In this document: positions 1-64,000 of the stretch, piece by piece
Position numbering within the stretch: position 1 is the first letter of the stretch
Layout: every line of letters starts with the position of its first letter
Notes under the pieces: generated by a model
What the model saw: the letters and a program-made list of their open reading frames with translations, nothing else
The model's database searches: none
Told to the model about the DNA's origin: nothing
Assembly (NCBI GenBank): GCA_965223855.1
Contig: CBDCXM010000009.1
Location: 3,136,001 to 3,200,000 of the forward strand
Reading direction: 5' to 3'
Source of the DNA: Candidatus Multivoradales bacterium
Lineage (GTDB): Bacteria > Acidobacteriota > Thermoanaerobaculia > Multivoradales > JAHEKO01
Length of the DNA: 64,000 bases
Position numbers and translations under genes: made by a program

Positions 1-415
1 GTTCGACATCCCGGTGATCGACGCCTACCCGGAAACGCCCGACTACTTCGAGTCGGAGTTCCGCCTCCCGACGACGATGGCCTACGGGGAGCTGAAGGCC
101 TACATCGCGGAGATCGAGGCGAGCGGCCGCAAGGCGCCGGAGATGGAGATCGAGCTGTTCAAGAAGCACTCCTTCCCGGCCGTCAGCCTGGTGATGGCGC
201 TCGTCGCCCTGCCGTTCGCCTTCCGGCTGGGGCGCAAGGGGGCGCTCTACGGAGCGGGCTTCGGCGTCGTGCTGGGGATGGCGTTCTTCGGCGTCTACGC
301 CTTCTTCAGCACCCTGGGCGAGACCGGGACCCTGCCGCCGATGCTGGCGGTCTGGAGCCCCAACATCGCCTTCGCGCTCTACGCCGTCTATCTGTTCCTC
401 GGCGTCGAGAGCTGA
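1..415 (+). CDS. LptF/LptG family LPS export permease, C-terminal part (5'-truncated by the window)
   Basis: The sequence TMAYGELKAYI...ELFKKHSFPAVSLVMALVALPFA...GETGTLPPMLAVWSPN matches the LptF/G C-terminal transmembrane pattern. Confidence 0.85.
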   Translation, partial: FDIPVIDAYPETPDYFESEFRLPTTMAYGELKAYIAEIEASGRKAPEMEIELFKKHSFPAVSLVMALVALPFAFRLGRKGALYGAGFGVVLGMAFFGVYAFFSTLGETGTLPPMLAVWSPNIAFALYAVYLFLGVES

Positions 416-668
416 ACGGACCCCGACGGGCTGCGGCGGGATCGAGCCTTCTCAGGCGATCGGCCGTGCGCAACGAAAGGCTCCGGCTAGGGAAGCAACG
501 GCGACTCTCCTGCCGATCTTGCTCGCGGCAACGGCGCCGGACTCGCGCCGGCCACCCGACAGTCCTTGCCCTACCTGGAAGAACTCCGGGCCGCAGTCCG
601 CATCCGTGGCGGCTTGAGCCAACTCCAGATCGGCCAGGGCCAGCCTGAACCTACGGGTTGCAACCTGT

Positions 669-1910
669 TCAGAATCTCGACAAGTCGCGACCGAAGAGCC
701 TCGCCTTGATCCAGTCGAAGGCGACTTTGACCTTGTCGGGCCAGCTCACGAGCCGCGTAAGGTAGACCGAGCGCCAGAAGAGCCATGCCGAGCGGCCGCT
801 CCACGGCACCCCCGGCAGGTCCGCGAGCGCCTTCCCGGCGCCGATGTAGGCGAGCATGCCCAGGCTCCGATAGCTGAACGGTGGGCCATTGCTGCTCGCC
901 TTCGACAGCAGACGGCCGAGGTACTTCCCCTGCTGCTGGGCGACCTGTGCCGTCGCCGGGAGCGGATGGTCGCGATCGGCCGCGCAGTCCCCGAGCGCAT
1001 AGACCCCGTCCCGATCCGGCACCCGCAGGTGCCCGTCGACCTGCAGACGGCCGTCGCGGTGGGTCGCAAGGCCCAGCTCGCGTACCAGCGGCACCGGTTC
1101 GTTGCCGCCCGCCCAGACGGCGAGGCCGAAGCCGAGAGTGCGATCGTCGGCGAAGAACACTTCGTGCTCCTCGACCCGCTTGACCGCCGACGCCGTGCGC
1201 ACCTCGATCCCCTCGCGCAGGAAGTGCCGGCGGGTGTAGGCGCTGAGCGCCTGGTCGAACGAGCCCAGGAGCCGGTCGGACGCCTCGACCATGACGACCC
1301 GGGCGAGCCCGGCGACGCGCGGGTAGGCGCGCGCCAGCTCGCGGCCGACGAAGTCCTGGATCTCCGCCGCCACCTCGACCCCGGTCGGCCCGCCGCCGAT
1401 GACGACGAATCGGACGCGGCGCTCGACCTCCGGCCGCGGCAGATCGGGAGCCTCGGCCGCGGCGAACTGGCGGGTGATCGCCGCTCGCAGCCGCCGACCG
1501 TCTTCGACCGTCCGAAGCGGCGTGCAATAGCGCTTGACGCCGGGGATCCCGTAGGTGGCGACGCCGGCACCGACCGCGAGCACGAGACGGTCGAAGCCGA
1601 CGTCGAACGACTCGTCGCTCACGCTCGACGCGCAACGGACGGTGCGCGCCTCCCAGTCGACGGCTGCCGCCCGTGCCTCCAGGTGGCGCGCCTCGGGTCG
1701 CTGGCGCCGCAGCGGCTCGAGAATGCTCCGGAACTCGACCGTCCCGGTCACCGCGGACGGCAGCAGCGGGGTGAAAAGAAAGTAGTTGCGGGGGCTGACG
1801 ATCGTCACGTCGAAGCGCCCCTTCCGGAGCCTTCGCAGCAGCGAGTAGCCACCGAAGCCCGACCCCAGGATCACCAGTCGAGGCAGCCCCTGCCGGTCCG
1901 TTTCCGCCAT
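669..1910 (-). CDS. ndh: Type II NADH dehydrogenase (FAD-dependent oxidoreductase)
   Basis: GSGFGG and GGGPTGVE Rossmann motifs, SPRNYFLFTPLL, ALGDCA, PATAQVAQQQG. Start placed at ATG 1910. Confidence 0.9.
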   Translation of the reverse strand: MAETDRQGLPRLVILGSGFGGYSLLRRLRKGRFDVTIVSPRNYFLFTPLLPSAVTGTVEFRSILEPLRRQRPEARHLEARAAAVDWEARTVRCASSVSDESFDVGFDRLVLAVGAGVATYGIPGVKRYCTPLRTVEDGRRLRAAITRQFAAAEAPDLPRPEVERRVRFVVIGGGPTGVEVAAEIQDFVGRELARAYPRVAGLARVVMVEASDRLLGSFDQALSAYTRRHFLREGIEVRTASAVKRVEEHEVFFADDRTLGFGLAVWAGGNEPVPLVRELGLATHRDGRLQVDGHLRVPDRDGVYALGDCAADRDHPLPATAQVAQQQGKYLGRLLSKASSNGPPFSYRSLGMLAYIGAGKALADLPGVPWSGRSAWLFWRSVYLTRLVSWPDKVKVAFDWIKARLFGRDLSRF

Positions 1911-1948
1911 GCCGGCTACGCTATCGCGCCTGATAGCATCCCGCCGCC

Positions 1949-2764
1949 GTGGGCATCTTTTTCCTGTTCCTCGTCGCCCTCGCCGCCGGCTCCGCCTCCA
2001 CACTCTTCTGGATTCCCGAGGACGATCTGGGGCGCGGCTACTTCCAGATGAACGCCCTGATCGTGCTGGGTCTGCTGGGGCTCGCCGCCGCGGTCGTCTG
2101 GCTCGAGGGCGCGCAGCCGTTCGGCGCCGCCCCGGAGCTGGGCAAGACGGCCCTCTACGGCTCGCTGGCAGCGGCCTTCGGCTACTACGCAGGCGTCTGG
2201 CGGGAGCGATGGAAGGCGGCCCGCATCGCTGCCGCGTTGGTGCTGGCCGCCTCCGGCCTCGCCTACTGGCTGGCGGGGGTAGAGCTGGTCCAGGCCCTCA
2301 CCGAGCTGCCTCTGCGCCGGACGCTCCTTGCCGCCAGCCTCGCGACCTCGTCGCTCGCTCTCGGCTGGGCGCTGATCACGATGCTGCTGGGTCACTGGTA
2401 TCTGGTGGCGCCCAAACTCACCTTCCGGCACCTGACGATCTTCTGCTGGGCACTCCTTGCCATCGTGCTCGCCCGCGCCGTTACCGTCGGTGGGACGCTG
2501 CTGGCCGCCGGCGCCGTCGACCCCAGGATCGAGCCTCATCCGTGGCGTCTCCTCACCGGCTTCGAGGGCCAGGGGATGTTCTTCTGGTTCCGCCTCCTGT
2601 GGGGGATCGCCATCCCGCTCGCTCTGGCGGTGATGTCGCTCCACTGCGCCCGCCAGCGCTCCAACCAGTCGGCGACCGGCATCCTCTACGTGCTCGTGGT
2701 CGGCGTCCTCGTCGGCGAGATCACGGCGTTCTACCTGAGCGCAACCACCGGCGTGCCCGTCTGA
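1949..2764 (+). CDS. Multi-pass membrane protein (LLGHWYL and NQSATGILY motifs), function unknown
   Basis: 271 aa with about 8 hydrophobic segments and coding-like codon bias. Confidence 0.7.
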   Translation: MGIFFLFLVALAAGSASTLFWIPEDDLGRGYFQMNALIVLGLLGLAAAVVWLEGAQPFGAAPELGKTALYGSLAAAFGYYAGVWRERWKAARIAAALVLAASGLAYWLAGVELVQALTELPLRRTLLAASLATSSLALGWALITMLLGHWYLVAPKLTFRHLTIFCWALLAIVLARAVTVGGTLLAAGAVDPRIEPHPWRLLTGFEGQGMFFWFRLLWGIAIPLALAVMSLHCARQRSNQSATGILYVLVVGVLVGEITAFYLSATTGVPV

Positions 2765-3223
2765 GTGCGGATCCGGACCCAGTGCCGCGAGTGCGGCCTG
2801 CCCTTCAGCGAGACGCTGACCCGCGCCTCTACCGAGCTGCCCTGCCCCGGCTGCGGCGACGTGCGTTCGCTGGATCTGGAACCCTGGTCCGAGAGCGACC
2901 CGAGGACCATCCGGAGCTGCCTCGTGTGCGACTGCCGCCATCTCTACCGGCAGCGCGACGTCAACCGAGCCCTCGGCTGCCTTCTCGTCGCCATCGGAGC
3001 GGTGCTCGTGCCTTGGACCTACGGCCTCTCGCTCGTCGTGCTCGCCGGCGTCGACCTCGTCTACTACCTGCGACTCAAGGAGAAGGTCGTCTGCTACCGC
3101 TGCGACACCGTCTACCGCGACGCCGAGCCGACCGAGGGCCAGCGCGAGTTCGACCTGCTGCAGCACGACGTGCTCAAGTACGGCAAGACCTGGCAGGACG
3201 TCGATCTGCCAAGGCACCACTGA
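2765..3223 (+). CDS. Zinc-ribbon membrane protein (four CxxC pairs and a hydrophobic hairpin)
   Basis: CREC, CPGC, CLVC and CYRC; starts immediately after the upstream stop codon. Confidence 0.7.
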   Translation: MRIRTQCRECGLPFSETLTRASTELPCPGCGDVRSLDLEPWSESDPRTIRSCLVCDCRHLYRQRDVNRALGCLLVAIGAVLVPWTYGLSLVVLAGVDLVYYLRLKEKVVCYRCDTVYRDAEPTEGQREFDLLQHDVLKYGKTWQDVDLPRHH

Positions 3224-3562
3224 GGCGTCTCCATCCCTCCCCGCACACTCCCGGCTATGCTTCGAACTGTGGTCGGAGGCGGCGATGCCTGCACGTCACC
3301 TCCCTGAAACGGGCGACCCGCATCGCGAAGGGCGAGCGCTGGCGACGAGCGGCCGAGGGCCTGCGGGCGGCCGGGTCTGGATCACCCTCGCCCACAGTCC
3401 TGTGTACCGAAGACGGCGTTGCCGCGGCGACCGCTCGAGTCGCTACGGCGCTCTACCTGGAAGAGCGCCGATGCACGCGGCCGCACTTCCAGCATCGGAG
3501 GAACTGCTCCCCTGCTTCCAGAGGAGACCAGAGACAACGAGTCGCGAACGTCGAGTGCCGAC

Positions 3563-4735
3563 TCAGCCGACCGGCACGGCGTCATCCGCCACGCCGACGG
3601 CCTCGCGCACGGCGTCGGCGCGGTGAGTGCTCTCCCAGCTGAAGCCGTCGCGACCGAAGTGGCCGTAGGCCGCCGTCGGCCGGTAGATCGGCCGCCGCAG
3701 GTCGAGGTCCTCGATGATGCCGAGCGGCGTCAGCGGGAAGATCTCCCGCACCGCGCGTTCGAGCTCGCGGTCTGAGACCTTGCCGGTGCCGAAGCTGTCG
3801 ACGTGCACCGACACAGGCTCGGCGACGCCGATGGCGTAGGCGAGCTGAACCGCGACTCGCTCCGCGGCTCCGGAGGCGGCGAGGTTCTTCGCCACGTGGC
3901 GCGCCATGTAGCTGGCCGACCGGTCGACCTTGGTCGGGTCCTTGCCCGAGAAGGCGCCGCCGCCGTGACTGCCAACGCCGCCGTAGGTGTCGACGATGAT
4001 CTTGCGGCCGGTGAGGCCGCAGTCACCCTTCGGTCCGCCGGTGACGAAACGGCCCGTCGGGTTGACGTGGAAGATCGTCTCGTCGTCGATCAGCTCCGGA
4101 GCGATCGCCGGGCGGATCACCGTATCGATGATCGCGGCGGTCAGCTCGTCGTGTCCGACGTCCGGGTCGTGCTGCGTCGAGACGACGACCGTGTGGACCC
4201 GACGCGGCCGACGATCGGCGTCGTACTCGATCGTCACCTGACTCTTGCCGTCAGGGCGCAGAAAACCGAGCTCGCCGGCCTTGCGCACAGCTGCCAGCTT
4301 GTGGGTCAGCGTGTGCGCCATCATGATCGGCAGGGGCATCAACTGTGGGGTCTCGCGGCTGGCGTAGCCGAACATCAACCCCTGGTCGCCGGCCCCTCCG
4401 GTATCGACCCCCATCGCGATGTCCGGCGACTGCGAGTCGATCGCACTGACCACCGAGCAGTTGTCGTAGTCGAAGCCGTAGTTGGGATCGGTGTAGCCGA
4501 TCTCCTCGAGCGTCCGGCGAGCGATGCCTGAGAAGTCGAGATCGGCTGTGGTGGTCAGCTCACCGGCGATCATCACGAGACCGGTGTTGACGAGGGTCTC
4601 GCAGGCGACGCGGCCCATCGGATCGGACTCGAGCACCGCGTCGAGCACGGCGTCGGAGATCTGGTCCGACACCTTGTCGGGATGTCCTTCGGTGACGGAT
4701 TCGGACGTGAAGAGGTAGGCCTGAGACTCGCTCAT
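3563..4735 (-). CDS. metK: S-adenosylmethionine synthetase
   Basis: [39 protein letters not shown]. Confidence 0.98.
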
Positions 4736-4827
4736 GGGAGACTCCCTGCGGAGACTGACTCGGAGGTTGGATGGGCGGCGTCGCGCGTTCCGTTCGAGCG
4801 CGGGACACCTGCCCCGAAGAGGGCGAG

Positions 4828-4857
4828 ATGGTACCAAGCGCCTGCGAGCACGGTCAA
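4828..4857 (-). promoter_or_regulatory. Putative sigma70 promoter of metK
   Basis: TTGACC-N18-TACCAT on the minus strand, about 90 nt upstream of the ATG. Confidence 0.45.
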
Positions 4858-4883
4858 TTTCGCCGGAGGGTTGCCGAACGACC

Positions 4884-5477
4884 CTACGCGTTGCGCGGGT
4901 GGCCTGAGTAGGCCGCGAAGAACAGCGACGAGACGGCGTTGAAGACCGCCTCGGAAGCCGCCGTCCGCCGGGACTCGAGGCCGCCGGTCAGAGCCGCGAC
5001 CAGCCCTTCGTGCCGGCGCAGCCCGGCGGTCGTGCGCCGGCCGTCACTGTCGCTCCAGCCGTCCTCCAGCACCCGCGCCGGGACCTCGATCGCGCTGCTG
5101 CTCCCGGTCGCCTCTCCGCCGAGCCCACGCACCACCGCCCACGTCCGCACCCAGTGGTGCGGGCGCCCGTCGACCGTTCCCGATTCGAGTCCCTCTTCGA
5201 GACCGACATAGAAGTGGTAGGCCTGTCCGAGACGCTCAGCGAGTTCCTCCGCCCAGCGCGATGCCCGCTCCCGCATCTCGACGTCACTCGAAGCGAGCCC
5301 TTCGTGAAGGCCCTCGACCTCCTGCGGCACGACCGCCACAGGGACCGGCCGACCCAACCCCTGGTGGAAGTAGCGCAGGAAGGCACTGCGGACGGCCAGC
5401 ATCACCTCGGAGCGATCGGCAGCCACCGCCACCTCCACTCCGGTGAGGATCTGCGGCGGGAGCACGGCCTCGGTCAA
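4884..5477 (-). CDS. DUF84/YjjX-like non-canonical purine NTP phosphatase homologue (divergent)
   Basis: FYVGLEEGL, a C-terminal [13 protein letters not shown] and the overall length fit the YjjX/DUF84 pattern. Confidence 0.6.
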
Positions 5478-5548
5478 GCTGGAGTCCTCTCGGAAGCGCG
5501 GCCGGGAGCCGGAGCAGACTCGCCCGGGCGGGCTAAGATCCGCCGCGC

Positions 5549-6328
5549 ATGATCGTCAGTCGCCAAAACAGAAAGATCAAGGATATGCGGCGGCTTCGGC
5601 GGAGTAAAGGAGACCGGGCCCTGCTCGAAGGGCCCCACCTCGTGGCCGAAGCGCTCGCATCCGGCGTCTCGATCGAGTACGCGCTGGCGACCCCGCGAAT
5701 GCTCGAATCGGGCGACCATGCCCGGCTTTTCGAACTCCTTGGCGATCGGTTGGAAGCCGTCGAAGCGGGTGTCCTCGAATCCATTGCGGATGTCGACAGC
5801 CCGCGCGGCGTCGCCGCGGTGGCCGAGCTCCCACGCGCCGGCCTCGACGCCCTCGGCGAGCCGGGTCGTGGCGTCTACCTGTTCGCAGAGGGCCTGCAGG
5901 AACCGGGGAACCTGGGTGCGCTCGCCCGGGTCGCCGAGGCGACGGGCGTCGCGGGACTCGCCCTCGGAGCGGGCAGCGCCCACCCGAACCACCCGCGGGC
6001 GTTGAGGGCGTCGGCAGGCAGTCTGCTGCGGCTTCCGGTCGCGAGAGAGGTCGGACTCGACGCTCTGCTCGAGTGGCTGGCACTCGAGAAGCGTCCGGAG
6101 GTGCTGGCCCTCCAGCCCCGCGGCGGCGACGACCTCTTCGAGCTGCAACCGGCGGTCGGGCCGACGTTGCTGCTGATCGGCGCCGAGGGGCCGGGGCTGT
6201 CCGCGGGAGCGCTCGCCGTGGCCGATCGCACCGTGTCGGTTCCGATGACCGATCCGGTCGAGTCGCTCAACGCCACCGTGGCTGCGGCGGTCGTCCTCTA
6301 CGAACTGAGCCGCCGCAACCCTGACTGA
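5549..6328 (+). CDS. TrmH/SpoU family RNA methyltransferase
   Basis: LQEPGNLGAL, IGAEGPGL and ESLNATVAAAV SPOUT motifs. Confidence 0.92.
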   Translation: MIVSRQNRKIKDMRRLRRSKGDRALLEGPHLVAEALASGVSIEYALATPRMLESGDHARLFELLGDRLEAVEAGVLESIADVDSPRGVAAVAELPRAGLDALGEPGRGVYLFAEGLQEPGNLGALARVAEATGVAGLALGAGSAHPNHPRALRASAGSLLRLPVAREVGLDALLEWLALEKRPEVLALQPRGGDDLFELQPAVGPTLLLIGAEGPGLSAGALAVADRTVSVPMTDPVESLNATVAAAVVLYELSRRNPD

Positions 6329-6362
6329 GGGGCACCGGCGATGGGCGCCGCGCTCCGAGGTA

Positions 6363-7343
6363 TCAGCCGCCTTTCGCCTCGCGAATCGCCGCCGTCAGAG
6401 CCGGCACGATCTCGTGCAGGTCGCCGACGATGCCGTAGTCCGACACCGAGAAAATCGGCGCGCCGGCGTCCTTGTTGATCGCAACGACCGTGCTCGCTCC
6501 CTTCATGCCGACCAGGTGCTGGATCGCTCCCGAGATACCGGCTGCCACGTAGAGTTTCGGCGCCACCGTCTGGCCGCTCGAGCCGATCTGCCGGTCGCGT
6601 GGCAGCCAGCCGTTGTCGATCACCGGCCGGCTGGCACCGATCTCGGCTCCGAGCGCCGCAGCCAGCTCTTCGATGATCGCCATCTTGTCGCTGTCTCCGA
6701 TGCCGCGCCCGACGGCGACGACGACCTCGGCGGCGGAAAGATCCACCTGCTCTCCGGCGACCTCCTCGACCCCGAGGATCTCGCGGTCGGGGGCTGCCGC
6801 CGAGGCATCGAGGTCGGCACGCGGCGCCTCGCCGGCGGCCATCGAGTCGGCCGGGAAGACGCCCGACTGGAACGACACCAGGTGAGGCGCGGCCCCGACC
6901 GCTTTCACTCGCGACTGGAGCTTGCCGCCCAGCACCGGCCGGCGCCACTCGACCGCCCCGTCCACCACTTCGAAGCCGACTGCCTCGGGCACCAGCGAGC
7001 CGGAGACCGCCTGGCACAGTCGTGCCATGTACTCGATGTTCTGGTAACTGTGGGCGAAGACGACGTGAGTCGGCGCGTGCTCGGCGATCGCCGCCGCCAG
7101 GACGCCGACGTAGCCGCCGGGGGTGTAGTCGGCGAGAGCCTCGGACTGCGCCACGTGCACCGCCGCGAGGTCGCACCCCGCGAGCTCGTCGGCCACCGCA
7201 TCGACTCCGTTTCCGAGCACCACCGCTTCGGCGGTTCCACCCAGCGCCGCGGCGAGCTTCTGTCCGCCGGCGACGGCTTCCTTCGACATCCGATGCAGCG
7301 CACCGTCCCGGTGCTGCACGACAATCCAGACCTTGGCAGCCAT
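6363..7343 (-). CDS. etfA: Electron transfer flavoprotein alpha subunit
   Basis: [42 protein letters not shown]. Confidence 0.95.
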
Positions 7344-8137
7344 CACAGAGCCCTCGCTTCGTTCTGCAGTCTCTCGACCAGTTGGCGTGCCGCCGTCTCG
7401 GCGTCGCCGTCGATCATCACGGCGCCCGAGCCACTCTCGGGGAACGCCACCTCGAGGATCTCGAGGGTCGCTCCCGCGGCTCCGACCGCCGAGGAATCGA
7501 GTTCCAGCTCGGCCGGTGCCACCTCGGCGATCTCCTTCTTCTTCGCCTGCATGATCCCCTTGAGCGAGGCGTAGCGAGGATGGTTGAGGCCCGCCTGGAT
7601 CTCCAGCACCGCCGGCAGCGCCACGCGGAGCACCTCGTTCATCCCGCTCTCCATCTCCCGCGTCACGCGCGCGCTCGCGTTGCCGTCCTCGAGCTCCACC
7701 CCCATGACCAGCCAGGCGTGGGGCCAGCCGAGGTGACCGGCGACGACCGACCCGGTCGAGCCGTAGCCGACGTCGTCGGACTGCGAGCCGGTCAGGACGA
7801 GGTCGCATCCCTCCTTGCGGATGGCGGCCGCGAGCGCGAGGCCGTTCGACATCGCGTCGCCGCCGAGGAACGCCTCGTCCGCCAGATGCACGGCACGAGC
7901 CGCCCCGAGCGCCAGGCACTTGCGCAGCGCCTCACGGACCCGCGCCGTGCCGATGCTGAAGACGACGACCTCGCCCTCGGTCCTCTCGGCGATCTGCAGC
8001 GCTTCCTCGAGCGCGTACTCGTCGCTTTCGTTGAGGACGACCGGCAAGTCCTCCTCGTCGATCCATCGGCCGTCCGAGGCCACGCGAAGGCGGGCCTCGG
8101 TGTCCGGAACCTGTTTGACGCACACCGCGATCTTCAT
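7343..8137 (-). CDS. etfB: Electron transfer flavoprotein beta subunit
   Basis: MKIAVCVKQVPD, DEYALEEA, PRYASLKGIMQAKKK; GAGGAG ribosome-binding site. Confidence 0.95.
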   Translation of the reverse strand: MKIAVCVKQVPDTEARLRVASDGRWIDEEDLPVVLNESDEYALEEALQIAERTEGEVVVFSIGTARVREALRKCLALGAARAVHLADEAFLGGDAMSNGLALAAAIRKEGCDLVLTGSQSDDVGYGSTGSVVAGHLGWPHAWLVMGVELEDGNASARVTREMESGMNEVLRVALPAVLEIQAGLNHPRYASLKGIMQAKKKEIAEVAPAELELDSSAVGAAGATLEILEVAFPESGSGAVMIDGDAETAARQLVERLQNEARAL

Positions 8138-8309
8138 CGTCACTCCTCGTTCAGGCTGGTTCGGCCTCGTTCGGGCTGGGGTGATTCGGTCGGAAGAGCG
8201 CCCGCGACTGGCGCGAAGGGTCCTCCGGGGGCAGCTAACTTAGCAGCTCGGAGCGGTTCTTGGACACACGCCGCGACGCCGTGCTACCTTGACGCGGCAC
8301 GAGGAGTCC

Positions 8310-9032
8310 ATGCCGCTCGCACCGACGCTCATCACCGCTCAGATCGGCCAGCCTCACCGCCCCGGACTCATCGAGACGTTCCTCTCGGCCGGCCCGATGG
8401 CCTGGTTCGTGGCCGCCGTCCTCATCGGGATGTCGCTCGCCTCGTGGGCGCTGTTTCTCGGCAAGTGGCGCCAGATGAAGCGCGCCTCGAGCGCCAGTGA
8501 GAAGTTCCTGGAAGTGTTTCGCAGCTCCCAGCGGTTCAGTGAAGTGGGAGGCGCCGCCGAGCGCCTCGCCGCCTCGCCGCTGGTCGGTCTCTTTCAGGCC
8601 GGCTATGCCGAGATCGACGCCCAGATCAAGAGCCGCCCGGACGTGTCGGAAACCCGTGACTACCGCATCCGCTCGCTCGACTCCCTTCACCGGACCCTGC
8701 GCCGGGCGGCGGGAGCCGAGCTGCGGCAGCTGGCGAGCGGCACCACCTTCCTCGCGACGGTCGCCGCCGCGGCTCCGTTCATCGGGCTCTTCGGCACGGT
8801 TTGGGGGATCATGGTGGCGTTCCAGGATATCGGCGTGACCGGCTCGACCTCGCTCGTCGCCGTCGCCCCCGGCATCGCCGAGGCGCTCGTCAACACCGCC
8901 CTCGGTCTGGTGGCGGCGATCCCGGCGCTCCTGGGCTACAACTACTTCTCGTCCCGCCTGCGCACGCTGCGCGCGGAGCTCGACGACTACACGCTCGAGT
9001 TCCTCAACCTCGCCGAGCGCAACTTCACCTGA
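8310..9032 (+). CDS. tolQ: TolQ (MotA/TolQ/ExbB family)
   Basis: APFIGLFGTVWGIM, VAPGIAEAL, GLVAAIPA; first gene of a tol-pal cluster. Confidence 0.92.
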   Translation: MPLAPTLITAQIGQPHRPGLIETFLSAGPMAWFVAAVLIGMSLASWALFLGKWRQMKRASSASEKFLEVFRSSQRFSEVGGAAERLAASPLVGLFQAGYAEIDAQIKSRPDVSETRDYRIRSLDSLHRTLRRAAGAELRQLASGTTFLATVAAAAPFIGLFGTVWGIMVAFQDIGVTGSTSLVAVAPGIAEALVNTALGLVAAIPALLGYNYFSSRLRTLRAELDDYTLEFLNLAERNFT

Positions 9033-9042
9033 GGGTCTGACG

Positions 9043-9468
<426 letters not shown>

Positions 9469-9472
9469 GGCG

Positions 9473-10231
9473 GTGAGCATCGCCGTCGACAGGGTTCTCG
9501 CCACACGACGGCTCGCGACCCGCCGTTCGGTGAAGGGCGCCGTCGTCACCTCGGTCCTGCTGCACGGTGGCTTCGTGGCCGCCGTCCTGCTGGCGCCGCT
9601 GCTTCATCGCGACGACACTCCCGCGATGAAGGTCGTGCCGGTGATGATGATGCCGCTCCAGGCTCTCGGGGTGCGCAACCCGGATCCTGTTCCTCCCCGC
9701 AGCGAACCGGCTCCTCGGCCGGCCGCACCGGCCCCTGAACCGCCTCGCGAACGCACACCGGAGCCGCGTGAAGAGCCCCGCCCCACTCTTCCCAGCCCGG
9801 AGCGCGAGCGGGAGCGGGCGCCACGCGCCGAGCCTCAGCCGACGACCCCGGCACCGACCGGCGCCGCCCCGGCGGGCGGCGACCTCAGACGCCGCCGGGG
9901 CTCGCCGACCGGCAGCTCGCTCGGTACCGCGACGATGGGAGGCGTGAGCTTCGGCGACCCGAACTTCCGCCACAGCTACTACGCCGACCAGCTCACCGCC
10001 ATGCTGAGCGAGGCGTGGCAGCGGCCGGCGATCGGCGGTGAGGTGACCGCCCTGGTCAGCTTCCGGGTCGCCCGCGACGGCTCGGTCTCCGACGTGCGGA
10101 TCGCGGAATCGTCCGGCTACAGCTCGTTCGATCTGGCGGCACTGCGCGCCGTCCACCAGGCCGCCCCCTTCCCTCCCCTGCCTCAGGCGTTCAAAGATCC
10201 GTCCGTGGTCGTCGTCGTGGAGTTCATCTGA
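9473..10231 (+). CDS. tolA: TolA/TonB family energy transducer
   Basis: N-terminal transmembrane segment with SxxxH, Pro-rich linker and TonB_C-like end (SSGYSSFDLAALRAV...PFPPLP); lies between tolR and tolB. Confidence 0.8.
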   Translation: MSIAVDRVLATRRLATRRSVKGAVVTSVLLHGGFVAAVLLAPLLHRDDTPAMKVVPVMMMPLQALGVRNPDPVPPRSEPAPRPAAPAPEPPRERTPEPREEPRPTLPSPERERERAPRAEPQPTTPAPTGAAPAGGDLRRRRGSPTGSSLGTATMGGVSFGDPNFRHSYYADQLTAMLSEAWQRPAIGGEVTALVSFRVARDGSVSDVRIAESSGYSSFDLAALRAVHQAAPFPPLPQAFKDPSVVVVVEFI

Positions 10232-10245
10232 TGAAGGAGTCCCTC

Positions 10246-11607
10246 ATGCGTTTCTCTTCGCGAGCTCTCGCCCTCGCACTCGTGGCCGTCGTCGCTCCCC
10301 TCGCCCTGCCGCTCGTCGGCCAGCAGCCGCCGGTCACCGAGACCGATCCGGGCGAAGAGGGAATCCGCATCCGCGTCGGCGAGGGGATGCGCGGGCAGTT
10401 CGCCCTCGCCTTCCCTGCCACCCGCTCGGCGCTGCCGACCTCGATGGCCGAGTCCGCCGGCACCGTCGACAGCACCGTGCGCCAGGACCTGCTGCGCAGC
10501 CGGGTGATCGCCATCCAGGGACAGCAGGAGCTCTCGGTCCTGCAGCTCACCGGGGACCGTGACCGTGACTACCAGCAGTATCGCTCGCTCGGCAACGAGC
10601 TGCTTCTGCAGATCGACGTGCTCGCCGAGGACGGTCAGGTGGTCGTCGAAGGGCGTCTCTTCGACCTCGGCACCGGCGACTCGCTGCTCGGCAAGCGCTA
10701 CCGCGGAGAAGCTTCGGTGGCCGGCCGGATGGCGCACTCGCTGGCGGACGAGATCATCCTCGTCCTCACCGGCCGCCGCGGCCTCGGCCTGACGACGATC
10801 GCGTTCTACTCCGACCGGCAGGCCCAGAACCAGATCAAGGAGATCTATCTGATGGACTCCGACGGGAGGAATCAGAGGGCGATCACCAATCACCGTACGG
10901 TGTCGCTCTCGCCCTCGTGGAGCCCGACCGGCACCGCCATCGCCTACACGTCGTTCTTCTCGAGCCTCCCGGGCGTCTACCTGGTCGACATGGCGAGCGG
11001 CCAGAAGAACCCGGTGGTGACACAGGGGAGCTTCAACGCCTCGCCGACGTTCTCTCCGGACGGCCGGCGGATCGCCTTCGCCCGCTCCGAGGGGGGCAAC
11101 ATCGAGATCTTCGTCACCGACGTCGGCGGCGGCAACCTGCAGCGGATCACCAACTCCCGGGGGATCGACACCAACCCCTCCTGGAGCCCCAACGGGCGCC
11201 AGATCGCCTTCACCTCCGACCGAGGCGGCAGTCCGCAGATCTACGTCATGGACGTCGACGGCACGGGGGTCCGCCGGATCTCGCGCGACGGTCGCTACAA
11301 CGACGGCGCGGCGTGGAGCCCCGACGGCGGCCGCATCGCCTACGCCCAGCGCGGCGCGATCGAGCGCTTCGACATCGTCGTCGTCGACGTCGTGACCGGC
11401 GAGAAGCGCGAGCTCACCAGCGGCCCGGGGAGCCACGAAACGCCGACCTTCTCGCCCGACGGGATGAAGATCGCCTTCGCCGGCAAGTACGGCTCGGGCA
11501 GCGGCGCGAACCAGATCTACGTGATGGACGCCGACGGCTCCAACGTCGTCCGGCTGACCAGCGAGGGCAACAATTTCTCTCCCTCGTGGTCCGGTTACGT
11601 CCCCTGA
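10246..11607 (+). CDS. tolB: TolB beta-propeller protein
   Basis: Signal peptide and repeated PSWSPxGxxIAF (PD40) motifs. Confidence 0.93.
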   Translation: MRFSSRALALALVAVVAPLALPLVGQQPPVTETDPGEEGIRIRVGEGMRGQFALAFPATRSALPTSMAESAGTVDSTVRQDLLRSRVIAIQGQQELSVLQLTGDRDRDYQQYRSLGNELLLQIDVLAEDGQVVVEGRLFDLGTGDSLLGKRYRGEASVAGRMAHSLADEIILVLTGRRGLGLTTIAFYSDRQAQNQIKEIYLMDSDGRNQRAITNHRTVSLSPSWSPTGTAIAYTSFFSSLPGVYLVDMASGQKNPVVTQGSFNASPTFSPDGRRIAFARSEGGNIEIFVTDVGGGNLQRITNSRGIDTNPSWSPNGRQIAFTSDRGGSPQIYVMDVDGTGVRRISRDGRYNDGAAWSPDGGRIAYAQRGAIERFDIVVVDVVTGEKRELTSGPGSHETPTFSPDGMKIAFAGKYGSGSGANQIYVMDADGSNVVRLTSEGNNFSPSWSGYVP

Positions 11608-11800
11608 TGGGGACGTTCGACGCCAAATCGGCACAGGATCGCAAAAACCCAACGATTGCCGACACTTACAGCTTGCTCCCCGTGTCGGCATTTGCTAAAG
11701 TCGCGCCGCCTGCAGGCAGGGTTGAAGTACGACGAGCCGGGCGGGAATCGCAAGGGCCGCTGCACGGTGCAGTGCCGTTGAAGCTGACAAGGAGATGGAC

Positions 11801-12370
11801 ATGAGCCGCAGAAGCATTCAGGTCGGGGGTGTGTTGGTCGTGGTCGCCATGATGATGGTCGGCTGTGGTGGGCCGAAGGAGCCGCCGATGGTCGAGCCGC
11901 CGGAAGAGCCCGTTGCCACCCAGCCTACGCAGCAGGTCGAAACACCGGCAGAGATGCCGATGGAAGACGACGGGCAGCCCGACTGGGAGAGCGGTGAGCT
12001 CGGAGTGCTCAATCAGTTCGCCCGCGACAACGGCCTGCTGGGAGACGTCTACTTCGCCTACGACCGTTCCGACCTCAGCCAGGAGGCGACCGACCGCCTG
12101 GCCGCCAACGCTGCCTTCATGCGCGACCATCCCAACCTGACCTTCACCATCGAGGGTCATTGCGACGAGCGCGGCACCAACGGCTACAACCTCGCCCTCG
12201 GTGACCGCCGTGCCTCGACCGCCTCGAGCTACCTCGGCTCGCTCGGCGTCGACGGCGGCCGCCTCAGCAGCGTCAGCTACGGCGAGGAGCGGCCGCAGTG
12301 CATGACCTCCGCCGAGTCCTGCTGGTCGCGCAACCGCCGCGCGCACTTCGTCATCACCGGGCGCCGGTAG
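11801..12370 (+). CDS. pal: Peptidoglycan-associated lipoprotein
   Basis: Lipobox MVGC, IEGHCDERGT, YNLALGDRRA, SYGEERP, NRRAHF. Confidence 0.95.
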   Translation: MSRRSIQVGGVLVVVAMMMVGCGGPKEPPMVEPPEEPVATQPTQQVETPAEMPMEDDGQPDWESGELGVLNQFARDNGLLGDVYFAYDRSDLSQEATDRLAANAAFMRDHPNLTFTIEGHCDERGTNGYNLALGDRRASTASSYLGSLGVDGGRLSSVSYGEERPQCMTSAESCWSRNRRAHFVITGRR

Positions 12371-12374
12371 CCCC

Positions 12375-13175
12375 ATGACCGCGCGCTGGAAGGCCTCGAT
12401 CGTCACTGCCGCCGTCGCCGTCGGCGCCGCCGGCTGTGTCGGCACGCAGGACATCGAGGCCATCCAGTCGCAGTTGCGCGACATCCAGCGCCAGGTCGCC
12501 TACCTCCAGCAGGAGAGTTCGAGCAAGGACGAGGTGGCACAGCTCGAAGCGAGCATCGAGAGTCACACCTCTGCACTCCTCAAGTCCGAGGCGGACGTGC
12601 AGGTCGGCTTGCAGCGGCTCTCCGACCAGATCGATCAGCTCGAAGCGAACCTCGCGGACACGACCTTCCGGCTCAACGACCTGTCGCAGCAGATCGCCGC
12701 CACCAACCAGGAGCTGCGCGCCGTGCGCAGTGCCGTCGGCAGCGGCGCGGTGCTCGGCGGGGGTGGGGGTGGCCCGGCAGTCGGTCCCGCGCCGGCACCG
12801 GCCGACCCGCAGCAGCTCTACGACGACGCCCGTGCCGACTACGTTCGCGGTAACTACGAGCTGGCGATTCTCGGCTTCTCGCAGTACCTCGAGGCGTTTC
12901 CCGACTCGGAACTCTCCGACAACGCTCGCTACTGGATCGGCGAATGCCAGTTCAGCCAGGGCAACTACCAGCAGGCGATCCGCGAGTTCGACCGCATCGC
13001 CCGTGACTATCCCCGTAGCGACAAGCTGGCGAGCGCCCTTCTCAAGAAGGGCTACGCCTATCTCCAGATGGGCAGGCTCGAAGAGGGCCGGATCCAGCTC
13101 AACAACGTCATCGATCAGTACCGGGGTTCCGACGAAGCCGAGCTCGCCCGCCAGCGACTCTCTTCCCTGCGCTGA
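12375..13175 (+). CDS. cpoB: Cell division coordinator CpoB (YbgF), coiled coil plus TPR
   Basis: Lipoprotein signal, coiled coil, TPR motif NARYWIGE; directly follows pal. Confidence 0.88.
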   Translation: MTARWKASIVTAAVAVGAAGCVGTQDIEAIQSQLRDIQRQVAYLQQESSSKDEVAQLEASIESHTSALLKSEADVQVGLQRLSDQIDQLEANLADTTFRLNDLSQQIAATNQELRAVRSAVGSGAVLGGGGGGPAVGPAPAPADPQQLYDDARADYVRGNYELAILGFSQYLEAFPDSELSDNARYWIGECQFSQGNYQQAIREFDRIARDYPRSDKLASALLKKGYAYLQMGRLEEGRIQLNNVIDQYRGSDEAELARQRLSSLR

Positions 13176-13202
13176 CCCCCCTCCGAATCGTGGGCGGTCG
13201 TC

Positions 13203-13232
13203 TTGACCGGCCCACCGAACCCCCCGTAGACT
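13203..13232 (+). promoter_or_regulatory. Putative sigma70 promoter of rpsT
   Basis: TTGACC-N18-TAGACT. Confidence 0.45.
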
Positions 13233-13314
13233 CCAGCGCCGCGCGACGAAGGCGCCTCCCCACCGGGGAGACCGCGACGCGGCACCCGAACCACGAGCTT
13301 CAGGAACACCAGTC

Positions 13315-13575
13315 ATGGCCAACATCAAGTCCGCAGAGAAGCGAATCCGCCAGACGGCCAAACGCCGCACCCGCAACCGCTACCACCGTTCGCGCATGCG
13401 CACGGCGATCAAGCAGCTCCGCTCGATGATCGACGAAGGTCGCGGCGACGAGGCGCGCAACGCCCTGGCCGGGACGCTCGCTCTGATCGACTCGACCGCC
13501 CAGAAGGGCGTCATTCACCGCAACGCAGCGGCCCGGACCAAGTCCCGCCTCACGCGTGCGGTGGGCGCGATCTAG
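13315..13575 (+). CDS. rpsT: 30S ribosomal protein S20
   Basis: MANIKSAEKRIRQ...KGVIHRNAAARTKSRL. Confidence 0.97.
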   Translation: MANIKSAEKRIRQTAKRRTRNRYHRSRMRTAIKQLRSMIDEGRGDEARNALAGTLALIDSTAQKGVIHRNAAARTKSRLTRAVGAI

Positions 13576-13661
13576 CCCGCTCGTTCCCGCAGCCCCGCGA
13601 CGAGCGCGGGCAGCCGCACATCGGCTAACCTCCTCCTGGATCCCATCCGGAGGTGCTGGCG

Positions 13662-14366
13662 ATGTTGATGAATCTCGTGCGCAGGCTCGAGGCGAAGTTC
13701 GATCCCGTCGAGGATGCCGGGCTGACCGTATTCCTGGCGCTCCTGTGCATCCTGTCCTTCGTTCTCCTGCCGGCGCTGGGCACCGAAGGGCCGCCGATGA
13801 GCTTCCTCATCTCCCTGGCGTACGGCGGCCTGCTCGTGCTTGGTGCCTTTCTCGGCGACCTGCCGGCTCGTTGGCGAGCGGTGGCCCTCGTGCTGGGAGC
13901 GGTCAGCGTCGGCCTCACCCTCGCTCGGGAGGTCTCTCCCCTGCCGGCGGTCCAGCTCGCCTACCTCGTGACGGGATTCATCTTCCTGGTTCTCGTCTGC
14001 GGCGCGATGCTCCGTCAGGTCTTCAAGCCGGGCGCCGTCAACTCGCATCGGCTCAGGGGGGCGTGCGCCGTCTATCTCCTGCTCGGCTTCGTCTTCGCCA
14101 TGGTGATCTCGATGGTCGAACAGACGGCGCCGGGAGCGTTCTCCGGCCTCGATGCTTCGGATGCCAACCACCTGATCCGGGACGCGGTCTACTTCAGCTT
14201 CGTCACCCTGACCACGCTGGGCTACGGCGACATCACCCCGACTTCCGATCTGGCCCGCTCGCTCGTGATCGTCGAAGCGGTCGCCGGCCAGCTCTTCCTC
14301 GCCATCCTGCTGGCGAGACTGGTCTCGATGTCGGTCGCCTCGGGCGGCGCCGGGGCGCGCGAGTAG
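13662..14366 (+). CDS. Potassium channel family protein (Ion_trans_2)
   Basis: Selectivity filter YFSFVTLTTLGYGDITP. Confidence 0.9.
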   Translation: MLMNLVRRLEAKFDPVEDAGLTVFLALLCILSFVLLPALGTEGPPMSFLISLAYGGLLVLGAFLGDLPARWRAVALVLGAVSVGLTLAREVSPLPAVQLAYLVTGFIFLVLVCGAMLRQVFKPGAVNSHRLRGACAVYLLLGFVFAMVISMVEQTAPGAFSGLDASDANHLIRDAVYFSFVTLTTLGYGDITPTSDLARSLVIVEAVAGQLFLAILLARLVSMSVASGGAGARE

Positions 14367-14373
14367 GGCTAGG

Positions 14374-14907
14374 CTAGAACCCTTCGAGGATGTCGATCAC
14401 GAGCGTCTGCGCAAAGTCTTCCGCGACGTCGATGATCGCCGTCTCCTCGAAGTCCAGCAGCTCCGCCGGGTCGAACTCGTACTGCTCGCGAAACTGGTAG
14501 TACGGCTGCTCCCAGATCACCTCTTCGCTCTGCGAACGCTTGAACGACATCGACGCGATGATCGTGATCTCGTACTCGCTCGCCCGGCCCTCCTCACCGC
14601 CGAAGAGCACCGGCCGGACCCTGAACGTGGTCACCGAACCGGCGAGCACGGCGTCGGCCTCGAACTCGTTGTTGACCAGCTCGAACTTCGGCCGACGGAG
14701 GAACTCGTCGTTGATCGCCTGAGTGAGCGTCTGGTCGACCTGCTGCCTCAGGGTGCGGTTCGTCAGCGGGCTGATGTAGATGTTCTCGATGTCCTCCGGC
14801 AGACTGCTGGTACGGCCCACGAGGCCGTAGCCGCAACCGAGTACCGACCCGCCCAGAACGACGGCGAGCAGGAGGGTGATCGAGCGTTCAAGAGCGCGTT
14901 TTTTCAC
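14374..14907 (-). CDS. lptE: LptE family LPS assembly lipoprotein
   Basis: Lipobox LGCGY and a C-terminal amphipathic helix ending ILEGF. Confidence 0.75.
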   Translation of the reverse strand: MKKRALERSITLLLAVVLGGSVLGCGYGLVGRTSSLPEDIENIYISPLTNRTLRQQVDQTLTQAINDEFLRRPKFELVNNEFEADAVLAGSVTTFRVRPVLFGGEEGRASEYEITIIASMSFKRSQSEEVIWEQPYYQFREQYEFDPAELLDFEETAIIDVAEDFAQTLVIDILEGF

Positions 14908-15416
14908 GACGTCGGCGTTTCCTTCGCTGAAGAGCCACTGGGTTGGGACGCCACGGAATCGGCGCCCGTCTCGAGCCGCCTGAGAATACCGTCGAGCAGC
15001 CCGTTGACGAAGCTTCCCGACTGCTCGGAGCCGTACTGCTTGGCGAGCTCGATCGCTTCGTCGAGGACGACGAGCGGCGGAACGTCGGTGCTCGCCAGCA
15101 GTTCGTAGACGGCGAGCCGGAGGATGTTGCGATCGACCGCCGGCATCCGCTCCAGGCGCCAGTTCGTCGCCTGGCCGCTGAGCCGCTCGTCGATCTCGTC
15201 GAGGCGCTCGAGCGCTCCGGTGACGAGGTCGGAGGCGAACGCGAACGCTTCTCGCAACCGCTCGGGAGAGCGAGGCGGCTGACCGGGCTCGGGCGCGAAC
15301 CCCTCGAACGGATCGAAGGCTGCGATCACCTGCACCGCGGAGCTGCCCCCGAGCTCGGCCTGATAGAGCATCCGCAGGGCCATCTCACGGCCCCATCGTC
15401 TCTTGCTGGCGGGCAT
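14904..15416 (-). CDS. nusB: Transcription antitermination factor NusB
   Basis: REMALRMLYQ, WRLERMPAVDRNILRLA, DEAIELAK, FVNGLLD. Confidence 0.95.
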   Translation of the reverse strand: MPASKRRWGREMALRMLYQAELGGSSAVQVIAAFDPFEGFAPEPGQPPRSPERLREAFAFASDLVTGALERLDEIDERLSGQATNWRLERMPAVDRNILRLAVYELLASTDVPPLVVLDEAIELAKQYGSEQSGSFVNGLLDGILRRLETGADSVASQPSGSSAKETPTS

Positions 15417-15578
15417 GCTCGTCTCGCGTCTCAAGGATCCGGCGAGGGCGCTGCAGGCGCCTTCGCACGCGAGCGGGAGTATATCCCCGTCCGATGCGCC
15501 GACCCGCCTCCTTCGCGCTGCCGTCGCCGGCGTCTACGCCTCTGCGGACGAGCCGGCCTGACAGGCTAGACTCGCCGC

Positions 15579-16328
15579 ATGTCGCAGCCAGCACCGGTCG
15601 CCGGAAACCGCCGGATCGCCATGTGGTCGGGACCTCGCAACATCTCGACGGCGATGTTGCGAGCCTGGGGGTCCCGCCACGATACGTGGGTCGTGGACGA
15701 ACCGCTCTACGCTCACTACCTCCGCACGACAGGAGCAGAGCATCCGGCGCGCGAGGAGATCCTCGAAGCGCAGGACCCCGACTGGAGGAACGTCGCCGCG
15801 ACGCTCACCGGGGAGATCCCCGAGGGGCGCGCCATCTGGTACCAGAAGCACATGGGGCATCACCTGACGGCGGACGTCGATCGAGAGTGGATCTACGAGC
15901 TGACGAACTGCTTCCTGATCCGCGAGCCGCAGGAGATGATCACCTCCTACATCAAGATCGTGCCGGAGCCGACGCCGTGGGACCTGGCCCTCCCCCAGCA
16001 GGTCGAGCTCTTCGAGGAGATCCGCTCGCGGACGGGCACGGTGCCGCCGGTGATCGACTCGCGCGACGTGCTGGAGGCGCCGGAACGCCTCCTGCGCCTG
16101 CTGTGCGAGGCGGTCGACGTCGACTTCGACCCCGTAATGCTCAGCTGGGAGCCCGGGCTGCGCGAAACCGACGGCGTCTGGGCCCCCCACTGGTACGACT
16201 CGGTGGCCGCCTCGACCACCTTCGGGCCGTACCGCCCCAAGGGAGAGCCGGTCCCGGCCTCCCTCGAGAAGGTGCACGAAGAGTGCGTCGGCTACTACGA
16301 TCGGCTCTATCGCCACCGCCTCCGCTGA
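15579..16328 (+). CDS. Sulfotransferase-like P-loop protein (the type found with class IV aminotransferases)
   Basis: MWSGPRNISTAMLRAW, DEPLYAHYL, YQKHMGHH, WAPHWYDSV. Confidence 0.8.
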   Translation: MSQPAPVAGNRRIAMWSGPRNISTAMLRAWGSRHDTWVVDEPLYAHYLRTTGAEHPAREEILEAQDPDWRNVAATLTGEIPEGRAIWYQKHMGHHLTADVDREWIYELTNCFLIREPQEMITSYIKIVPEPTPWDLALPQQVELFEEIRSRTGTVPPVIDSRDVLEAPERLLRLLCEAVDVDFDPVMLSWEPGLRETDGVWAPHWYDSVAASTTFGPYRPKGEPVPASLEKVHEECVGYYDRLYRHRLR

Positions 16329-16369
16329 CGCGGGGGACCTTGTGAATCCGCCAACGGGGGGCACCGTCC

Positions 16370-17278
16370 GTGCGACAGACGTTCCACTCTCAGAACTCCG
16401 ACCTGCTGATCAACATCAACGGCAAGCTCGAGCATCGCAACGAGGCCGGGATCAGCCCGTTCGACTCCGCCGTCCAGGGCGGTGACGCCGTCTGGGAAGG
16501 GCTCCGGCTTTACGAGGGCAGGATCTTCAAGCTCGACGAGCATCTGGCGCGGCTCGAGTCCTCGGCCAAGGCGCTCGCCTTCGCCGAGATCCCCGGCCGT
16601 GAGGAGATCGTCACCGAGATCCGTCGCACCCTCGAGGCCAACGACATGCGCGACGGCGTCCACATCCGCCTCACGCTGACCCGGGGGGTCAAGTACACGT
16701 CGGGGATGGATCCGCGTCTCAACGACGCCGGGCCGACCCTGATCGTGCTTGCCGAGTTCAAGCCTCCGGTCTACGACAAGGGGGGCGTGCGGCTCATCAC
16801 CAGCTCGTGGCGCCGGCCGGGCCCCGACGTGCTCGATCCGAAGATTCACAGCGCCAACCTGATCCAGTCGATCCTCGCCAAGATCGAGGCGAATCATGCC
16901 GGCGTGGACGACGCACTGATGCTCGACGGCCGCGGCTTCATCGCAGAGACCAATGCGACCCACTTCTTCGTCGTGCACGACGGCATCGTGTCGACCAGCC
17001 GCCTCGTCGCCTGCCCGGAGGGAGTGACCCGGGCGACCGTGCTCGAGCTGTGCGCCGGCCACGGCATCGAGGCGCGCGAGACGGACCTTTCGCTCACGGA
17101 GGCGTACCGCGCCGACGAGGCCTTCTGCACCGGCACGATGGGAGAGCTCGCCCCGGTCGTCGAGATCGACGGCCGCGCGATCGGCGGCGAAGCACCCGGC
17201 CCGGTCACCGGGCGACTCAGTGAGCTCTACGCCGATCTCACGGCCGGCAGCGGCACGCCGATCTTCGAAGCCCGATGA
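16370..17278 (+). CDS. Class IV PLP-dependent aminotransferase (BCAT/DAAT-like)
   Basis: GDAVWEGLR, KIHSANL, IAETNATHFF, PEGVTR, EAFCTGT. Confidence 0.92.
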   Translation: MRQTFHSQNSDLLININGKLEHRNEAGISPFDSAVQGGDAVWEGLRLYEGRIFKLDEHLARLESSAKALAFAEIPGREEIVTEIRRTLEANDMRDGVHIRLTLTRGVKYTSGMDPRLNDAGPTLIVLAEFKPPVYDKGGVRLITSSWRRPGPDVLDPKIHSANLIQSILAKIEANHAGVDDALMLDGRGFIAETNATHFFVVHDGIVSTSRLVACPEGVTRATVLELCAGHGIEARETDLSLTEAYRADEAFCTGTMGELAPVVEIDGRAIGGEAPGPVTGRLSELYADLTAGSGTPIFEAR

Positions 17279-18696
17279 ACGGGCGCTGGCCGCTCGAGCC
17301 CGACGAGCGACGGATGAGGGAGATGGTCGCGGCGGCGCTCGATCGCGTCGTCCAGCATCTGGTGACGCTGCCGAGTCAGCCCGGACACGTCGACACCACG
17401 GAAGCGATCGCCGCCTCGAAGGATCTGATCGAACCGATGCCCGCCGCCGGTGCGGACCTCGGGCGGCTGCTCGACGAGCTCTTCGACGACCACGCTCCAC
17501 GAAGCTTCACGACCCCGGGGCCCGGGTACCTCGCCTACGTGCCGGGAGGCGGTCTCTTTCACTCGGCCGTCGCCGACCTCGTCGCCGACGCTCTCAACCG
17601 CTACACCGGCGTCCTGGCGGCGGCTCCCGGCCTGGTGCAGCTCGAGCACAACGTCGTGCGGTGGTTCAACGAGATCATCGGCTACCCCGAGACCGCCGAA
17701 GGGATCCTCACCAGCGGCGGCTCGCTCGCCAATCTCAGCGGCATCGTCGCCGCCCGCAGCGCGCGCCTGGGAGAGGAGTTCCTCGACGGCGTGCTCTACG
17801 TCTCCGATCAGGCGCACCACTGCGTAGCGAAGGCCGCCCGCCTCGCCGGCTTCCCGCGACGCAGTCTTCGCAAGCTGCCGGTCGACGACAGCTTCCGGCT
17901 GCGGCCGGAGACGGTGGCCGAGGCCGTCGCCCGGGACCGGGAGCGGGGACTGCGCCCCTTCCTGCTCGTAGCGAGCGCCGGCACCACCAACACCGGAGCG
18001 GTCGATCCGTTGCCCGAACTCGCCGATCTGGCCGAGAGCGAGGAGCTGTGGTTCCACGTCGACGGCGCCTACGGAGGATTCTTCGCCATGACCGAGCGCG
18101 GGCGAGAGGCGCTGGCGGGCATCGAGCGGGCCGATTCGGTGGTCCTCGACCCGCACAAGGGTCTCTTCCTTCCCTACGGCACCGGAGCGCTGCTGGTGCG
18201 TGAGCGCGGCCACCTCGAGCGCGCCCACAGCGAGCGCGCCGACTACATGCCGCCGATGCAGGAGGATCCCGAGCTCGCCGACCCGTGTGAGATCTCGCCC
18301 GAGCTCTCCAAGCCGTTCCGCGGCCTTCGGGTGTGGCTGCCGTTCAAGATGGAGGGGGCCGAGGCGTTCCGTCAGGCACTCGACGAGAAACTCGACCTCA
18401 CGCGGTGGATCGAGCGCGAGCTGCGTGCGATCGCGCCTCTGGAGATCCTGGCCGCGGCCCAGCTCTCGACCCTCGCCTTCGCCGTGCGAGCCACCGACGC
18501 CGAGGAGGCGAACACCCTGACGCGAGAGCTTCACCGGCGGATCAACGACGCCGGCCGGGTCCATCTCACCGCCACCCGGCTCGGCGAGCGCTACGCCATC
18601 CGGATCTGCATCCTCTCCTTCCGCACCCACCTCGACCGGATGGAGGCTTGCCGAGACGACATCCTGGCGGCGGTGGAGGCGCTGGACCCAGCCTGA
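17275..18696 (+). CDS. Group II PLP-dependent (aromatic amino acid type) decarboxylase
   Basis: TSGGSLAN, AGTTNTGAVD, HVDGAYGG, DPHK (PLP lysine); overlaps the upstream stop (ATGA). Confidence 0.9.
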   Translation: MNGRWPLEPDERRMREMVAAALDRVVQHLVTLPSQPGHVDTTEAIAASKDLIEPMPAAGADLGRLLDELFDDHAPRSFTTPGPGYLAYVPGGGLFHSAVADLVADALNRYTGVLAAAPGLVQLEHNVVRWFNEIIGYPETAEGILTSGGSLANLSGIVAARSARLGEEFLDGVLYVSDQAHHCVAKAARLAGFPRRSLRKLPVDDSFRLRPETVAEAVARDRERGLRPFLLVASAGTTNTGAVDPLPELADLAESEELWFHVDGAYGGFFAMTERGREALAGIERADSVVLDPHKGLFLPYGTGALLVRERGHLERAHSERADYMPPMQEDPELADPCEISPELSKPFRGLRVWLPFKMEGAEAFRQALDEKLDLTRWIERELRAIAPLEILAAAQLSTLAFAVRATDAEEANTLTRELHRRINDAGRVHLTATRLGERYAIRICILSFRTHLDRMEACRDDILAAVEALDPA

Positions 18697-19014
18697 TCCG
18701 TCCGCCCCTCGGACACCGCGACGCGACACGGGCCCTGCGGCTCGTCACACGGAGCCGGGAGAGCCCTCCTCACCTCCCGTGCAGCCAGTCAGCGATCCTT
18801 GCGAAGGGCTTCGAGTACGACTCGGACTGCCGAGAGCGCCGCCTGTCGGGGAGGCCGCCGAGAGACAGGGGCATCTTGACGGCACCGCGCTGACGACCGT
18901 CCCGCGCCAGGTCGAAGCAGCTTGCGGAGCCTCACCTGGAAGGCGAGGGTACGCGCCACTGCCGACCTGCGTCGCAGTCGACGAAGACGCCCTCCCGGGG
19001 CGATGTCGACCGCC

Positions 19015-19215
19015 TCAGTCGTCGAGCCGCGTCGCGGTGACCTGGCGCTCCGGGCCCCACCCGTCGGAGACGACGCTGACCTCGACCTTCCACGGCCGGC
19101 AGCACACTTCGCAGTCCCAGACCATCTCTCCCTCGACGTCGGGCTCGACGGCGATGTCGACGACCTCGCCGCAGTAGGGGCAGAAGACCGTGAAGCTCTC
19201 GGCCTCGCCGTTCAC
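19015..19215 (-). CDS. CPXCG-motif cysteine-rich small protein
   Basis: CPYCGE...DCEVCCRP. Confidence 0.8.
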   Translation of the reverse strand: MNGEAESFTVFCPYCGEVVDIAVEPDVEGEMVWDCEVCCRPWKVEVSVVSDGWGPERQVTATRLDD

Positions 19216-19266
19216 GCCGCTCCCGCCAGGCCGTCCTGCCGGACACGACTCACCGAGGCGCCGCCG

Positions 19267-22146
19267 TCACGGCAGGATCGGCGCACTCGCACCGAAGCCG
19301 GGACCGTAGATCATCGCGTTGAGCAGCAATCGCGCGGTGCCGTGGGTCGAGGCGCGGAAGGTCGGCGAGTTGGCAAAGAGGATCACCTGTCCGCTGCCCC
19401 TGCTCTCCCGCGTCACTGCGGCCGAGTTGGCGATTCTGCCCGCCGCTTCGGGCCACAGGAGGCCGCTCATGCGCAGCCGCAGGTCTTTGCCGGCCGGCAG
19501 CGCCGACCAACCAACCCGACGGGCTTCGGAAGCGTCGCCGTCCTCCCAGATCCCGAATCTCACCGGCGCCTCGACGCCGGACGACGCCATCAGCACAGAG
19601 GAGCTGTTGACCAGCACACCGAGCTCACGGCCGGTGCCGAAGGTCAACCAGTGCTCGTCGTCGGTGCGCGCCGCGAGGAACGCCCCCTGCGGCATGAACT
19701 CACGCTCCCAGGCGTCGTTGCGCTCCAGCACCTCGCTCGACGCCCGGCTGAGGTCACCGAGCCGGGTCCACGGGGCGTCGCCGCCCTCTTCCAGCGTGTG
19801 CGACCAGACGCGCGAACCGTCCGGAGCGCTCGAAGTCTCTGCCATCGCCTCGCGCAACACGGCCTGTTCGTAGCTGTCGAGATCGCCCAGCACATCGCGC
19901 AGCCGGCGCGCCGAGGAGAGCCCGCCCTCCTCCACCGCGAGAGCGGCGGCGGAGTTGGCGATCGCGATCAACGTCCCCCCGGCTTCGATCCACGTCCCGA
20001 GCGCACTTCGCGAACCGTCGTCGAGGCTCCCCCAGAAGCGCGCGGGAACGACGATCACGTTGTAGCGCCGCAGGTCGGCGAAGTTGAGGACCGAGGCGTC
20101 GAGATGCGCGTGACGGATCGCCAGCTGGTGGTCCAGCGTGTGCCAGATCGAACCGAAGTCGTAGAAGTTGTGACCGCTGCGGCTCAGCAGCGCGATGCGC
20201 GGCGGCTCGAGACGCTCGAAGTGCCCTCCTCCGAGGTCGGGGAGATCGCCGTCGCCGAGACCGGTCGTCAGGCTTGCGACCGGCAGCTCGAGATGAGCCG
20301 CCGTCGCCTCCACCACAGCGGCCAGCTCGCCCTCATAGCCACGGTTGTCCCACGGCTGGACGATCACCGAACCGCGGGCGAGCGACACGTCGCCGAGTTC
20401 GACTGCTCGCGAGGCCACCCGCACCTGGACCCCCTGCTCGAGCAATCGAGCGGCGAAGGCGACCGAGGCGTCGTCGGCCCCATCGACGCCCCAGGCGATC
20501 GCGTCGCGATCGACGGCCGGCAGATCGATCGTCGCCCCCGGCTGCCAGCGCGCAGCCGAGGCCGGAACGGCGCCGTCGAAGGTCACCGCTTCGAGACCAT
20601 GCAGCATCGCGGCGTTCCAGGCGGTGACGTCGTAGATCGTCGAGCCCTCACCGCGCAGGATCGAGCGCCGCTCGCGGCCGGTGTAGTCGTCCGGCATGCG
20701 CGCGTCGAACTCCATCATCGTGGCGACCAGATGCGCCTCCGGCTGCCGGTTCGGAATCAGGATCGTCCCCGCCGGCAGCTCGCGACGACCACGGCGGCCG
20801 AAGGTGTCGACAGCGGTGCCGACCGACATCGGCGCCGAGAGCTCGTGCATCTCGATCGCCTGGAGCTCCATCAGCTCGACGAAGCGCCGGTGACGCGAGC
20901 GGTTCTCGCTCGGCAGGACGGCGAACACCCGTCGCGCGTAGGGGCCGTCGGCCGCCACTGCCCGCCGCCGGTCGCCGACGTAATCGGCGAGGATCGCCTG
21001 GCGGTTCACCGCCAGCGAAGTCAGGTTGGCGATCGAGCTGACCGCCTGGTGGTGGACCGCCTCGCGGTAGCTGACGACGTCTCCGCCGGGATAGCGCACC
21101 CCGTCTTCGGCGTAGCTCGCCTGCTCGTAGAGGATGCCGATCGCACCGCGAAACGCCCCCCAGGCGTCGGTGTAGCCCGGGTACCACCCTTCGTTCCACT
21201 CACCGGTGTAGTAGACCCAGTTCCAGCGGTCGAACGCCTGCGACTGGTCACGGGCGAAGCGCGCGTTCCAGCCACTCGCCCCCGGCGGCATGTGCGGGTT
21301 GCGGGGCTCGCGTGCCGGCGAGAAGAGGTAGGTATCGAGCGAGCCCATCTCGTGGGCGTCGACCATCAGTTGCGGGTGCCACGAACCCGCGGCGGCGATC
21401 CTCCCCCTCGACTCCGGATTGACGCCGAGAGTCCAGTCGCGATTCAGGTCGAAGTTGTAGTGATTGGTCCGCCCCCACGGCCAGTAGCCCGCATGGACCA
21501 GCGACTGCTCGTCGACACTCGGAGCGCGTCCACGATGCTCGGCGATCTGCTGCAGGAAACGCCGACGACCGTCGGGGTTCTGCATCGGATCGACCAGCAC
21601 GACGACGTTGTCGAGGATCTGCCGGACCTCCTCCGAGGTCCCGGCGATCAGGTGATGCAGCACCGCCAGCGAGGCGTCGGTCCCCGAGGTCTCGTCGCCG
21701 TGGATCGAATAGGCCATCCACGCCACGGCAGGATGGCTCTCGGTCAGAGTGTCCGCATCGGCAGCAGCGATCGACCGCGGATCGGCGAGGCGCGCCGCAT
21801 CGGCCTGGATCGAGTCGAGTCGCGCCAGGTTCTCCTCCGAGCTCACCACCATGTAGTAGAGGGCCCTCCCTTCGTGGCTGCGCGCGTACTCGACCAGCTT
21901 CGTCCGCGGGCTCGCCTCCCACGCCTCGAGGCAGCGCTCGATCTCCGCCGGGAACGCGGCACGGTCGCCGGGCCGGAAGCCGAGAATCTCTTCGGGAGTC
22001 GGCACCGAAGCGTCGTAGCTGGTGCCGGGGAAGAACTCGACGTCGTAGGCGAGCGCCGGCAGCTCGTGGGGCTGCGGTTGCGGGTGACCGGGAGCCGGCC
22101 AGCCGGCAACCGCTGCCAGAAGGATGACGAGGGACGTTCGCTTCAT
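19267..22146 (-). CDS. Secreted M14 zinc carboxypeptidase family protein
   Basis: Signal peptide, SIHGDE, NPDG, DLNRD, DAHEMG and a C-terminal glutamine-amidotransferase-like region. Confidence 0.9.
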   Translation of the reverse strand: MKRTSLVILLAAVAGWPAPGHPQPQPHELPALAYDVEFFPGTSYDASVPTPEEILGFRPGDRAAFPAEIERCLEAWEASPRTKLVEYARSHEGRALYYMVVSSEENLARLDSIQADAARLADPRSIAAADADTLTESHPAVAWMAYSIHGDETSGTDASLAVLHHLIAGTSEEVRQILDNVVVLVDPMQNPDGRRRFLQQIAEHRGRAPSVDEQSLVHAGYWPWGRTNHYNFDLNRDWTLGVNPESRGRIAAAGSWHPQLMVDAHEMGSLDTYLFSPAREPRNPHMPPGASGWNARFARDQSQAFDRWNWVYYTGEWNEGWYPGYTDAWGAFRGAIGILYEQASYAEDGVRYPGGDVVSYREAVHHQAVSSIANLTSLAVNRQAILADYVGDRRRAVAADGPYARRVFAVLPSENRSRHRRFVELMELQAIEMHELSAPMSVGTAVDTFGRRGRRELPAGTILIPNRQPEAHLVATMMEFDARMPDDYTGRERRSILRGEGSTIYDVTAWNAAMLHGLEAVTFDGAVPASAARWQPGATIDLPAVDRDAIAWGVDGADDASVAFAARLLEQGVQVRVASRAVELGDVSLARGSVIVQPWDNRGYEGELAAVVEATAAHLELPVASLTTGLGDGDLPDLGGGHFERLEPPRIALLSRSGHNFYDFGSIWHTLDHQLAIRHAHLDASVLNFADLRRYNVIVVPARFWGSLDDGSRSALGTWIEAGGTLIAIANSAAALAVEEGGLSSARRLRDVLGDLDSYEQAVLREAMAETSSAPDGSRVWSHTLEEGGDAPWTRLGDLSRASSEVLERNDAWEREFMPQGAFLAARTDDEHWLTFGTGRELGVLVNSSSVLMASSGVEAPVRFGIWEDGDASEARRVGWSALPAGKDLRLRMSGLLWPEAAGRIANSAAVTRESRGSGQVILFANSPTFRASTHGTARLLLNAMIYGPGFGASAPILP

Positions 22147-22220
22147 CGGGGATTCTCCTCTCTCAGGACCAGCGTGATCGTACACGCTCCTCCGCCGGAG
22201 TGACGCCCTACAATGTCTCC

Positions 22221-23204
22221 ATGAAGGCCGTGTGGCTCGAGGGAGGTGCGCTCGACGTCAGGGAGGTCGACGCTCCCGAACCGCCCGAGGGCGAGGCGCT
22301 CTTGCGGGTCGTGCTCGCGGGCGTTTGCGGGACCGACCTGCAGCTCCTTCGCGGCTACTACCCGTTCGCCGGCGTTCCCGGGCACGAGTTCGTGGGGGTC
22401 GTCGAGGACGGACCCCAGGGGTGGATCGACGACTGGCTCGGCCGGCGGGTCGTCGGCGAGATCAACACCGGCTGCCGTCAGTGCAACCGTTGCCAGCGGG
22501 GAAATCAGGGCCACTGTGATTCCCGGACCGTCCTCGGCCTCGTCGGCAGGAACGGAGCGTTCGCCGACTTCCTGACCCTGCCGATCGACAACCTGCACCC
22601 GGTGCCCGACGACGTCCCCGACGAGGCCGCCGTCCTCGTCGAGCCGCTCGCCGCAGCGCTCCGGGTCACCGAGCAGGTCGCCCTCGAAGGGAGGAGAGTG
22701 CTGGTCGTCGGTCCGGGCCGGTTGGGATACCTTATGGCACTCGTCGCCAGGGAAGTCGGGGTGGACCTCGCCGTGCTCGGTCGCTCCGCGGGTTCGCTCG
22801 GGCGGATCGCCGCCGAGGGCATCGAGGCGGCCGACGACGTCGAGAACTGGCCCGAGGGGAGCTTCGACGTCGCTATCGACTGTACCGGGTCTCCCGACGG
22901 CCTCGCGCTCGCCAGACACGCCGTGGCGCCCACCGGTGCCATCGTCCTCAAGAGCACTTACGCCGCGAGCTCGGGAGCCCCCGACCTCGACCTCTCCCCG
23001 CTCGTCGTCGACGAGGTTCGCCTCGTCGGTTCGCGCTGCGGTCCATTCGGCATGGCGCTCGACTGGCTCGAACAGCGCCGGATTCGACCGCAGGATCTGA
23101 TCGACGCCCGCTACCCGCTGGAGGAGGCTGCCGTCGCTTTCGAAGCCGCCCGGCAACCCGGGACCCTCAAGGTCCTACTCGCACCGGGCGATCGTCCCGC
23201 CTAG
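22221..23204 (+). CDS. Zinc-dependent alcohol dehydrogenase (MDR family)
   Basis: GVCGTD, GHEFVG, CxxCxxC...C, GPGRLG. Confidence 0.92.
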   Translation: MKAVWLEGGALDVREVDAPEPPEGEALLRVVLAGVCGTDLQLLRGYYPFAGVPGHEFVGVVEDGPQGWIDDWLGRRVVGEINTGCRQCNRCQRGNQGHCDSRTVLGLVGRNGAFADFLTLPIDNLHPVPDDVPDEAAVLVEPLAAALRVTEQVALEGRRVLVVGPGRLGYLMALVAREVGVDLAVLGRSAGSLGRIAAEGIEAADDVENWPEGSFDVAIDCTGSPDGLALARHAVAPTGAIVLKSTYAASSGAPDLDLSPLVVDEVRLVGSRCGPFGMALDWLEQRRIRPQDLIDARYPLEEAAVAFEAARQPGTLKVLLAPGDRPA

Positions 23205-23851
23205 CGCGACACCCCGAACGCCTCGCCCGGCTTCGCCAGCAGCGCCTCGAACTCGGCGAAGAACCGTCCCACGTGGAGGCCGTCGACCAGGGCGTGGTGG
23301 ACCTCGATCGATACCGGCATCGTGGCGTCCGCTCCCTCGCCTCGTCGGCCGAAAACGATCCTCGGATTGCTCTCTCCCGCCGGGGGATGGCGGGCATGCT
23401 GAAAACTCGTGAAGGCGAGCCAGGGCAGCACGGTGAGGTAGATGTACTCGTCGGCACCGGGACGGTCGGCGAGGCTGTCGCCCTGGCGCACCCTCTCGAG
23501 TTCGGCCGCACCGTCACGGGCGAAACTCTCGAAGTCCTCCTGGAAGTGGAGATACCCGAAGCCGAAGGTGCCGTCGTCCCGCGCGACCGTCGTCCCGCCG
23601 TGCACCGCGTCGAGCACCACAACCTCCTCGCCGCGAATCCGGTAGCGCAACTCCTCCACCGAGTTGGCCGCTTTCAGGCAGAGATAGAGGTTGGCCAGGA
23701 AATAGGAGTGCCCCTCGTTGACCTCGAGCCAACGCAGCAGCTCTCCGACCTCCACCGGAACGGTGACGTTCCAGTAGGGCTGCTCGTAGCGGCGGAAGAA
23801 CTCGAAGTGCTCCCGCCGCCTCCATCCTTCGAGATCGAGGCGGCGGGCCAT
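23201..23851 (-). CDS. Chloramphenicol acetyltransferase (CatA-like) family protein
   Basis: WRRREHFEFF, LPWLAFTS, catalytic HHALVDGLH. Confidence 0.88.
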   Translation of the reverse strand: MARRLDLEGWRRREHFEFFRRYEQPYWNVTVPVEVGELLRWLEVNEGHSYFLANLYLCLKAANSVEELRYRIRGEEVVVLDAVHGGTTVARDDGTFGFGYLHFQEDFESFARDGAAELERVRQGDSLADRPGADEYIYLTVLPWLAFTSFQHARHPPAGESNPRIVFGRRGEGADATMPVSIEVHHALVDGLHVGRFFAEFEALLAKPGEAFGVSR

Positions 23852-23863
23852 ACGCGTTGCGGG

Positions 23864-23898
23864 AAGAGAAAAGGCCGGCCGGCACGATGCCGGCCGGC
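23864..23898 (-). terminator. Rho-independent terminator after the TonB-dependent receptor
   Basis: 11-bp inverted repeat GCCGGCCGGCA/TGCCGGCCGGC (23874-23898) followed on the minus strand by CTTTTCTCTT. Confidence 0.7.
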
Positions 23899-23912
23899 GG
23901 GAGAGTTACCGG

Positions 23913-26897
23913 CTACCAGACGAGTCGGGCGCCGATTTGAATCTGACGGGGGTCGCCGAGACCACTCTGCACCGTGCCGTCGAAGTTGAAGACGAGGTTG
24001 GTGGTCTGCGGCGCGAGCTGGTTGCGCTCGTTGAAGAGGTTGAAGACGTCGATGATCCCCTCCAGCTCGTAGCCGCCGACGTCGAAGCGCTTCGACAGGC
24101 GGATGTCGAGAGAGGAGAACTCGTTGTCCTTGCGACCGAGGTTGCGTTGCGTCACCGAACCGTCGGGATTGATGCGGTCCTGCGGCGTCTGCGCCACCGA
24201 GCCGTCCGCGGTCAGAGACAGCGGCTGCGGCGAGCGGTAGGTGTAGCGGAAGTTCGCGTCGATGCCGTACGGCGCCTGCCACAGCAGCCAGGCGTTGAAA
24301 CGATCCTTCTGATCGCGATCGGAGAGACCGAACTCGGCGTCGAGATCGGTGATCTTGGCGTAGCGGAACGAGAACGGATCGCGCTCGTTGTCGTCGTCCG
24401 AGCGGTCCTCCGAGCGGGTGTAGTACGCCTGGTACTGGACGCTGCCGCCCCGCTTGGTGATGCCGAGCGTGTGCCCCTCGTACTCGCTGCGCGCCGTCGA
24501 TTCGACGACGGTGAGGACGTTGATGCCGTTGAACCCGCCCGGCTCCAGACCGCTTCCCCACGGCGACCCGAGCAGCGGGTCGTTGCGGTTGGCGAATCGG
24601 GTCAGCTTGTCGGTGTCGGCGCGGTTGTACTTGTAGAGCAGCGACATGTCGTCACGGACCTGACGCTCGACGGAGAGCGAGTAGGCGTCCGTCTCCGGGA
24701 TCTCGAAGTTGCGGTCGAAGACGAAGACGTCCGGCAGGAACGGGTCGCCAACGGTCGCCGGGTCGATGAGCTCCGTGTACGGCGGCGGCGGGCCTAGAAC
24801 GTCCCGCAGCTCGCTGTTGCGGAAGAGGGTCTGCCCGCGGCTGCCGTTCGTCGAACGCGACGAGGCGAGTACCAGCCCGGGTACCCGGGCGCCGTAGCGT
24901 CCCGCCGTCACCCGGACCACCGTCTTGCCGTCGCTCTTCGGATCCCACGACAGGCCGAAGCGCGGCTGCAACACGTCGTCGTCGGGGATCGTGCCGTCGC
25001 TGGGGAAGGTCTGCGGCCCGGCGTCCGTGACCACCGTCTGGCCGATGAAGGGCGCGTAGAAGACTTCGTTCACCGGCGTGATCGGATCGGGGTTCTGCAG
25101 CTGCTCCCAACGCAGTCCGAGCTGCACGGTGACGTTCGAGCGCGGCCGCCAGTTGTCCTGGACGAAGAATGCCGGCTCGGTCTGGGTGATGGTCTGCGTC
25201 CCCGACTCCTCCACCGACAGCCCGCCGACTCCGGCCTGCTGCAGATAGAGCAGCACCGGGCCGGTGATGTCGGTGCCGTCCGGGCACGAGCCGGTCGGCG
25301 ACGACGAGCCGTCCGAGCACTCGACGTAGTCGGGATTGTCGAGGTAGTTGAGGAAGCCGTCGGTGGAGCTGAAGATGAAGCGGCCGTTGGCGAACCCGAT
25401 GAAGGTCTGGAACGCCGCCGTCTGATTCCACTCGACCCCGGCCTTGAAGCTGTGCGCGCCGCGCTGCCAGGAGAGGTTGTTGTTCACCTGCCAGCGGGTG
25501 TCGTTGTACTGCACCGGAATGAAGAACGGCATGCCGAAGCGGTAGGCGTTGCCGAAGTCGAACGCGGTGTCGGGGAACGGCCGGCTGGTGCCGGCGATCA
25601 TCGGCCCCTCGTAGGGGCGCGGCCGGTCCTCGCGCGCCCACTGGAAGCGCGCCTCGTTGAGCACCGAGGCGCCGAGCGTCGAGACCAGCGAGCCGCTGAT
25701 CGAATAGGAGCTGTCCTTCTCCACCGCGTTGGCGCTGCGCCCCCAGGAGTCGACGTCGAAGGTGCCGTTGACCTGCTCGGAGTCGGTGTAGGTGCTGCGC
25801 AACGTGAAGAGCTGGCTGTCGCCGAACTGCTGATCGATCTTGGCGAGCAGCACGTTGGCGTCGTCGGTGCGGGTGATCGGCAGGTTCTCCCCCGGGCTGC
25901 CGAGCTCGGCGAAGGTGTCGACCACGCGCTGCTCGATGCGGTTGGGATCGTTCTGCTTCGTGCGATCCGCCGACTGGACGTCGGCTGCGAGGAAGAAGAA
26001 CGTCTTGTCCTCACGAATCGGACCACCCAGCGTGAAGCCGGCCTGGATCGACTCGCTGTCGTCCTTCGGCGCCGTCGTGCCGTCGGCCCGCTCGGCGGCG
26101 GTGGACAGGGAGTCGTTGCGCAGGAACAGGTGCGCCGAACCCTTGTAGTCGTTGGTTCCCGACTTCGTCACCACCTGCACGAAGCCTCCGGACGAGCGAC
26201 CGAACTCAGCCGGCGCGCCGTCGGGAATGACGACGAACTCCTGAATCGCGTCGATGTTGAAGGTGAACGCGGGGCGCTGCCCGCCGCGCTGCTCGCCGAA
26301 GAAAGGGTTGTTGAAGTCGGCGCCGTCGACGGAGACGTTGTTCTGGATCCCCTTCTGGCCGTTGATCGACAACTCCTCTCCGTCGGGCCCCTGAACGATC
26401 GCGACACCGGGAGTCAGGCGGCTCAGATCGAGGAAGTCGCGACCGTTGTTGGCCAGCCCCTCGATGGTGTCCTGATCGATCAGCGTCGAGCTCTCGATGC
26501 GGCTGGTCTCGATCAGCGGCACGGCGTCGGTGACGATGATCTCGTCACCGACCGTCGAGACCTGCAGGCTGAGATTGAGGTCGAGCGTGCGGCCGACCGA
26601 CAGCTGCAGACCCTCGGCCCGGGCGGTGGCAAAGCCGTCGAGCGCCGCAGTCACCACGTAGGGGCCGATCGGCAGCAGGAGGCCGCGGAAGCGACCCCGA
26701 TCGTCGGTCACGAGTTCCTGGCTGAAGTTCGTCGCCTGGTTGGTCAGGGTCACCGTGACGCCGGGCAGCACCGCCCCGCTCTCGTCGCTGACCGAACCCT
26801 CGATCACGCCGGTGGTCGCCTGCGACTGGGCCACCGCGAGACCGGTCGATGCCAGGCACAGAAGCACCCAGCCGGTGAAGATCCGTTTCGCCACCAT
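23913..26897 (-). CDS. TonB-dependent outer membrane receptor (Oar-like, N-terminal carboxypeptidase-regulatory-like domain)
   Basis: DESGAVLPGVTV, VDGADFN, PAEFGRSSGG and a terminal PRQIQIGARLVW beta strand; AGGAGG ribosome-binding site. Confidence 0.92.
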   Translation of the reverse strand: MVAKRIFTGWVLLCLASTGLAVAQSQATTGVIEGSVSDESGAVLPGVTVTLTNQATNFSQELVTDDRGRFRGLLLPIGPYVVTAALDGFATARAEGLQLSVGRTLDLNLSLQVSTVGDEIIVTDAVPLIETSRIESSTLIDQDTIEGLANNGRDFLDLSRLTPGVAIVQGPDGEELSINGQKGIQNNVSVDGADFNNPFFGEQRGGQRPAFTFNIDAIQEFVVIPDGAPAEFGRSSGGFVQVVTKSGTNDYKGSAHLFLRNDSLSTAAERADGTTAPKDDSESIQAGFTLGGPIREDKTFFFLAADVQSADRTKQNDPNRIEQRVVDTFAELGSPGENLPITRTDDANVLLAKIDQQFGDSQLFTLRSTYTDSEQVNGTFDVDSWGRSANAVEKDSSYSISGSLVSTLGASVLNEARFQWAREDRPRPYEGPMIAGTSRPFPDTAFDFGNAYRFGMPFFIPVQYNDTRWQVNNNLSWQRGAHSFKAGVEWNQTAAFQTFIGFANGRFIFSSTDGFLNYLDNPDYVECSDGSSSPTGSCPDGTDITGPVLLYLQQAGVGGLSVEESGTQTITQTEPAFFVQDNWRPRSNVTVQLGLRWEQLQNPDPITPVNEVFYAPFIGQTVVTDAGPQTFPSDGTIPDDDVLQPRFGLSWDPKSDGKTVVRVTAGRYGARVPGLVLASSRSTNGSRGQTLFRNSELRDVLGPPPPYTELIDPATVGDPFLPDVFVFDRNFEIPETDAYSLSVERQVRDDMSLLYKYNRADTDKLTRFANRNDPLLGSPWGSGLEPGGFNGINVLTVVESTARSEYEGHTLGITKRGGSVQYQAYYTRSEDRSDDDNERDPFSFRYAKITDLDAEFGLSDRDQKDRFNAWLLWQAPYGIDANFRYTYRSPQPLSLTADGSVAQTPQDRINPDGSVTQRNLGRKDNEFSSLDIRLSKRFDVGGYELEGIIDVFNLFNERNQLAPQTTNLVFNFDGTVQSGLGDPRQIQIGARLVW

Positions 26898-27044
26898 TCC
26901 TACCTCCTGTTGTGGTTGCGAGGCCTCGCGACCCCTACATGTTGCGGTCAAACTACCACACGGTGACGAGGATGCGGCGAATCTGTGACACCGCTCGCCT
27001 CCTACCCCTCGAGCTAGCCGACTTTGTCGGGAGGGCGGCCTGTC

Positions 27045-27797
27045 TCAGCCGGCCAGCAGGCCGCAACCGATCGCCACCAGCCAGCTGGCCAGCGAGCCGA
27101 GCAGGAAGTACTCGGTGACGTGATCGACCTGGCCGGGGTCCGCCCCCTCGTCGAGACGCACGACGCGGGAAAGCTCCGGGAAGCGCAGCACACTCTTGGC
27201 CGAGACGACCAGCGCCGCGGCGGTCGGTTCCCCCTGCAGCATGAGGCCGAGGATGAGCCACCGCTCGAGGACGCCGATCATCCGCCCGCCGCGGAGCCGC
27301 TTCTCGGAGCGGCGCGTCCTCGTGCCGGCGGCCGCGAGCACGGTGCGGACGACGGCATTCCCGGTCGAGGCGCAGAACAGCATCATCGCCGTCACCAGGG
27401 CGAGCCGCTCGAAGCTCGCACCCGCGAGCATCGGGAACGGCGACTGCTGTGCCCACTGGTCGAGCTCCGGCCGTACCTGCGGGAAGCCGCCCGCCAGGCC
27501 GACGGCGGCGACCACGACTAGCGCGAGCCCGCCCAGGGCCCACCAGGAACCCGCCACGGTCGAGGCGCCCGAGGCGCGCGGCAGCAGCCAGACCACCATG
27601 CCGACGACCAGCACGACGGCGAGGGTGAGCGGGCCCTCGGCGGTCGCCGTACACGCGATCGCCAGCCCGACCGGCAACACCACGGACACGAGGGCCGCCA
27701 CGAGGGTGCGCCCGCTGCGGACCGGAGTGCCTCCGAGACCGCCCGCCAGCGCATCGGCGAGCCCGAGGCCGAACAGGGTCAGCGCGACCGCGATCAA
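27045..27797 (-). CDS. Membrane protein (SatE/DUF3307-like) coupled to SatD
   Basis: GGRMIGVLERWL, AKSVLRFPEL, TEYFLLGSLAS; TTG start overlaps the satD stop. Confidence 0.7.
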   Translation of the reverse strand: MIAVALTLFGLGLADALAGGLGGTPVRSGRTLVAALVSVVLPVGLAIACTATAEGPLTLAVVLVVGMVVWLLPRASGASTVAGSWWALGGLALVVVAAVGLAGGFPQVRPELDQWAQQSPFPMLAGASFERLALVTAMMLFCASTGNAVVRTVLAAAGTRTRRSEKRLRGGRMIGVLERWLILGLMLQGEPTAAALVVSAKSVLRFPELSRVVRLDEGADPGQVDHVTEYFLLGSLASWLVAIGCGLLAG

Positions 27798-28444
27798 GAG
27801 GCCATCCCGCGAAGCTCGAGATGAGCCCGATAGACGGCGCTGGCACCGTTCTCCATCTGCCTCCGGGCGACAGAGGGCTGGCGGATGCCGAGCTCCTGCG
27901 CCACGTCGACCTGCCGCTCGCCGAGCAGCAGGCCGAGGGTGACTCTCAGATCTCGCACGTCCATGCGGCCGAGCAGAGAGTCGCGACAGAGAAGGAAAGC
28001 GTTGACCGCCCCTTCGAGCGGCTCGCCGAGGCCTGCCACCAGGGTTCGCACCGTCCGCGGCCACTGCCGTCGAGTCTCGAGCGCAGCGACGCGCTCGATC
28101 GCCTCGCGCGCCGCCCACCAGGCAGAGCCGCTCTGCCCCATCGGCGCCCGCTGAGGATCGTAGGCGGTGATCTCGCCCCAGCCGACGCCGAACCTGACGT
28201 CGTGGCGGCCGGCGAGCCGGAGGCGCACATGAAGCGCGGCGTCGAGCGCGGCGGCGACGGTAGCGTAGCTACCCTGAAACTCGTCGCCGACCGTCTGGCT
28301 GAGCGGTTGGAGGCCGCTGACCTGATCGTTGGCCGAGTCGAGCGCCTCCCTCACCTCTCGCAGCAACTCGACCTGGTCAGGGTGTCGGCGCGAGACGACG
28401 ACGTCGCCGATCAGGGCCGCCTGAAGCTGGTCCGGAGCGGGCAT
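27794..28444 (-). CDS. SatD family protein (cyclase-like N-domain plus C-terminal HTH)
   Basis: ALIGDVVVSR, TVGDEFQG, RFGVGWG, SGSAWWAAREA; HTH RQVDVAQELGIRQPSVARR. Confidence 0.85.
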   Translation of the reverse strand: MPAPDQLQAALIGDVVVSRRHPDQVELLREVREALDSANDQVSGLQPLSQTVGDEFQGSYATVAAALDAALHVRLRLAGRHDVRFGVGWGEITAYDPQRAPMGQSGSAWWAAREAIERVAALETRRQWPRTVRTLVAGLGEPLEGAVNAFLLCRDSLLGRMDVRDLRVTLGLLLGERQVDVAQELGIRQPSVARRQMENGASAVYRAHLELRGMAS

Positions 28445-28452
28445 GATCAAAT

Positions 28453-28498
28453 TATAGCCTCAAGGGCGATATTTTGTCGATATAGCCTCAAAAGCGAT
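28453..28498 (-). promoter_or_regulatory. Tandem imperfect-palindrome operator upstream of satD
   Basis: TATAGCCTCAAGGGCGAT (28453-28470) and TATAGCCTCAAAAGCGAT (28481-28498), 28-bp period, AT-rich context. Confidence 0.7.
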
Positions 28499-28501
28499 TT
28501 C

Positions 28502-29077
28502 TCAGGAGTCCCGACGCTCGCTCGATCTCAGCCTCTCCACCCAGGCAACCAGAGCGGCGAGGAATCGCTCCAGGTGCTCCGCCGTCCCGCTGTCGATCAG
28601 CTTGCCCTCGTCGTCGAACACCGAGCCGGCACCGCGAATCAGGAGCTGCGGCTGCGGCATCACCAGCGCGTTGAGCGCCGTCAGTGACTGACGCAACTGG
28701 TACTGCGCGGCGCGGGTGCCGAACGCTCCCGGCGTCGCGCCGGCCACCCCTACCGGCTTGCCGTCGAACGGGTGCGGCCGCGGCGGTCGGCTCAGCCAGT
28801 CGATGGCGTTCTTCAGCACTCCCGGCACACCGTGGTTGTACTCCGGGGTCGCGATCAGCACTCCGTCGGCCCGCTCGATCTCGGCCCGCAAGGCCGCCAC
28901 GCCCTCGGGAATCCCCTCCGCCTCTACGTCCTGGTCGAAGAGCGGCACACCTTCGAGACCGACGACACCGAGTTCGACGGCAGCGTCGACTCCTCCGATC
29001 CTCGCCCGAGCCTCCTCGAGCAAGGCCCGATGAATCGACTGCCTCCGCAGACTGCCTACCATCCCGACGATCTTCAT
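28502..29077 (-). CDS. NADPH-dependent FMN reductase (ChrR/YieF-like)
   Basis: GSLRRQS, TPEYNHGVPGVLKNAIDWLSR. Confidence 0.92.
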   Translation of the reverse strand: MKIVGMVGSLRRQSIHRALLEEARARIGGVDAAVELGVVGLEGVPLFDQDVEAEGIPEGVAALRAEIERADGVLIATPEYNHGVPGVLKNAIDWLSRPPRPHPFDGKPVGVAGATPGAFGTRAAQYQLRQSLTALNALVMPQPQLLIRGAGSVFDDEGKLIDSGTAEHLERFLAALVAWVERLRSSERRDS

Positions 29078-29203
29078 CGCTACCTGTCCTCCTTCAACAG
29101 GCCCCTTCGACAGGGTGCCTGCAGCATGCTCTTTCGACCTGGCGATCGTTCCCGATCGACCGCTACGATGCCACAACCCACTCGCACCACCCCGGGAGAT
29201 CTC

Positions 29204-30142
29204 ATGTCCCCCTCGATCGACGGCCTCCACCACGTCACCGCCATCGCCTCCGACCCGCAGCGCAACCTCGACTTCTACGTCGGCATCCTCGGCCTGCGAC
29301 TCGTCAAGCGGACCGTCAACTTCGACGATCCGTCGACCTATCACTTCTACTACGGTGACTCCCTCGGCCGGCCGGGCACGATCCTCACCTTCTTCCCCTG
29401 GCCGCTGGCGCGCCGCGGCACCCACGGCTCCGGTCAGACTACCGCGACCGCTCTCGCCGTCCCGAACGGCTCTCTCACCACGTGGCACCGACACCTAGTC
29501 GACCACGGCGTCGAAGTAGGAGAGACCTCTCGAGAGAAGCTCGAAGCCGCCGAGGGTCGGCTCACCCTGCGCGACCCGGACGGCATGACGCTCGAACTGC
29601 ACGCCGTGGCCTCTCCCGCCGAATCGCAGGCGGCCGAGGGCGCTCCGGCGATCGTCGGCCTCCACGGCGCCACCGTCACCCTCCAGGAGAGCGCCGAAAC
29701 CGAGCGACTTCTCTCGGAGGTCTTCGGTTTCGAACGCCGGGAAGGGGCGGGTCTCGTCCGCTACCGGTCGAGGCCCGACGCCGGACTCGCTGCGACGCTC
29801 GAGCTCCGGACCACGCCGGACCTACCCCCCGGCCGCATCTCGGCCGGCAGCGTGCACCACATCGCCTGGCGTGTGCCCGATCGCGAGGCGCTCGACGCCT
29901 GGCGCAGGCGAGTCACCGAAGCCGGGCTGTTTGCGACCGAAGTTCTCGACCGCCGCTACTTCGAGTCGATCTATTTCAGGGAACCTGGCGGAGTGCTGTT
30001 CGAGCTCGCCACCGAGGGCCCGGGCTTCGATCGCGACGAGGCGCCGGCCGAGCTCGGCCGGGCGCTGCAACTGCCGCCGTGGCTCGAAGAGCGGCGATCG
30101 GAGATCGAGCGGCGCCTGCCGGAGATCCGACTACCAGGGTAG
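29204..30142 (+). CDS. Ring-cleaving dioxygenase (VOC/glyoxalase, MhqO-like)
   Basis: GLHHVTAI, VKRTVNFDDP, YHFYYGD, VHHIAW, YFESIYFREPGGVLFELAT. Confidence 0.92.
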   Translation: MSPSIDGLHHVTAIASDPQRNLDFYVGILGLRLVKRTVNFDDPSTYHFYYGDSLGRPGTILTFFPWPLARRGTHGSGQTTATALAVPNGSLTTWHRHLVDHGVEVGETSREKLEAAEGRLTLRDPDGMTLELHAVASPAESQAAEGAPAIVGLHGATVTLQESAETERLLSEVFGFERREGAGLVRYRSRPDAGLAATLELRTTPDLPPGRISAGSVHHIAWRVPDREALDAWRRRVTEAGLFATEVLDRRYFESIYFREPGGVLFELATEGPGFDRDEAPAELGRALQLPPWLEERRSEIERRLPEIRLPG

Positions 30143-30177
30143 CCGCCACCCTCGGTGACGCCGGAAAGGACGCCGAC

Positions 30178-30879
30178 TCAGGGAACCGTCGCCGACCACG
30201 CCGAGGAGTCTCCGCTCTCGAAGCCGTCGGCGAAGATCGTCGTCAGAGGACGGATCTGCACCGCGTTGAGAGCCGCTCCGAGACCGGCGTTCGCACCCGG
30301 GACGATTCCGGAGTGCAGGTTGAGGATGCCGTCCGCCTGCACGAGAGCAAGGTGGCGGGAGTACGTGACGAGCTCCTCGTGCATGCCGCCCCAGGGGCCG
30401 CCGACGATGTAATGCGGCAGCCCCGGTTCCTGATCGGCGACCGTGTAGCTGAAGACGGTCGGTTGGCTCGGCATCCAGCCGTAGATCAGGACCTCGTACG
30501 GCCCCGGCTCCAGGTTCTCGAAGAAGAGGCAGGTCTCGACGGCCGCCGAGAACGTGACCAGATAGTCGTCCAGCAGCAGCCCGTCCTCCCCGAGCGTGCC
30601 GGGATCATCCACCGTCCGGTTGTCGGTGCCGCCCAGTTGCCGCACGCTGACGTCGGTCACCACGCCGTCGACGTCGAGCAGGTCGGTCGTCGTCGAGCCG
30701 TGCGGTGCCAGCAGCCCGATCCACACTCCGGCCCGTCCCGCGGCGGCATAGTGGGCCGGAGGGACTTCGTCGGCAGGGCCGAAATCGATGTTGAACGCCT
30801 GCCCCTGAACGACCGCAGCCGTGAGCGCACCCAGAAACCCGATCGCCAGGGTCCGTCGACCTTTCCGTAGTTGGGACAT
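30178..30879 (-). CDS. Secreted protein with C-terminal IFADGFESGDSSAWS tag
   Basis: Signal-peptide-like N-terminus (cleavage near VQG/QA) and the terminal motif. Confidence 0.7.
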   Translation of the reverse strand: MSQLRKGRRTLAIGFLGALTAAVVQGQAFNIDFGPADEVPPAHYAAAGRAGVWIGLLAPHGSTTTDLLDVDGVVTDVSVRQLGGTDNRTVDDPGTLGEDGLLLDDYLVTFSAAVETCLFFENLEPGPYEVLIYGWMPSQPTVFSYTVADQEPGLPHYIVGGPWGGMHEELVTYSRHLALVQADGILNLHSGIVPGANAGLGAALNAVQIRPLTTIFADGFESGDSSAWSATVP

Positions 30880-30914
30880 CGAGTCCAATGATAGCCGCCG
30901 CGGACCGGCCGGCG

Positions 30915-32540
30915 TCAGGGTGCCCCGGACGCGCCGCTCTCGCCACCCGGATTCCCGACGAGCTGTCTCGTCAGCACCGCCGCCATCCGGTCGGCCATGA
31001 GGCGCTGGCCGAACGAGGTCAGGTGCACCTTGTCCCACCACAGCAGGCCGAGTTGCTGCCGCCCGGCGAGATAGGAGTGCATCGCCACGACCGGTACGTC
31101 GTAGGTCTCTGCGATCGCCCGCATCTCGCGATGGCGGGCTCCGAGTCCGCGGTCCGCCGCCATCGGTGAATTCGCTTCCTGCACCAGCACGACCCGGGCT
31201 CCGCGACCGAGACTGCGCGAAACCATGCGCTGCAACGGCTCATGGAAACTCGACTGCCGGTCGTTGCTCCCGAGGTTGATCACGATCATGTCGGGCCGGT
31301 AGGCGAAGAGGTGCTCTCCGAGAAGCGTCGCGACGTCCCACGCCTTGAACCCCGACACGCCGCCGTTCATGCATTCGACGTCGAGTCCGTGACGATCTCG
31401 TAAGAGGATCTCCGTCTGCCGCACCCAGGTGTCCCCCTCCGCGGCCGCTCCGGCTCCCCAGGTCTGCGAGCCGCCGACGAAGAGGACCTTCCACGGCCCC
31501 CCGTTACCACCCTCCTGCCTGAGAGGCCCCGTCGCGGCCACGTCCGAACCGCGCGGATCGACGCCGCCGGGAGGCGGGCCGTGGCGATCCAGCAGTTCTG
31601 CCAGAACCGCATCCTTCTCCCCCTTGCGGAAGTAGTCCTCCGCCTCGCGAAGGGCATCGTCGAGCCGCGGGTATCGGTACGCCCACCGATCGGCGAACGC
31701 GAAGGCGACGATCGAAACGAGCAGGAGCAGGAAGCTCCCGTAGATCGCCGCCAACCCTCGGCGCCGCGCCGAGGCTGGAGAGCCCAGCGCGAGCAGCAGG
31801 AGCGTCGGCAGAGCGACCCATGCGAGAAGCACTCCCGCGATTCGCTGCGTGCTCGAGGGCCCGTCGAACCCCTCGCGCCAGACCTCGCCGGCGTTGGCGA
31901 CTTCGACAGCTCTCACTCGCACCCTCCTGTGCCCTGAACGCAGCGCGACCGACACGCCTGCCGGGAGCGGTCCGCTTGCTTCGTAGGCCACGGCACCGTC
32001 GATTCGAAGCTCGTAGCCGGTCGCCGTTCTCAGGAGGTGCGCCACGTGACGGCCGGCTTCGAGCTGAGCCGCGGTTAGCGGTCGCGACGCGAGGAACTCG
32101 CCGTCACTCCCCACCTCCACTCGAGTCGACTCCCGTGCGGGCAGCGCGGAGAGCAGCCACCCGGTCGCGCTCGGAGCGTCGTCGGCATGAAGCCGCAGCA
32201 GCAGCCAGGATTGCGGGTCGAGGTCGAACTCCACACGCACCTCTTCGAGGTCGGCGAAGGTGCGGCGGGTCCGGACCTCGTTGAAGCCGTGCCATGCCGA
32301 AAGGTCGAGTTCGCCACCCGCGAGTGCCCGCCTCTCGGTGACGAACGCCCACGCTCCGATGACTCCGCGCTCGAGCTCCGTCTTGGTCGAGACCCACCGC
32401 TCACCGGCGAGGAGTGTGTTGCCGGCGCCCCTCCACGCTCTCGCGACCAGCCACGCGGCCGGCAGCTGGAGCGCCAGGCAGGCGGCCACGGTCCACGCCA
32501 GTCTCCGGCGCAGCTGCCGACCGTTGGAAGCCAAGCTCAT
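30915..32540 (-). CDS. Membrane-anchored SGNH/GDSL hydrolase
   Basis: Block I GGSQTWG, block II NGGVSG, block III GSND, block V DKVH; several transmembrane segments. Confidence 0.8.
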   Translation of the reverse strand: MSLASNGRQLRRRLAWTVAACLALQLPAAWLVARAWRGAGNTLLAGERWVSTKTELERGVIGAWAFVTERRALAGGELDLSAWHGFNEVRTRRTFADLEEVRVEFDLDPQSWLLLRLHADDAPSATGWLLSALPARESTRVEVGSDGEFLASRPLTAAQLEAGRHVAHLLRTATGYELRIDGAVAYEASGPLPAGVSVALRSGHRRVRVRAVEVANAGEVWREGFDGPSSTQRIAGVLLAWVALPTLLLLALGSPASARRRGLAAIYGSFLLLLVSIVAFAFADRWAYRYPRLDDALREAEDYFRKGEKDAVLAELLDRHGPPPGGVDPRGSDVAATGPLRQEGGNGGPWKVLFVGGSQTWGAGAAAEGDTWVRQTEILLRDRHGLDVECMNGGVSGFKAWDVATLLGEHLFAYRPDMIVINLGSNDRQSSFHEPLQRMVSRSLGRGARVVLVQEANSPMAADRGLGARHREMRAIAETYDVPVVAMHSYLAGRQQLGLLWWDKVHLTSFGQRLMADRMAAVLTRQLVGNPGGESGASGAP

Positions 32541-32645
32541 CGTTTCTTCGACCTTCCCGCCGTCCGGTCTTGAGGAATGGGAACCAGGATCGTACTACCC
32601 GCTTCACCGGCACCTTAGAATCGGCGGCCAACCCGGAGACCGCCG

Positions 32646-33968
32646 ATGCGATCGATGATTCAGAAGTTCCTCCGCCTCGAGGCCGCCAGCGGCCTCCTTC
32701 TCATGGCTGCGGCCCTCCTCGCCCTCCTGTGCGAGAACTCACCCGTGGCGTGGCTCTACGACCGCCTTCTCGACATGCCGATGGAAGTGCAGATCGGCGC
32801 CCTGGAGATCCGCAAGCCGCTCCTGCTGTGGATCAACGACGGGCTGATGGCGGTCTTCTTCCTGCTCGTCGGCCTCGAGATCAAGCGGGAGGTGCTCGAA
32901 GGCGAGCTCTCGACCCGGGCGCAGGCCACGCTGCCGATCCTCGCGGCGATCGGCGGCATGGTGGCGCCGGCCCTCGTCTTCGTCGCCATCAACCAGGGAA
33001 CGCCGGAGAACCTCCGCGGATGGGCGATCCCGGCGGCGACCGACATCGCTTTCGCACTCGGCATCCTCAAGCTGGTCGGCAACCGGGTCCCGTTGTCGGT
33101 GAAGGTCTTCCTCACCGCTCTGGCCATCATCGACGACCTCGGGGCGATCGTCATCATCGCGGCCTTCTACACCAGCAAGCTGTCCCTGCTGTCGCTCGGA
33201 GCCGCCGCGATCTTCGTCCTCGGCCTCATCGCGCTCAACCGGCGCGGGGTCACGTCGTACGCACCGTACGTCCTGCTCGGCATCGCGCTGTGGGTCTGCG
33301 TCCTCAAGTCAGGCGTCCACGCGACCCTTGCCGGGGTCGTCCTCGCCTTCGCGATACCGCTGCGCATCGAGGGCAGCGACGAGAGCCCGTTGAAACGGAT
33401 GGAGCATCAGCTCCACGGCTGGGTCGCCTTCCTCGTGATGCCGGTCTTCGCGTTCGCGAACGCCGGTGTCTCGCTCGCCGGCTTCTCGTTCCGCGACCTC
33501 CTCGAGCCCCTGCCGCTCGGAATCGCGGCGGGGCTCTTCGTCGGCAAGCAGGTCGGCGTCTTCCTGATGACCGCGCTGGGCGTCGCCACCGGCATCGCCC
33601 GGCGTCCTGCCGGCGCCTCGTGGCTCCAGCTCTACGGCGCTTCGCTTCTCGCCGGCGTCGGCTTCACCATGAGCCTCTTCATCGGCACCCTCGCTTTCGA
33701 AGGAGTCGACCAGGCCGCCGCGGTGCGCATCGGCGTGTTGAGCGGCTCGCTGGTCTGCGGGCTGCTCGGGTATGCCGTGATGAGGACGGCGCCCGCGGCG
33801 GAGGCACCCGGTTCCCCGAGACCGGATGAGGCACCACAGCCGGTCGAAACACTGCTGCTCTGGCGTACGCGTGCTCGGTCTCAGGCGGCAGCGACCGCCG
33901 CACGCGCCTCGTCGAACAGCTCCGCCTCCCCCGTGGGCTCGGGAGCGACCTCGAGCAGCCTCCGGTAG
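32646..33968 (+). CDS. nhaA: Na+/H+ antiporter NhaA
   Basis: WINDGLMAVFF, GWAIPAATDIAFALG, LAIIDDLGA, GFTMSLFI. The C-terminal extension overlaps the convergent gene. Confidence 0.95.
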   Translation: MRSMIQKFLRLEAASGLLLMAAALLALLCENSPVAWLYDRLLDMPMEVQIGALEIRKPLLLWINDGLMAVFFLLVGLEIKREVLEGELSTRAQATLPILAAIGGMVAPALVFVAINQGTPENLRGWAIPAATDIAFALGILKLVGNRVPLSVKVFLTALAIIDDLGAIVIIAAFYTSKLSLLSLGAAAIFVLGLIALNRRGVTSYAPYVLLGIALWVCVLKSGVHATLAGVVLAFAIPLRIEGSDESPLKRMEHQLHGWVAFLVMPVFAFANAGVSLAGFSFRDLLEPLPLGIAAGLFVGKQVGVFLMTALGVATGIARRPAGASWLQLYGASLLAGVGFTMSLFIGTLAFEGVDQAAAVRIGVLSGSLVCGLLGYAVMRTAPAAEAPGSPRPDEAPQPVETLLLWRTRARSQAAATAARASSNSSASPVGSGATSSSLR

Positions 33969-35572
33969 TAGCCGACGGCCGCCTCCCGGTCGCCGGCCCC
34001 CGCGGCGGCACGAGCCGCGCCCACGAGGCTGTTCAGCCGGTTCGGCGACCGCGCCAGTGCACCCTCGTACTCGGCGAGGGCCTCGGCGAACCGCTCCTCG
34101 GCCAGCAGCATGTCACCGTAGAGCTCGCGCGCCGGCAGCACCTCACCGGGGGTGACCGGGTTCTTCTCCGTCGAAGCTTCCATCCCGGCCGCCTCGGCCA
34201 TCCTCTCCAGTCCGCGCTCGGTGTCGCCCTGTTCGTAGGCGAGCCACGCCTCCACCCCGGCCTTCTGGATCGTCACCTGAATCCCCCAGTCGTAGGCGCC
34301 CGGCAGTGCGGCCGCTCCCTGCTCCAGCTCACCGAGAAGGGCGATCGCCTGTTCGGCTGCCTCCGAGCTGCCGGTACGCGCCGCTCCAAGACCGCGAGCG
34401 AAGACGGTGATCGCCTCGAGATGAGGGAACGAATCCCAGGCGAGATCCGCCGGCGACCGCTCCGGCAGGCCGGCAGCCGCTTCCCACCGCTGCCGCTCGA
34501 GCAGCAGCCGCACCGGAACCGCCGCAAACGCATACACCGTTCCGGCATGACTCTGGTACGGCGGCTCGAGCGACTCGACCTCAGAAAGAACGGTCCGCGC
34601 TGCCTCGTCGTCTCCGCGCTGGAGGTGGGCGTAGGCGAGGTAGTCGTAGGCGTGGAGGCGGTGCATCGAGATCGCGCCCGAGGGCAGCCTCTCGCGAGCG
34701 GCCTGCTCCGCCCTCCGATTGAAGTCGATCGACTCCGGCCACAGGCCGAGCCGAGTGAAGATGTGGCTCGTCATGTGAAGCGCGTGCGAGTTCTCGGGCG
34801 AAACCGCGCCGTAGCTGCGCGCCACCGGTAGCGCCTCCGTGGCCAGCGCCGGCAGGTCGTAGGCGTGGATCACGTAGTGGTGGGCGCCGGGATGGTTGGG
34901 AAGGTCGGCGAGCACCTGCTGTGCCAGCGCGCCGCCCCGACGCTGCTTCTCCAGGGTCGTGTCCGCCGGGTCGGCGGTCGCGATCGTCGCCAGGGCGTAA
35001 AAGAGGGCAGCCTCCGGGTCGGACGGGAACGCCTCGTGAGCCTCGCGCCACCCCTCCATGAAGGCGGCCAGCCGGTCTCCTTCCGCGACCCCCTCGCCTT
35101 CTCCATAGTAGGCGGCGAGGGCCTCGATATAGGCGTCGTCGGCGGCGCTGCGATGGGCCGCGCCACGGGCGCTCTCGAGATGATCGAGGCCGGCGGCCAG
35201 GCGCTCGGCGGGCACGACGTCCGGCCACAGTGGGTGGACATAGGTCATCGCCATGCCCCAGTAGGCGAGCGCGCACTCCGCGTCGGCGGCGGCCGCCGCC
35301 TCGAAGGAGGCGTGAGCTCCGGCGTAGGTCATGTTGTGGAGGAGCGCCATCCCTTCCCGCAACCGGTCCTGGGCCTCTGCTTCGCACTGGCTGTCGAGAG
35401 CCACCTCGCCCAGTGACTGTCCGTCGGCCGTCACCACCTGTGTCCCTGCTGCGTAGGTGGGAGTTGCGGCGGCGGACTCCTCGGCAGGAGCTTCCGGCTG
35501 GGCGCAGCCGATCACGGCGACGACCAGTAGCGTCGTCGCCAGGACGGAAAGAGACCGGGTTCCTCGACTCAT
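33881..35572 (-). CDS. TPR-like lipoprotein
   Basis: Lipobox VIGC, HPGAHHYVIHAYD, HALHMTSHIF and helical repeats. Confidence 0.8.
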   Translation of the reverse strand: MSRGTRSLSVLATTLLVVAVIGCAQPEAPAEESAAATPTYAAGTQVVTADGQSLGEVALDSQCEAEAQDRLREGMALLHNMTYAGAHASFEAAAAADAECALAYWGMAMTYVHPLWPDVVPAERLAAGLDHLESARGAAHRSAADDAYIEALAAYYGEGEGVAEGDRLAAFMEGWREAHEAFPSDPEAALFYALATIATADPADTTLEKQRRGGALAQQVLADLPNHPGAHHYVIHAYDLPALATEALPVARSYGAVSPENSHALHMTSHIFTRLGLWPESIDFNRRAEQAARERLPSGAISMHRLHAYDYLAYAHLQRGDDEAARTVLSEVESLEPPYQSHAGTVYAFAAVPVRLLLERQRWEAAAGLPERSPADLAWDSFPHLEAITVFARGLGAARTGSSEAAEQAIALLGELEQGAAALPGAYDWGIQVTIQKAGVEAWLAYEQGDTERGLERMAEAAGMEASTEKNPVTPGEVLPARELYGDMLLAEERFAEALAEYEGALARSPNRLNSLVGAARAAAGAGDREAAVGYYRRLLEVAPEPTGEAELFDEARAAVAAA

Positions 35573-35698
35573 GGCAACCTCCTCGAACTGTTGCTGGATC
35601 CTCGCAAGTCTAGCCGACCGGCTCCCGGCGGACCGCTTCTCGAGACCGAAGCGATCCACGAGGCTGACAACGGCTCGCCCGTCGCTGTAGCTTCGGGC

Positions 35699-36262
35699 AT
35701 GCCCGACCGAACCCGTCACTCCGCCTCCGACCGCCCCCTCCTCAGCGCAGTTCTCGCCGCCGCTCTCGCTCTTGCCGCCGGCGGATGCGAGGACGATTCG
35801 TCGCCGACCGACCCTCCACCGCCGGGTGGCGGCGGTGTGATGATTCGCGCCGCCTCGGGGAACTTCGTCCCCCTTGCGGGCACCTGGCAGTCGCGCTGCT
35901 TCACCGCGCCGGCGGGAAGCCCGATCGCTTCCCTGCGCGAGACGTTCGTGATCGACGACGACAGCATCGTCATCGAGCTCTCCGGCTTCCCCTCGTCCGG
36001 CTGCTCCGGACTCGAAGTCAGCCAGGAGTTCGTCGTCACGTACGTCCTCGGCGCGGAAACGACGGCGCGACTCGGAGGCGCCCAGGTGCCTGTGACTCGG
36101 ATCACCGGAACGGTCGAAGCCACCGGCGAGTCGTTCCTCCAGGTATTCCATGTCGACGACACTGCCGTCCACAGGCTCTTCCACGGCGACCTCGACGATC
36201 CCCCGGTCGATGCCGACGGCTACCCCACCGCCCTCTTCGAAGAGTCCCTCGAGCGGAGGTAA
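35699..36262 (+). CDS. Hypothetical lipoprotein
   Basis: Lipobox AGGC, Pro/Gly linker, LAGTWQSRC. Confidence 0.65.
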   Translation: MPDRTRHSASDRPLLSAVLAAALALAAGGCEDDSSPTDPPPPGGGGVMIRAASGNFVPLAGTWQSRCFTAPAGSPIASLRETFVIDDDSIVIELSGFPSSGCSGLEVSQEFVVTYVLGAETTARLGGAQVPVTRITGTVEATGESFLQVFHVDDTAVHRLFHGDLDDPPVDADGYPTALFEESLERR

Positions 36263-36280
36263 TCGCGAGGGGAGCGAGCC

Positions 36281-36922
36281 CTACGGCAAGGTCGTCGACC
36301 AGGCCGACGTGTCGCCGGACTCGAAGCCGTCGATGAAGATCTCGCCGCCGTCGAGCAGGACGTCGTCGATGAACATGTCGAGGTTGAACCAGTCGCGGAT
36401 CTCCGCCGCTCCGAAGGTGCCGTTGCAGACGACACCGCCGAAGAACCCGGCGCCGCTGCCGGCGAAGTCCTGCGAGCTGTAGAGCAGAGTCCCTCCGGGC
36501 TCGTCGTAGAGATCGATCGTCATCGCCCCCGGAAAGGCGATCCCGAGGAAGCGGCTCGGGATGCGGAAGGTGAGGTTGCAGCTCAAGTTGCAGTCGACGC
36601 CGAAGGTGTCCTCGAGAAAGATGCTCCCGTCCTCGAGAGTCACGTCGTCACCGTCCGGGAAGGTGACGTCCGGGTACTGAGTTCCGAGGGTCGTGCCGGG
36701 CGGCACCTCCTGAAACGTGATCGCTTCGATCAACCCGGCGTTCATCGCGAAGAGCACCGGATCGTCGTAATCGGTGCACTGGATCGGGCCGAAGGTTCGT
36801 GGCCCCAGGCCGCGGGGGACCGGTCCCGGCAGGTTGGTCGCGTCCTTCGCCGCGAGCTCGTTCGTGCCGGCGGCCGTGAGGGCGGCAACCGCCAGGAGGC
36901 AGCACCTGGTGAGAGGCTTCAT
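36281..36922 (-). CDS. Secreted protein with C-terminal IFIDGFESGDTSAWS tag
   Basis: Signal peptide MKPLTRCCLLAVAALTAA and the terminal motif. Confidence 0.7.
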   Translation of the reverse strand: MKPLTRCCLLAVAALTAAGTNELAAKDATNLPGPVPRGLGPRTFGPIQCTDYDDPVLFAMNAGLIEAITFQEVPPGTTLGTQYPDVTFPDGDDVTLEDGSIFLEDTFGVDCNLSCNLTFRIPSRFLGIAFPGAMTIDLYDEPGGTLLYSSQDFAGSGAGFFGGVVCNGTFGAAEIRDWFNLDMFIDDVLLDGGEIFIDGFESGDTSAWSTTLP

Positions 36923-37129
36923 CGTGGATCTCCCTTTCATCGCCTTTGCGGTTTGCGCTCGCGGCCCCACACGAGCGGCTGTGGCACCGCGCGCGCCCAC
37001 GATGAGCGCGGTGATCATAGAACGACGCCGCCGGCGGTGCGCGTGAAGTCCTAGGCAGCGCCGGTCGCCGTCGCGCCACCCCGTGTGGCGTCCGCGAGCG
37101 GCTCTACTGGTGGTCGGTTTCCGAGCCGG

Positions 37130-37609
37130 TCACTCGGCGTCGGCTTCCACCTGAATCGACCTCAGGTAGTAGGCGAGTTCCCGCACCTTGCGCTCGGCCC
37201 TCTCCTCGCCGGTCTCGTCGAGAGCGGCCTCGGCCGTCGAGACCGAGCTCTGGAAGACGTCCCCCCACACCGGCATCTCGCCCGAGCCGTGCCCCTTCAC
37301 CGGCTCTCGCCCGTCGATCACGGTTCGCACCCACTCCAGGGGAAACTCGCCGTCGCGACGCTCGGAGATCCGCGTCAGGTCCGCAGGCTTGACGGTCAGG
37401 TACTGAGCGATGTTGCCGGAGCCGTCGGCCTCTCTGCCGTGGCAGCTAGCGCAGTAGGTACGGAAGGTCACCCTGCCCTTGGAGGCCAGGAAGCCCGGGC
37501 TCTCTTCTTCGGATTCGGCGCTGCCGAGGGCCGCCATGCCACCCCACCCGAGGAGCGCCGTCAACGCCACCGCCGAATAGATTCCTCGAAACCCGGGACT
37601 CGTTCGCAT
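37130..37609 (-). CDS. Monoheme cytochrome c
   Basis: Signal peptide, CASCH, PADLT, HGSGEMPVWG. Confidence 0.9.
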   Translation of the reverse strand: MRTSPGFRGIYSAVALTALLGWGGMAALGSAESEEESPGFLASKGRVTFRTYCASCHGREADGSGNIAQYLTVKPADLTRISERRDGEFPLEWVRTVIDGREPVKGHGSGEMPVWGDVFQSSVSTAEAALDETGEERAERKVRELAYYLRSIQVEADAE

Positions 37610-37750
37610 CGCACAGACTCCTTCCTTGGTGCTTTGCTCGAACCGTAGCGTTCGAGGGCGCTGCGGCAACACACCTCCCGGGGTGGGGCGGCACCCCATC
37701 CCGAGGGGCGGGCGAGCGGCAGGTCGGGAGGAGGCGGCCCCTCGAAGAGC

Positions 37751-38371
37751 CTAGCCGCCGCCGGAGGGCGACGGCATCATCGCATCGATCACCCGACCCC
37801 GCACCGTGACCGACTGCCCCTTGCGCTCCCGGTCGAGCACGCTCTGCGATTCGAGCTCCGCCTCGAAGGTGAGTGCGATCACCCCGTCCAGTCGCTCGAG
37901 ATCCAGGTGACCCGATCGAACCTTCTTGTAGCCCTTGACCAACCCTCTACCGACACCGACCATGATCGTCGGCGTGTCGAGCTTGTCCGTCACCTCGATC
38001 CTGCCGGGAGAGGAGTCCTCCCGGATCAGGTCGATCCAGATGGTCAGGTCGTCCTTCTCGAGATCCTCCGGCAGCATGCGGACCTGGTAGCGGGTCACCC
38101 CGTCGCTGAACAGACCCTCACCCTTGCCCGGATCGAAGTGGACCGACACCCTCGGGTTGGAGCGCGCCTCCTCGAAACCCGAGATCTCGAAATGGCTGAG
38201 GCCCTCGTCGATACCCCCCGGGGCTCGCTTCAAGGTCGCCTTCGCGGCGCCCTCTCCGGCTCCCGCTTCCCCGCCGCCGCAGCCCGTGACCGGGCCGGCC
38301 AGCAACGCGACCGTCAGCAACGCCTTCGCTCGCTTCCACACCCGGGTTCCGCTATCGATTCCTGCTCGCAT
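37751..38371 (-). CDS. Hypothetical lipoprotein
   Basis: Lipobox VTGC; GGAGG ribosome-binding site. Confidence 0.6.
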   Translation of the reverse strand: MRAGIDSGTRVWKRAKALLTVALLAGPVTGCGGGEAGAGEGAAKATLKRAPGGIDEGLSHFEISGFEEARSNPRVSVHFDPGKGEGLFSDGVTRYQVRMLPEDLEKDDLTIWIDLIREDSSPGRIEVTDKLDTPTIMVGVGRGLVKGYKKVRSGHLDLERLDGVIALTFEAELESQSVLDRERKGQSVTVRGRVIDAMMPSPSGGG

Positions 38372-38605
38372 CGCTGCCTCCTCCACTCCTGTCGTGAGCC
38401 ACGTCACGCCGCTCGTCTGCTCGAGCGAGCGTCTACGGAGGATGACGACGGAATCGCCTCGAACCGGACACGCGACCGGACACTCACAGGGAGACGGGGC
38501 CTCCTGCGCACGCTACGGGTGAGCTCCCGCGCGGACTCCCTGTGTCCTCGAGCCCCGCTTCCCGACAGCGGCGACGCACCAACCTCCCCGGGGGGATCTG
38601 CGACG

Positions 38606-38998
38606 TCAGTAGGAGTCGCGGTCCAGCGACTCGCGCGCCGGACGGCTGTCGTAGTACGACTCGATCGCGACGATCCTGCCGCCGTCGCAGCGGATCCACT
38701 CGCAGGTCGGCATGTCGCCCTTCGGCGTGTGGTTGGTGAAGCGCACCACCACCACTCCCGGCCCCTCGAGCATCTCGTGAATCTCGAGATCGACCACGCT
38801 GTCCCGCGACATCGGCTCGACGACCTCGAGATAGTGCTCCCGCCCCTCCAGGGTGCCGAACGGGCTCGTGTGCACGAAGCCCTCCGCCAGGATCTCGCGC
38901 AACCGGTCCATGTCGCGATCGAGCCACGACTGGTACCAGGCGCTCGCGAGAGCCCGCGGCTCGTCCGGTCGCGCGACCTCGTCGTCGTGCCCGTTCAT
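38606..38998 (-). CDS. NTF2/SnoaL-like protein
   Basis: 130 aa; W..RDMDRL...LAEGF.HTSP...GGRIVAIESYYD pattern. Confidence 0.75.
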   Translation of the reverse strand: MNGHDDEVARPDEPRALASAWYQSWLDRDMDRLREILAEGFVHTSPFGTLEGREHYLEVVEPMSRDSVVDLEIHEMLEGPGVVVVRFTNHTPKGDMPTCEWIRCDGGRIVAIESYYDSRPARESLDRDSY

Positions 38999-39014
38999 GA
39001 GTCTTCCCGGGAAG

Positions 39015-39425
39015 TCACTCGACCTGCAGCTCGAAGGTGCCCGTCGAGCGGGTCCTGCCGCGGCTGCGGATCTCCGTGTGCTCGCCGACCATCACACCGT
39101 CCTCGATCGCCGCGCGCCAGGTCCAGTTTCGCGATCGCCAGGAAGCGGTGCCGGTGATCTCCACCCCCTCTTCGAGCCTCCCCTCGGCCGTCCCCCGCCA
39201 GGTGTTGTTGCGGTTGTCGAACCGGAAGCGGAAGGTCACCTTCCAGCTGTTCTCGCCGTCGGGGACGAACTCCGCCCGCAGAGTGTCGGTCCCCCCGGAG
39301 GACCAGTCGTAAGTGCCCTCGAAGCTTCTCCTCTCCTGGTCGGCGAACGCCGGGCCGATACCGGCTGAGAAGACGACGAGTGCGAGGGCGAAGCCGGCGA
39401 GACCGACGCAGGCATTCCGTGTCAT
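39015..39425 (-). CDS. Small secreted beta-rich hypothetical protein
   Basis: Signal peptide ending AFA; beta-strand-rich mature part. Confidence 0.6.
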   Translation of the reverse strand: MTRNACVGLAGFALALVVFSAGIGPAFADQERRSFEGTYDWSSGGTDTLRAEFVPDGENSWKVTFRFRFDNRNNTWRGTAEGRLEEGVEITGTASWRSRNWTWRAAIEDGVMVGEHTEIRSRGRTRSTGTFELQVE

Positions 39426-39557
39426 GCAGGAGGCTCCCTTCCGGATTGAGGACCGATGCCGGGTGTGTGCTGCCGGGATGGCGAACGCCTGGCGGCCGCC
39501 ACACTCTCTACCGACTCCTCGCAACGGGCGCCGGTTCCGGCGAATTCCGCGTTCGGG

Positions 39558-40010
39558 CTACTCCTCCTGATGGGTGTGGAAGATCTTGGTGACGATCCGC
39601 CACCCCTCGTCGGTGCGGTAGAGACTCAGATAGTCGGTGTAGACCGGCTCTCCGTCGCGCAGCACTTCGACCCGCACCACCGCCGCCGATCCGGTCTGGT
39701 GCAGCAGATGGATCTCGTGACTGATCCCCTCGCCCAGCGGCTCGCCGTTGAGGCCGAGACGCTCCAGCCACTGATCGAGTGTGACCGTCCGCACCCCCTC
39801 GTCGCCCGCCACCTGCATCGCGAACGCCGAATCGAACCCGGTCCGCACCTTCTCCACGTCGCCCTCGAGCCAGATGCCTTCGACGTAGCCGGTCTGCACT
39901 GCGGCCTTGACCGCAGCGGCTTCGCCGTCAGCAGCCTCGTCGGCGAACAGCACCCCGGTCGAAACGAAAGTCAGGGCCGTTGCCGCAAGAGCCCGGGTCA
40001 ATGTCTTCAT
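39558..40010 (-). CDS. Secreted NTF2-family protein (lumazine-binding-like)
   Basis: Signal peptide; C-terminal YTDYLSLYRTDEGWRIVTKIF. Confidence 0.8.
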   Translation of the reverse strand: MKTLTRALAATALTFVSTGVLFADEAADGEAAAVKAAVQTGYVEGIWLEGDVEKVRTGFDSAFAMQVAGDEGVRTVTLDQWLERLGLNGEPLGEGISHEIHLLHQTGSAAVVRVEVLRDGEPVYTDYLSLYRTDEGWRIVTKIFHTHQEE

Positions 40011-40134
40011 CGCCACCCTCCTGTCGTCATGAGGTTCCAGTGTACCTACGAAGCTTCCCCGAGGATCGTTGCGGGTGGCGACCTCGCTTGCCAAAGTCCC
40101 GACGTTTGTCGCAGCATCCGTAGGGGAGGCCGCC

Positions 40135-40482
40135 ATGACACGTGACGAATCCTGGGACGATCTCGATCGCGAGGGGCGCCGGGCGCGGCGCCGCGAGTTC
40201 CGCAAGCGCAAGGAGCGCAAGCTCGACAGCTACGCCGAGCGCCTCGACGGGCTCGACCTCGACGAGGAACAAGACGCCGAGCTGTTCGAGGAGGTCCGCG
40301 GCGTTCGACGATCCAAGCGGGAGCTGCGCGGCCGCCTGCGCGACCTCTACGACGCGAGCGACCACGAGTGGGACGGCGTGCGCGAGGAGTTCGACGAATC
40401 CTGGGGCGAGTTCGAGAGCGACTGGGAGGATCTCTCGAAGCTGGTCTCGGGGCGGATCGACACCTCCGAGGACGAAGGGTAG
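40135..40482 (+). CDS. Acidic coiled-coil hypothetical protein
   Basis: GGAGG ribosome-binding site; charged helical sequence. Confidence 0.65.
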   Translation: MTRDESWDDLDREGRRARRREFRKRKERKLDSYAERLDGLDLDEEQDAELFEEVRGVRRSKRELRGRLRDLYDASDHEWDGVREEFDESWGEFESDWEDLSKLVSGRIDTSEDEG

Positions 40483-40514
40483 GGCTTCCCCAGTTCTCGA
40501 GGTCGGCGCGGCGC

Positions 40515-40931
40515 TCAGCCGCCGACGAACCGCGCGACCAGCGAATCGAAGTTCAGCGCGAAGTACAGCAGGATCGAGAGATTGCCGAAGGCCAGGGTCG
40601 GCAGGGTCCAGAGCGCCGCGACCAGCGCTCCCTGGTGGAGGTAGATCACGAGGAGCGCCAGCAGCAGCCCGAGGTAGAGATCCGCTCCGATCTGCCTCCC
40701 CCAGTGCAGCCGCGACATCCGCGCCACGGTGGCGAAGAGACTCTCACGGGAGCTGCAATAGACGGTGTAGCCGGTAAACCCGAGCCAGGTGCCCCAGATC
40801 AGGAATTTGACGCTCGCCATATCGGTTTGAATCGAAAAGGTTCCCGCATCACCGTGCGCGTAGATGGCGACGCCGACGAACAGAGCGTAGGCCGCCCAAC
40901 TGACTCCGTTGATGGTCCTCGATTGGCTCAC
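40515..40931 (-). CDS. Small membrane protein (DLYLG and FGN motifs)
   Basis: About four hydrophobic segments; start uncertain (GTG at 40931). Confidence 0.6.
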   Translation of the reverse strand: MSQSRTINGVSWAAYALFVGVAIYAHGDAGTFSIQTDMASVKFLIWGTWLGFTGYTVYCSSRESLFATVARMSRLHWGRQIGADLYLGLLLALLVIYLHQGALVAALWTLPTLAFGNLSILLYFALNFDSLVARFVGG

Positions 40932-41047
40932 TTCAGTTACCCCGCTGAGAGATGTCGTGGACGTGTGGACTGACACACCGAGCACCAGTTTCCGCGGAAC
41001 GTTCCGCTAGGATCAAGCGTGAAAGAAACAAAAAGGAGGGAACAGGA

Positions 41048-42085
41048 ATGAAGACTCGCGTTTCGACTTCTCTTGCCTGCTGGGTAGCGCTCCTCCTGAT
41101 GGCAGCCGGCGGCCAGGCCCAGACCCGCATCTTCGTCGGCCAGGGAGACGCTTCGTCGCTCCTTTCGGTCAGCATCGCTACCGGCGCGGCGACGAGCACC
41201 TCACTTTCCGGGAAGGTCGTCGCGATGGCCTCGGGTCCGGGCGGCCAGCCGGTCCTCGTGGCCACCGACGGGGGCGTGATCGACGTCCTCGATGACGGAG
41301 CGCCGAGTTCGATCGCCGTCGCCGGCGTGACCGGCCTGGTCGTCGATTCGGCCGCGGACTTCGCCTACCTGTCGATCGGCGGCGACGATCGCATCGATGT
41401 CCTCGACCTCCAGTCGGAGACCGTCGTCGATACGGTCGCCGTCGGCGACGCGCCCGGCCCGCTGGTCCTGCTCCCCGACGGTATGACGCTCTACGTCGCC
41501 AACACCGGCGACGGCACCGTCTCGGTGGTCGACCTTCTGGCAGGCATCGAGACGGAGACCGTGGTCGTCGGCCTCGAGCCGCGTGCCATCGCAACGTCTC
41601 CCGACGGCGGCTTCGTCTATGTCGTGGCAGGCGACGGCAGCCTCACGGCGATCGACACTTCCTCCGACACCGTCGCCGACGACGTCACCGGGCTCACCGA
41701 TCCGACCACCGTCACCGTCTCCTCGACCGGCGGCAGGCTGTACGTCTGCGAGCTCGGCGAGATCACCGTCTTCGACGCCGCCTTCAACGAGCTCGGCGCG
41801 GTCGCGCTCGGCGCCGGCGAGTTCTGCGGTGGAGCGTCGCTCCTCCCTGGCGGGCGCTACGTCGCGTTCAGCGTCACCAGCGATACCGAAGGCACCGACG
41901 GCCCGACCGGCTCCATCGGCCTCTTCCAGACCTGCTCAGAAACCCTGATCGACAGTTACGGAGCGGGCGCCGCCCCCGGAGTCACTCTCGGCCTGCCCTC
42001 GCTCTCCGTCCTCATCTCCGACGACTTCGAGTCCGGCGACACCCGCGCCTGGCCTACGGAGAGGGGTGGGGTCTGCGTGCCGTAG
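41048..42085 (+). CDS. Secreted YVTN/YncE-type beta-propeller with a variant C-terminal tag
   Basis: LYVANTGDGTVSVVD and SPDGGFVYV repeats; ends ISDDFESGDTRAW. Confidence 0.8.
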   Translation: MKTRVSTSLACWVALLLMAAGGQAQTRIFVGQGDASSLLSVSIATGAATSTSLSGKVVAMASGPGGQPVLVATDGGVIDVLDDGAPSSIAVAGVTGLVVDSAADFAYLSIGGDDRIDVLDLQSETVVDTVAVGDAPGPLVLLPDGMTLYVANTGDGTVSVVDLLAGIETETVVVGLEPRAIATSPDGGFVYVVAGDGSLTAIDTSSDTVADDVTGLTDPTTVTVSSTGGRLYVCELGEITVFDAAFNELGAVALGAGEFCGGASLLPGGRYVAFSVTSDTEGTDGPTGSIGLFQTCSETLIDSYGAGAAPGVTLGLPSLSVLISDDFESGDTRAWPTERGGVCVP

Positions 42086-42142
42086 CGATCGTTCGGCCCG
42101 AGCGTCCTCTTGCCGGAGACAAAGGCAGCACGAAGCTCCCGC

Positions 42143-43126
42143 TCATCGGGAAGCTGCCCGGGAAGCTGAGCCGAGTGAGCGTCCGCAGGCCAGGAAGTCC
42201 CCTAGGCTCGCACTGAGCCCCACTGTTCCGACGCGGCTCTCGTAGTCACCATCGAAGTGGAGGCGGAGCGCCTTCCGCCCCGCACCCAGCATCTGCCGCA
42301 GGAGATCTGCCGCTGCCATTCTCTCCAGCTCGAAGAGGGTGCTGGTGCCACGATCGATGCCGCCCGAGATCTTCACCTCGTCGTCCCCAAGATCCACGGT
42401 GAGAAAGGGATAGTCCCGATCCGGCCAGTCCCGCGCGTCCCGCGGGCCCCGTGGCGGGACGCGGCCTCCGACCCAGCGATCGATGAGATACAGAATCTCC
42501 AGACGAAGGCCCCGCACTTGATCGATGACGAAGCGGATGCGTCCCGTCGCACGATCGCCGTCGATCTCCTTCTCGAGCAGGCAGCGAGAGCCGCCCCGCT
42601 CGAGTGCAGCAGCCCACGGCAGCTCGAGGTTCGACTCCCCCGCCTGGACGGCTTCTCTCAGGGCCTGAAGCCAGATCACGTTTCGCAATCGTTCGTCGGG
42701 ATCGGCGCCGGGCAACGAAGCCATCACTCCCGGGCGGCAGATCCGATCCGCCCCGTCTCCCCTGCAGCGCAGCCCGACCAGCGCCTCTTCCCTTCTTGCT
42801 CGCTTCACCCTCGGCCGGCACAGAGGAACCACCCCCAGCTCGACCGGCAGCTCGTCCACGCGCTCCCCTGCGAGCAGCTCCAGGACCGTCAGATCGTCGA
42901 TGGAGCCGTAGGAGCCGTTGACGACTTCGGCACGGACAACGTAGTCGACCCGCGCAACTCGCTCGACGAGAGTCAGCGCTCGACCAGGGCAGCATTGGGC
43001 CTGCGGCGGCTGCGCAGCGGCCGGCGAGGCCAGCAGCAGGGTCGCGAGGAGCGGCGGGAGCAGACGATGCCTCAGACGCTGATCGCCGAGGCCCTGCGAC
43101 TCCAGTGCCCCGGATCGAAGTGCCAC
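42143..43126 (-). CDS. Hypothetical secreted protein; 5' end abuts the left end of the HUH element
   Basis: Signal-like RHRLLPPLLATLLLASPAAA. The only conventional in-frame start upstream of it lies inside the GAAGTGCCAC end motif. Confidence 0.45.
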   Translation of the reverse strand: MALRSGALESQGLGDQRLRHRLLPPLLATLLLASPAAAQPPQAQCCPGRALTLVERVARVDYVVRAEVVNGSYGSIDDLTVLELLAGERVDELPVELGVVPLCRPRVKRARREEALVGLRCRGDGADRICRPGVMASLPGADPDERLRNVIWLQALREAVQAGESNLELPWAAALERGGSRCLLEKEIDGDRATGRIRFVIDQVRGLRLEILYLIDRWVGGRVPPRGPRDARDWPDRDYPFLTVDLGDDEVKISGGIDRGTSTLFELERMAAADLLRQMLGAGRKALRLHFDGDYESRVGTVGLSASLGDFLACGRSLGSASRAASR

Positions 43127-44400
43127 TCGAATCTGAGAGAACGCCCCCGTGAGATTCTTCCCCAGCTCCCCGTCTGGGAGAGCATGGGACGAAAGCTCCG
43201 CTACCTGCCTTCAGAAGCCCTCGTAGAAGTCACCTGCCGCGTCATCCAACGGCGCTTCCTCCTGCGCCCGTCTCCCGTTCTCAACGAGATCGTCGTCGGC
43301 ACCTTGGCCCGCGCGCAAAGGCGCTACGGGATGAAGGTGTGTGGGTTCGTCTATCTGTCAAACCATTGCCATCTACTGCTCTACCCGACCGACGCCAGGC
43401 AGCTCGCCGACTTCATGCGCTACGTCAACTCCAAGCTTGCTCGCGAGGTCGGACGGCTCCATGACTGGAGAGAGAAAGTCTGGGGGCGGCGCTACGTGGA
43501 CATCGAAGTCTCCGAGGAACCCGAAGCCCAGATCCGCCGTCTTCGCTACCTGCTGAGCCAGGGGGTCAAGGAAGGGCTCGTGGGATCGCCGAGGCACTGG
43601 CCCGGGGCCTCTTCGACCAAGGCTCTCCTTCAGGGGGAAGCGCTCGAAGGTGTCTGGATCGATCGCACGGAGCAGTTCAAGGCCCACGAGCGAGGGGAGG
43701 CCAACCCGGATGCGCTCTTCACCTCCCGCGAAAGAGTGGAACTCTCGCCACTGCCCTGCTGGAACCACGAACCCGAAGGCCACTGGCGATCGGAGGTCCG
43801 GCGGATGGTGAAGGAGATCGAGGAGGAGGCTCCGGACGACGTGCTGGGTAAGGACGCGATCCTCGCCCAACACCCGCACGATCGTCCCAGCACGCCCGAG
43901 AAGCGCACTCCAGCGCCTCGCTTCCACGCGATCGAAGGAAGCGTGCGCCGGGCGCTCGAGGCCGGCTACGCCCTCGTCGTCCTCGCCTATCGGCAGGCGG
44001 CCGAGGACCTCAAGCGCGGCAGGGCCGCCGAGTTCCCCGCCGGATGCTTCAGGCCGGCCCTGGGCTTCGTACCACTCCCGCTCAAGACCTAGCAGCAACG
44101 GGTCGGCAAGTCCCGATACAAGCCAGCCGGCAAAGCCGGGCGGCGGAGCCGTGCCCACTTCTCGTCAGAGTGACCTCAAGAGCGACGACCGGACCCCGAG
44201 AACCGGCCGACAGGCCCGAAACGCAGCGTCGAGAGCGCAGTTCGGACGAACCTCGCAATGCCGAGGTCGCTCCACCAACCCTTACAGAGCCAGCAGGCCA
44301 ACTCTTTCCAGGAAGCGTATGGCACCTCTTTGAGCGCCGACATCCGCCGGGCACCGGCCTCGCGGCACCAGCTTCGCGGGCACACCCTTGCCGCTGACAC
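43104..44400 (+). mobile_element. RAYT-like HUH element, copy 1
   Basis: Left motif GAAGTGCCACTCGAATC (43117), transposase gene, conserved tail, right motif TGGCACCTC (44320) and a GGCAC array to 44400. Homologous to copies 2 and 3. Confidence 0.75.
43184..44092 (+). CDS. HUH Y1 tyrosine transposase (RAYT / IS200-like), 302 aa
   Basis: VEVTCR, HUH motif SNHCHLL, WGRRY, catalytic-Tyr helix RYLLSQGVKEGLV, WPGASS. Confidence 0.9.
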   Translation: MGRKLRYLPSEALVEVTCRVIQRRFLLRPSPVLNEIVVGTLARAQRRYGMKVCGFVYLSNHCHLLLYPTDARQLADFMRYVNSKLAREVGRLHDWREKVWGRRYVDIEVSEEPEAQIRRLRYLLSQGVKEGLVGSPRHWPGASSTKALLQGEALEGVWIDRTEQFKAHERGEANPDALFTSRERVELSPLPCWNHEPEGHWRSEVRRMVKEIEEEAPDDVLGKDAILAQHPHDRPSTPEKRTPAPRFHAIEGSVRRALEAGYALVVLAYRQAAEDLKRGRAAEFPAGCFRPALGFVPLPLKT

Positions 44401-44532
44401 TCACTTCACTCGCTCGTCGTGGGTCACCGGCCATCGCCCGGCACGTCTAGCCGCACCCGCAGCGCCCCTGCCGCTTCCGTGGGCTAGCATCGCCCATCGC
44501 TTCTCAGACCCGACGAAGTTGAAGGAGACCCG

Positions 44533-47382
44533 ATGATTGAATCCTGCATCCAGTTCCTCCGTGGTCCGGAGAGAGCCTCGGACGGTGGTGATGTCGCCAG
44601 ACGACCCGCCCGCGTCTCTCCCGGGTTCGTCGTGGTGGTCGTGTCTCTCCTCGCCCCGCTTCTCGCGGCCGGCCATGGCAGGACAGAGGCCGCAGAAGCT
44701 GGAGCGCAGTTCGGAGCACAGTCCGGGCAGGAGGCCGTTCTCCACAGCGCCCATCTGCTCACCGAGCGGGGTCTCGTCGTAGAAGCGATCGCCCGCACCG
44801 CACAGGCTCTGCGGGAGGATCCCGCGAACGCGCGGGCGCGAAGCTGGCTGCTCGACGCGCTCCAGCGACGGGAGTGGTCGTGGATCCGATCGATCCTCCA
44901 GCATTCGAACGACGACGATCTGACCTCGGCCACGCTCAGCCCCGACGGCACCCGCGTCGTCACGACGTCGCACTCTGGCAGGACAAGGCTCTGGGATGCG
45001 GCGACCGGCCGACCCGTCGGCGAGCCGCTGCACCCCGACCAATCGGTATGGGGGCTGGCCGTATTCAGTCGTGATGGACGGCGCCTGTTCACCGTCTCGA
45101 ACGAGGCCAACGCCTTCTGGGACCCGCAGACGGGCCAGAAGACCGGGGAACTCGACGCCCCCTTCTTCTGGGAGCAGCAGGACGCCGCAGCAGCGGACTT
45201 CAGCCCTGACGGGACGCGCCTGGCGATCGCGGCATCCGAGGGCTTGCCGGTGCTCTTCGACGCCGACACCGGCGAGAGCCTGGCCGACGTCAACCCTCTC
45301 GTGGGAACCCTGTCGCACGTGACGTTCAGCCCCGACGGAGCCTATTTCGTCACGGCCGGATCGGAGACGCTCGAAGATGGGTCGGCTCACGATGGCGTCG
45401 TTCGGTTCTGGGACGGGACGACCGGAGAACCCCTCGGCGCGCCACTCCTTCACGACGCCAGGGCTACCTTTGCGTCCTTCAGTTTCGACGGCACGCGACT
45501 GCTCACTGTCTCGAACCACGGGAGCCCGACCACGCAGCAGGGCGGTGCCGCCCGACTCTGGGACGTGGCCACCCGAACCCCGCTTGGAGGGCCTCTCGAG
45601 CAACCCGGATTCATGCGAAGCGCGTCCTTCAGCCGGGACGGGACGCGCATCCTGACCGTCGCGGACGACCGGATCGGCAGGTTTGCTCAGGCTCAAGTCT
45701 GGGACGTGGCCAGCGGGCAACCGCTCGGACGGACGATCCGGCTCGACTTCACGGATGATTCGGGGTGGCGTGTCTTCTCCGCCTCGTTCAGTCCGGGGGG
45801 CGACCGGATCCTCACGGGAGGGGGAGACACGGACGTGCGCCTTTGGGATGCCGTGACGGGCGAGCCGATCGGAGAGCCCCTCGAGCACGGTTCCGCCGTG
45901 GTCTCGGCCTTGTTCGGCCCGGAAGGCAAGCGGGTCGTCACCGCTTCGGTCGACGGCAGAGCACGGCTCTGGGATGCGGCCATTGGCCAGCCTGACGGAC
46001 AGGCGCTCCGGCACGCGAGCCCCTTGCGCTCCGCGTACTTCAGCCCGGATGGTGGTCGCGTCGTCAGCTCCGCGGACGATCTCGGCGGCGCCCGGTTGTG
46101 GGAGGTGGCTTCAGGCCGGCTCCTCGGCGATCCCCTTCGACACCAGGACCATCGCGTCTTCGAAGCGTCGTTCAGCCCCGACGGCACGAGGGTCGTCACG
46201 GCCTCGGACGACCACACCGCCCAGATCTGGGACGCCGCGACCGGTGAGCGGGTCGGGCCAGCCCTCCGGCATGAAGACGGCGTCTCCTCCGCATCGTTCA
46301 GCCCGGACGGTTCGCTCGTCGTCACTGTCGCCCGGAACTGGGCCGCCGGCGTCTGGAACGCGGTCGGCGGCGAAGCGCTGGGAGAGCGGATCCGACACCG
46401 GGGGCCGATCGTATCCGCGTCGATCAGCCCCGACGGTCGGAGCCTCCTCACGGCCTGGAACGAGGGGAGCCCACCAGATGAAGGGCCGGACCTGGCAAGG
46501 CTCTGGGATCCGTCCACGGGCCAGCCGATTGGACCCTCCCTGCAGAACAACGTCTCCAGGCGGGAGGAGGACATCACGTCGGCCTCCTTCAGTCGGGACG
46601 GGTCGCGGATTCTCTCCGGCCTGTACGCTCGCGCGCTCGTCTTCGACTCGGCCCTCGAGCCGCTGAGGACGCTCGAGGCCGAGCGGTTCGGTGATCTCAG
46701 GACCCAGATCGTTTCGGCAGCCTTCAGTCCCGACGGCAGCCGGGTCGTCACCGCTGGAGAGAACGCCGCCTGGCTCTGGGACGAAGCGACCGGCCAGCGC
46801 GTCGGAGTGCCCCTCTCCCACGAGGGCCGGGTCGGCATGGCGGTGTTCGATCCCGACGGGGCCAGGGTGGTGACCGTCTCCGACGACAGCGCACGGGTAT
46901 GGGACGCGGTCAGCGGACTGCCACTGGGAGGACCGCTGCGACACCAGGCCGAAGTGCTCTCGGCCACCTTCGATGCCGAGGGAGACCGGATCCTCACGGC
47001 CTCGAAGGACGGAACCGCACGGCTCTGGGACGCGGAGATCGGCACCGAGACCGATTCGGCGGTCCTTGCCGATCTCGCCGAGCTGGTCGTCGGATACCGG
47101 CTGAGCGAGCTGCGAGCGCTGGTGCCGATCCGGGAGCCGCGACGAGAACTCGCGCGCCTCGCGCAGGCCGCCGGTACCGGAGAGGGCTTCGGGTGGCACT
47201 TCGTCCGGTGGTTCCTCAGCGACCGGCGGGAGCGCACCGTCTCGCCGCTGTCGACCCAGCCGCTGTCCGACTACTGCCGGGAGGAGCAGGGGTTTCGTGA
47301 AGAGCACCCCTATCCGAAGTTCGAGCTGCCGACGGCCTGCCGGGGGATCGTGGAGGAGGGACCGGGCCGGTCTCCGACATAG
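44533..47382 (+). CDS. Large WD40-repeat protein
   Basis: About 14 repeats of SASFSPDGxRVVTASxDxxARLWD, preceded by a hydrophobic N-terminal segment. Confidence 0.9.
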   Translation: MIESCIQFLRGPERASDGGDVARRPARVSPGFVVVVVSLLAPLLAAGHGRTEAAEAGAQFGAQSGQEAVLHSAHLLTERGLVVEAIARTAQALREDPANARARSWLLDALQRREWSWIRSILQHSNDDDLTSATLSPDGTRVVTTSHSGRTRLWDAATGRPVGEPLHPDQSVWGLAVFSRDGRRLFTVSNEANAFWDPQTGQKTGELDAPFFWEQQDAAAADFSPDGTRLAIAASEGLPVLFDADTGESLADVNPLVGTLSHVTFSPDGAYFVTAGSETLEDGSAHDGVVRFWDGTTGEPLGAPLLHDARATFASFSFDGTRLLTVSNHGSPTTQQGGAARLWDVATRTPLGGPLEQPGFMRSASFSRDGTRILTVADDRIGRFAQAQVWDVASGQPLGRTIRLDFTDDSGWRVFSASFSPGGDRILTGGGDTDVRLWDAVTGEPIGEPLEHGSAVVSALFGPEGKRVVTASVDGRARLWDAAIGQPDGQALRHASPLRSAYFSPDGGRVVSSADDLGGARLWEVASGRLLGDPLRHQDHRVFEASFSPDGTRVVTASDDHTAQIWDAATGERVGPALRHEDGVSSASFSPDGSLVVTVARNWAAGVWNAVGGEALGERIRHRGPIVSASISPDGRSLLTAWNEGSPPDEGPDLARLWDPSTGQPIGPSLQNNVSRREEDITSASFSRDGSRILSGLYARALVFDSALEPLRTLEAERFGDLRTQIVSAAFSPDGSRVVTAGENAAWLWDEATGQRVGVPLSHEGRVGMAVFDPDGARVVTVSDDSARVWDAVSGLPLGGPLRHQAEVLSATFDAEGDRILTASKDGTARLWDAEIGTETDSAVLADLAELVVGYRLSELRALVPIREPRRELARLAQAAGTGEGFGWHFVRWFLSDRRERTVSPLSTQPLSDYCREEQGFREEHPYPKFELPTACRGIVEEGPGRSPT

Positions 47383-47391
47383 GATCGGCGC

Positions 47392-47455
47392 ATGACAAAC
47401 CAAGAGCTGACTCGCCGGATCGAACGACTCGAGCGGACCCACCGGCTGCTGACAC
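47392..47455 (+). pseudogene. Probable 5' remnant of a gene interrupted by HUH element copy 2
   Basis: AGGA then ATG, reading MTNQELTRRIERLERTHRLLT, which runs into the end repeats. Confidence 0.4.
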
Positions 47456-47498
47456 GCCCGATGGAAGTGCCCCGATGGAAGTGCCCGATGGAAGTGCC
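47456..47498 (+). repeat. Three tandem copies of CCCGATGGAAGTG(C) at the left end of element copy 2
   Basis: Directly visible units starting at 47457, 47471 and 47484. Confidence 0.9.
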
Positions 47499-47557
47499 AC
47501 TCGAATCCCAGCGAACACTCTCGTGAGATTTCCCGACCATTCACCGTCTACGAGGGC

Positions 47558-48466
47558 ATGGGACGCAAGCTTCGCCACCTGCCCTCGGAAGCTCTCGTAG
47601 AAGTCACCTGTCGCGTGATCCAGAGGCGCTTTCTGCTGCGCCCGTCTCCGGTACTCAACGAGATCATCATCGGCACCCTTGCCCGAGGGCAGAGGCGCTA
47701 CGGAATGAGGGTGTGCGGGTTCGTCTACCTGTCGAATCACTGCCACCTGCTGCTCTATCCGACGGACGCCAGGCAACTCGCCGACTTCATGCGCTACGTC
47801 AACTCGAAGATCGCCCGCGAGGTCGGGCGGCTCCATGACTGGAGGGAGAAAGTCTGGGGGCGCCGCTATGTGGACATCGAGGTCTCCAAGGAACCCGAGG
47901 CGCAGGTTCACCGTCTTCGCTATCTCCTCCGACAAGGGGTCAAGGAAGGCCTCGTTGCTTCGCCGAAGCACTGGCCCGGAGCCTCCTCGACGAAGGCCCT
48001 GCTTAGGGGCGAAGAGCTCGAAGGCGTCTGGATCGACCGCACGGAGCAGTTCAGGGCCCACGAGCGCGGGGAGCACAACCCGGATGCGCTCTTCACTTCC
48101 CGGGAACGATTGGAGCTCTCTCCACTGCCCTGCTGGGAGCACGAACCAGAGAGCCGCTGGCGATCCGAGGTCCGGCGGATGGTGAGAGAGATCGAGAAGG
48201 AAGCCCCAGAACAGATCCTCGGCAAAGAGGCGATCCTCGCTCAACACCCGCACGATCGCCCCAGCACGCCTGCAAACCGGACCCCCGCGCCTCGCTTCCA
48301 CGCGATCCAAGGAAGCGTGCGCCGAGCGCTGGAGGCCGGCTATGCCCTCGTCGTCCTCGCCTATCGGCAGGCCGCAGAGGATCTCAAGCGCGGCGCAGTC
48401 GCCGACTTCCCCGCCGGGTGCTTCAGGCCGGGCCTCGGATTCGTGCCGCTCCCGCTCAGGGTCTAG
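47558..48466 (+). CDS. HUH Y1 tyrosine transposase (RAYT / IS200-like), 302 aa, paralogue of 43184-44092
   Basis: Same motifs; about 35 aa differences from copy 1 by manual comparison. Confidence 0.9.
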   Translation: MGRKLRHLPSEALVEVTCRVIQRRFLLRPSPVLNEIIIGTLARGQRRYGMRVCGFVYLSNHCHLLLYPTDARQLADFMRYVNSKIAREVGRLHDWREKVWGRRYVDIEVSKEPEAQVHRLRYLLRQGVKEGLVASPKHWPGASSTKALLRGEELEGVWIDRTEQFRAHERGEHNPDALFTSRERLELSPLPCWEHEPESRWRSEVRRMVREIEKEAPEQILGKEAILAQHPHDRPSTPANRTPAPRFHAIQGSVRRALEAGYALVVLAYRQAAEDLKRGAVADFPAGCFRPGLGFVPLPLRV

Positions 48467-48700
48467 CAGCAACGAGCCGGGAAGGCACGGATGGGAGCCA
48501 GCCGGCGAACGCGGGCGGCGGAGCTGTGCCCGCTTCTCGTCGCGCGCAACTCAACCCCGAGCGACTGTCCCCGAAGAGGCACCGAGAGGCCCGGAACGCA
48601 GCCGAGAGAGCGTAGTTCGACGAGCCTCGCAAACTTCAGGATGCCCCATCACCTGTCCAGAAGCATCCTCTTCAGGAAGAGCATGGCACCTCTAGGAGGG

Positions 48701-49078
48701 CGCCTATCGACAGGCGGCGGAGGATCTCAAGCGCGGCAGAGCCGCCGAGTTCCCCGCCGGCTGCTTCAGGCCGGCCCTGGGTTTCACACCACTCCCGCTC
48801 AAGACCTAGTAACAACGAGCCAGGGAGGTCCCGATTTACAAGCCAGCCGACAAGGCCGGGCCGCGGAGCCGTGCCCACTCGTCGTCAGAGTGACCTCAAG
48901 AGCGAACACCGGACCTCGAGAACCGGCCGACAGGCCCGAAACGCAGCTTCGAGAGCCGTGGTTTGGTTGAGCCTCCCGACGTCGAGGTTGCCCCATCACC
49001 CCTTCAGAGCCGTCCGGCAAACTCTTTTCCAAGAAGCGTGTGGCACCTCCTCTCGGGGGCACCTCTTCTCCGGGCCTC
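48701..49078 (+). mobile_element. Truncated third copy: last ~35 transposase codons, tail and right end
   Basis: AYRQAAEDLKRGRAAEFPAGCFRPALGFTPLPLKT with stop at 48809, a tail resembling copy 1, TGGCACCTC at 49041 and GGCACCTC at 49058. Confidence 0.8.
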
Positions 49079-49096
49079 TCCGGCGTCCTTTCCCAC

Positions 49097-50845
49097 TTAG
49101 GGGGTAGGAAGGTAGTGATGGAGGTGCCATCTCTCTAGCCAACCTACGATGTACTCCCGTGCTTCGTCGGGATTCTCATGCCCGCGCATTCCGACCTCCG
49201 TCAGTCCTTCCTCATAGCCGCTGACCCACTTGTCATGCAGACCCTGGGGACTGAAGTGCCACTTGTAGAGGTATACGCCGCACGGCAATTGCCACTCAAG
49301 GCGGGCAGCTTCCAACACCCACAGGTACTCGAAGCGCTCAAACTGAGTGTCAAAATCTGCCTTGTCTTTCGCGACCGATGGGCCGAAGAGCTGCCAGAGT
49401 CGTTCTCGGATGTGGCCGGACATTGCGAAGTAGACGCTTGATCCATATGCCTTCGCGTAGAGGTCGCTCGTAAGTACGCGATCCCCATCGAGACTCCGTA
49501 GCAGCGGCTGGCTATTCGGGAGAGCGTGGCTACCGCCTTCCTCCGCGACCGTGGGATCAAAGACGACGCGGGCCAGCATTCGGAAGTTCTTGCCTGCCAG
49601 CGCACTGATGCCGCACGAGTAGATCAAGAGCAATGCTGGATACCGACTTAGCCTCCTCCAGGCAGTGTACGTCTGTGCGTTCTTGTCTGCTGTCTTGACT
49701 GCGGCGAGTTCCTCGATCGTCCTCACGAGAGCTTGAGAATGATGAGGATCCTGCCCCCAATAGGCGACCGTGGTCGCTATACGCAAGAGCCCCTCTGTCA
49801 GAGCCTCGTATTCTTCGATGCGGTTCTTCATGGTCTCGCCATTCGGAGTTGGAGCAGACCAGCTCATGAGCTCCATGGCCGACCGGACCCGATCACGCTC
49901 ACCCGAGATGAGTCCGTCCATCCTTACTCGATGACGCGGCTCCGACACATAGGTTCTCGCGCGCTCCACCATCAGATCAATCGAGATAGGGTGCTGCCTG
50001 TCGAGGCCTTCAAGTGCTTGAAGTCGTTCGGCTAGCTCATCAAAGAACGAGTCTGCGCTGTCGATAGCGACTTGTACCGCTCCGGTCGCATCGACTATCT
50101 GGCGGCCCGAGTCACGCACTTGCCCTCCCCTAGCGGCCCAGTAGATGGGGAACGTCCTCTGCCGCGTCTCCCGGATGACCTCTCGGAGCGCAATGTCGTA
50201 GTCACCTGACCACCCGCATACCACTAGCCCGAAGTCACGGACTATTTCTCGGAGCATCCTCTTGCGATTCTGGTCGTACTTCGCAAGCTCTTCTTCGGTG
50301 TTCTTGATAGTTGGAGATAGGTAGTCTCCGTTGAGCTTCAAGAGCAAGCACTTCTGGTGAACAAGTGCGAGGGCGCCCTTGGCGTCGGCAGAAGTAGCCA
50401 CCACGGTAGGGTGCACTCCAACCGCCTCTAGCGCTGATTCAAGCAACCGATCGAAGTTGGTCGTGATGATGATCCTGACGTGACCAGACTTGCACAGTCG
50501 GGCGATGGCTCGATGTGCCTGGGTGGGTGCTTTCGAGCCATCGCCGTCCGAGTCAGACGGTTCAAAGTACGGCCGTAGGATTCCTTGACGCTCTACGGGG
50601 CCTGTTCCCAGATTCGTCACCACGCTGGAGTAGGTCGGCTCGCCAAAGCCTTGCTCCCGATACCAAGTCTCGGGATCATCGCCACAATCATCCCCCTTCA
50701 TAGTTCCCAGTTTTCGCACGAGGTCGAGAGCGATCTCATGGCCTGTTGGCATGCCAGCGGCCCGAGAAACGCCTGAACCCACGAGCAACGCGTAGGCTCC
50801 CGGATTGCCGTGGATGGCAAATGCCAACTGGTCAAGTGGGTCCAT
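49097..50845 (-). CDS. SIR2-like (SIR2_2) domain protein, putative anti-phage NADase
   Basis: LLVGSGVSRAAG, IITTNFDRLLE, LLKLNGDY, LVVCGWSG. Visibly lower GC (32/60 at 49621-49680). Start placed at ATG 50845. Confidence 0.85.
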   Translation of the reverse strand: MDPLDQLAFAIHGNPGAYALLVGSGVSRAAGMPTGHEIALDLVRKLGTMKGDDCGDDPETWYREQGFGEPTYSSVVTNLGTGPVERQGILRPYFEPSDSDGDGSKAPTQAHRAIARLCKSGHVRIIITTNFDRLLESALEAVGVHPTVVATSADAKGALALVHQKCLLLKLNGDYLSPTIKNTEEELAKYDQNRKRMLREIVRDFGLVVCGWSGDYDIALREVIRETRQRTFPIYWAARGGQVRDSGRQIVDATGAVQVAIDSADSFFDELAERLQALEGLDRQHPISIDLMVERARTYVSEPRHRVRMDGLISGERDRVRSAMELMSWSAPTPNGETMKNRIEEYEALTEGLLRIATTVAYWGQDPHHSQALVRTIEELAAVKTADKNAQTYTAWRRLSRYPALLLIYSCGISALAGKNFRMLARVVFDPTVAEEGGSHALPNSQPLLRSLDGDRVLTSDLYAKAYGSSVYFAMSGHIRERLWQLFGPSVAKDKADFDTQFERFEYLWVLEAARLEWQLPCGVYLYKWHFSPQGLHDKWVSGYEEGLTEVGMRGHENPDEAREYIVGWLERWHLHHYLPTP

Positions 50846-50865
50846 TCCAGTAACTTCCACGCCGT

Positions 50866-51039
50866 TCAGACGGACAGGTGTTTCCTTGGATGCCACAATC
50901 CCGCCAGCTGCCGCCGCAATGCCCTGAACACCTCCGACCACGTAGTGCCGGAGGCATGGACACTCGGCACCCCGACCACGGTGCCGACGATCACGCCGAA
51001 CAACGGGCGCTCTTCGAGGGCAACGTCGAAGCCCTGCAT
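50866..51039 (-). CDS. HicB-like small protein (57 aa, possibly degenerate)
   Basis: FDVALEERPLFGVIVGTVVGVPSVHASGTTWSEVFRAL resembles the HicB N-terminal beta-beta-beta-alpha pattern. Confidence 0.45.
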   Translation of the reverse strand: MQGFDVALEERPLFGVIVGTVVGVPSVHASGTTWSEVFRALRRQLAGLWHPRKHLSV

Positions 51040-51345
51040 CCGCCACAGGGGCGGCGGGCCTGCCTCGACGCCTCCCGACAGGCGGCGGCGATAGGGGAAC
51101 GGGTTCCCGCGAGAATCGTACATATGCTATTGGCCGAGTCTACACGCGGCGACTCCCCTCCCTTCGCTGCCCACGCCAAGGCGCAAGACCCCCAATTGAG
51201 CGGCGGCGGGCGCTGCACTTCGCTGCTACGCCACGCTCCCGAGGGGCCGCCAAACTCTTGCAGTCGTCTTGCAAGCCTGCTCGCACAGCCCCGAAACCGT
51301 AGGGGGGCAATCCAAGCAACTTGTTTGTTTTGTTGAACTTGGAAT

Positions 51346-51422
51346 TGGTCGGGACGGGGAGATTTGAACTCCCGACCCCCTGAACCCCATTCAGGTGCGC
51401 TACCAGGCTGCGCCACGTCCCG
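51346..51422 (-). tRNA. tRNA-Pro(GGG)
   Basis: CGGGACGTGGCGCAGCCTGGTAGCGCA, anticodon arm CCTGA-ATGGGGT-TCAGG, GTTCAAAT T-loop, encoded CCA. Confidence 0.97.
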
Positions 51423-51463
51423 ACCGGTGTGCGGCACGCGCCTGGGCGGGCACCGCGTCGGGG

Positions 51464-51492
51464 AGGATAGTACAGGGGACCGGCGCGGGCAA
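51464..51492 (-). promoter_or_regulatory. Putative sigma70 promoter of tRNA-Pro
   Basis: TTGCCC-N17-TATCCT. Confidence 0.4.
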
Positions 51493-51548
51493 ACCGTCGA
51501 GGGCCGCGCTGCAGCGCCCCGAAGCGGCTCCTCCGCTACCCGAAACCC

Positions 51549-53063
51549 TCAGGGCACGATTGCCGACCAGGCCGAGGTATCGCCACTCTCGAACCCATCG
51601 CTGAAAATCGGCACACAGTTCGCCGTACAACGCTCGAACGCCCCGATATCGAGCACCCCCTCCACCGGCCGAGCCTCGTCCAGCAGATGCTCCAGATACT
51701 GCCGGTCGAGCGGATGCTCCGGCTGCGTGTCCGGATGGAGCGCCGTCGCCGCGTCGACCGCATTCGACCCGCTCCCCAACCGGTAGTTCTGCGACCCCTC
51801 GTCGACGAACCCGGGACTCCCCGCCGTCACTCCCGAGCCGTCGTCGTCGATGGTCCCGGTGAGAGAGCCGTGGGAGTCGACCCACCCCGGCTTGGTCCAG
51901 TTGTTCCGCAGCGTCAGGTCGCCGTCGGCGTTCATCATCGCCAGCCGATTCCCTGACGCGGTGACGTAGAGCAGGTTGTTGCGCGCGTCGGCCGACTCGT
52001 CGTTGGTCGACAGCCTCATCAGCGTCGTGTTTCCCGAACGGGTCGAGACGACGGTGTTGTTGTAGAAGTAGAGATCGCCCTTGCGGTAGTTGGCGGGATT
52101 GCCGTTGTCGCCGCCGTAGTGGAGGATCTGGCTGTTGCCGGCGCCGTCGGGTTCGATGAGGATGTTGCCGTAGGCGAAGGTCTCGCGGTAGCTCGGCTCG
52201 GCGATGACGTTGGCGCTGTCGGCCTCGACCAGGTCGAGCTGGCGGTTGCCGCCCTCGATCCAGTTGTAGCGCACGACGAGCCCGGCCGACCGGTCCTTGA
52301 GGTTGTTGCCGTCGGCGCCGGCCCGCAGCGGGCCGAAGCGGTTGTACTGATAAAGCATGCCGATGCCGGCGGTGTAGGTGTTGTGCTGGAACGCGCTGCC
52401 GACGATGCCGTTGCCGTGGATCTCGTTGCGTTCGATCCTGACGTCGCGGGTGTCGCCGTCGAAGTCGCCGATGAAGATGCCGTTGCCGGAGTCGTGGATC
52501 TCGCAGTCGCGGATCACGAGGTGTTCCGCCTTCTCGACGTAGATCGAGGCGGCGTTGTCGGCATAGGTCTCGACCCCGCCGGAGTCGTTGGTGAAGGTGT
52601 ACGGCGGCCGGCCAGAGCGGATCTCGAGCCCTTCAACCACGATGTGCGCGGGCAGGCCGTCGGGCGGAACGCTCGAGCCGCCGATCTTGATCACCCCTCG
52701 CACCTCGTTCCAGTAGCTGAGCTGCGGCCGGGTGGTGGCGCCGTCGCCGTCGATCACCGGACGCTCGCCGTTGGGGCCCGGGAGGCCGCGGACGACGATC
52801 GGCTCGGCCGCCGTGCCGCGGGCGTTGACGACCCACTTCTCCTTGTAGGGGGCGGCTCGCCAGTGGATGAGCACCCGATCACCGGCGGCGAGCGACTCCC
52901 AGGGGACGTCGGAGATCGCCGCCAGCGGCTGGCCGGGGCCGACGTTGTAGTCGGTGGCCGCCAGCGGCGCCGCCGGCAGGAGGGCGAGCAGGCAGGCGGC
53001 AGTCCACCTCCCGGGCGCACGCCCCGTCTGGCACTTCTCCATCCTCGCGAGGCCTCGGAGCAT
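51549..53063 (-). CDS. Secreted right-handed parallel beta-helix protein (polysaccharide-lyase-like) with C-terminal IFSDGFESGDTSAWS tag
   Basis: Signal peptide, Asn-rich beta-helix repeats (IHDSGNGIF, YNNTVV), DIGAFE and the terminal tag. Confidence 0.8.
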   Translation of the reverse strand: MLRGLARMEKCQTGRAPGRWTAACLLALLPAAPLAATDYNVGPGQPLAAISDVPWESLAAGDRVLIHWRAAPYKEKWVVNARGTAAEPIVVRGLPGPNGERPVIDGDGATTRPQLSYWNEVRGVIKIGGSSVPPDGLPAHIVVEGLEIRSGRPPYTFTNDSGGVETYADNAASIYVEKAEHLVIRDCEIHDSGNGIFIGDFDGDTRDVRIERNEIHGNGIVGSAFQHNTYTAGIGMLYQYNRFGPLRAGADGNNLKDRSAGLVVRYNWIEGGNRQLDLVEADSANVIAEPSYRETFAYGNILIEPDGAGNSQILHYGGDNGNPANYRKGDLYFYNNTVVSTRSGNTTLMRLSTNDESADARNNLLYVTASGNRLAMMNADGDLTLRNNWTKPGWVDSHGSLTGTIDDDGSGVTAGSPGFVDEGSQNYRLGSGSNAVDAATALHPDTQPEHPLDRQYLEHLLDEARPVEGVLDIGAFERCTANCVPIFSDGFESGDTSAWSAIVP

Positions 53064-53139
53064 GCCCAGACGGTAGCGAGGCCGCCCGGTCGGCGCTGTG
53101 AAGCCTGTAGCTCGCCGGCTGCGGTGCCCCGAGGGCGCT

Positions 53140-53598
53140 TCAGTCGTCGAGCAGTTCGAGGATCGCCTGCGCCTCTTCGAGGGCGGCACCGATCCCTTCG
53201 CGCAGGCGCTCGGCCTCGCCGTCGTCGACCGGCTCGGCGGCGTCTTCCTCCTCGGCGGCGTCCTCCGACGCCTTCGCGGCGGTCTTCTTCACCGCTTTCT
53301 TCGCCGCCTTCTTCGCCGGCTTCGCGCTCTTCTCAGGCGCCGCCTTCGGGCCGCCGTCGGCGATCTCGCTGTCGAGCTTCTTCTTCGCTCCGGCGATCGT
53401 AAACCCTTCTTCGTAAAGGAGTTCCTTGATCCTGCGGATGAGCTGGAAGTCGTCCTCGCCGTAGACTCGCTGGCCGGACTTGCTCTTGCTGGGACTGAGG
53501 ACCGAGAACTCGGTCTCCCAGTAGCGCAGCACGTACGGCTGGATGTCGAGGATCTTGCAGGCCTCGCCGATCTTGTAGTAGAGCTTTTCCTTGGCCAC
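53140..53598 (-). CDS. MerR family transcriptional regulator (ihfA-linked type)
   Basis: KLYYKIGEAC...PYVLRYWETEF...LLYEEGFTIAGA. Confidence 0.9.
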   Translation of the reverse strand: MAKEKLYYKIGEACKILDIQPYVLRYWETEFSVLSPSKSKSGQRVYGEDDFQLIRRIKELLYEEGFTIAGAKKKLDSEIADGGPKAAPEKSAKPAKKAAKKAVKKTAAKASEDAAEEEDAAEPVDDGEAERLREGIGAALEEAQAILELLDD

Positions 53599-53651
53599 TG
53601 GCTACAGCCTCCCGTGCCGTCGGTCCCGCCGTCGACGCGGTTGCGTGGGGT

Positions 53652-54065
53652 TCAGTTGTCGGAACCGCCGGGCTTGAAGACCGCTTCCTTCAGCCGGTGG
53701 GCCGGGCGGAAGCTCAAGCCGTTGCGGGGAGGGATGAAGATGCGCTCGCCGCTCGAGGGATCGACTCCCATGCGTCCCTGGCGGGGGACGACTTCGAAGA
53801 CGCCGAAGTTCTGGATCTTCACCGCCTGCCCATCGAGCAGGCTCGACTTCATGGTCTGAAAGATCGAATCGACGACCTCGGCGGCCTCCGCCTTGGTGAT
53901 GCCGCCGTGGCTTCGATAGACCAGCTCCACGAGGTCGGCCTTGGTGCGGCTGGCGGCGGTGCGCTCGACCTGAGAGGCCGCGCTCGAGCCGGCTGCCTTG
54001 TTGGCTCGGGCCCCCTTGGCCTGGGCGCCCTTACCCTTGCCGCCCGCCTTCCCGGCGTCCGCCAT
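53652..54065 (-). CDS. Integration host factor alpha / HU family DNA-binding protein
   Basis: TKADLVE, VKIQNFGVFEV, GVDPSSGE, SFRP; lies upstream of the MerR gene as ihfA usually does. Confidence 0.88.
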   Translation of the reverse strand: MADAGKAGGKGKGAQAKGARANKAAGSSAASQVERTAASRTKADLVELVYRSHGGITKAEAAEVVDSIFQTMKSSLLDGQAVKIQNFGVFEVVPRQGRMGVDPSSGERIFIPPRNGLSFRPAHRLKEAVFKPGGSDN

Positions 54066-54185
54066 CTCTACCTGTCGTCTCCCGACTGCGGGCTTCCCGC
54101 AGGCTCCTCACGCACCGTTCGCGCCCCCCGGCTGATGCGATCTCTCTCTCGAACCCTCACAAATCACCTCAGAAGTAACGCTTGA

Positions 54186-54214
54186 AGTATAGGGATCGGC
54201 GGGTGCCCTTTCAA
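54186..54214 (-). promoter_or_regulatory. sigma70 promoter of the IHF/HU-MerR unit
   Basis: TTGAAA-N17-TATACT. Confidence 0.65.
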
Positions 54215-54237
54215 GCTCCCCGACCTTCCTTCTGGCA

Positions 54238-55546
54238 TCAGGTCCGGCGGCGAATGACCAGCCGCACGGGAACCCCCTGGAGACCCAGAGCCTCGCGAAT
54301 CCCGTTCTCCAGATAGCGCCGGTAGCTGCTCGAACGCGGAAGCGTGCGGTTGGCGAACAGCATGAAGGTCGGGGGGCGCGAGGTGACCTGCGTGGCGTAG
54401 TAGAACTTCCACGGCCTCCCCTGCTCGGACGGCGGGCGGTGGCGGGAGAGCAGGCGGTGGAAAAGGTCGTTGACCTCCGAAGTGCCCAGCGTCGTCTCGA
54501 GCATGCCGAGCGCCCCCTCGACCGCCGGCATCAGCTTCTCGACGCCGCGGCCGCTGGCGGCGGAGGTGTTGACCCGCCTGGGCGTCGCCAGCAGGCCGTC
54601 GAGGCGTGGCCAGGAGCCGTCCAGATGCTCGCGGCTCTCCTCATCGAGCAGATCCCACTTGTTGACGGCGACCACCGCCACCCGGCCCAGCTCCCAGATC
54701 GCGCCGGCGATCGCCAGATCTCCCGAGGTGACGCCAGCGGTCGCGTCGATGACGAGGATCGCCAGATCGGCCGCCTCCACCTGGCGACGCGCCATCATCA
54801 CCGCCAGCTCCTCGGGGGTGTCCTCGACCTTGCTGCGGCGGCGGATGCCGGCGGTATCGACCAGCACGTAGGGCCGTCCCTCGTACTCGAGCGTCGTGTC
54901 GACCGGATCGCGGGTGGTCCCGGGGCGGTCGGCGACCAGCGAGCGCTCCTTCCCGACCAGGCGGTTGAGGAGCGACGACTTGCCGACGTTCGGCCGCCCG
55001 ACGATCGCCAGCCGTGGAGCGTCGGGGGCGAGGTCGGGGTCGCTCTCACCGACGTGCCCGTCGAGCGCCTCGAGCAGGTCGGGGATACCGAGGCCGTGCT
55101 CCGCCGAGACCAGCACCCCCTCGCCCAGCCCGAGACGGGCGAACTCGTGCACGTTCTCCTGCGCCAGCTTGGTGTCTCCCTTGTTGACGGCGAGGACGGT
55201 CCGGCTTGCCGCGCGGGCGCAGCTCCTGCCAGACCCGCTCGTCGGCGGCCGTCAGCCCTTCCTTGCCGTCGACCACCAGCACCAAAACGTCGCTCTCCTC
55301 CACCGCCAGCTCGACCTGCCGGTTGAGGCCGATCGGGTCGTCGCCCGGCACGAGCCCACCAGTGTCGATCAGGTGGGCATGGCGGCCGGCGCCGACGGAG
55401 AGGGTCCCGGTGACCCGGTCGCGGGTCACACCCGGCTTGTCGTGGACGATCGCCTGCCGCCGTCCGACGAGGCGGTTGAAGAGCGTCGACTTGCCGACGT
55501 TCGGCCGGCCGACGATGGCGATCGTCGGTCTCGCGCCGCCGGTCAC
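54238..55546 (-). CDS. der: Ribosome biogenesis GTPase Der (EngA), apparent +1 frameshift near 55201
   Basis: Two GRPNVGKS G-domains in different frames; removing one base restores [12 protein letters not shown]. Confidence 0.92.
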
Positions 55547-56011
55547 TGCTCGAGGATGGTGCGAAAGAGCACCCGCCAGCCGTCGCCGTCGCGCTTGAGC
55601 TGGTACTTGACCCGGTAGCTCTTCTCGACGTCCTCCGCCAGCAGGCCGTCGCTGCCGAGCGCATGCATTCGGACGTTCCACACCTCGTGGGTCGTGACGT
55701 AGGCGTTGGTGCTGTGCCAGAGCGTGGCTGTCCTCGACCTCGACCTGCAGGAACTCGGGCGCGAGGTATCGGCCCTGGTCGGCGAGCTCGGAGATCAGCA
55801 TCTGGATGCGCGCCAGCTCTTTCTCGGCAGCGTAGGGGCGCAGCGGCTCGAGATCGCCACTCTGATACGCCACCGCCAGCAGCGGCAGGAACTGCGCCAG
55901 CGAGGCCTCGATCGACGCCTCGTCGATCGCCACGGTCTCTGCGCTCGGCTCACAGGCCGGCACGGAAAGGGCGATCAACGGCGCCAGCAGGAGAGTTGCG
56001 GCTCTCGACAC
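55543..56011 (-). CDS. Hypothetical lipoprotein, apparent +1 frameshift near 55728
   Basis: Lipobox VPAC; continues in another frame as ...[10 protein letters not shown]...[13 protein letters not shown]...EQ, with the stop overlapping the der GTG. Confidence 0.6.
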
Positions 56012-56054
56012 CGCGAGAGTCTACCCCAGCCGCTCGAAGCGCCCCTGTCGAGCC

Positions 56055-58333
56055 TCAGCGGCGGCGTCTTCCGCGTCCCCGGCCCGGCTTGGCGACCGGA
56101 CTGGCGCCCCGATTGGCGCCCCGGCTGGCGACGCTCCCGGCCTCGCCGATCGCCGCTGCCGGAGCGGCCGTCGTCGTCGCCGGGCAGACCGAGATCGATC
56201 CGCCGGCGCAGGGTATCGACGGCGACGATCCGCACCTGTACCCGGTCGCCGAGGCGATAGCTCTGGCCGCTGCGGCGGCCCACCAGTCGATGCTCGGCCG
56301 GCTCGTACTCGAAGAAGTCGCTCTCCATGTCTCGCACCGCCATCAGCCCGTCGACGAACGACTCTTCGAGCTCGACGAAGAGGCCGAACGGCTCGACCCC
56401 CGTGATCCGCCCCCAGGCGAGTTCGCCGACCTGCTCCGCCACCAGGCGCACCAGCCGCCACCTTCGCAGCTCGCGCTCCGCCCGCTCGGCGCGACGTTCC
56501 ATCTCGGAGCAGTGGCCGGCGATCGCCTCGAGGCGCGCCGTCTCTTCCCTGTCGTCGGCGCCGGAGGCGCCGTGGCGCAGCTTGCGGTGGACGACGAGGT
56601 CCGGGTAGCGGCGAATCGGCGACGTGAAGTGGGTGTAGTGGCGCTCGGCCAGCGCGTAGTGCCCGAGGTTCTCCTCGCTGTAGCGGGCGCGCTGCATCGA
56701 GCGCAGGACGAGCGCGGAGACGAACGGCTCTTCCGGCTTCCCCGCGAAGGCGGCCAGCGCCTCCTGAAGTGCCGACGGATGGAGCCCTTCGAGGCGCGCC
56801 GGCAGCTCGTGGCCGAGGGTCTGGAGGATCTCGCGCAGCTCTACCAGCCGCTCGAGGCTCGGAGCGTCGTGTACCCGGTAGAGCGCTCCCTCTCCTCTGC
56901 CGGCGAGTTCGCGCGCCACCGCCTCGTTGGCCGCCAGCATGAACTCCTCGATCAGCCGGTGGGCGAAGGTCCGCTCGGTCGCGGCAACCGCCACCGGCGC
57001 CCCCTCGTCGTCGAGCTCGATACTGCCGGCGGGAAGGTCGAAGTCGATCGAGCCCCGCTCGGCGCGGGCGCGCATCAACCGTTCGGCGAGTTCGGAGGCG
57101 ACCTCGAGCATCGGCCACACCTCGCCGTACTCCGACCGCCGCTCACGGTAGGCGTCGTCGAGGAGCGCCGCCACCTCGAGGTAGGTCAGCCTGCGACGGC
57201 TCTCGATCACCGCGTCGAAGAACTCGCTGCGAACCACCTTGGCGTCGCCGATCGAAGGTCAGCGTCGTCGCCTGGACGAGCCGCGGAACGTCGGGGCGCA
57301 GCGAACACAGCCCGTTCGACAGCGCCTCCGGCAACATCGGCAGCACCTTGTCGGCGAAGTAGACGCTGGTGCCGCGCCGGTAGGCCTCGAGGTCGAGCGC
57401 CGAACCGGGCGTGACGTAGTGCGAGACGTCGGCGATGTAGACCGTCAGCGCGTAGCCGCGGTCGGTCTTCTCGACGTGGATCGCGTCGTCGAAGTCGCGC
57501 GCGGTCGCGCCGTCGATCGTCACCACGACCCGGTCGCGATGGTCGCGGCGCCCCTTCCAGTCGGCGGGGTCGGGATCTTCGGGCAGTGAGCCGGCGGATT
57601 GCTCGACTTCAGGGGGAAACGCGGCGGTCAGACCGAAGTGCCGCTCGACCACCTCGGTATCGACTCCGGCGGTGTCGAGGGTGCCGAGGACGCGCGACAC
57701 CTTGCTGCGCAACGGTCCATGGTGGGGGGAGCCGTCGTGGTCGATCTCGACCTCCACGTAGTGGTCGGGCCCGGGGACGTCGCCGACCACCTCGACCTCG
57801 GCTCGCAGCCGGGGATCGAACGGCTGCAGGAAGGCGCGGCCGTCGCGCCTCTCGATCGTCCCGACGAGACTGTCGAACGCCCGCCGCAGCACCCGCACGA
57901 CGCTCGCCTCCGGCAGACGGCCGCGAGACGACGGGGCGCCGGAGCGGCGACGACCGCGACGCTGCGGCCCACCGAGCGGCTTCGTGACGACGCGATCGCC
58001 GTCGCGAGCGCCGTTGCGGTAGCGGCGGGGGACGAAGTAGCCCGCCTCACCGCCGGCGCCGGAACGCAGCAAGGCGTCGCCGCCGTCGAGCGCCTGGAGA
58101 CGGCCGACCACCCAGTCGGTGGAGGCGAGGGCGTACCAGCGGCGGTTCCACTCGACGATCGTGCCGTCGGCCGCCAGTCGCCGCAGCAGCGGCTGGTAGG
58201 CCCCTTCGAAACCGGCTTCGGTCGCCAGATCGGCGATCTGCGCGACGGACAGCCCGCGCCGCCCCGCCTGCTCGACCTTGCGCTCGATCGCCGCCTCCAG
58301 GGCGCCGAGTTCGCCCGCCTTCTCGATTGACAC
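56055..58333 (-). CDS. rnr: Ribonuclease R (RNB plus S1), apparent frameshifts near 57250 and 56091
   Basis: TIDGATARDFDDA, IADVSHYV, LSNGLCSL, IEEFMLAAN, HFTSPIRRYPDL and an S1 domain. A basic tail KPGRGRGRRRR-stop lies in a shifted frame. Confidence 0.9.
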
Positions 58334-58355
58334 CCTTCCGGCCTCTACCTACAAT
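58327..58355 (+). promoter_or_regulatory. Near-consensus sigma70 promoter of tRNA-Leu
   Basis: TTGACA-N17-TACAAT ending 9 nt before the tRNA. Confidence 0.85.
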
Positions 58356-58364
58356 GCCGTCCGC

Positions 58365-58452
58365 GCGAAAGTGGCGGAATTGGTAGACGCGCAAGATTCA
58401 GGATCTTGTGACCGATAAGGTCGTGGGGGTTCGAGTCCCCCCTTTCGCACCA
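58365..58452 (+). tRNA. tRNA-Leu(CAG)
   Basis: GCGAAAG acceptor stem, anticodon arm CAAGA-TTCAGGA-TCTTG, long variable arm, GTTCGAGT T-loop, CCA. Confidence 0.97.
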
Positions 58453-58518
58453 GTTATCCCAGGCTGATTCAGGCCGCTCCCCCTCTCCGACCGGCTCCAC
58501 CTGCAACCCAGAGGTCCG

Positions 58519-59148
58519 ATGGACGTCTCGCCGCTGACACTCAACCGGCTGTCGGTCTACCTGCGGTGCCTCAAGAGGGTCGCCGACGACGGCGTGGAGC
58601 GCATCTCGTCGAAGCAGATGGCGAAGAGCTTCCACCTCTCCGCCTCGCAGATCCGCAAGGACCTCGCCCACTTCGGAGAGTTCGGGATCCGCGGTGTCGG
58701 CTACGAGGTGCAGCCGCTGATCGATCGTCTGACGGACGTGCTCGGTCTCGATCGCGTTCATGGGCTCGGGGTGGTCGGCATGGGGAATCTCGGCAGTGCG
58801 ATCGCCCGGCATCTCGGCTTCAACCAGGGGCCGTTCCGGGTGGTCGCGGGCTTCGACAACGACCCGGCCAAGATCGGCTGCGAGATCGGCGGGCTCGTCG
58901 TCGAGCCGACCGAGGCGATCGCCGAGGTCGTCGCCGAGCGTAGCATCGAGATCGGCATCCTGGCGGTGCCTGCTCCGGCCGCGCAGGAGCTGTTCGAGGC
59001 GCTCGCCGACGCCGGCGTGCGCTCGGTGCTGAACTTCGCACCGACCCGCCTCCAGAAGCGCGCGGGGGTGAAGAACCGCAACGTCGATCTGGGGATCTAC
59101 CTCGAGGAGCTGGTCTTCTACCTCGCCGGCTCCGAAGCGACGCCGTAG
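58519..59148 (+). CDS. rex: Redox-sensing transcriptional repressor Rex
   Basis: RLSVYLRCL, QIRKDLAHFGEFGIRGVGY, VGMGNLG, LNFAP. Confidence 0.95.
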   Translation: MDVSPLTLNRLSVYLRCLKRVADDGVERISSKQMAKSFHLSASQIRKDLAHFGEFGIRGVGYEVQPLIDRLTDVLGLDRVHGLGVVGMGNLGSAIARHLGFNQGPFRVVAGFDNDPAKIGCEIGGLVVEPTEAIAEVVAERSIEIGILAVPAPAAQELFEALADAGVRSVLNFAPTRLQKRAGVKNRNVDLGIYLEELVFYLAGSEATP

Positions 59149-59693
59149 AAACCGAGCTCGGTCTCGCCGTAGGACCGCAGGCGATCGAGTCGCAGGTCGC
59201 CGGCCGCTTCCGGCAGGTCGCCGCGACGGTCGTGTTCGGCAACCAGGGCGCCGCCGGGCGCCAGAAGAGGCGCCGCCAGCGTGAGCAGACGACTCCAGCC
59301 GTCGAAGGCGTAAGGGGGATCGGCGAAGACGAGGTCGAATGCGGAGTCTTGCAGGCGCTCGAGCGCGGCCGGGAGGCGCGCCTCGCGGACCGTCACCTCG
59401 CTGAGCCCCCACTCGCGGACCTGGCGGCGCAGTCCGCGCGCGATCGAGCGTTCGGACTCCACCAGCACCACCGCCGCCGCCCCGCGACTCACCGCTTCGA
59501 TGCCGACCGCTCCCGAGCCTGCATAGAGGTCGAGCAGCCGCATCCCCCGGACCGACGGCCCGAGGATGTCGAACAGCGCCTCGCGCACCCGGCTGCCCGT
59601 CGGTCGCACCCCTTTCGGCACCGGCAACGAGCGGCCGCGAAGGGTGCCGGCGCCGATCCGCACCGAGCCGCGCCTGCCGGTGACCGGGCTCAC
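59118..59693 (-). CDS. rsmD: 16S rRNA m2G966 methyltransferase
   Basis: RPTGSRVREALF, DLYAGSGAVGIEA, DPPY. Confidence 0.92.
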   Translation of the reverse strand: MSPVTGRRGSVRIGAGTLRGRSLPVPKGVRPTGSRVREALFDILGPSVRGMRLLDLYAGSGAVGIEAVSRGAAAVVLVESERSIARGLRRQVREWGLSEVTVREARLPAALERLQDSAFDLVFADPPYAFDGWSRLLTLAAPLLAPGGALVAEHDRRGDLPEAAGDLRLDRLRSYGETELGFYGVASEPAR

Positions 59694-60370
59694 TCGCCTC
59701 CCTCCCCCTCGACTTCGAGGAACTCCTCGTGCAGAACCTCGAGGGCGAAGTAGATCGTCACAGGCTGATCGATCCCTTCGAGCTCGATGCCGAGGCCGTC
59801 GCTCGTCAGGCCGCGCACCCGGTAGCGGGTGCCGTCGCGGCGCACCAGCACCTGGTCGCGTTGCGGCACGAAGCCGGGCCGCAGGCCCGAAACCCGTGCA
59901 GCCGTGCGCACCACCAGCAGGATCTCCTCGGCGATCGTCACGACTCGCGAAAGGGCGAGGCTTTTCGGAGCGAGATTGCCGTAGCGGACCTCGCCCTGCG
60001 GGCCGTCAGGAATGTCGACGGCGAGGCGGCACGACTCGGTCCATTCTCCGCCGAGCGAGCCGAGCGGCGAAACGCTCTCGCCGAGCGACTCCGCCTGGAG
60101 CCGCCGCACGTAGGCGTCTTTCGCGTCCGGGTCGAGCTCGGAAAGGTGCATCCGCTCGCTTCCGACCTCCCCTTCGCGCAGCCGGCAGGTGCCGTTGGAG
60201 AACAGGGTGAGGTCGGTGCGCAGGTTGCCGGTGACGCAGTCGAGGCGCAGCAGCTCGTGAGAGCGGGGGTCATGGATCGGTTCGGCAGCGAAGGCAGGCG
60301 CTGATGCCAGACCTGCAGCCAGGACGGTTGCCAGACCGGCCCCGAGAATCCGGACGACCGAGACCCTCAA
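59690..60370 (-). CDS. Hypothetical secreted protein
   Basis: Signal-like N-terminus ending AFA; overlaps both neighbours by 4 nt, as in an operon. Confidence 0.6.
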   Translation of the reverse strand: MRVSVVRILGAGLATVLAAGLASAPAFAAEPIHDPRSHELLRLDCVTGNLRTDLTLFSNGTCRLREGEVGSERMHLSELDPDAKDAYVRRLQAESLGESVSPLGSLGGEWTESCRLAVDIPDGPQGEVRYGNLAPKSLALSRVVTIAEEILLVVRTAARVSGLRPGFVPQRDQVLVRRDGTRYRVRGLTSDGLGIELEGIDQPVTIYFALEVLHEEFLEVEGEGGE

Positions 60371-61581
60371 GAGCGCTCCTCCAGCAGGGAGAGGGCATGT
60401 TCGAGCTCCTGCTCGGCCGAAATGGCGCCGTCGATCCGGGCGCGCAGGGTATCCGCCAGCACCCGGCCGAGCGCCTCTCCCTCGTCGGCGCCCGCCGCCC
60501 GCAGATGGCGACCTGAGATCGACAGCCTGACCGGCGCGACCTCGCGCCGCCAGGTCTGCACCAGCTCTCGTGACGGCGCCGAGCCGAGCGCCTCGATCAG
60601 CAGCAGCTCCTCCTCGTCGAAGGGGGCGAGCGCAGCGTCGAGCGCGCTCCGGGGTCCGGCGAGCCGGGCGGGAGCGTCCTCCTCGAGCGCGGCCAGTCGC
60701 GCCGGGAAGGTCGCCCACCGCTCGACGATCGGCGGTGCGAGATCGAGCCGCCTCGCCAGCGCCCGCGCCTCGTCTCCCGACCGGCAGCGGGCCCGCAGGT
60801 GGGTGAGGGGCTCCTCGAACGGTCGGGAAACGGCGCCGGGTTCGGCACCCTCCTCAGGAGACGCCTCGGTCAGACCGAGCGACCTAGCCGTCTCGAGCTT
60901 CGCCTCCGGCTGCTCGGCGAGTGCCCGCCGCCAGGCGGCCCGCAGCCGGGTGCCGCTCAGGGTGTCGAGCGCCCCCTCGCGGCCGGCCTCGAGCGCGAGC
61001 TCTCGCGTCTCCGGCTCGAGCTCGAATCCGAGACGCACGGCGAGATCGATCACCCGCAACAGGCGGGTCGGGTCGTCGAGGAACGAGTCGCCGTGGAGCA
61101 CGCGCAGGCGGCGCGCGGCAAGGTCCCCCTGCCCGCCGGTCGGGTCGATCACGTCACCCGCCGACGGCGCGATCGGTGCCGCCATGGCGTTGATCGTCAC
61201 GTCGCGGCGCCGAAGATCCTCGTCGAGCGTCCCGGGCTCCACCCGGGGCAGCTCGCCCGGCCGCTCGTAGCGCTCGCGTCGCGCGGTGGCGAGGTCGATC
61301 GCCACGCCACCGGGGCCTTCGAGCTTGAAGGTGCCGAAGGGAGTCGATTCGAGCTGCGAGCCGAACTCCTCCGCCATGCGCGTCGCCAGCAGCTCGACCT
61401 CCCCCCGGGCCACGAGATCGAGGTCGCGAGTCGGCCGTCCGAGCAGGACGTCGCGGACGACGCCGCCGACGACCCACACCGCCGTTTCCTCCTCGCCGGC
61501 GAGGCGGCATGTAACGTCGATCACCCTCCGGACCTCGGCGGGCAGCACCCGCTCGGCACGCTCCTCGAACGATTCGCTCAC
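60367..61581 (-). CDS. cca: CCA-adding / A-adding tRNA nucleotidyltransferase
   Basis: VGGVVRD, DLDL, DLRRRDVTINAMA, DDPTRLLR. Confidence 0.9.
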   Translation of the reverse strand: MSESFEERAERVLPAEVRRVIDVTCRLAGEEETAVWVVGGVVRDVLLGRPTRDLDLVARGEVELLATRMAEEFGSQLESTPFGTFKLEGPGGVAIDLATARRERYERPGELPRVEPGTLDEDLRRRDVTINAMAAPIAPSAGDVIDPTGGQGDLAARRLRVLHGDSFLDDPTRLLRVIDLAVRLGFELEPETRELALEAGREGALDTLSGTRLRAAWRRALAEQPEAKLETARSLGLTEASPEEGAEPGAVSRPFEEPLTHLRARCRSGDEARALARRLDLAPPIVERWATFPARLAALEEDAPARLAGPRSALDAALAPFDEEELLLIEALGSAPSRELVQTWRREVAPVRLSISGRHLRAAGADEGEALGRVLADTLRARIDGAISAEQELEHALSLLEERS

Positions 61582-61637
61582 GGGGTCCGACCGCCTACCT
61601 TCATGGGCTCGCCGTCCGCCGGTCGAGTCGGGGCCCG

Positions 61638-64000
<2,363 letters not shown>

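Follow-up and report, generated by a model that had tools for sequence, protein, structure and literature searches.

The window analyzed here, the whole stretch of 64,000 nucleotides, contains a multi-copy element of about 1.2 kb from an Acidobacteriota-type genome, twice in full and once in part. We consider it reasonably probable that this is an autonomous, IS-like mobile element, which carries a single gene for a RAYT-like Y1 HUH protein of about 300 amino acids and whose ends are re-copied after nicks. The coordinates of the window copies are given in Table 1. A preliminary description of this DNA had seen in them a local cluster and an undescribed system; its observation was confirmed, and its interpretation was partly supported.

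The preliminary description had counted two intact, co-oriented 302-aa HUH/Y1 genes with about 35 mostly conservative differences, a third copy limited to the 3' part, a left motif 67 nt before the ATG of both full copies, and right ends 218-232 nt after the stops. These observations were confirmed. The proteins of copies 1 and 2 differ at exactly 35 residues, mostly conservatively, and the gene pair has a dS of 0.57 and a dN/dS of 0.11. The left motif GAAGTGCCACTCGAATC is present without mismatch at 43117 and 47491, each 67 nt 5' of the ATG. The right motif TGGCACCTC has three plus-strand occurrences, at 44320 (228 nt 3' of the stop of copy 1), 48684 (218 nt, copy 2), and 49041 (232 nt, copy 3); a fourth match is on the minus strand at 49121. 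With up to three mismatches, the left motif has four matches in the window (0.22 expected, and four were reached in 0 of 100 shuffles); the right motif also has four matches (0.41 expected, 0 of 100 shuffles). Copy 3 is nearer to copy 1 (309 of 355 aligned bases) than to copy 2, which it adjoins (267 of 340). The end micro-arrays were likewise real: three 13-14-nt units are present at 47456-47498, and GGCACC or GGCACA recurs at 44321, 44350, 44364, and 44379.

Table 1. Features of the three element copies, numbered from the first nucleotide of the window.
Feature	Position	Strand	Description	Basis
Copy 1, left end	43104..43133	+	partial unit AGTGCC (43104-43109), then left inverted repeat	motif match, alignment with copy 2, family comparison
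Copy 1, left inverted repeat	43108-43133	+	CCCC-GGATC-GAAGTGCC-ACTCGAATC	
Copy 1, gene	43184..44092	+	302 aa, Y1 HUH, RAYT-like; open	
Copy 1, non-coding tail	44093..44310	+	about 218 nt, from stop to right inverted repeat	
Copy 1, right end	44311..44384	+	right inverted repeat, then micro-array of GGCACC-type units	
Copy 1, right inverted repeat	44311-44328	+	GGAAGCGTA-TGGCACCTC	
Copy 1, right micro-array	44350, 44364, 44379	+	GGCACC-type units	
Copy 2, left end	47456..47507	+	three tandem 13-14-nt units (CGATGGAAGTGCC), then ACTCGAATC	
Copy 2, gene	47558..48466	+	302 aa; open; 35 residues differ from copy 1	
Copy 2, tail and right inverted repeat	48467..48700	+	outer boundary is a G run	
Copy 2, right inverted repeat	48675-48700	+	GGAAGAGCA-TGGCACCTC-TAGGAGGG	
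Copy 3	48701..49074	+	5'-truncated tandem copy directly adjoining the copy 2 right end	
Copy 3, coding remnant	48702-48809	+	final 35 codons and stop, in frame; then a tail	
Copy 3, right repeat	49032-49059	+	AGAAGCGTG-TGGCACCTC-CTCTCGGGGG, plus one further GCACCTC unit	

The copy 1 protein has the HUH motif NHCH (residues 60-63), the Tyr motif YLLSQGVKEGLV (Y122), a WPGASS box, and an invariant TPAPRFHA box. The search with the Pfam Y1_Tnp profile that the preliminary description had proposed gave 28.3 and 25.2 bits, above the cut-off of 23. The NCBIfam equivalog REP_Tyr_transpos (NF047646) scored 51.7 and 51.0 bits over model positions 13-144 of 146; with a cut-off of 80, this marks a related protein and not a member by the curated threshold. 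The closest PDB sequence, ISDra2 TnpA (E 0.001), aligns on the HUH motif and Y-x3-Q. In an alignment of 28 sequences, the Tyr motif reads Y-L-L-x-Q-G, and Q126 and G127 are nearly invariant. The AF2 model (pLDDT 84.6) had its best Foldseek match to E. coli TnpAREP (4er8_A; E 1.6e-5, TMt 0.68, 150 columns), followed by the TnpA of ISDra2 and IS608 (2xm3, 2f4f, 2vjv). The same genome encodes a canonical, single-copy 219-aa Y-x3-NP paralogue, whose Tyr motif aligns with that of the family (30% identity over 110 aa), and which has its own flanking inverted repeats and about 20 gene-less copies of a related motif. Alignment, structure match, and paralogue bear out the earlier remark that QG follows the Tyr in place of NP and that the C-terminus is extended; the protein is a RAYT-like Y1 HUH protein with Y-x3-QG instead of Y-x3-NP.

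The C-terminal region of about 160 residues (135-302) had no Pfam match at E<=10 and no Foldseek match at E<=0.001. Its best VIA-align Z to a solved fold was 3.7, for one helix; a very divergent HTH could escape such searches. Complex prediction supported binding as a homodimer, with a score of 0.42 compared with 0.01 for the best of three controls; 20 of 30 proteins solved as pairs reach this mark, as does 1 of 23 solved as single chains. The runs agreed in at least 97% of contacts, with a partner pLDDT of at least 88. The predicted interface joins residues 284-299 to residues 9-10 and 70-72, and the protein is predicted to form a homodimer through its last 16 residues. The solved TnpA dimers have no counterpart of this predicted interface region.

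The own genome (4.5 Mb) has 32 matches to the family, including 19 open full-length copies at dispersed loci, fragments, and one pseudogene with stops. The full-length proteins have 300-304 aa and are 56-91% identical to copy 1. The supposed 6-kb system consists of three members of a family that has about 20 copies across the genome. These copies are old (dS from 0.11 to saturated), yet all 19 are open, and dN/dS within the three subfamilies is 0.06-0.25; the purifying selection suspected earlier is confirmed by these values. Of 31 genomes of the order, counting G000 and the unpublished G005, 26 have matches to the family (25 of 30 without G005), with 0 to 22 in each of 30 relatives and 23 in G000. 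Among MAGs, the family is widespread in Thermoanaerobaculia and in other Acidobacteriota. Neither excision products nor empty sites or new insertions were seen; the flanks had no DNA or protein match in four genomes of the same genus, and the public runs hold contigs only.

The ends of the family are imperfect inverted repeats of about 18-28 nt, with an outer G/C run, an AGGTGCC core, and then GAAT. In the left repeat, AGGTGCC is preceded by an outer C run with 4-6 variable bases and followed by 3-4 variable bases with GAAT; the right repeat, its complement, terminates in a G run. The right motif had been called nearly the reverse complement of the left. This holds for the family, but in the window copies only about nine bases are perfect (GARGTGCCA; copy 1 matches at 12 of 18), and an unguided 16-mer scan did not pick out the window-copy repeats (12/16 and 11/16, a level that the direct-repeat control also reaches). 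The inverted repeat is thus weak in the two full copies, and its significance derives from the family-wide evidence. The best inverted 16-mer matched at 14 or more of 16 positions at 11 of 19 loci in the own genome (direct-repeat control, 3 of 19) and at 24 of 50 loci in other genomes (control, 3 of 50). Most of those 24 loci share a AGGTGCCANCCGAWTC-type core, which precedes the ATG by 50-190 nt and follows the stop by 213-310 nt. As the preliminary description had anticipated, the ends are conserved together with the protein across genomes. The three in-genome subfamilies have different inverted repeats, one set per subfamily, and the repeat co-evolves with the protein across them.

The window-copy ends have no hairpin potential (single-strand DNA folds, z -0.46 to +1.14), and GTAG-type REP hairpins were not found beside these copies, as had been noted before. 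The non-coding tail (215-245 nt in most family copies, with a leader of about 65-70 nt) had been described as conserved. This was not upheld: identity in tail windows between copies 1 and 2 is 0.55-0.85, against 0.65 at four-fold sites, so that the tail diverges at about the neutral rate. No significant structure was found in the tail, and the copy 1 tail had no match in Rfam.

Short tandem repeats are frequent at the ends. They are present at 8 of 19 left and 8 of 19 right ends in the own genome (2, 1, 0, and 0 of 19 in four control windows), and at 17 of 46 left and 29 of 46 right ends in other genomes (controls 5, 4, 0, and 4 of 46). Partial or full copies on the same strand lie 3' of the right end at 10 of 65 loci, and left-end copies lie upstream at 7 of 65; the opposite-strand counterparts number 2 and 0. 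Across many genomes, and at left and right ends alike, all duplicated units have a common outer boundary. At the junctions, the right-end G run is joined to a source site starting with GG in 7 of 10 cases. Two partial copies match the tail of the neighboring copy at 100% identity, whereas tails of different copies are only 50-75% alike, an indication of copying in cis. Mosaic copies also occur: three members of the B subfamily have 100% identity between the left end and a point 470-570 nt into the gene, and diverge beyond it. Contig C4 is a strain variant of C9:85480-94932 (96-98% identical); the same element is about 100% identical in both, but its right-end array is built differently, a strain-level polymorphism between two haplotypes. 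The earlier proposal that DNA is remodelled at GGCAC motifs stands in so far as arrays and partial copies occur at GGCAC-containing ends; the recurrent break beside GGCAC would more plausibly mark the inner point at which re-copied end segments begin than a site of cleavage.

In the mechanism we favor, the conserved C-terminal tail would hold the protein together as a dimer, which would bind the inverted repeats, probably via the C-terminal 160 residues or on transiently single-stranded DNA. Each strand would be nicked at the outer boundary, 3' of the G run; this putative cleavage position is taken from the duplication boundaries only. The nicks would mobilize the element, and their repair or replication, with re-priming on short G microhomology, would re-copy the terminal segment. 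The products would be micro-arrays of 13-30 nt, 5'-truncated tandem copies of 100-560 nt, and ends that stand alone or in clusters. The DNA that HUH enzymes cut is single-stranded and usually presented in a hairpin, and the hairpin-free ends count against this mechanism. The old, all-open copies, the weak window repeat, the failure to see excision products, empty sites, or new insertions, and, in a small sample, the lack of an orientation bias also count against it; old, all-open intragenomic copies are a pattern of domesticated multi-copy Y1 subclasses as well. More tentatively, the element may be a living intermediate between IS200/IS605 and domesticated RAYT-REP systems, that is, a still autonomous inverted-repeat transposon whose dimer nicks the 3' termini of both strands and whose terminal segments are continuously re-copied as these nicks are repaired or replicated; we regard this as doubtful. 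If it were true, gene-less repeat arrays would here be in the course of being born, as is thought for REP/BIME clusters, and the family would offer a natural and tractable system in which to study what RAYT-type enzymes do in vivo. To our knowledge, such activity has never been demonstrated.

It is highly improbable that the element is of the usual IS200/IS605 type, which moves by peel-and-paste and has subterminal hairpins and a target of four nucleotides. The Y1 HUH chemistry and fold, the Y-x3-Q spacing, the similarity to ISDra2 TnpA, the multiple copies with fragments, and the lack of an evident target duplication at the flanks of the copies agree with it. However, IS200/IS605 elements have subterminal hairpins on one strand, no terminal inverted repeats, and a small transposase of about 150 aa, and their insertion is biased in orientation relative to replication. 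The family has inverted repeats, proteins of 300-304 aa with RAYT-type motifs after the Tyr, and copies that are 56-91% identical and not near-identical; on contig C9, 8 copies are co-oriented with replication and 6 opposed, a small sample (n=14) with origin and terminus placed by GC skew, and no tnpB is present. Ends, length, and divergence contradict this candidate. Alternatively, the element could be mobile while its arrays and partial copies stem from repeated truncated single-strand insertion beside a resident end, or from slippage or unequal recombination, in place of nick-primed re-copying. Repeated insertion would make the end itself the preferred target, by analogy with the reuse of the flanking target in IS200/IS605. 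The greater similarity of copy 3 to copy 1 would fit its arrival from another copy, or old age; the full head-to-tail pair at C9:1069704 and 1071006 and the nested partial copies in L050 are also in line with these alternatives, and arrays, as simple tandem repeats, are expandable by slippage. Enzyme-free slippage or recombination could account for some arrays. As a general explanation, either alternative is made unlikely by the two partial copies identical to their neighbors' tails, the outer boundary common to all units, and the rarity of such repeats in control windows.

The remaining possibility is a domesticated, host-serving system of the RAYT type (a strict REPtron or TIRtron), with immobile genes under host selection, repeats that structure the genome as REPs do, and gene copies made by ordinary duplication. 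The open reading frames and low dN/dS in spite of saturated dS, the presence in most genomes of the order, and the 219-aa paralogue with its own gene-less motifs speak for it, as do the gene-less end motifs of the family, which occur singly and in same-orientation clusters (e.g., C9:3069050-3069480 and C2:169600-170420). A multi-copy, diverged, non-IS subclass is known (subclass 2.3; Quentin 2018, PMC6006769). We nevertheless judge domestication quite unlikely. At each of the dispersed loci the gene lies between inverted repeats, beyond which the copies are no longer homologous, and this marks a unit moving whole; there are fragments and a stop-bearing pseudogene, copy number varies among relatives, and end motifs number in the tens, not hundreds. 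Purifying selection between old transposon lineages is expected if only working copies propagate.

The family is not wholly undescribed, as the preliminary description had supposed: JGI labels close homologues 'REP element-mobilizing transposase RayT', and the names TIRtron and TIRYT were introduced in 2013 for RAYT-like genes with inverted repeats on either side (Di Nocera, De Gregorio, Rocco, BMC Genomics 14:522; PMC3733652), the closest of the printed descriptions compared. Both have a RAYT-like Y1 gene inside inverted repeats (weak in the window copies) and not REP hairpins, and gene-less repeats, as singles, dimers, and clusters there and solo and clustered here; TIRtrons occur in Acidobacteria, among other phyla (PMC3733652). 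Published TIRYTs are mostly single or few per genome, whereas the gene here has about 20 copies. In PMC6006769, 20 of 26 TIRYTs belong to TnpAY1 subclass 2.1, with Y-x3-NP and an HTH/DnaA_C-like C-terminus; the present family has Y-x3-QG, and the searches described above linked its last 160 residues to neither a Pfam family nor a solved fold. The GGGGWSAS box is carried by only some published TIRtron repeats (PMC3733652), and none of the three window copies has it at its ends. The TIRtron text passages of PMC3733652 describe no boundary-anchored end duplications such as those found here.

RAYT/TnpAREP (4ER8) gives the best structural match, which covers residues 1 to about 150, has a homologous motif after the Tyr (V-K/R-x-GLV ... 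P-x-x-W-P-x-S-S), and has cognate repeats inverted on either side of the gene. It differs in having about one gene per genome and a protein half as long; here the NF047646 score is under the cut-off, QG replaces NP, and there are no palindromic GTAG REPs. Y-x3-N-P is the class 2 Tyr signature (PMC6006769); it is absent from this family, whereas the canonical paralogue has N-P at the aligned positions. In the same source, subclass 1.1 has a mean intragenomic identity of 99.4% (Table 1), and subclass 2.3 (Quentin, Siguier, Chandler, Fichant 2018) resembles our family in its long proteins (median 325 aa), many copies (>5 per genome), low intragenomic identity, and lack of REPs; its signatures are NHYH, WE, and YVDLNP, and it occurs in Chromatiales and Alteromonadales. 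Class 3, from Acidobacteria and Planctomycetes, also has a Q after the Tyr, but its proteins have 178 aa and Y-x4-Q, and its hairpins have a CnGA foot (PMC6006769). With NHCH, W-G/P-R, and Y-L-L-x-Q-G, the family fits none of the 12 printed TnpAY1 signatures.

Both full copies in the window (copies 1 and 2) carry an open 302-aa gene in the same orientation, as the preliminary description had stated; its estimate of about 35 differences between the two proteins proved to be exactly 35. The 17-mer GAAGTGCCACTCGAATC is located 67 nt upstream of both ATGs, the distance first reported, and has four matches at up to 3 mismatches against 0.22 expected (0 of 100 shuffles reached 4). The right motif TGGCACCTC lies 228, 218, and 232 nt downstream of the three stop codons, in keeping with the 218-232 nt originally given; its four exact matches compare with 0.41 expected, and again 0 of 100 shuffles reached 4. 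Short tandem units were found at both ends of the window elements, where micro-arrays had been described. Copy 3, which is partial, is more similar to copy 1 (309/355 identities) than to copy 2 (267/340). In the four public sequencing runs, the contigs are broken at repeats; runs X2 and X4 join position 48703 to 48961, with 18 other letters between and 4 mismatches beyond. The features are listed in the table below.

Features of the element family, its ends, and its surroundings (C9, the contig containing the window, which spans C9:3136001-3200000; IR, inverted repeat)
Feature	Location	Strand	Left end	Right end	Remarks
Copy 1 gene	window 43184-44092	+			302 aa, open ORF
Copy 2 gene	window 47558-48466	+			302 aa, open ORF
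Copy 3, partial	window, start 48701				directly adjoins copy 2 right end; last 35 codons and tail only
Subfamily A ends			GAAGTGCC-ACWCGAATC	GAAKCGTGT-GGCACCTC	imperfect IR
Subfamily B ends			AGGTGCC-GGGTGAATAGT	ACTATTCACCC-GGAACCTCT	imperfect IR
Subfamily C ends			AGGTGTC-ACAGGAATACTG	CAGTATTCCTGT-GAGGCCTCTA	imperfect IR
WD40 gene	window 44533-47382	+			949 aa
Right-end-like motif	window 47184-47202				in 3' part of WD40 gene
SIR2_2-domain protein	window 49097-51422	-			649 aa
Left-end-type motif GAGGTGCCA	window 49121-49129				within 3' end of SIR2_2 ORF
tRNA-Pro(GGG)	window 51346-51422				adjoins SIR2_2 stretch
C9 counterpart of C4 strain variant	C9:85480-94932
Subfamily C hot spot	C9:1063300-1079000				16 kb
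Canonical RAYT-like gene	C9:452617-453379 (locus L028, ~1305-2067)				219 aa, single copy
CGGTGACAGGATACYCATC inverted dimers, examples	C9:2344889/2344942, 454942/455005
CGGTGACAGGATACYCATC tandem arrays	C9:1706117-1706333, 2358482-2358554

The gene between copies 1 and 2 has the same orientation and encodes ~15 WD40/beta-propeller repeats (Pfam WD40, E 2.4e-60). This arrangement resembles a composite transposon; there is no sign that the three move jointly. The right-end-like motif in the WD40 gene is the complement of GAAGTGCCACCCGAAGC, differs from the left 17-mer by 2 mismatches, and is located 290 nt upstream of the copy 2 left end; it may be a chance match or a relic. The SIR2_2 stretch (local GC 0.58 vs 0.68) could represent an island or a gene of the defence type.

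Three copies are indeed located together, as first described, but they are not a local cluster; they are members of a genome-wide family. Copy 1 has 32 matches in the source genome (4.52 Mb, 68% GC). Of these, 19 are full-length genes with an open reading frame of 300-304 aa, scattered over the genome. One further copy, on the small contig C4, is frameshifted, and the rest are fragments. The family comprises three subfamilies (A, B, and C) with 56-91% amino acid identity to copy 1. The preliminary description had also proposed purifying selection between copies, and dN/dS bears this out: it is 0.06-0.25 within subfamilies, at dS from 0.11 to saturation, and 0.11 for the copy 1/copy 2 pair (dS 0.57). 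The element is a single-gene, IR-bounded unit that is multi-copy in this genome and under selection for protein function. No bias in its orientation relative to replication was seen in the small sample on C9 (8 vs 6 of 14). Two small boxes precede the ATG of all full copies, at ~12-17 nt and ~35-40 nt, and are conserved in all three subfamilies as well as in other genomes: CCGTCT directly upstream of the ribosome-binding site, and TG(C/T)(A/G)AGAT farther upstream. They may serve as a promoter, an operator, or an inner binding site. On C9, the hot spot includes three full copies of subfamily C, two of which are arranged head-to-tail, together with gene fragments and numerous solo C-type ends. 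Contigs C1, C4, and C7 are small and 90-98% identical to parts of C8 and C9, and are therefore pieces of a second strain in the assembly.

Among 5270 candidates, 864 homologous proteins were listed at E ≤ 1e-3; those that are named carry the JGI label 'REP element-mobilizing transposase RayT' or similar. An exhaustive search of representatives returned 4374, 1923, and 458 hits at E-value limits of 1e-3, 1e-10, and 1e-30, respectively. When genome contigs were searched, 87 out of 135 candidate stretches could be confirmed, and 80 were retained, a single MAG often being the source of several loci; nearly all belong to Thermoanaerobaculia or other Acidobacteriota MAGs, with a few Gemmatimonadota or Myxococcota-type records. 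Matches at E ≤ 1e-20 occur in 26 of the 31 genomes of the order, the source genome and one unpublished relative included (25 of 30 minus the latter). The number of matches is 23 in the source genome and ranges from 0 to 22 in the 30 relatives.

The ends of each subfamily form imperfect IRs. Between close copies at different loci, homology reaches the C run on the left and the G run on the right (~27-29 bp total). In an unguided scan, the best inverted 16-mer matched at 14 or more positions in 11 of 19 loci of the source genome, against 3 of 19 in a direct-repeat control. The same scan gave 24 of 50 loci in other genomes against 3 of 50; co-conservation of the end motifs in homologue flanks, as anticipated, is thereby borne out. 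Most of these 24 loci have a common core of the AGGTGCCANCCGAWTC type, and its distances from the gene are similar. Copies 1 and 2 reach only 12/16 and 11/16; beyond a 9-nt core, the matches in their IR are scattered. Folded as single strands, the window ends showed no potential to form hairpins (z -0.46 to +1.14), which agrees with the reported lack of REP-type hairpins. No target duplication was visible in the flanks. The outer half of the IR might be a palindromic target, AGGTGCC/GGCACCT, split by insertion; we reject this, as the source genome contains 0 such sites and copies at different loci have this half in common. An empty-site search was uninformative either way: the upstream ORF had no homologue in four same-genus genomes, and the match at locus L005 covered the element part only.

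Tail length is rather constant in most copies: the distance from stop to right IR is 215-236 nt for 16 of 18 copies in the source genome and 267-270 nt for the other two. Measured in MAFFT sliding windows (a gap-permissive measure performed no better than on shuffled sequence), the tail between stop and IR changes at roughly the rate of four-fold sites when copies 1 and 2 are compared, and at a much higher rate among the mosaic subfamily B copies. We considered the tail as a possible RNA. A fold with z ≤ -2 in its first 80 nt was found in 6 of 65 loci, and equally often (6 of 65) in coding controls; subfamily C alone has a strong hairpin downstream of the stop; and a search of the tails against Rfam at E ≤ 1 gave nothing relevant, only two chance-level hits. 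The RNA reading was therefore rejected, and the "conserved tail" of the preliminary description is unsupported beyond the IR itself.

Boundary-anchored duplication is concentrated at the element ends and is both recent and polymorphic. Short tandem repeats (period 10-45 nt) were present at the left and right ends of 8 and 8 of 19 own loci, compared to 2, 1, 0, and 0 in flank and coding control windows, and of 17 and 29 of 46 foreign loci, compared to 5, 4, 0, and 4. Among 65 loci, longer same-strand repeats of the element were found downstream of the right end in 10 and, as left-end repeats, upstream in 7; opposite-strand repeats numbered 2 and 0. In the source genome, five right-end cases are 5'-truncated copies that start 235-245 nt after the stop, i.e., adjoining the right IR, and two of these are 100% identical to their source. 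The sixth is a head-to-tail full pair; locus L050 contains nested partial copies. The strain-variant element on C4 is ~100% identical to its C9 counterpart with one indel, in flanks that are diverged by 2-4% or more, and its right-end array is built differently. Because some duplications are identical and an array differs between co-assembled strains, these events are recent and their junctions readable. In three subfamily B copies, identity is 100% between the left end and a point 470-570 nt into the gene, 80-90% beyond it, and 50-75% in the tails; this mosaic is left-end-anchored. Gene-less end motifs occur in the source genome as singles and same-orientation clusters.

In every array, at both ends, the outer boundary is common to the units and the inward reach varies. 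The breaks of the arrays at GGTGCC/A had suggested this point as the cleavage site. That reading was displaced by the long partial copies: since they share the outer boundary and vary in the inner point, GGNACC is more probably a preferred site of re-starting, with G microhomology. Seven of ten junctions connect the terminal G run with a source site whose first bases are GG. From these junctions we predict cleavage at the outer boundary, 3' of the G run. A dimeric Y1 enzyme would recognise the IRs and nick each strand there, and these nicks would mobilise the element, which is probably mobile; repair by re-priming on G microhomology would copy the terminal segment again. Single strands might be presented without a hairpin if right and left ends abut, whether in circular form or as a tandem pair, to form a long palindrome.

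The source genome also contains a canonical single-copy RAYT-like gene with Y-x3-NP (NCBIfam REP_Tyr_transpos, 68.6 bits, below cut-off). It is closely bordered on both sides by another repeat, CGGTGACAGGATACYCATC, in inverted copies. This repeat has 23 hits at up to 3 mismatches genome-wide, as singles, inverted dimers, and tandem arrays, and resembles the subfamily C repeat. This gene and its repeats are a classical TIRtron alongside the multi-copy family.

The assignment of the window proteins as RAYT-like HUH/Y1 enzymes held in HMM searches: Pfam Y1_Tnp scored 28.3 and 25.2 bits, slightly above the cut-off of 23, and NCBIfam REP_Tyr_transpos scored 51.7 bits, clearly related but below its cut-off of 80. 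The closest solved protein by sequence is ISDra2 TnpA (E 0.001), with NHCH aligned over HVH and YLLSQ over YIESQ. An AF2 model (pLDDT 84.6) matched E. coli TnpAREP best (4ER8, E 1.6e-5, TMt 0.68, 150 columns), followed by ISDra2 and IS608. An alignment of 28 sequences is conserved over its full length; among its features are WPG, a PAPRF box that is invariant, and FPxGxF at the terminus. The motif from the Tyr onward, YLLxQGxKEGLVxSPxxWPGxS, reads plainly as the RAYT motif with QG replacing NP; the canonical 219-aa paralogue has YVLMNPVRAGLV...WPHSS at the aligned positions, and the substitution noted earlier thus stands, as does the long C-terminal extension. Residues 135-302 matched no Pfam family at E ≤ 10; for the C-terminal domain, Foldseek gave no solved fold at E ≤ 0.001 and VIA a best Z of 3.7 over one helix, blanks that are no proof of a new fold. 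The ESM Atlas returned only unnamed clusters for residues 140-302 (best score 0.91). A homodimer was predicted with a score of 0.42 (best of three controls, 0.01). Of proteins solved as pairs, 20 of 30 reached that mark, and of those solved as single chains, 1 of 23; runs agreed in at least 97% of contacts, with partner pLDDT of at least 88. The predicted interface is formed by the conserved last 16 residues and is without counterpart in solved TnpA dimers.

To our knowledge, it is still unsettled by what means enzymes of the RAYT-type HUH group mobilise or multiply their cognate repeats in the cell. Known RAYT systems have a single-copy gene and hundreds of old repeats, with few fresh events. 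Here the gene-carrying unit is itself multi-copy, which provides recent events with readable junctions, and these yield a concrete, testable prediction of the cleavage site.

The family is an IR-bounded RAYT-like Y1 element, real and with a defined anatomy, which matches that of the TIRtron as far as the available text of Di Nocera et al. 2013 (PMC3733652) describes it. Full-text literature on TIRYT/TIRtron and on Y1 transposases with terminal inverted repeats and HUH gave no further description of this 300-aa family, which could be present unnoticed in supplementary alignments, HMMs, or Figure 9 of Di Nocera et al. In the accessible portion of Bertels et al. 2017 (PMC5581495), IS-like RAYT groups are given by distribution statistics only. 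In that of Quentin et al. 2018 (PMC6006769), published TIRYTs mostly belong to subclass 2.1, characterised by Y-x3-NP and a C-terminus of HTH type, whereas this family has Y-x3-QG and a 160-residue extension without recognised fold. Compared by the signatures printed there, none of the 12 TnpAY1 subclasses fits; subclass 2.3 (long, multi-copy, diverged) is nearest in behaviour and class 3 in host phylum. Within the literature covered, both the end-duplication footprints and the protein architecture, which adds a predicted dimer through the C-terminal tail to this motif and extension, appear to be new.

Follow-up and report, generated by a model that had tools for sequence, protein, structure and literature searches.

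Non-coding right arms of a multi-copy TIRtron-type mobile unit in Candidatus Multivoradales bacterium

RAYT-like genes that carry terminal inverted repeats in place of REPs have been named TIRYT, for TIR-associated tyrosine transposase, or TIRtron (Di Nocera, De Gregorio and Rocco 2013, PMC3733652), and a sharply defined Acidobacteria-specific group of TIRYTs is mentioned in the same paper. Most TIRYTs belong to subclass 2.1, which has a DnaA-C/HTH-like C-terminal domain (Quentin 2018, PMC6006769). TIRtrons were named from genome surveys, and no experimental or biochemical study of any TIRYT was found in the literature searched, as far as the available text of those papers extends. RAYTs are typically single-copy genes, and their REPs, present in hundreds of copies, are hairpins that have a GTAG foot. 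Elements of the IS200/IS605 type have no terminal inverted repeats; their ends are short and a hairpin is located at each end. In bridge RNA and seekRNA systems a DEDD/serine-type IS110 recombinase is encoded beside an RNA, the loops of which are complementary to the target and donor flanks.

The present analysis concerns a stretch of 64,000 nucleotides, here called the window, from the genome of Candidatus Multivoradales bacterium (Acidobacteriota; GenBank assembly GCA_965223855.1, contig CBDCXM010000009.1, positions 3,136,001 to 3,200,000 of the forward strand), together with relatives of the unit it contains. The unit is a TIRtron/TIRYT-type element and represents a previously undescribed family of this little-studied known type. 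As in the TIRtrons and TIRYTs of the available descriptions, a RAYT-like Y1/HUH gene is located between terminal inverted repeats, and the repeat is also found nearby, both solo and in clusters. The family differs from the described members of subclass 2.1, which have a DnaA-C/HTH-like domain, in that none was detected here by Pfam. It also differs in the repeat, the core of which is GGTGCCA whereas GGGGWSAS is given for some described TIRs, and in being a multi-copy family with ~20 copies per genome. No account of a long right arm, of a stem-loop with an adjoining box or of truncated tandem copies was found in the available text of the two TIRYT papers (PMC3733652, PMC6006769), although the distances from gene to repeat are listed in Figure 9 of the 2013 paper, in which a long right arm may already be apparent.

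Layout of the unit and its enzyme

The tails that are the subject of this report are the 3' non-coding right arms of mobile units of ~1.2 kb. Each unit is composed, in order, of a left inverted repeat, a leader of ~55-70 nt, a gene encoding a RAYT-like Y1/HUH enzyme of ~300 amino acids, a tail of ~235 nt and a right inverted repeat. Copies A and B of the window are homologous from GAAGTGCCACTCGAATC, ~70 nt upstream of the ATG, to ..ATGGCACCTC, ~230 nt past the stop codon. All features of the three copies are on the plus strand. The left end of copy A (43104..43140), where the homology with copy B starts, includes AGTGCC (43104-43109), which is a partial junction repeat, and the core GAAGTGCCACTCGAATC of the left inverted repeat (43117-43133); this left end is the inverse of the right end. 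Gene A (43184..44092) encodes a 302-aa RAYT-like Y1/HUH enzyme with the PF01797 domain and is followed by tail A, a non-coding right arm of 236 nt (44093..44328) that terminates in the right inverted repeat (44304..44328). The left end of copy B (47460..47514) is marked by the junction word GATGGAAGTGCC, present three times before the copy (47460-47471, 47474-47485 and 47487-47498), and by the left inverted repeat core at 47491-47507. Gene B (47558..48466) encodes 302 amino acids with 88% identity to the product of gene A, and tail B (48467..48692) contains a stem-loop (48497-48519), a box (48520-48533) and the right inverted repeat (48668-48692).

The preliminary description of this DNA placed such a tail downstream of each HUH gene. 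This is accurate for tails A and B, both of which follow whole genes recognized by Pfam as Y1_Tnp, but not for tail C (48810..49049), which follows a 3' gene fragment comprising only the last 35 codons and the stop codon (48702..48809; 97% identity to residues 268-302 by tblastn). Since tail C is preceded by this fragment, copy C is a 5'-truncated copy located 9 nt past the end of copy B. Tail C contains a weakened stem-loop (48842-48864), the box (48865-48878) and the right inverted repeat (49025-49049), and a junction word consisting of CACCTC plus ~10 nt is present twice following its right end (49044..49075).

Since the two ends of the unit are inverse complements, the terminal GAAG..TGGCACCTC block of the tails is the right terminal inverted repeat. 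In copy A itself the right and left ends agree as reverse complements at ~15 of 24 positions, counted by eye, with a weak match score of 14, and the case therefore rests on sister copies. The ends of the sister copy at C9:1592435 are inverse complements at 17 of 18 positions, and inverse complementarity of the two ends also holds for other copies of the same genome and for foreign copies, with scores up to 38. The boundaries and inverted repeats of the unit were found in all five close copies, in 20 copies of the window's own genome and in other genomes. The repeat core has the form (A/G)GGTGCCA...GAAT, and a run of G or C is often present just outside the ends. The other group-1 copies also have the word GAAGTGCCACTCGAATC, ~55-70 nt upstream of their ATG, and a related core, AGGTGCC..., is found at the matching place in other subfamilies. 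On the right side 33 of 60 tails contained the core TGGCACC within their final 75 nt. Short junction words are repeated outside the left end in 9 of 28 cases and outside the right end in 4 of 28, compared to 0 of 28 for a coding control.

The N-terminal region of the enzyme was recognized as PF01797 (Y1_Tnp), with 28.3 bits for the product of gene A and 25.2 bits for that of gene B relative to a cut-off of 23. The NCBIfam model REP_Tyr_transpos scored 51.7 bits with the product of gene A, which is under the cut-off of 80, and its match to the product of gene B was likewise under the cut-off. The HUH residues H61 and H63 and the tyrosine Y122 are invariant across 43 sequences. The AlphaFold model of the product of gene A, built with 43 homologues, had a mean pLDDT of 85.7. 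Its best structural match, far ahead of the others, was E. coli TnpA-REP in complex with the REP hairpin (4er8_A; Foldseek E 4e-6; Z 14.4, rmsd 2.5, 152 residues aligned over the model range 1-215), and residues 40-127 matched ISDra2 TnpA by sequence profile (E 3e-4). The solved relatives among the structure matches listed are all complexes with DNA hairpins, judged from the titles of the entries. Y1_Tnp was the only domain detected by Pfam. The fold matches to RAYT cover only residues ~1-215 and no structural match was listed for the C-terminal ~85 residues, where a small HTH is possible.

The window's own genome contains 19 intact full-length copies of the gene and one that is split, 56-100% identical to gene A, in addition to fragments. 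These copies fall into at least four subfamilies, each copy having the same layout. Relatives were found in 63 of the 401 genomes sampled from the class, a tally that takes in an unpublished genome (G104) as well as the window's own. In another genus, two complete genomes contain 17 and 12 copies. A protein search returned 864 relatives at E≤1e-10, some labelled RayT by their source, and the related public records are, by their titles, MAGs of Thermoanaerobaculia and Acidobacteriota. A metagenome scan yielded 8 loci, of which two (L067 and L069) contained a whole tail and three more a partial tail; tails closely related to the window's type were not found outside its own genome.

The unit resembles REPtrons in that the enzyme has the same fold and a short repeat is located in inverted copies on either side of the gene. 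It differs in its ~20 gene copies, in having repeats that are not hairpins and in an end word with only 15 matches in the 4.5-Mb genome. Features shared with IS200/IS605 elements, such as IS608 and ISDra2, are the Y1/HUH enzyme and a subterminal stem-loop as a candidate recognition site. The differences from these elements are the inverted repeats of 17-25 nt, the right arm of 235 nt and the size of the protein, which is 300 aa compared to ~130-150 aa for TnpA. No hairpin common to the subfamilies was seen at the left end.

The right arm and its stem-loop

The reading favored here, to which we assign a probability of about two in three, is that a TIRtron-type mobile unit, present in multiple copies, has the tail as its non-coding right arm. 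This arm would work in cis as DNA, with the inverted repeat as the end-recognition site of the enzyme. The stem-loop and box would serve either as a single-stranded DNA hairpin for the RAYT-like domain, comparable to REP and to the end hairpins of IS608, or as a hairpin at the 3' end of the transposase mRNA, and the ~130 nt in the middle of the tail would be a spacer. The abundant family analyzed here maps conserved parts of the right arm, namely an inverted repeat, a short stem-loop with a box and a spacer of kept length, which are concrete pieces for assays.

A short stem-loop on the sense strand, followed by a GAGCYGTGCCC-like box, is located 30-65 nt past the stop codon and is kept across subfamilies. 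In tail A the fold prediction places the stem-loop at 44122..44144 (CCGGC-AAA-GCCGG with outer GCC/GGC pairs). The conserved box GGAGCCGTGCCCAC (44145..44158) is present in copies A, B and C, in the further copies D and E and in the relative L008, with variants in copies F and G. In the window's subfamily the stem always lies 5-6 nt before the box, and its strands are CCGGC/GCCGG in A, D and G and CCAGC/GCUGG in F; E has UCGGC, and GAGGC/GCCUC is found in a relative from another genome. Of the 40 cells of this 5-bp stem, 37 were paired (92.5%), compared to 15-52% in controls in which the position was slid. Pairs are broken in the window copies B and C. Three of the five pairs were compensatory versus 0.4±0.6 in shuffles (1 of 500), in an alignment that was cut by eye to begin at the stem and in which just two sequences supply all three compensatory pairs. 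In a sister subfamily within the same genome, a hairpin of 20 pairs is found at the same place, 5 of which were compensatory versus 1.1±0.9 in shuffles (0 of 500); several of its pairs are U-G, which can form on the sense strand only and would be mismatched on the opposite strand. Judged from these alignments, covariation lends the stem-loop modest support.

A related box, GAGGTGTGYC, is found 50-80 nt past the stop codon in another genus, in which GAGGTGT occurred at positions 30-105 in 12 of 60 tails versus 0 of 60 at positions 105-180. In 22 tails the box was located 45-78 nt past the stop codon with an SD of 7. The pattern was matched in only 8 of 44 independent tails, and the box is thus subfamily-specific and not universal. 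Two apparent regularities were considered and rejected. A general hairpin before the box gave a mean z of -0.43 in 27 anchored tails, no different from the controls (-0.20 and -0.29). A fixed distance from box to right end, 182-188 nt in 15 of 22 tails, was found in 1 of the 8 boxed tails of the independent set; the five clear boxes of that set of 44 tails are 187-198 nt from the right end, and an interpretation of the outliers by helical phase was not adopted, being post hoc.

A possible, if doubtful, alternative is that only the stem-loop and box matter, as single-stranded DNA that is bound by the RAYT-like domain and cut next to the hairpin, with the catalytic site ~185 nt inside the right repeat. 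The RAYT fold and the hairpin complexes among its listed solved relatives are in favor of this alternative. So are the pairing of the stem, which is kept while its letters change, and the position of the box, both relative to the stem in the window's subfamily and relative to the stop codon in the 22 tails. It is opposed by the left end, where there is no matching hairpin and box, and by the anchored tails, in which the hairpin before the box is no more stable than the controls. Partial copies in tandem are also against it, as they begin at many points and not at the box (tail positions 34, 50, 89, 93 and 98 in the window's own genome), and a hairpin located right after a stop codon also resembles a terminator or a stabilizer of the mRNA.

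Similarity, length and divergence of the tails

Tails A, B and C can be aligned end to end over 254 columns with a mean column identity of 84%. When tail A was used as a DNA query against its own 4.5-Mb genome, exactly three sites were found, namely A itself (100%), B (84%, E 5e-63) and C (72%, E 1e-23). The preliminary description reported that the blocks AGCCAGCCG, GCGGAGCYGTGCCCRCT, AGGCCCGRAACGCAGC, GAGAGC and GAAG..TGGCACCTC are common to the three tails in the same order, that indels lie between them and that no conserved open reading frame is present. The alignment bears out the blocks, their order and the indels. A survey of both strands of 41 tails of the family agrees on the third point, with no frame consistently open; frames open for at least 60 codons were found in 34-51% of the tails in any one frame. 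The similarity of the three tails is accounted for by A and B being diverged paralogous copies and C a 5'-truncated tandem copy, and their resemblance thus comes mainly from paralogy and tandem truncation.

The length of the tail is confined to a narrow band. It was 215-281 nt in 19 copies of the window's own genome, with a median of 238.5 nt (IQR 229-249) in 66 tails and of 247.5 nt (IQR 231-261) in 44 independent tails fetched later, counts that leave out 14 of 62 and 13 of 57 elements having no recognizable right-end core within 520 nt. The band holds across elements with proteins that are only 45-55% identical. The rate of change was compared in 35 pairs of elements with at least 80% protein identity, with the 4-fold sites in the final 110 codons as reference. 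Without its last 28 nt, the tail had a mean identity of 0.65 (0.60 when gap columns were counted as differences) versus 0.62 at the 4-fold sites, and the tail was more alike than the 4-fold sites in 18 of the 35 pairs. Since the two identities are about equal, the tail taken as a whole drifts about as fast as the synonymous sites near it.

The rate is uneven among pairs. The tails of A and B have an identity of ~0.70-0.73, above their 4-fold identity of ~0.64-0.66, whereas the tails of A and D and of A and E are at random level (0.53-0.54 versus 0.46-0.47 when shuffled) despite a 4-fold identity equal to that of A and B. These uneven rates go together with a mosaic evolution of the copies. In one subfamily, three copies share 99-100% identity over a stretch that runs from the left end to 450-700 nt into the gene; their identity drops to ~0.8 at the 3' end of the gene and to 0.6-0.7 in the tail.

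These results bear on an unlikely alternative in which the tail minus the inverted repeat is a functionless spacer and the blocks of A, B and C are a remnant of recent common descent. The agreement, on average, of tail identity with that of neighboring 4-fold sites is consistent with such a spacer, as are the random level of the A-D and A-E tails and the unremarkable composition of the tails, in which no base-composition skew was found. Non-functional DNA is usually lost in bacteria. The alternative does not account for the narrow length band among proteins of 45-55% identity, for the covarying stem-loop or for the recurrence of the box in distant subfamilies, where GAGGTGT is found near the stop codon and not further in. 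The kept length of the tail together with the covarying stem-loop argues for selection beyond that on the inverted repeat alone.

Partial copies of the right end are present in tandem just past the right end in 11 of 30 elements. They are 11-205 nt in length, six being at least 139 nt, and copy C of the window, which begins inside the gene, is the longest partial copy. Partial copies of the left end precede the element in 6 of 30 and are only 12-47 nt in length. A decidedly unlikely proposal is that the stem-loop, the box and the right inverted repeat form an origin-like end for polar, replicative copying, of the rolling-circle or one-ended type, by the RAYT-like enzyme. Polar copying from the right end would explain why the right end and tail are never missing from the partial tandem copies, why the similarity between copies is highest at the left end and lowest at the right, and why the length of the tail is kept while its letters drift. 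If the reading in which the arm is active were true, TIRtrons would work unlike both the IS200/IS605 and the REP-RAYT systems; in a bolder version of the idea, the arm may be an element-specific RNA or single-strand cofactor.

Folding, covariation and flank comparisons

The preliminary description proposed that the tail could be a non-coding RNA or structured end, with a speculative function as a guide. The structured end stands insofar as the tail forms the right-hand end of a mobile unit, with a terminal inverted repeat in its last ~25 nt and a short stem-loop with some covariation, but no RNA fold spanning the tail was found. The RNA and guide part obtained no support from covariation, folding energy, flank matches, Rfam or divergence rate. 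When tails A, B and C were analyzed with RNAalifold on the sense strand, none of the 52 predicted pairs was compensatory and many were broken; on the antisense strand 76 pairs were predicted, of which 4 were compensatory. The consensus of 9 alignable tails of another genus comprised 16 pairs at -7.2 kcal/mol. For 16 whole tails of the window's own genome the mean folding z on the sense strand was -0.78 (A, -0.76; B, +1.45) versus +0.22 for coding controls. In 70-nt windows over 99 tails the mean z on the sense strand was -0.37 in the first window (p = 0.025) and -0.22 in each of the other two, with values of about -0.2 on the opposite strand. No Rfam family was assigned to the tails, the only two rows being at chance level, one of them at 48660-48764 with 18.8 bits versus a gathering score of 37.

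The start of the tail had seemed by eye to echo the element's own left flank, an impression that was rejected on comparison of self with non-self flanks, which revealed no excess. With 12-nt words, ungapped and restricted to the immediate flanks (four left and three right positions, both senses, two regions of the tail), self comparisons gave a mean of 6.8-7.6 matches of 12, equal to non-self (n = 28). A copy of the left end inside the tail, convincing in one subfamily, was also rejected. Among 63 tails the mean score was 13.7 versus 14.0 for shuffled queries, and only 2 exceeded the shuffles at p≤0.05.

The tail resembles the IS110 bridge RNA, the IS1111 seekRNA and the TnpB omega RNA or reRNA in that a non-coding stretch of ~200 nt lies inside a small element beside its end. 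The differences are that the enzyme is of another class and that neither a tail-spanning covarying fold nor complementarity to the flanks was found here; the sole gene of the unit encodes the Y1/HUH enzyme, and no TnpB or IS110-type protein is present. That the tail is transcribed as a structured RNA cofactor or guide for the Y1 enzyme, in the manner of the IS110 bridge RNA or the TnpB omega RNA or reRNA, is very improbable, as a non-coding tail with a kept length of ~240 nt near the end of the element, a small covarying stem-loop and tail types that are either exchanged or diverge independently of the coding sequence (0.70 for A-B versus 0.54 for A-D, at an equal 4-fold identity of 0.66) are weighed against the lack of compensatory pairs in A, B and C, the meager consensus of the other genus, z values near zero over 99 tails, the null result with the flanks and the absence of an Rfam family, of a promoter-like site and of a TnpB or IS110-type protein. 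Judged from the sequences compared, a structured or guide RNA has little support, a useful negative in that a non-coding tail located beside a transposase gene is not necessarily a guide RNA even when it looks conserved. A scan of the tails returned no promoter-like sites, and a corresponding scan for terminators returned a single terminator-like site, fewer than in shuffles, which is located on the minus strand at 48834-48820 within tail C.

Identity along the length of the copies

Among three copies from the window's own genome (loci L077-L079, contig C9 positions 92890-93795, 3053090-3053968 and 525739-526617), identity was 99-100% over the left end and the gene's initial 450-700 nt, ~0.8 at the 3' end of the gene and 0.6-0.7 in the tail, the non-coding right arm of the element. 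Synonymous positions followed the same direction, as identity at 4-fold sites was greater in the 5' two-thirds of the gene than in the last 110 codons for 27 of 35 close pairs (one tie, seven reversed), pairs that are not independent of each other. Since identity between copies drops from left to right, the comparison suggests either polar gene conversion or a copying process that would start at the left end.

Tandem truncated copies and repeated end words

Eleven of 30 elements were followed by tandem 5'-truncated copies of up to 205 nt in which the right end was kept; partial copies with a left end reached 47 nt at most. Right-end-keeping copies were present at loci L078-L080, L084 and L021 and in the window at 48702-49049, where the truncated copy C starts after a gap of 9 nt from the end of copy B. 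The tail of copy C was nearer to that of copy A (84%) than to that of B (72%), despite adjoining B.

Short words spanning the junction of flank and element end formed tandem repeats beyond the left and right ends (left, 9/28; right, 4/28; control, 0/28), in the window at 47460-47498 and 49044-49075 and also at many other loci, and the entire inverted repeat was present three times at some foreign loci (L069 and L070). Outside the element ends, at 5-7 nt, there was often a stretch of C on the left or of G on the right. Solo inverted-repeat words without a transposase gene were also observed between genes of the own genome, on contig C2 at 169674, 170256, 170313 and 176490 and on C9 at 1992628. 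Within C9:1992560-1992700, one and the same repeated flank word precedes end words that belong to two different subfamilies.

Spacing and motifs within the tails

Among 22 tails, the sequences of which are unalignable, 15 had a distance of 182-188 nt between the right end and the box, a short conserved motif after the stop codon that is GAGCYGTGCCC-like in the window's subfamily. In an independent set the box was found in 8 of 44 further elements, and the distance was 187-198 nt for the five clear boxes. The spacing occupies a narrow band, yet is not fixed. A near-palindromic word in the middle of the tail, CTTGACAAG, was conserved in eight of nine related tails from another genus (L048-L065) and may be a protein-binding site. 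It contains TTGACA, but lacks a -10-like partner at 16-18 nt.

Tail A in another sample and genes adjoining the copies

A 489-nt contig of depth 54 from another sample (coded run X3) spans window positions 43929-44388 and comprises the 3' end of the gene together with tail A and 60 flanking nucleotides. Before 43929 it carries 29 unlike letters, and depth in the adjacent bins was 1-9. The contig may represent a truncated or rearranged variant from a more abundant strain.

Copies A and B (43104-48692) form direct repeats on either side of an ORF encoding 949 residues with WD40 repeats (44533-47382), an arrangement resembling the layout of a composite transposon. Beyond copy C, the minus strand carries at 49097-51046 an ORF of 649 residues that includes a SIR2-like domain (PF13289, E 3e-9); this ORF ends 48 nt past the right end of the copy. 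An end-like word, GGAGGTGCCA, lies at 49120-49129 within its last codons.
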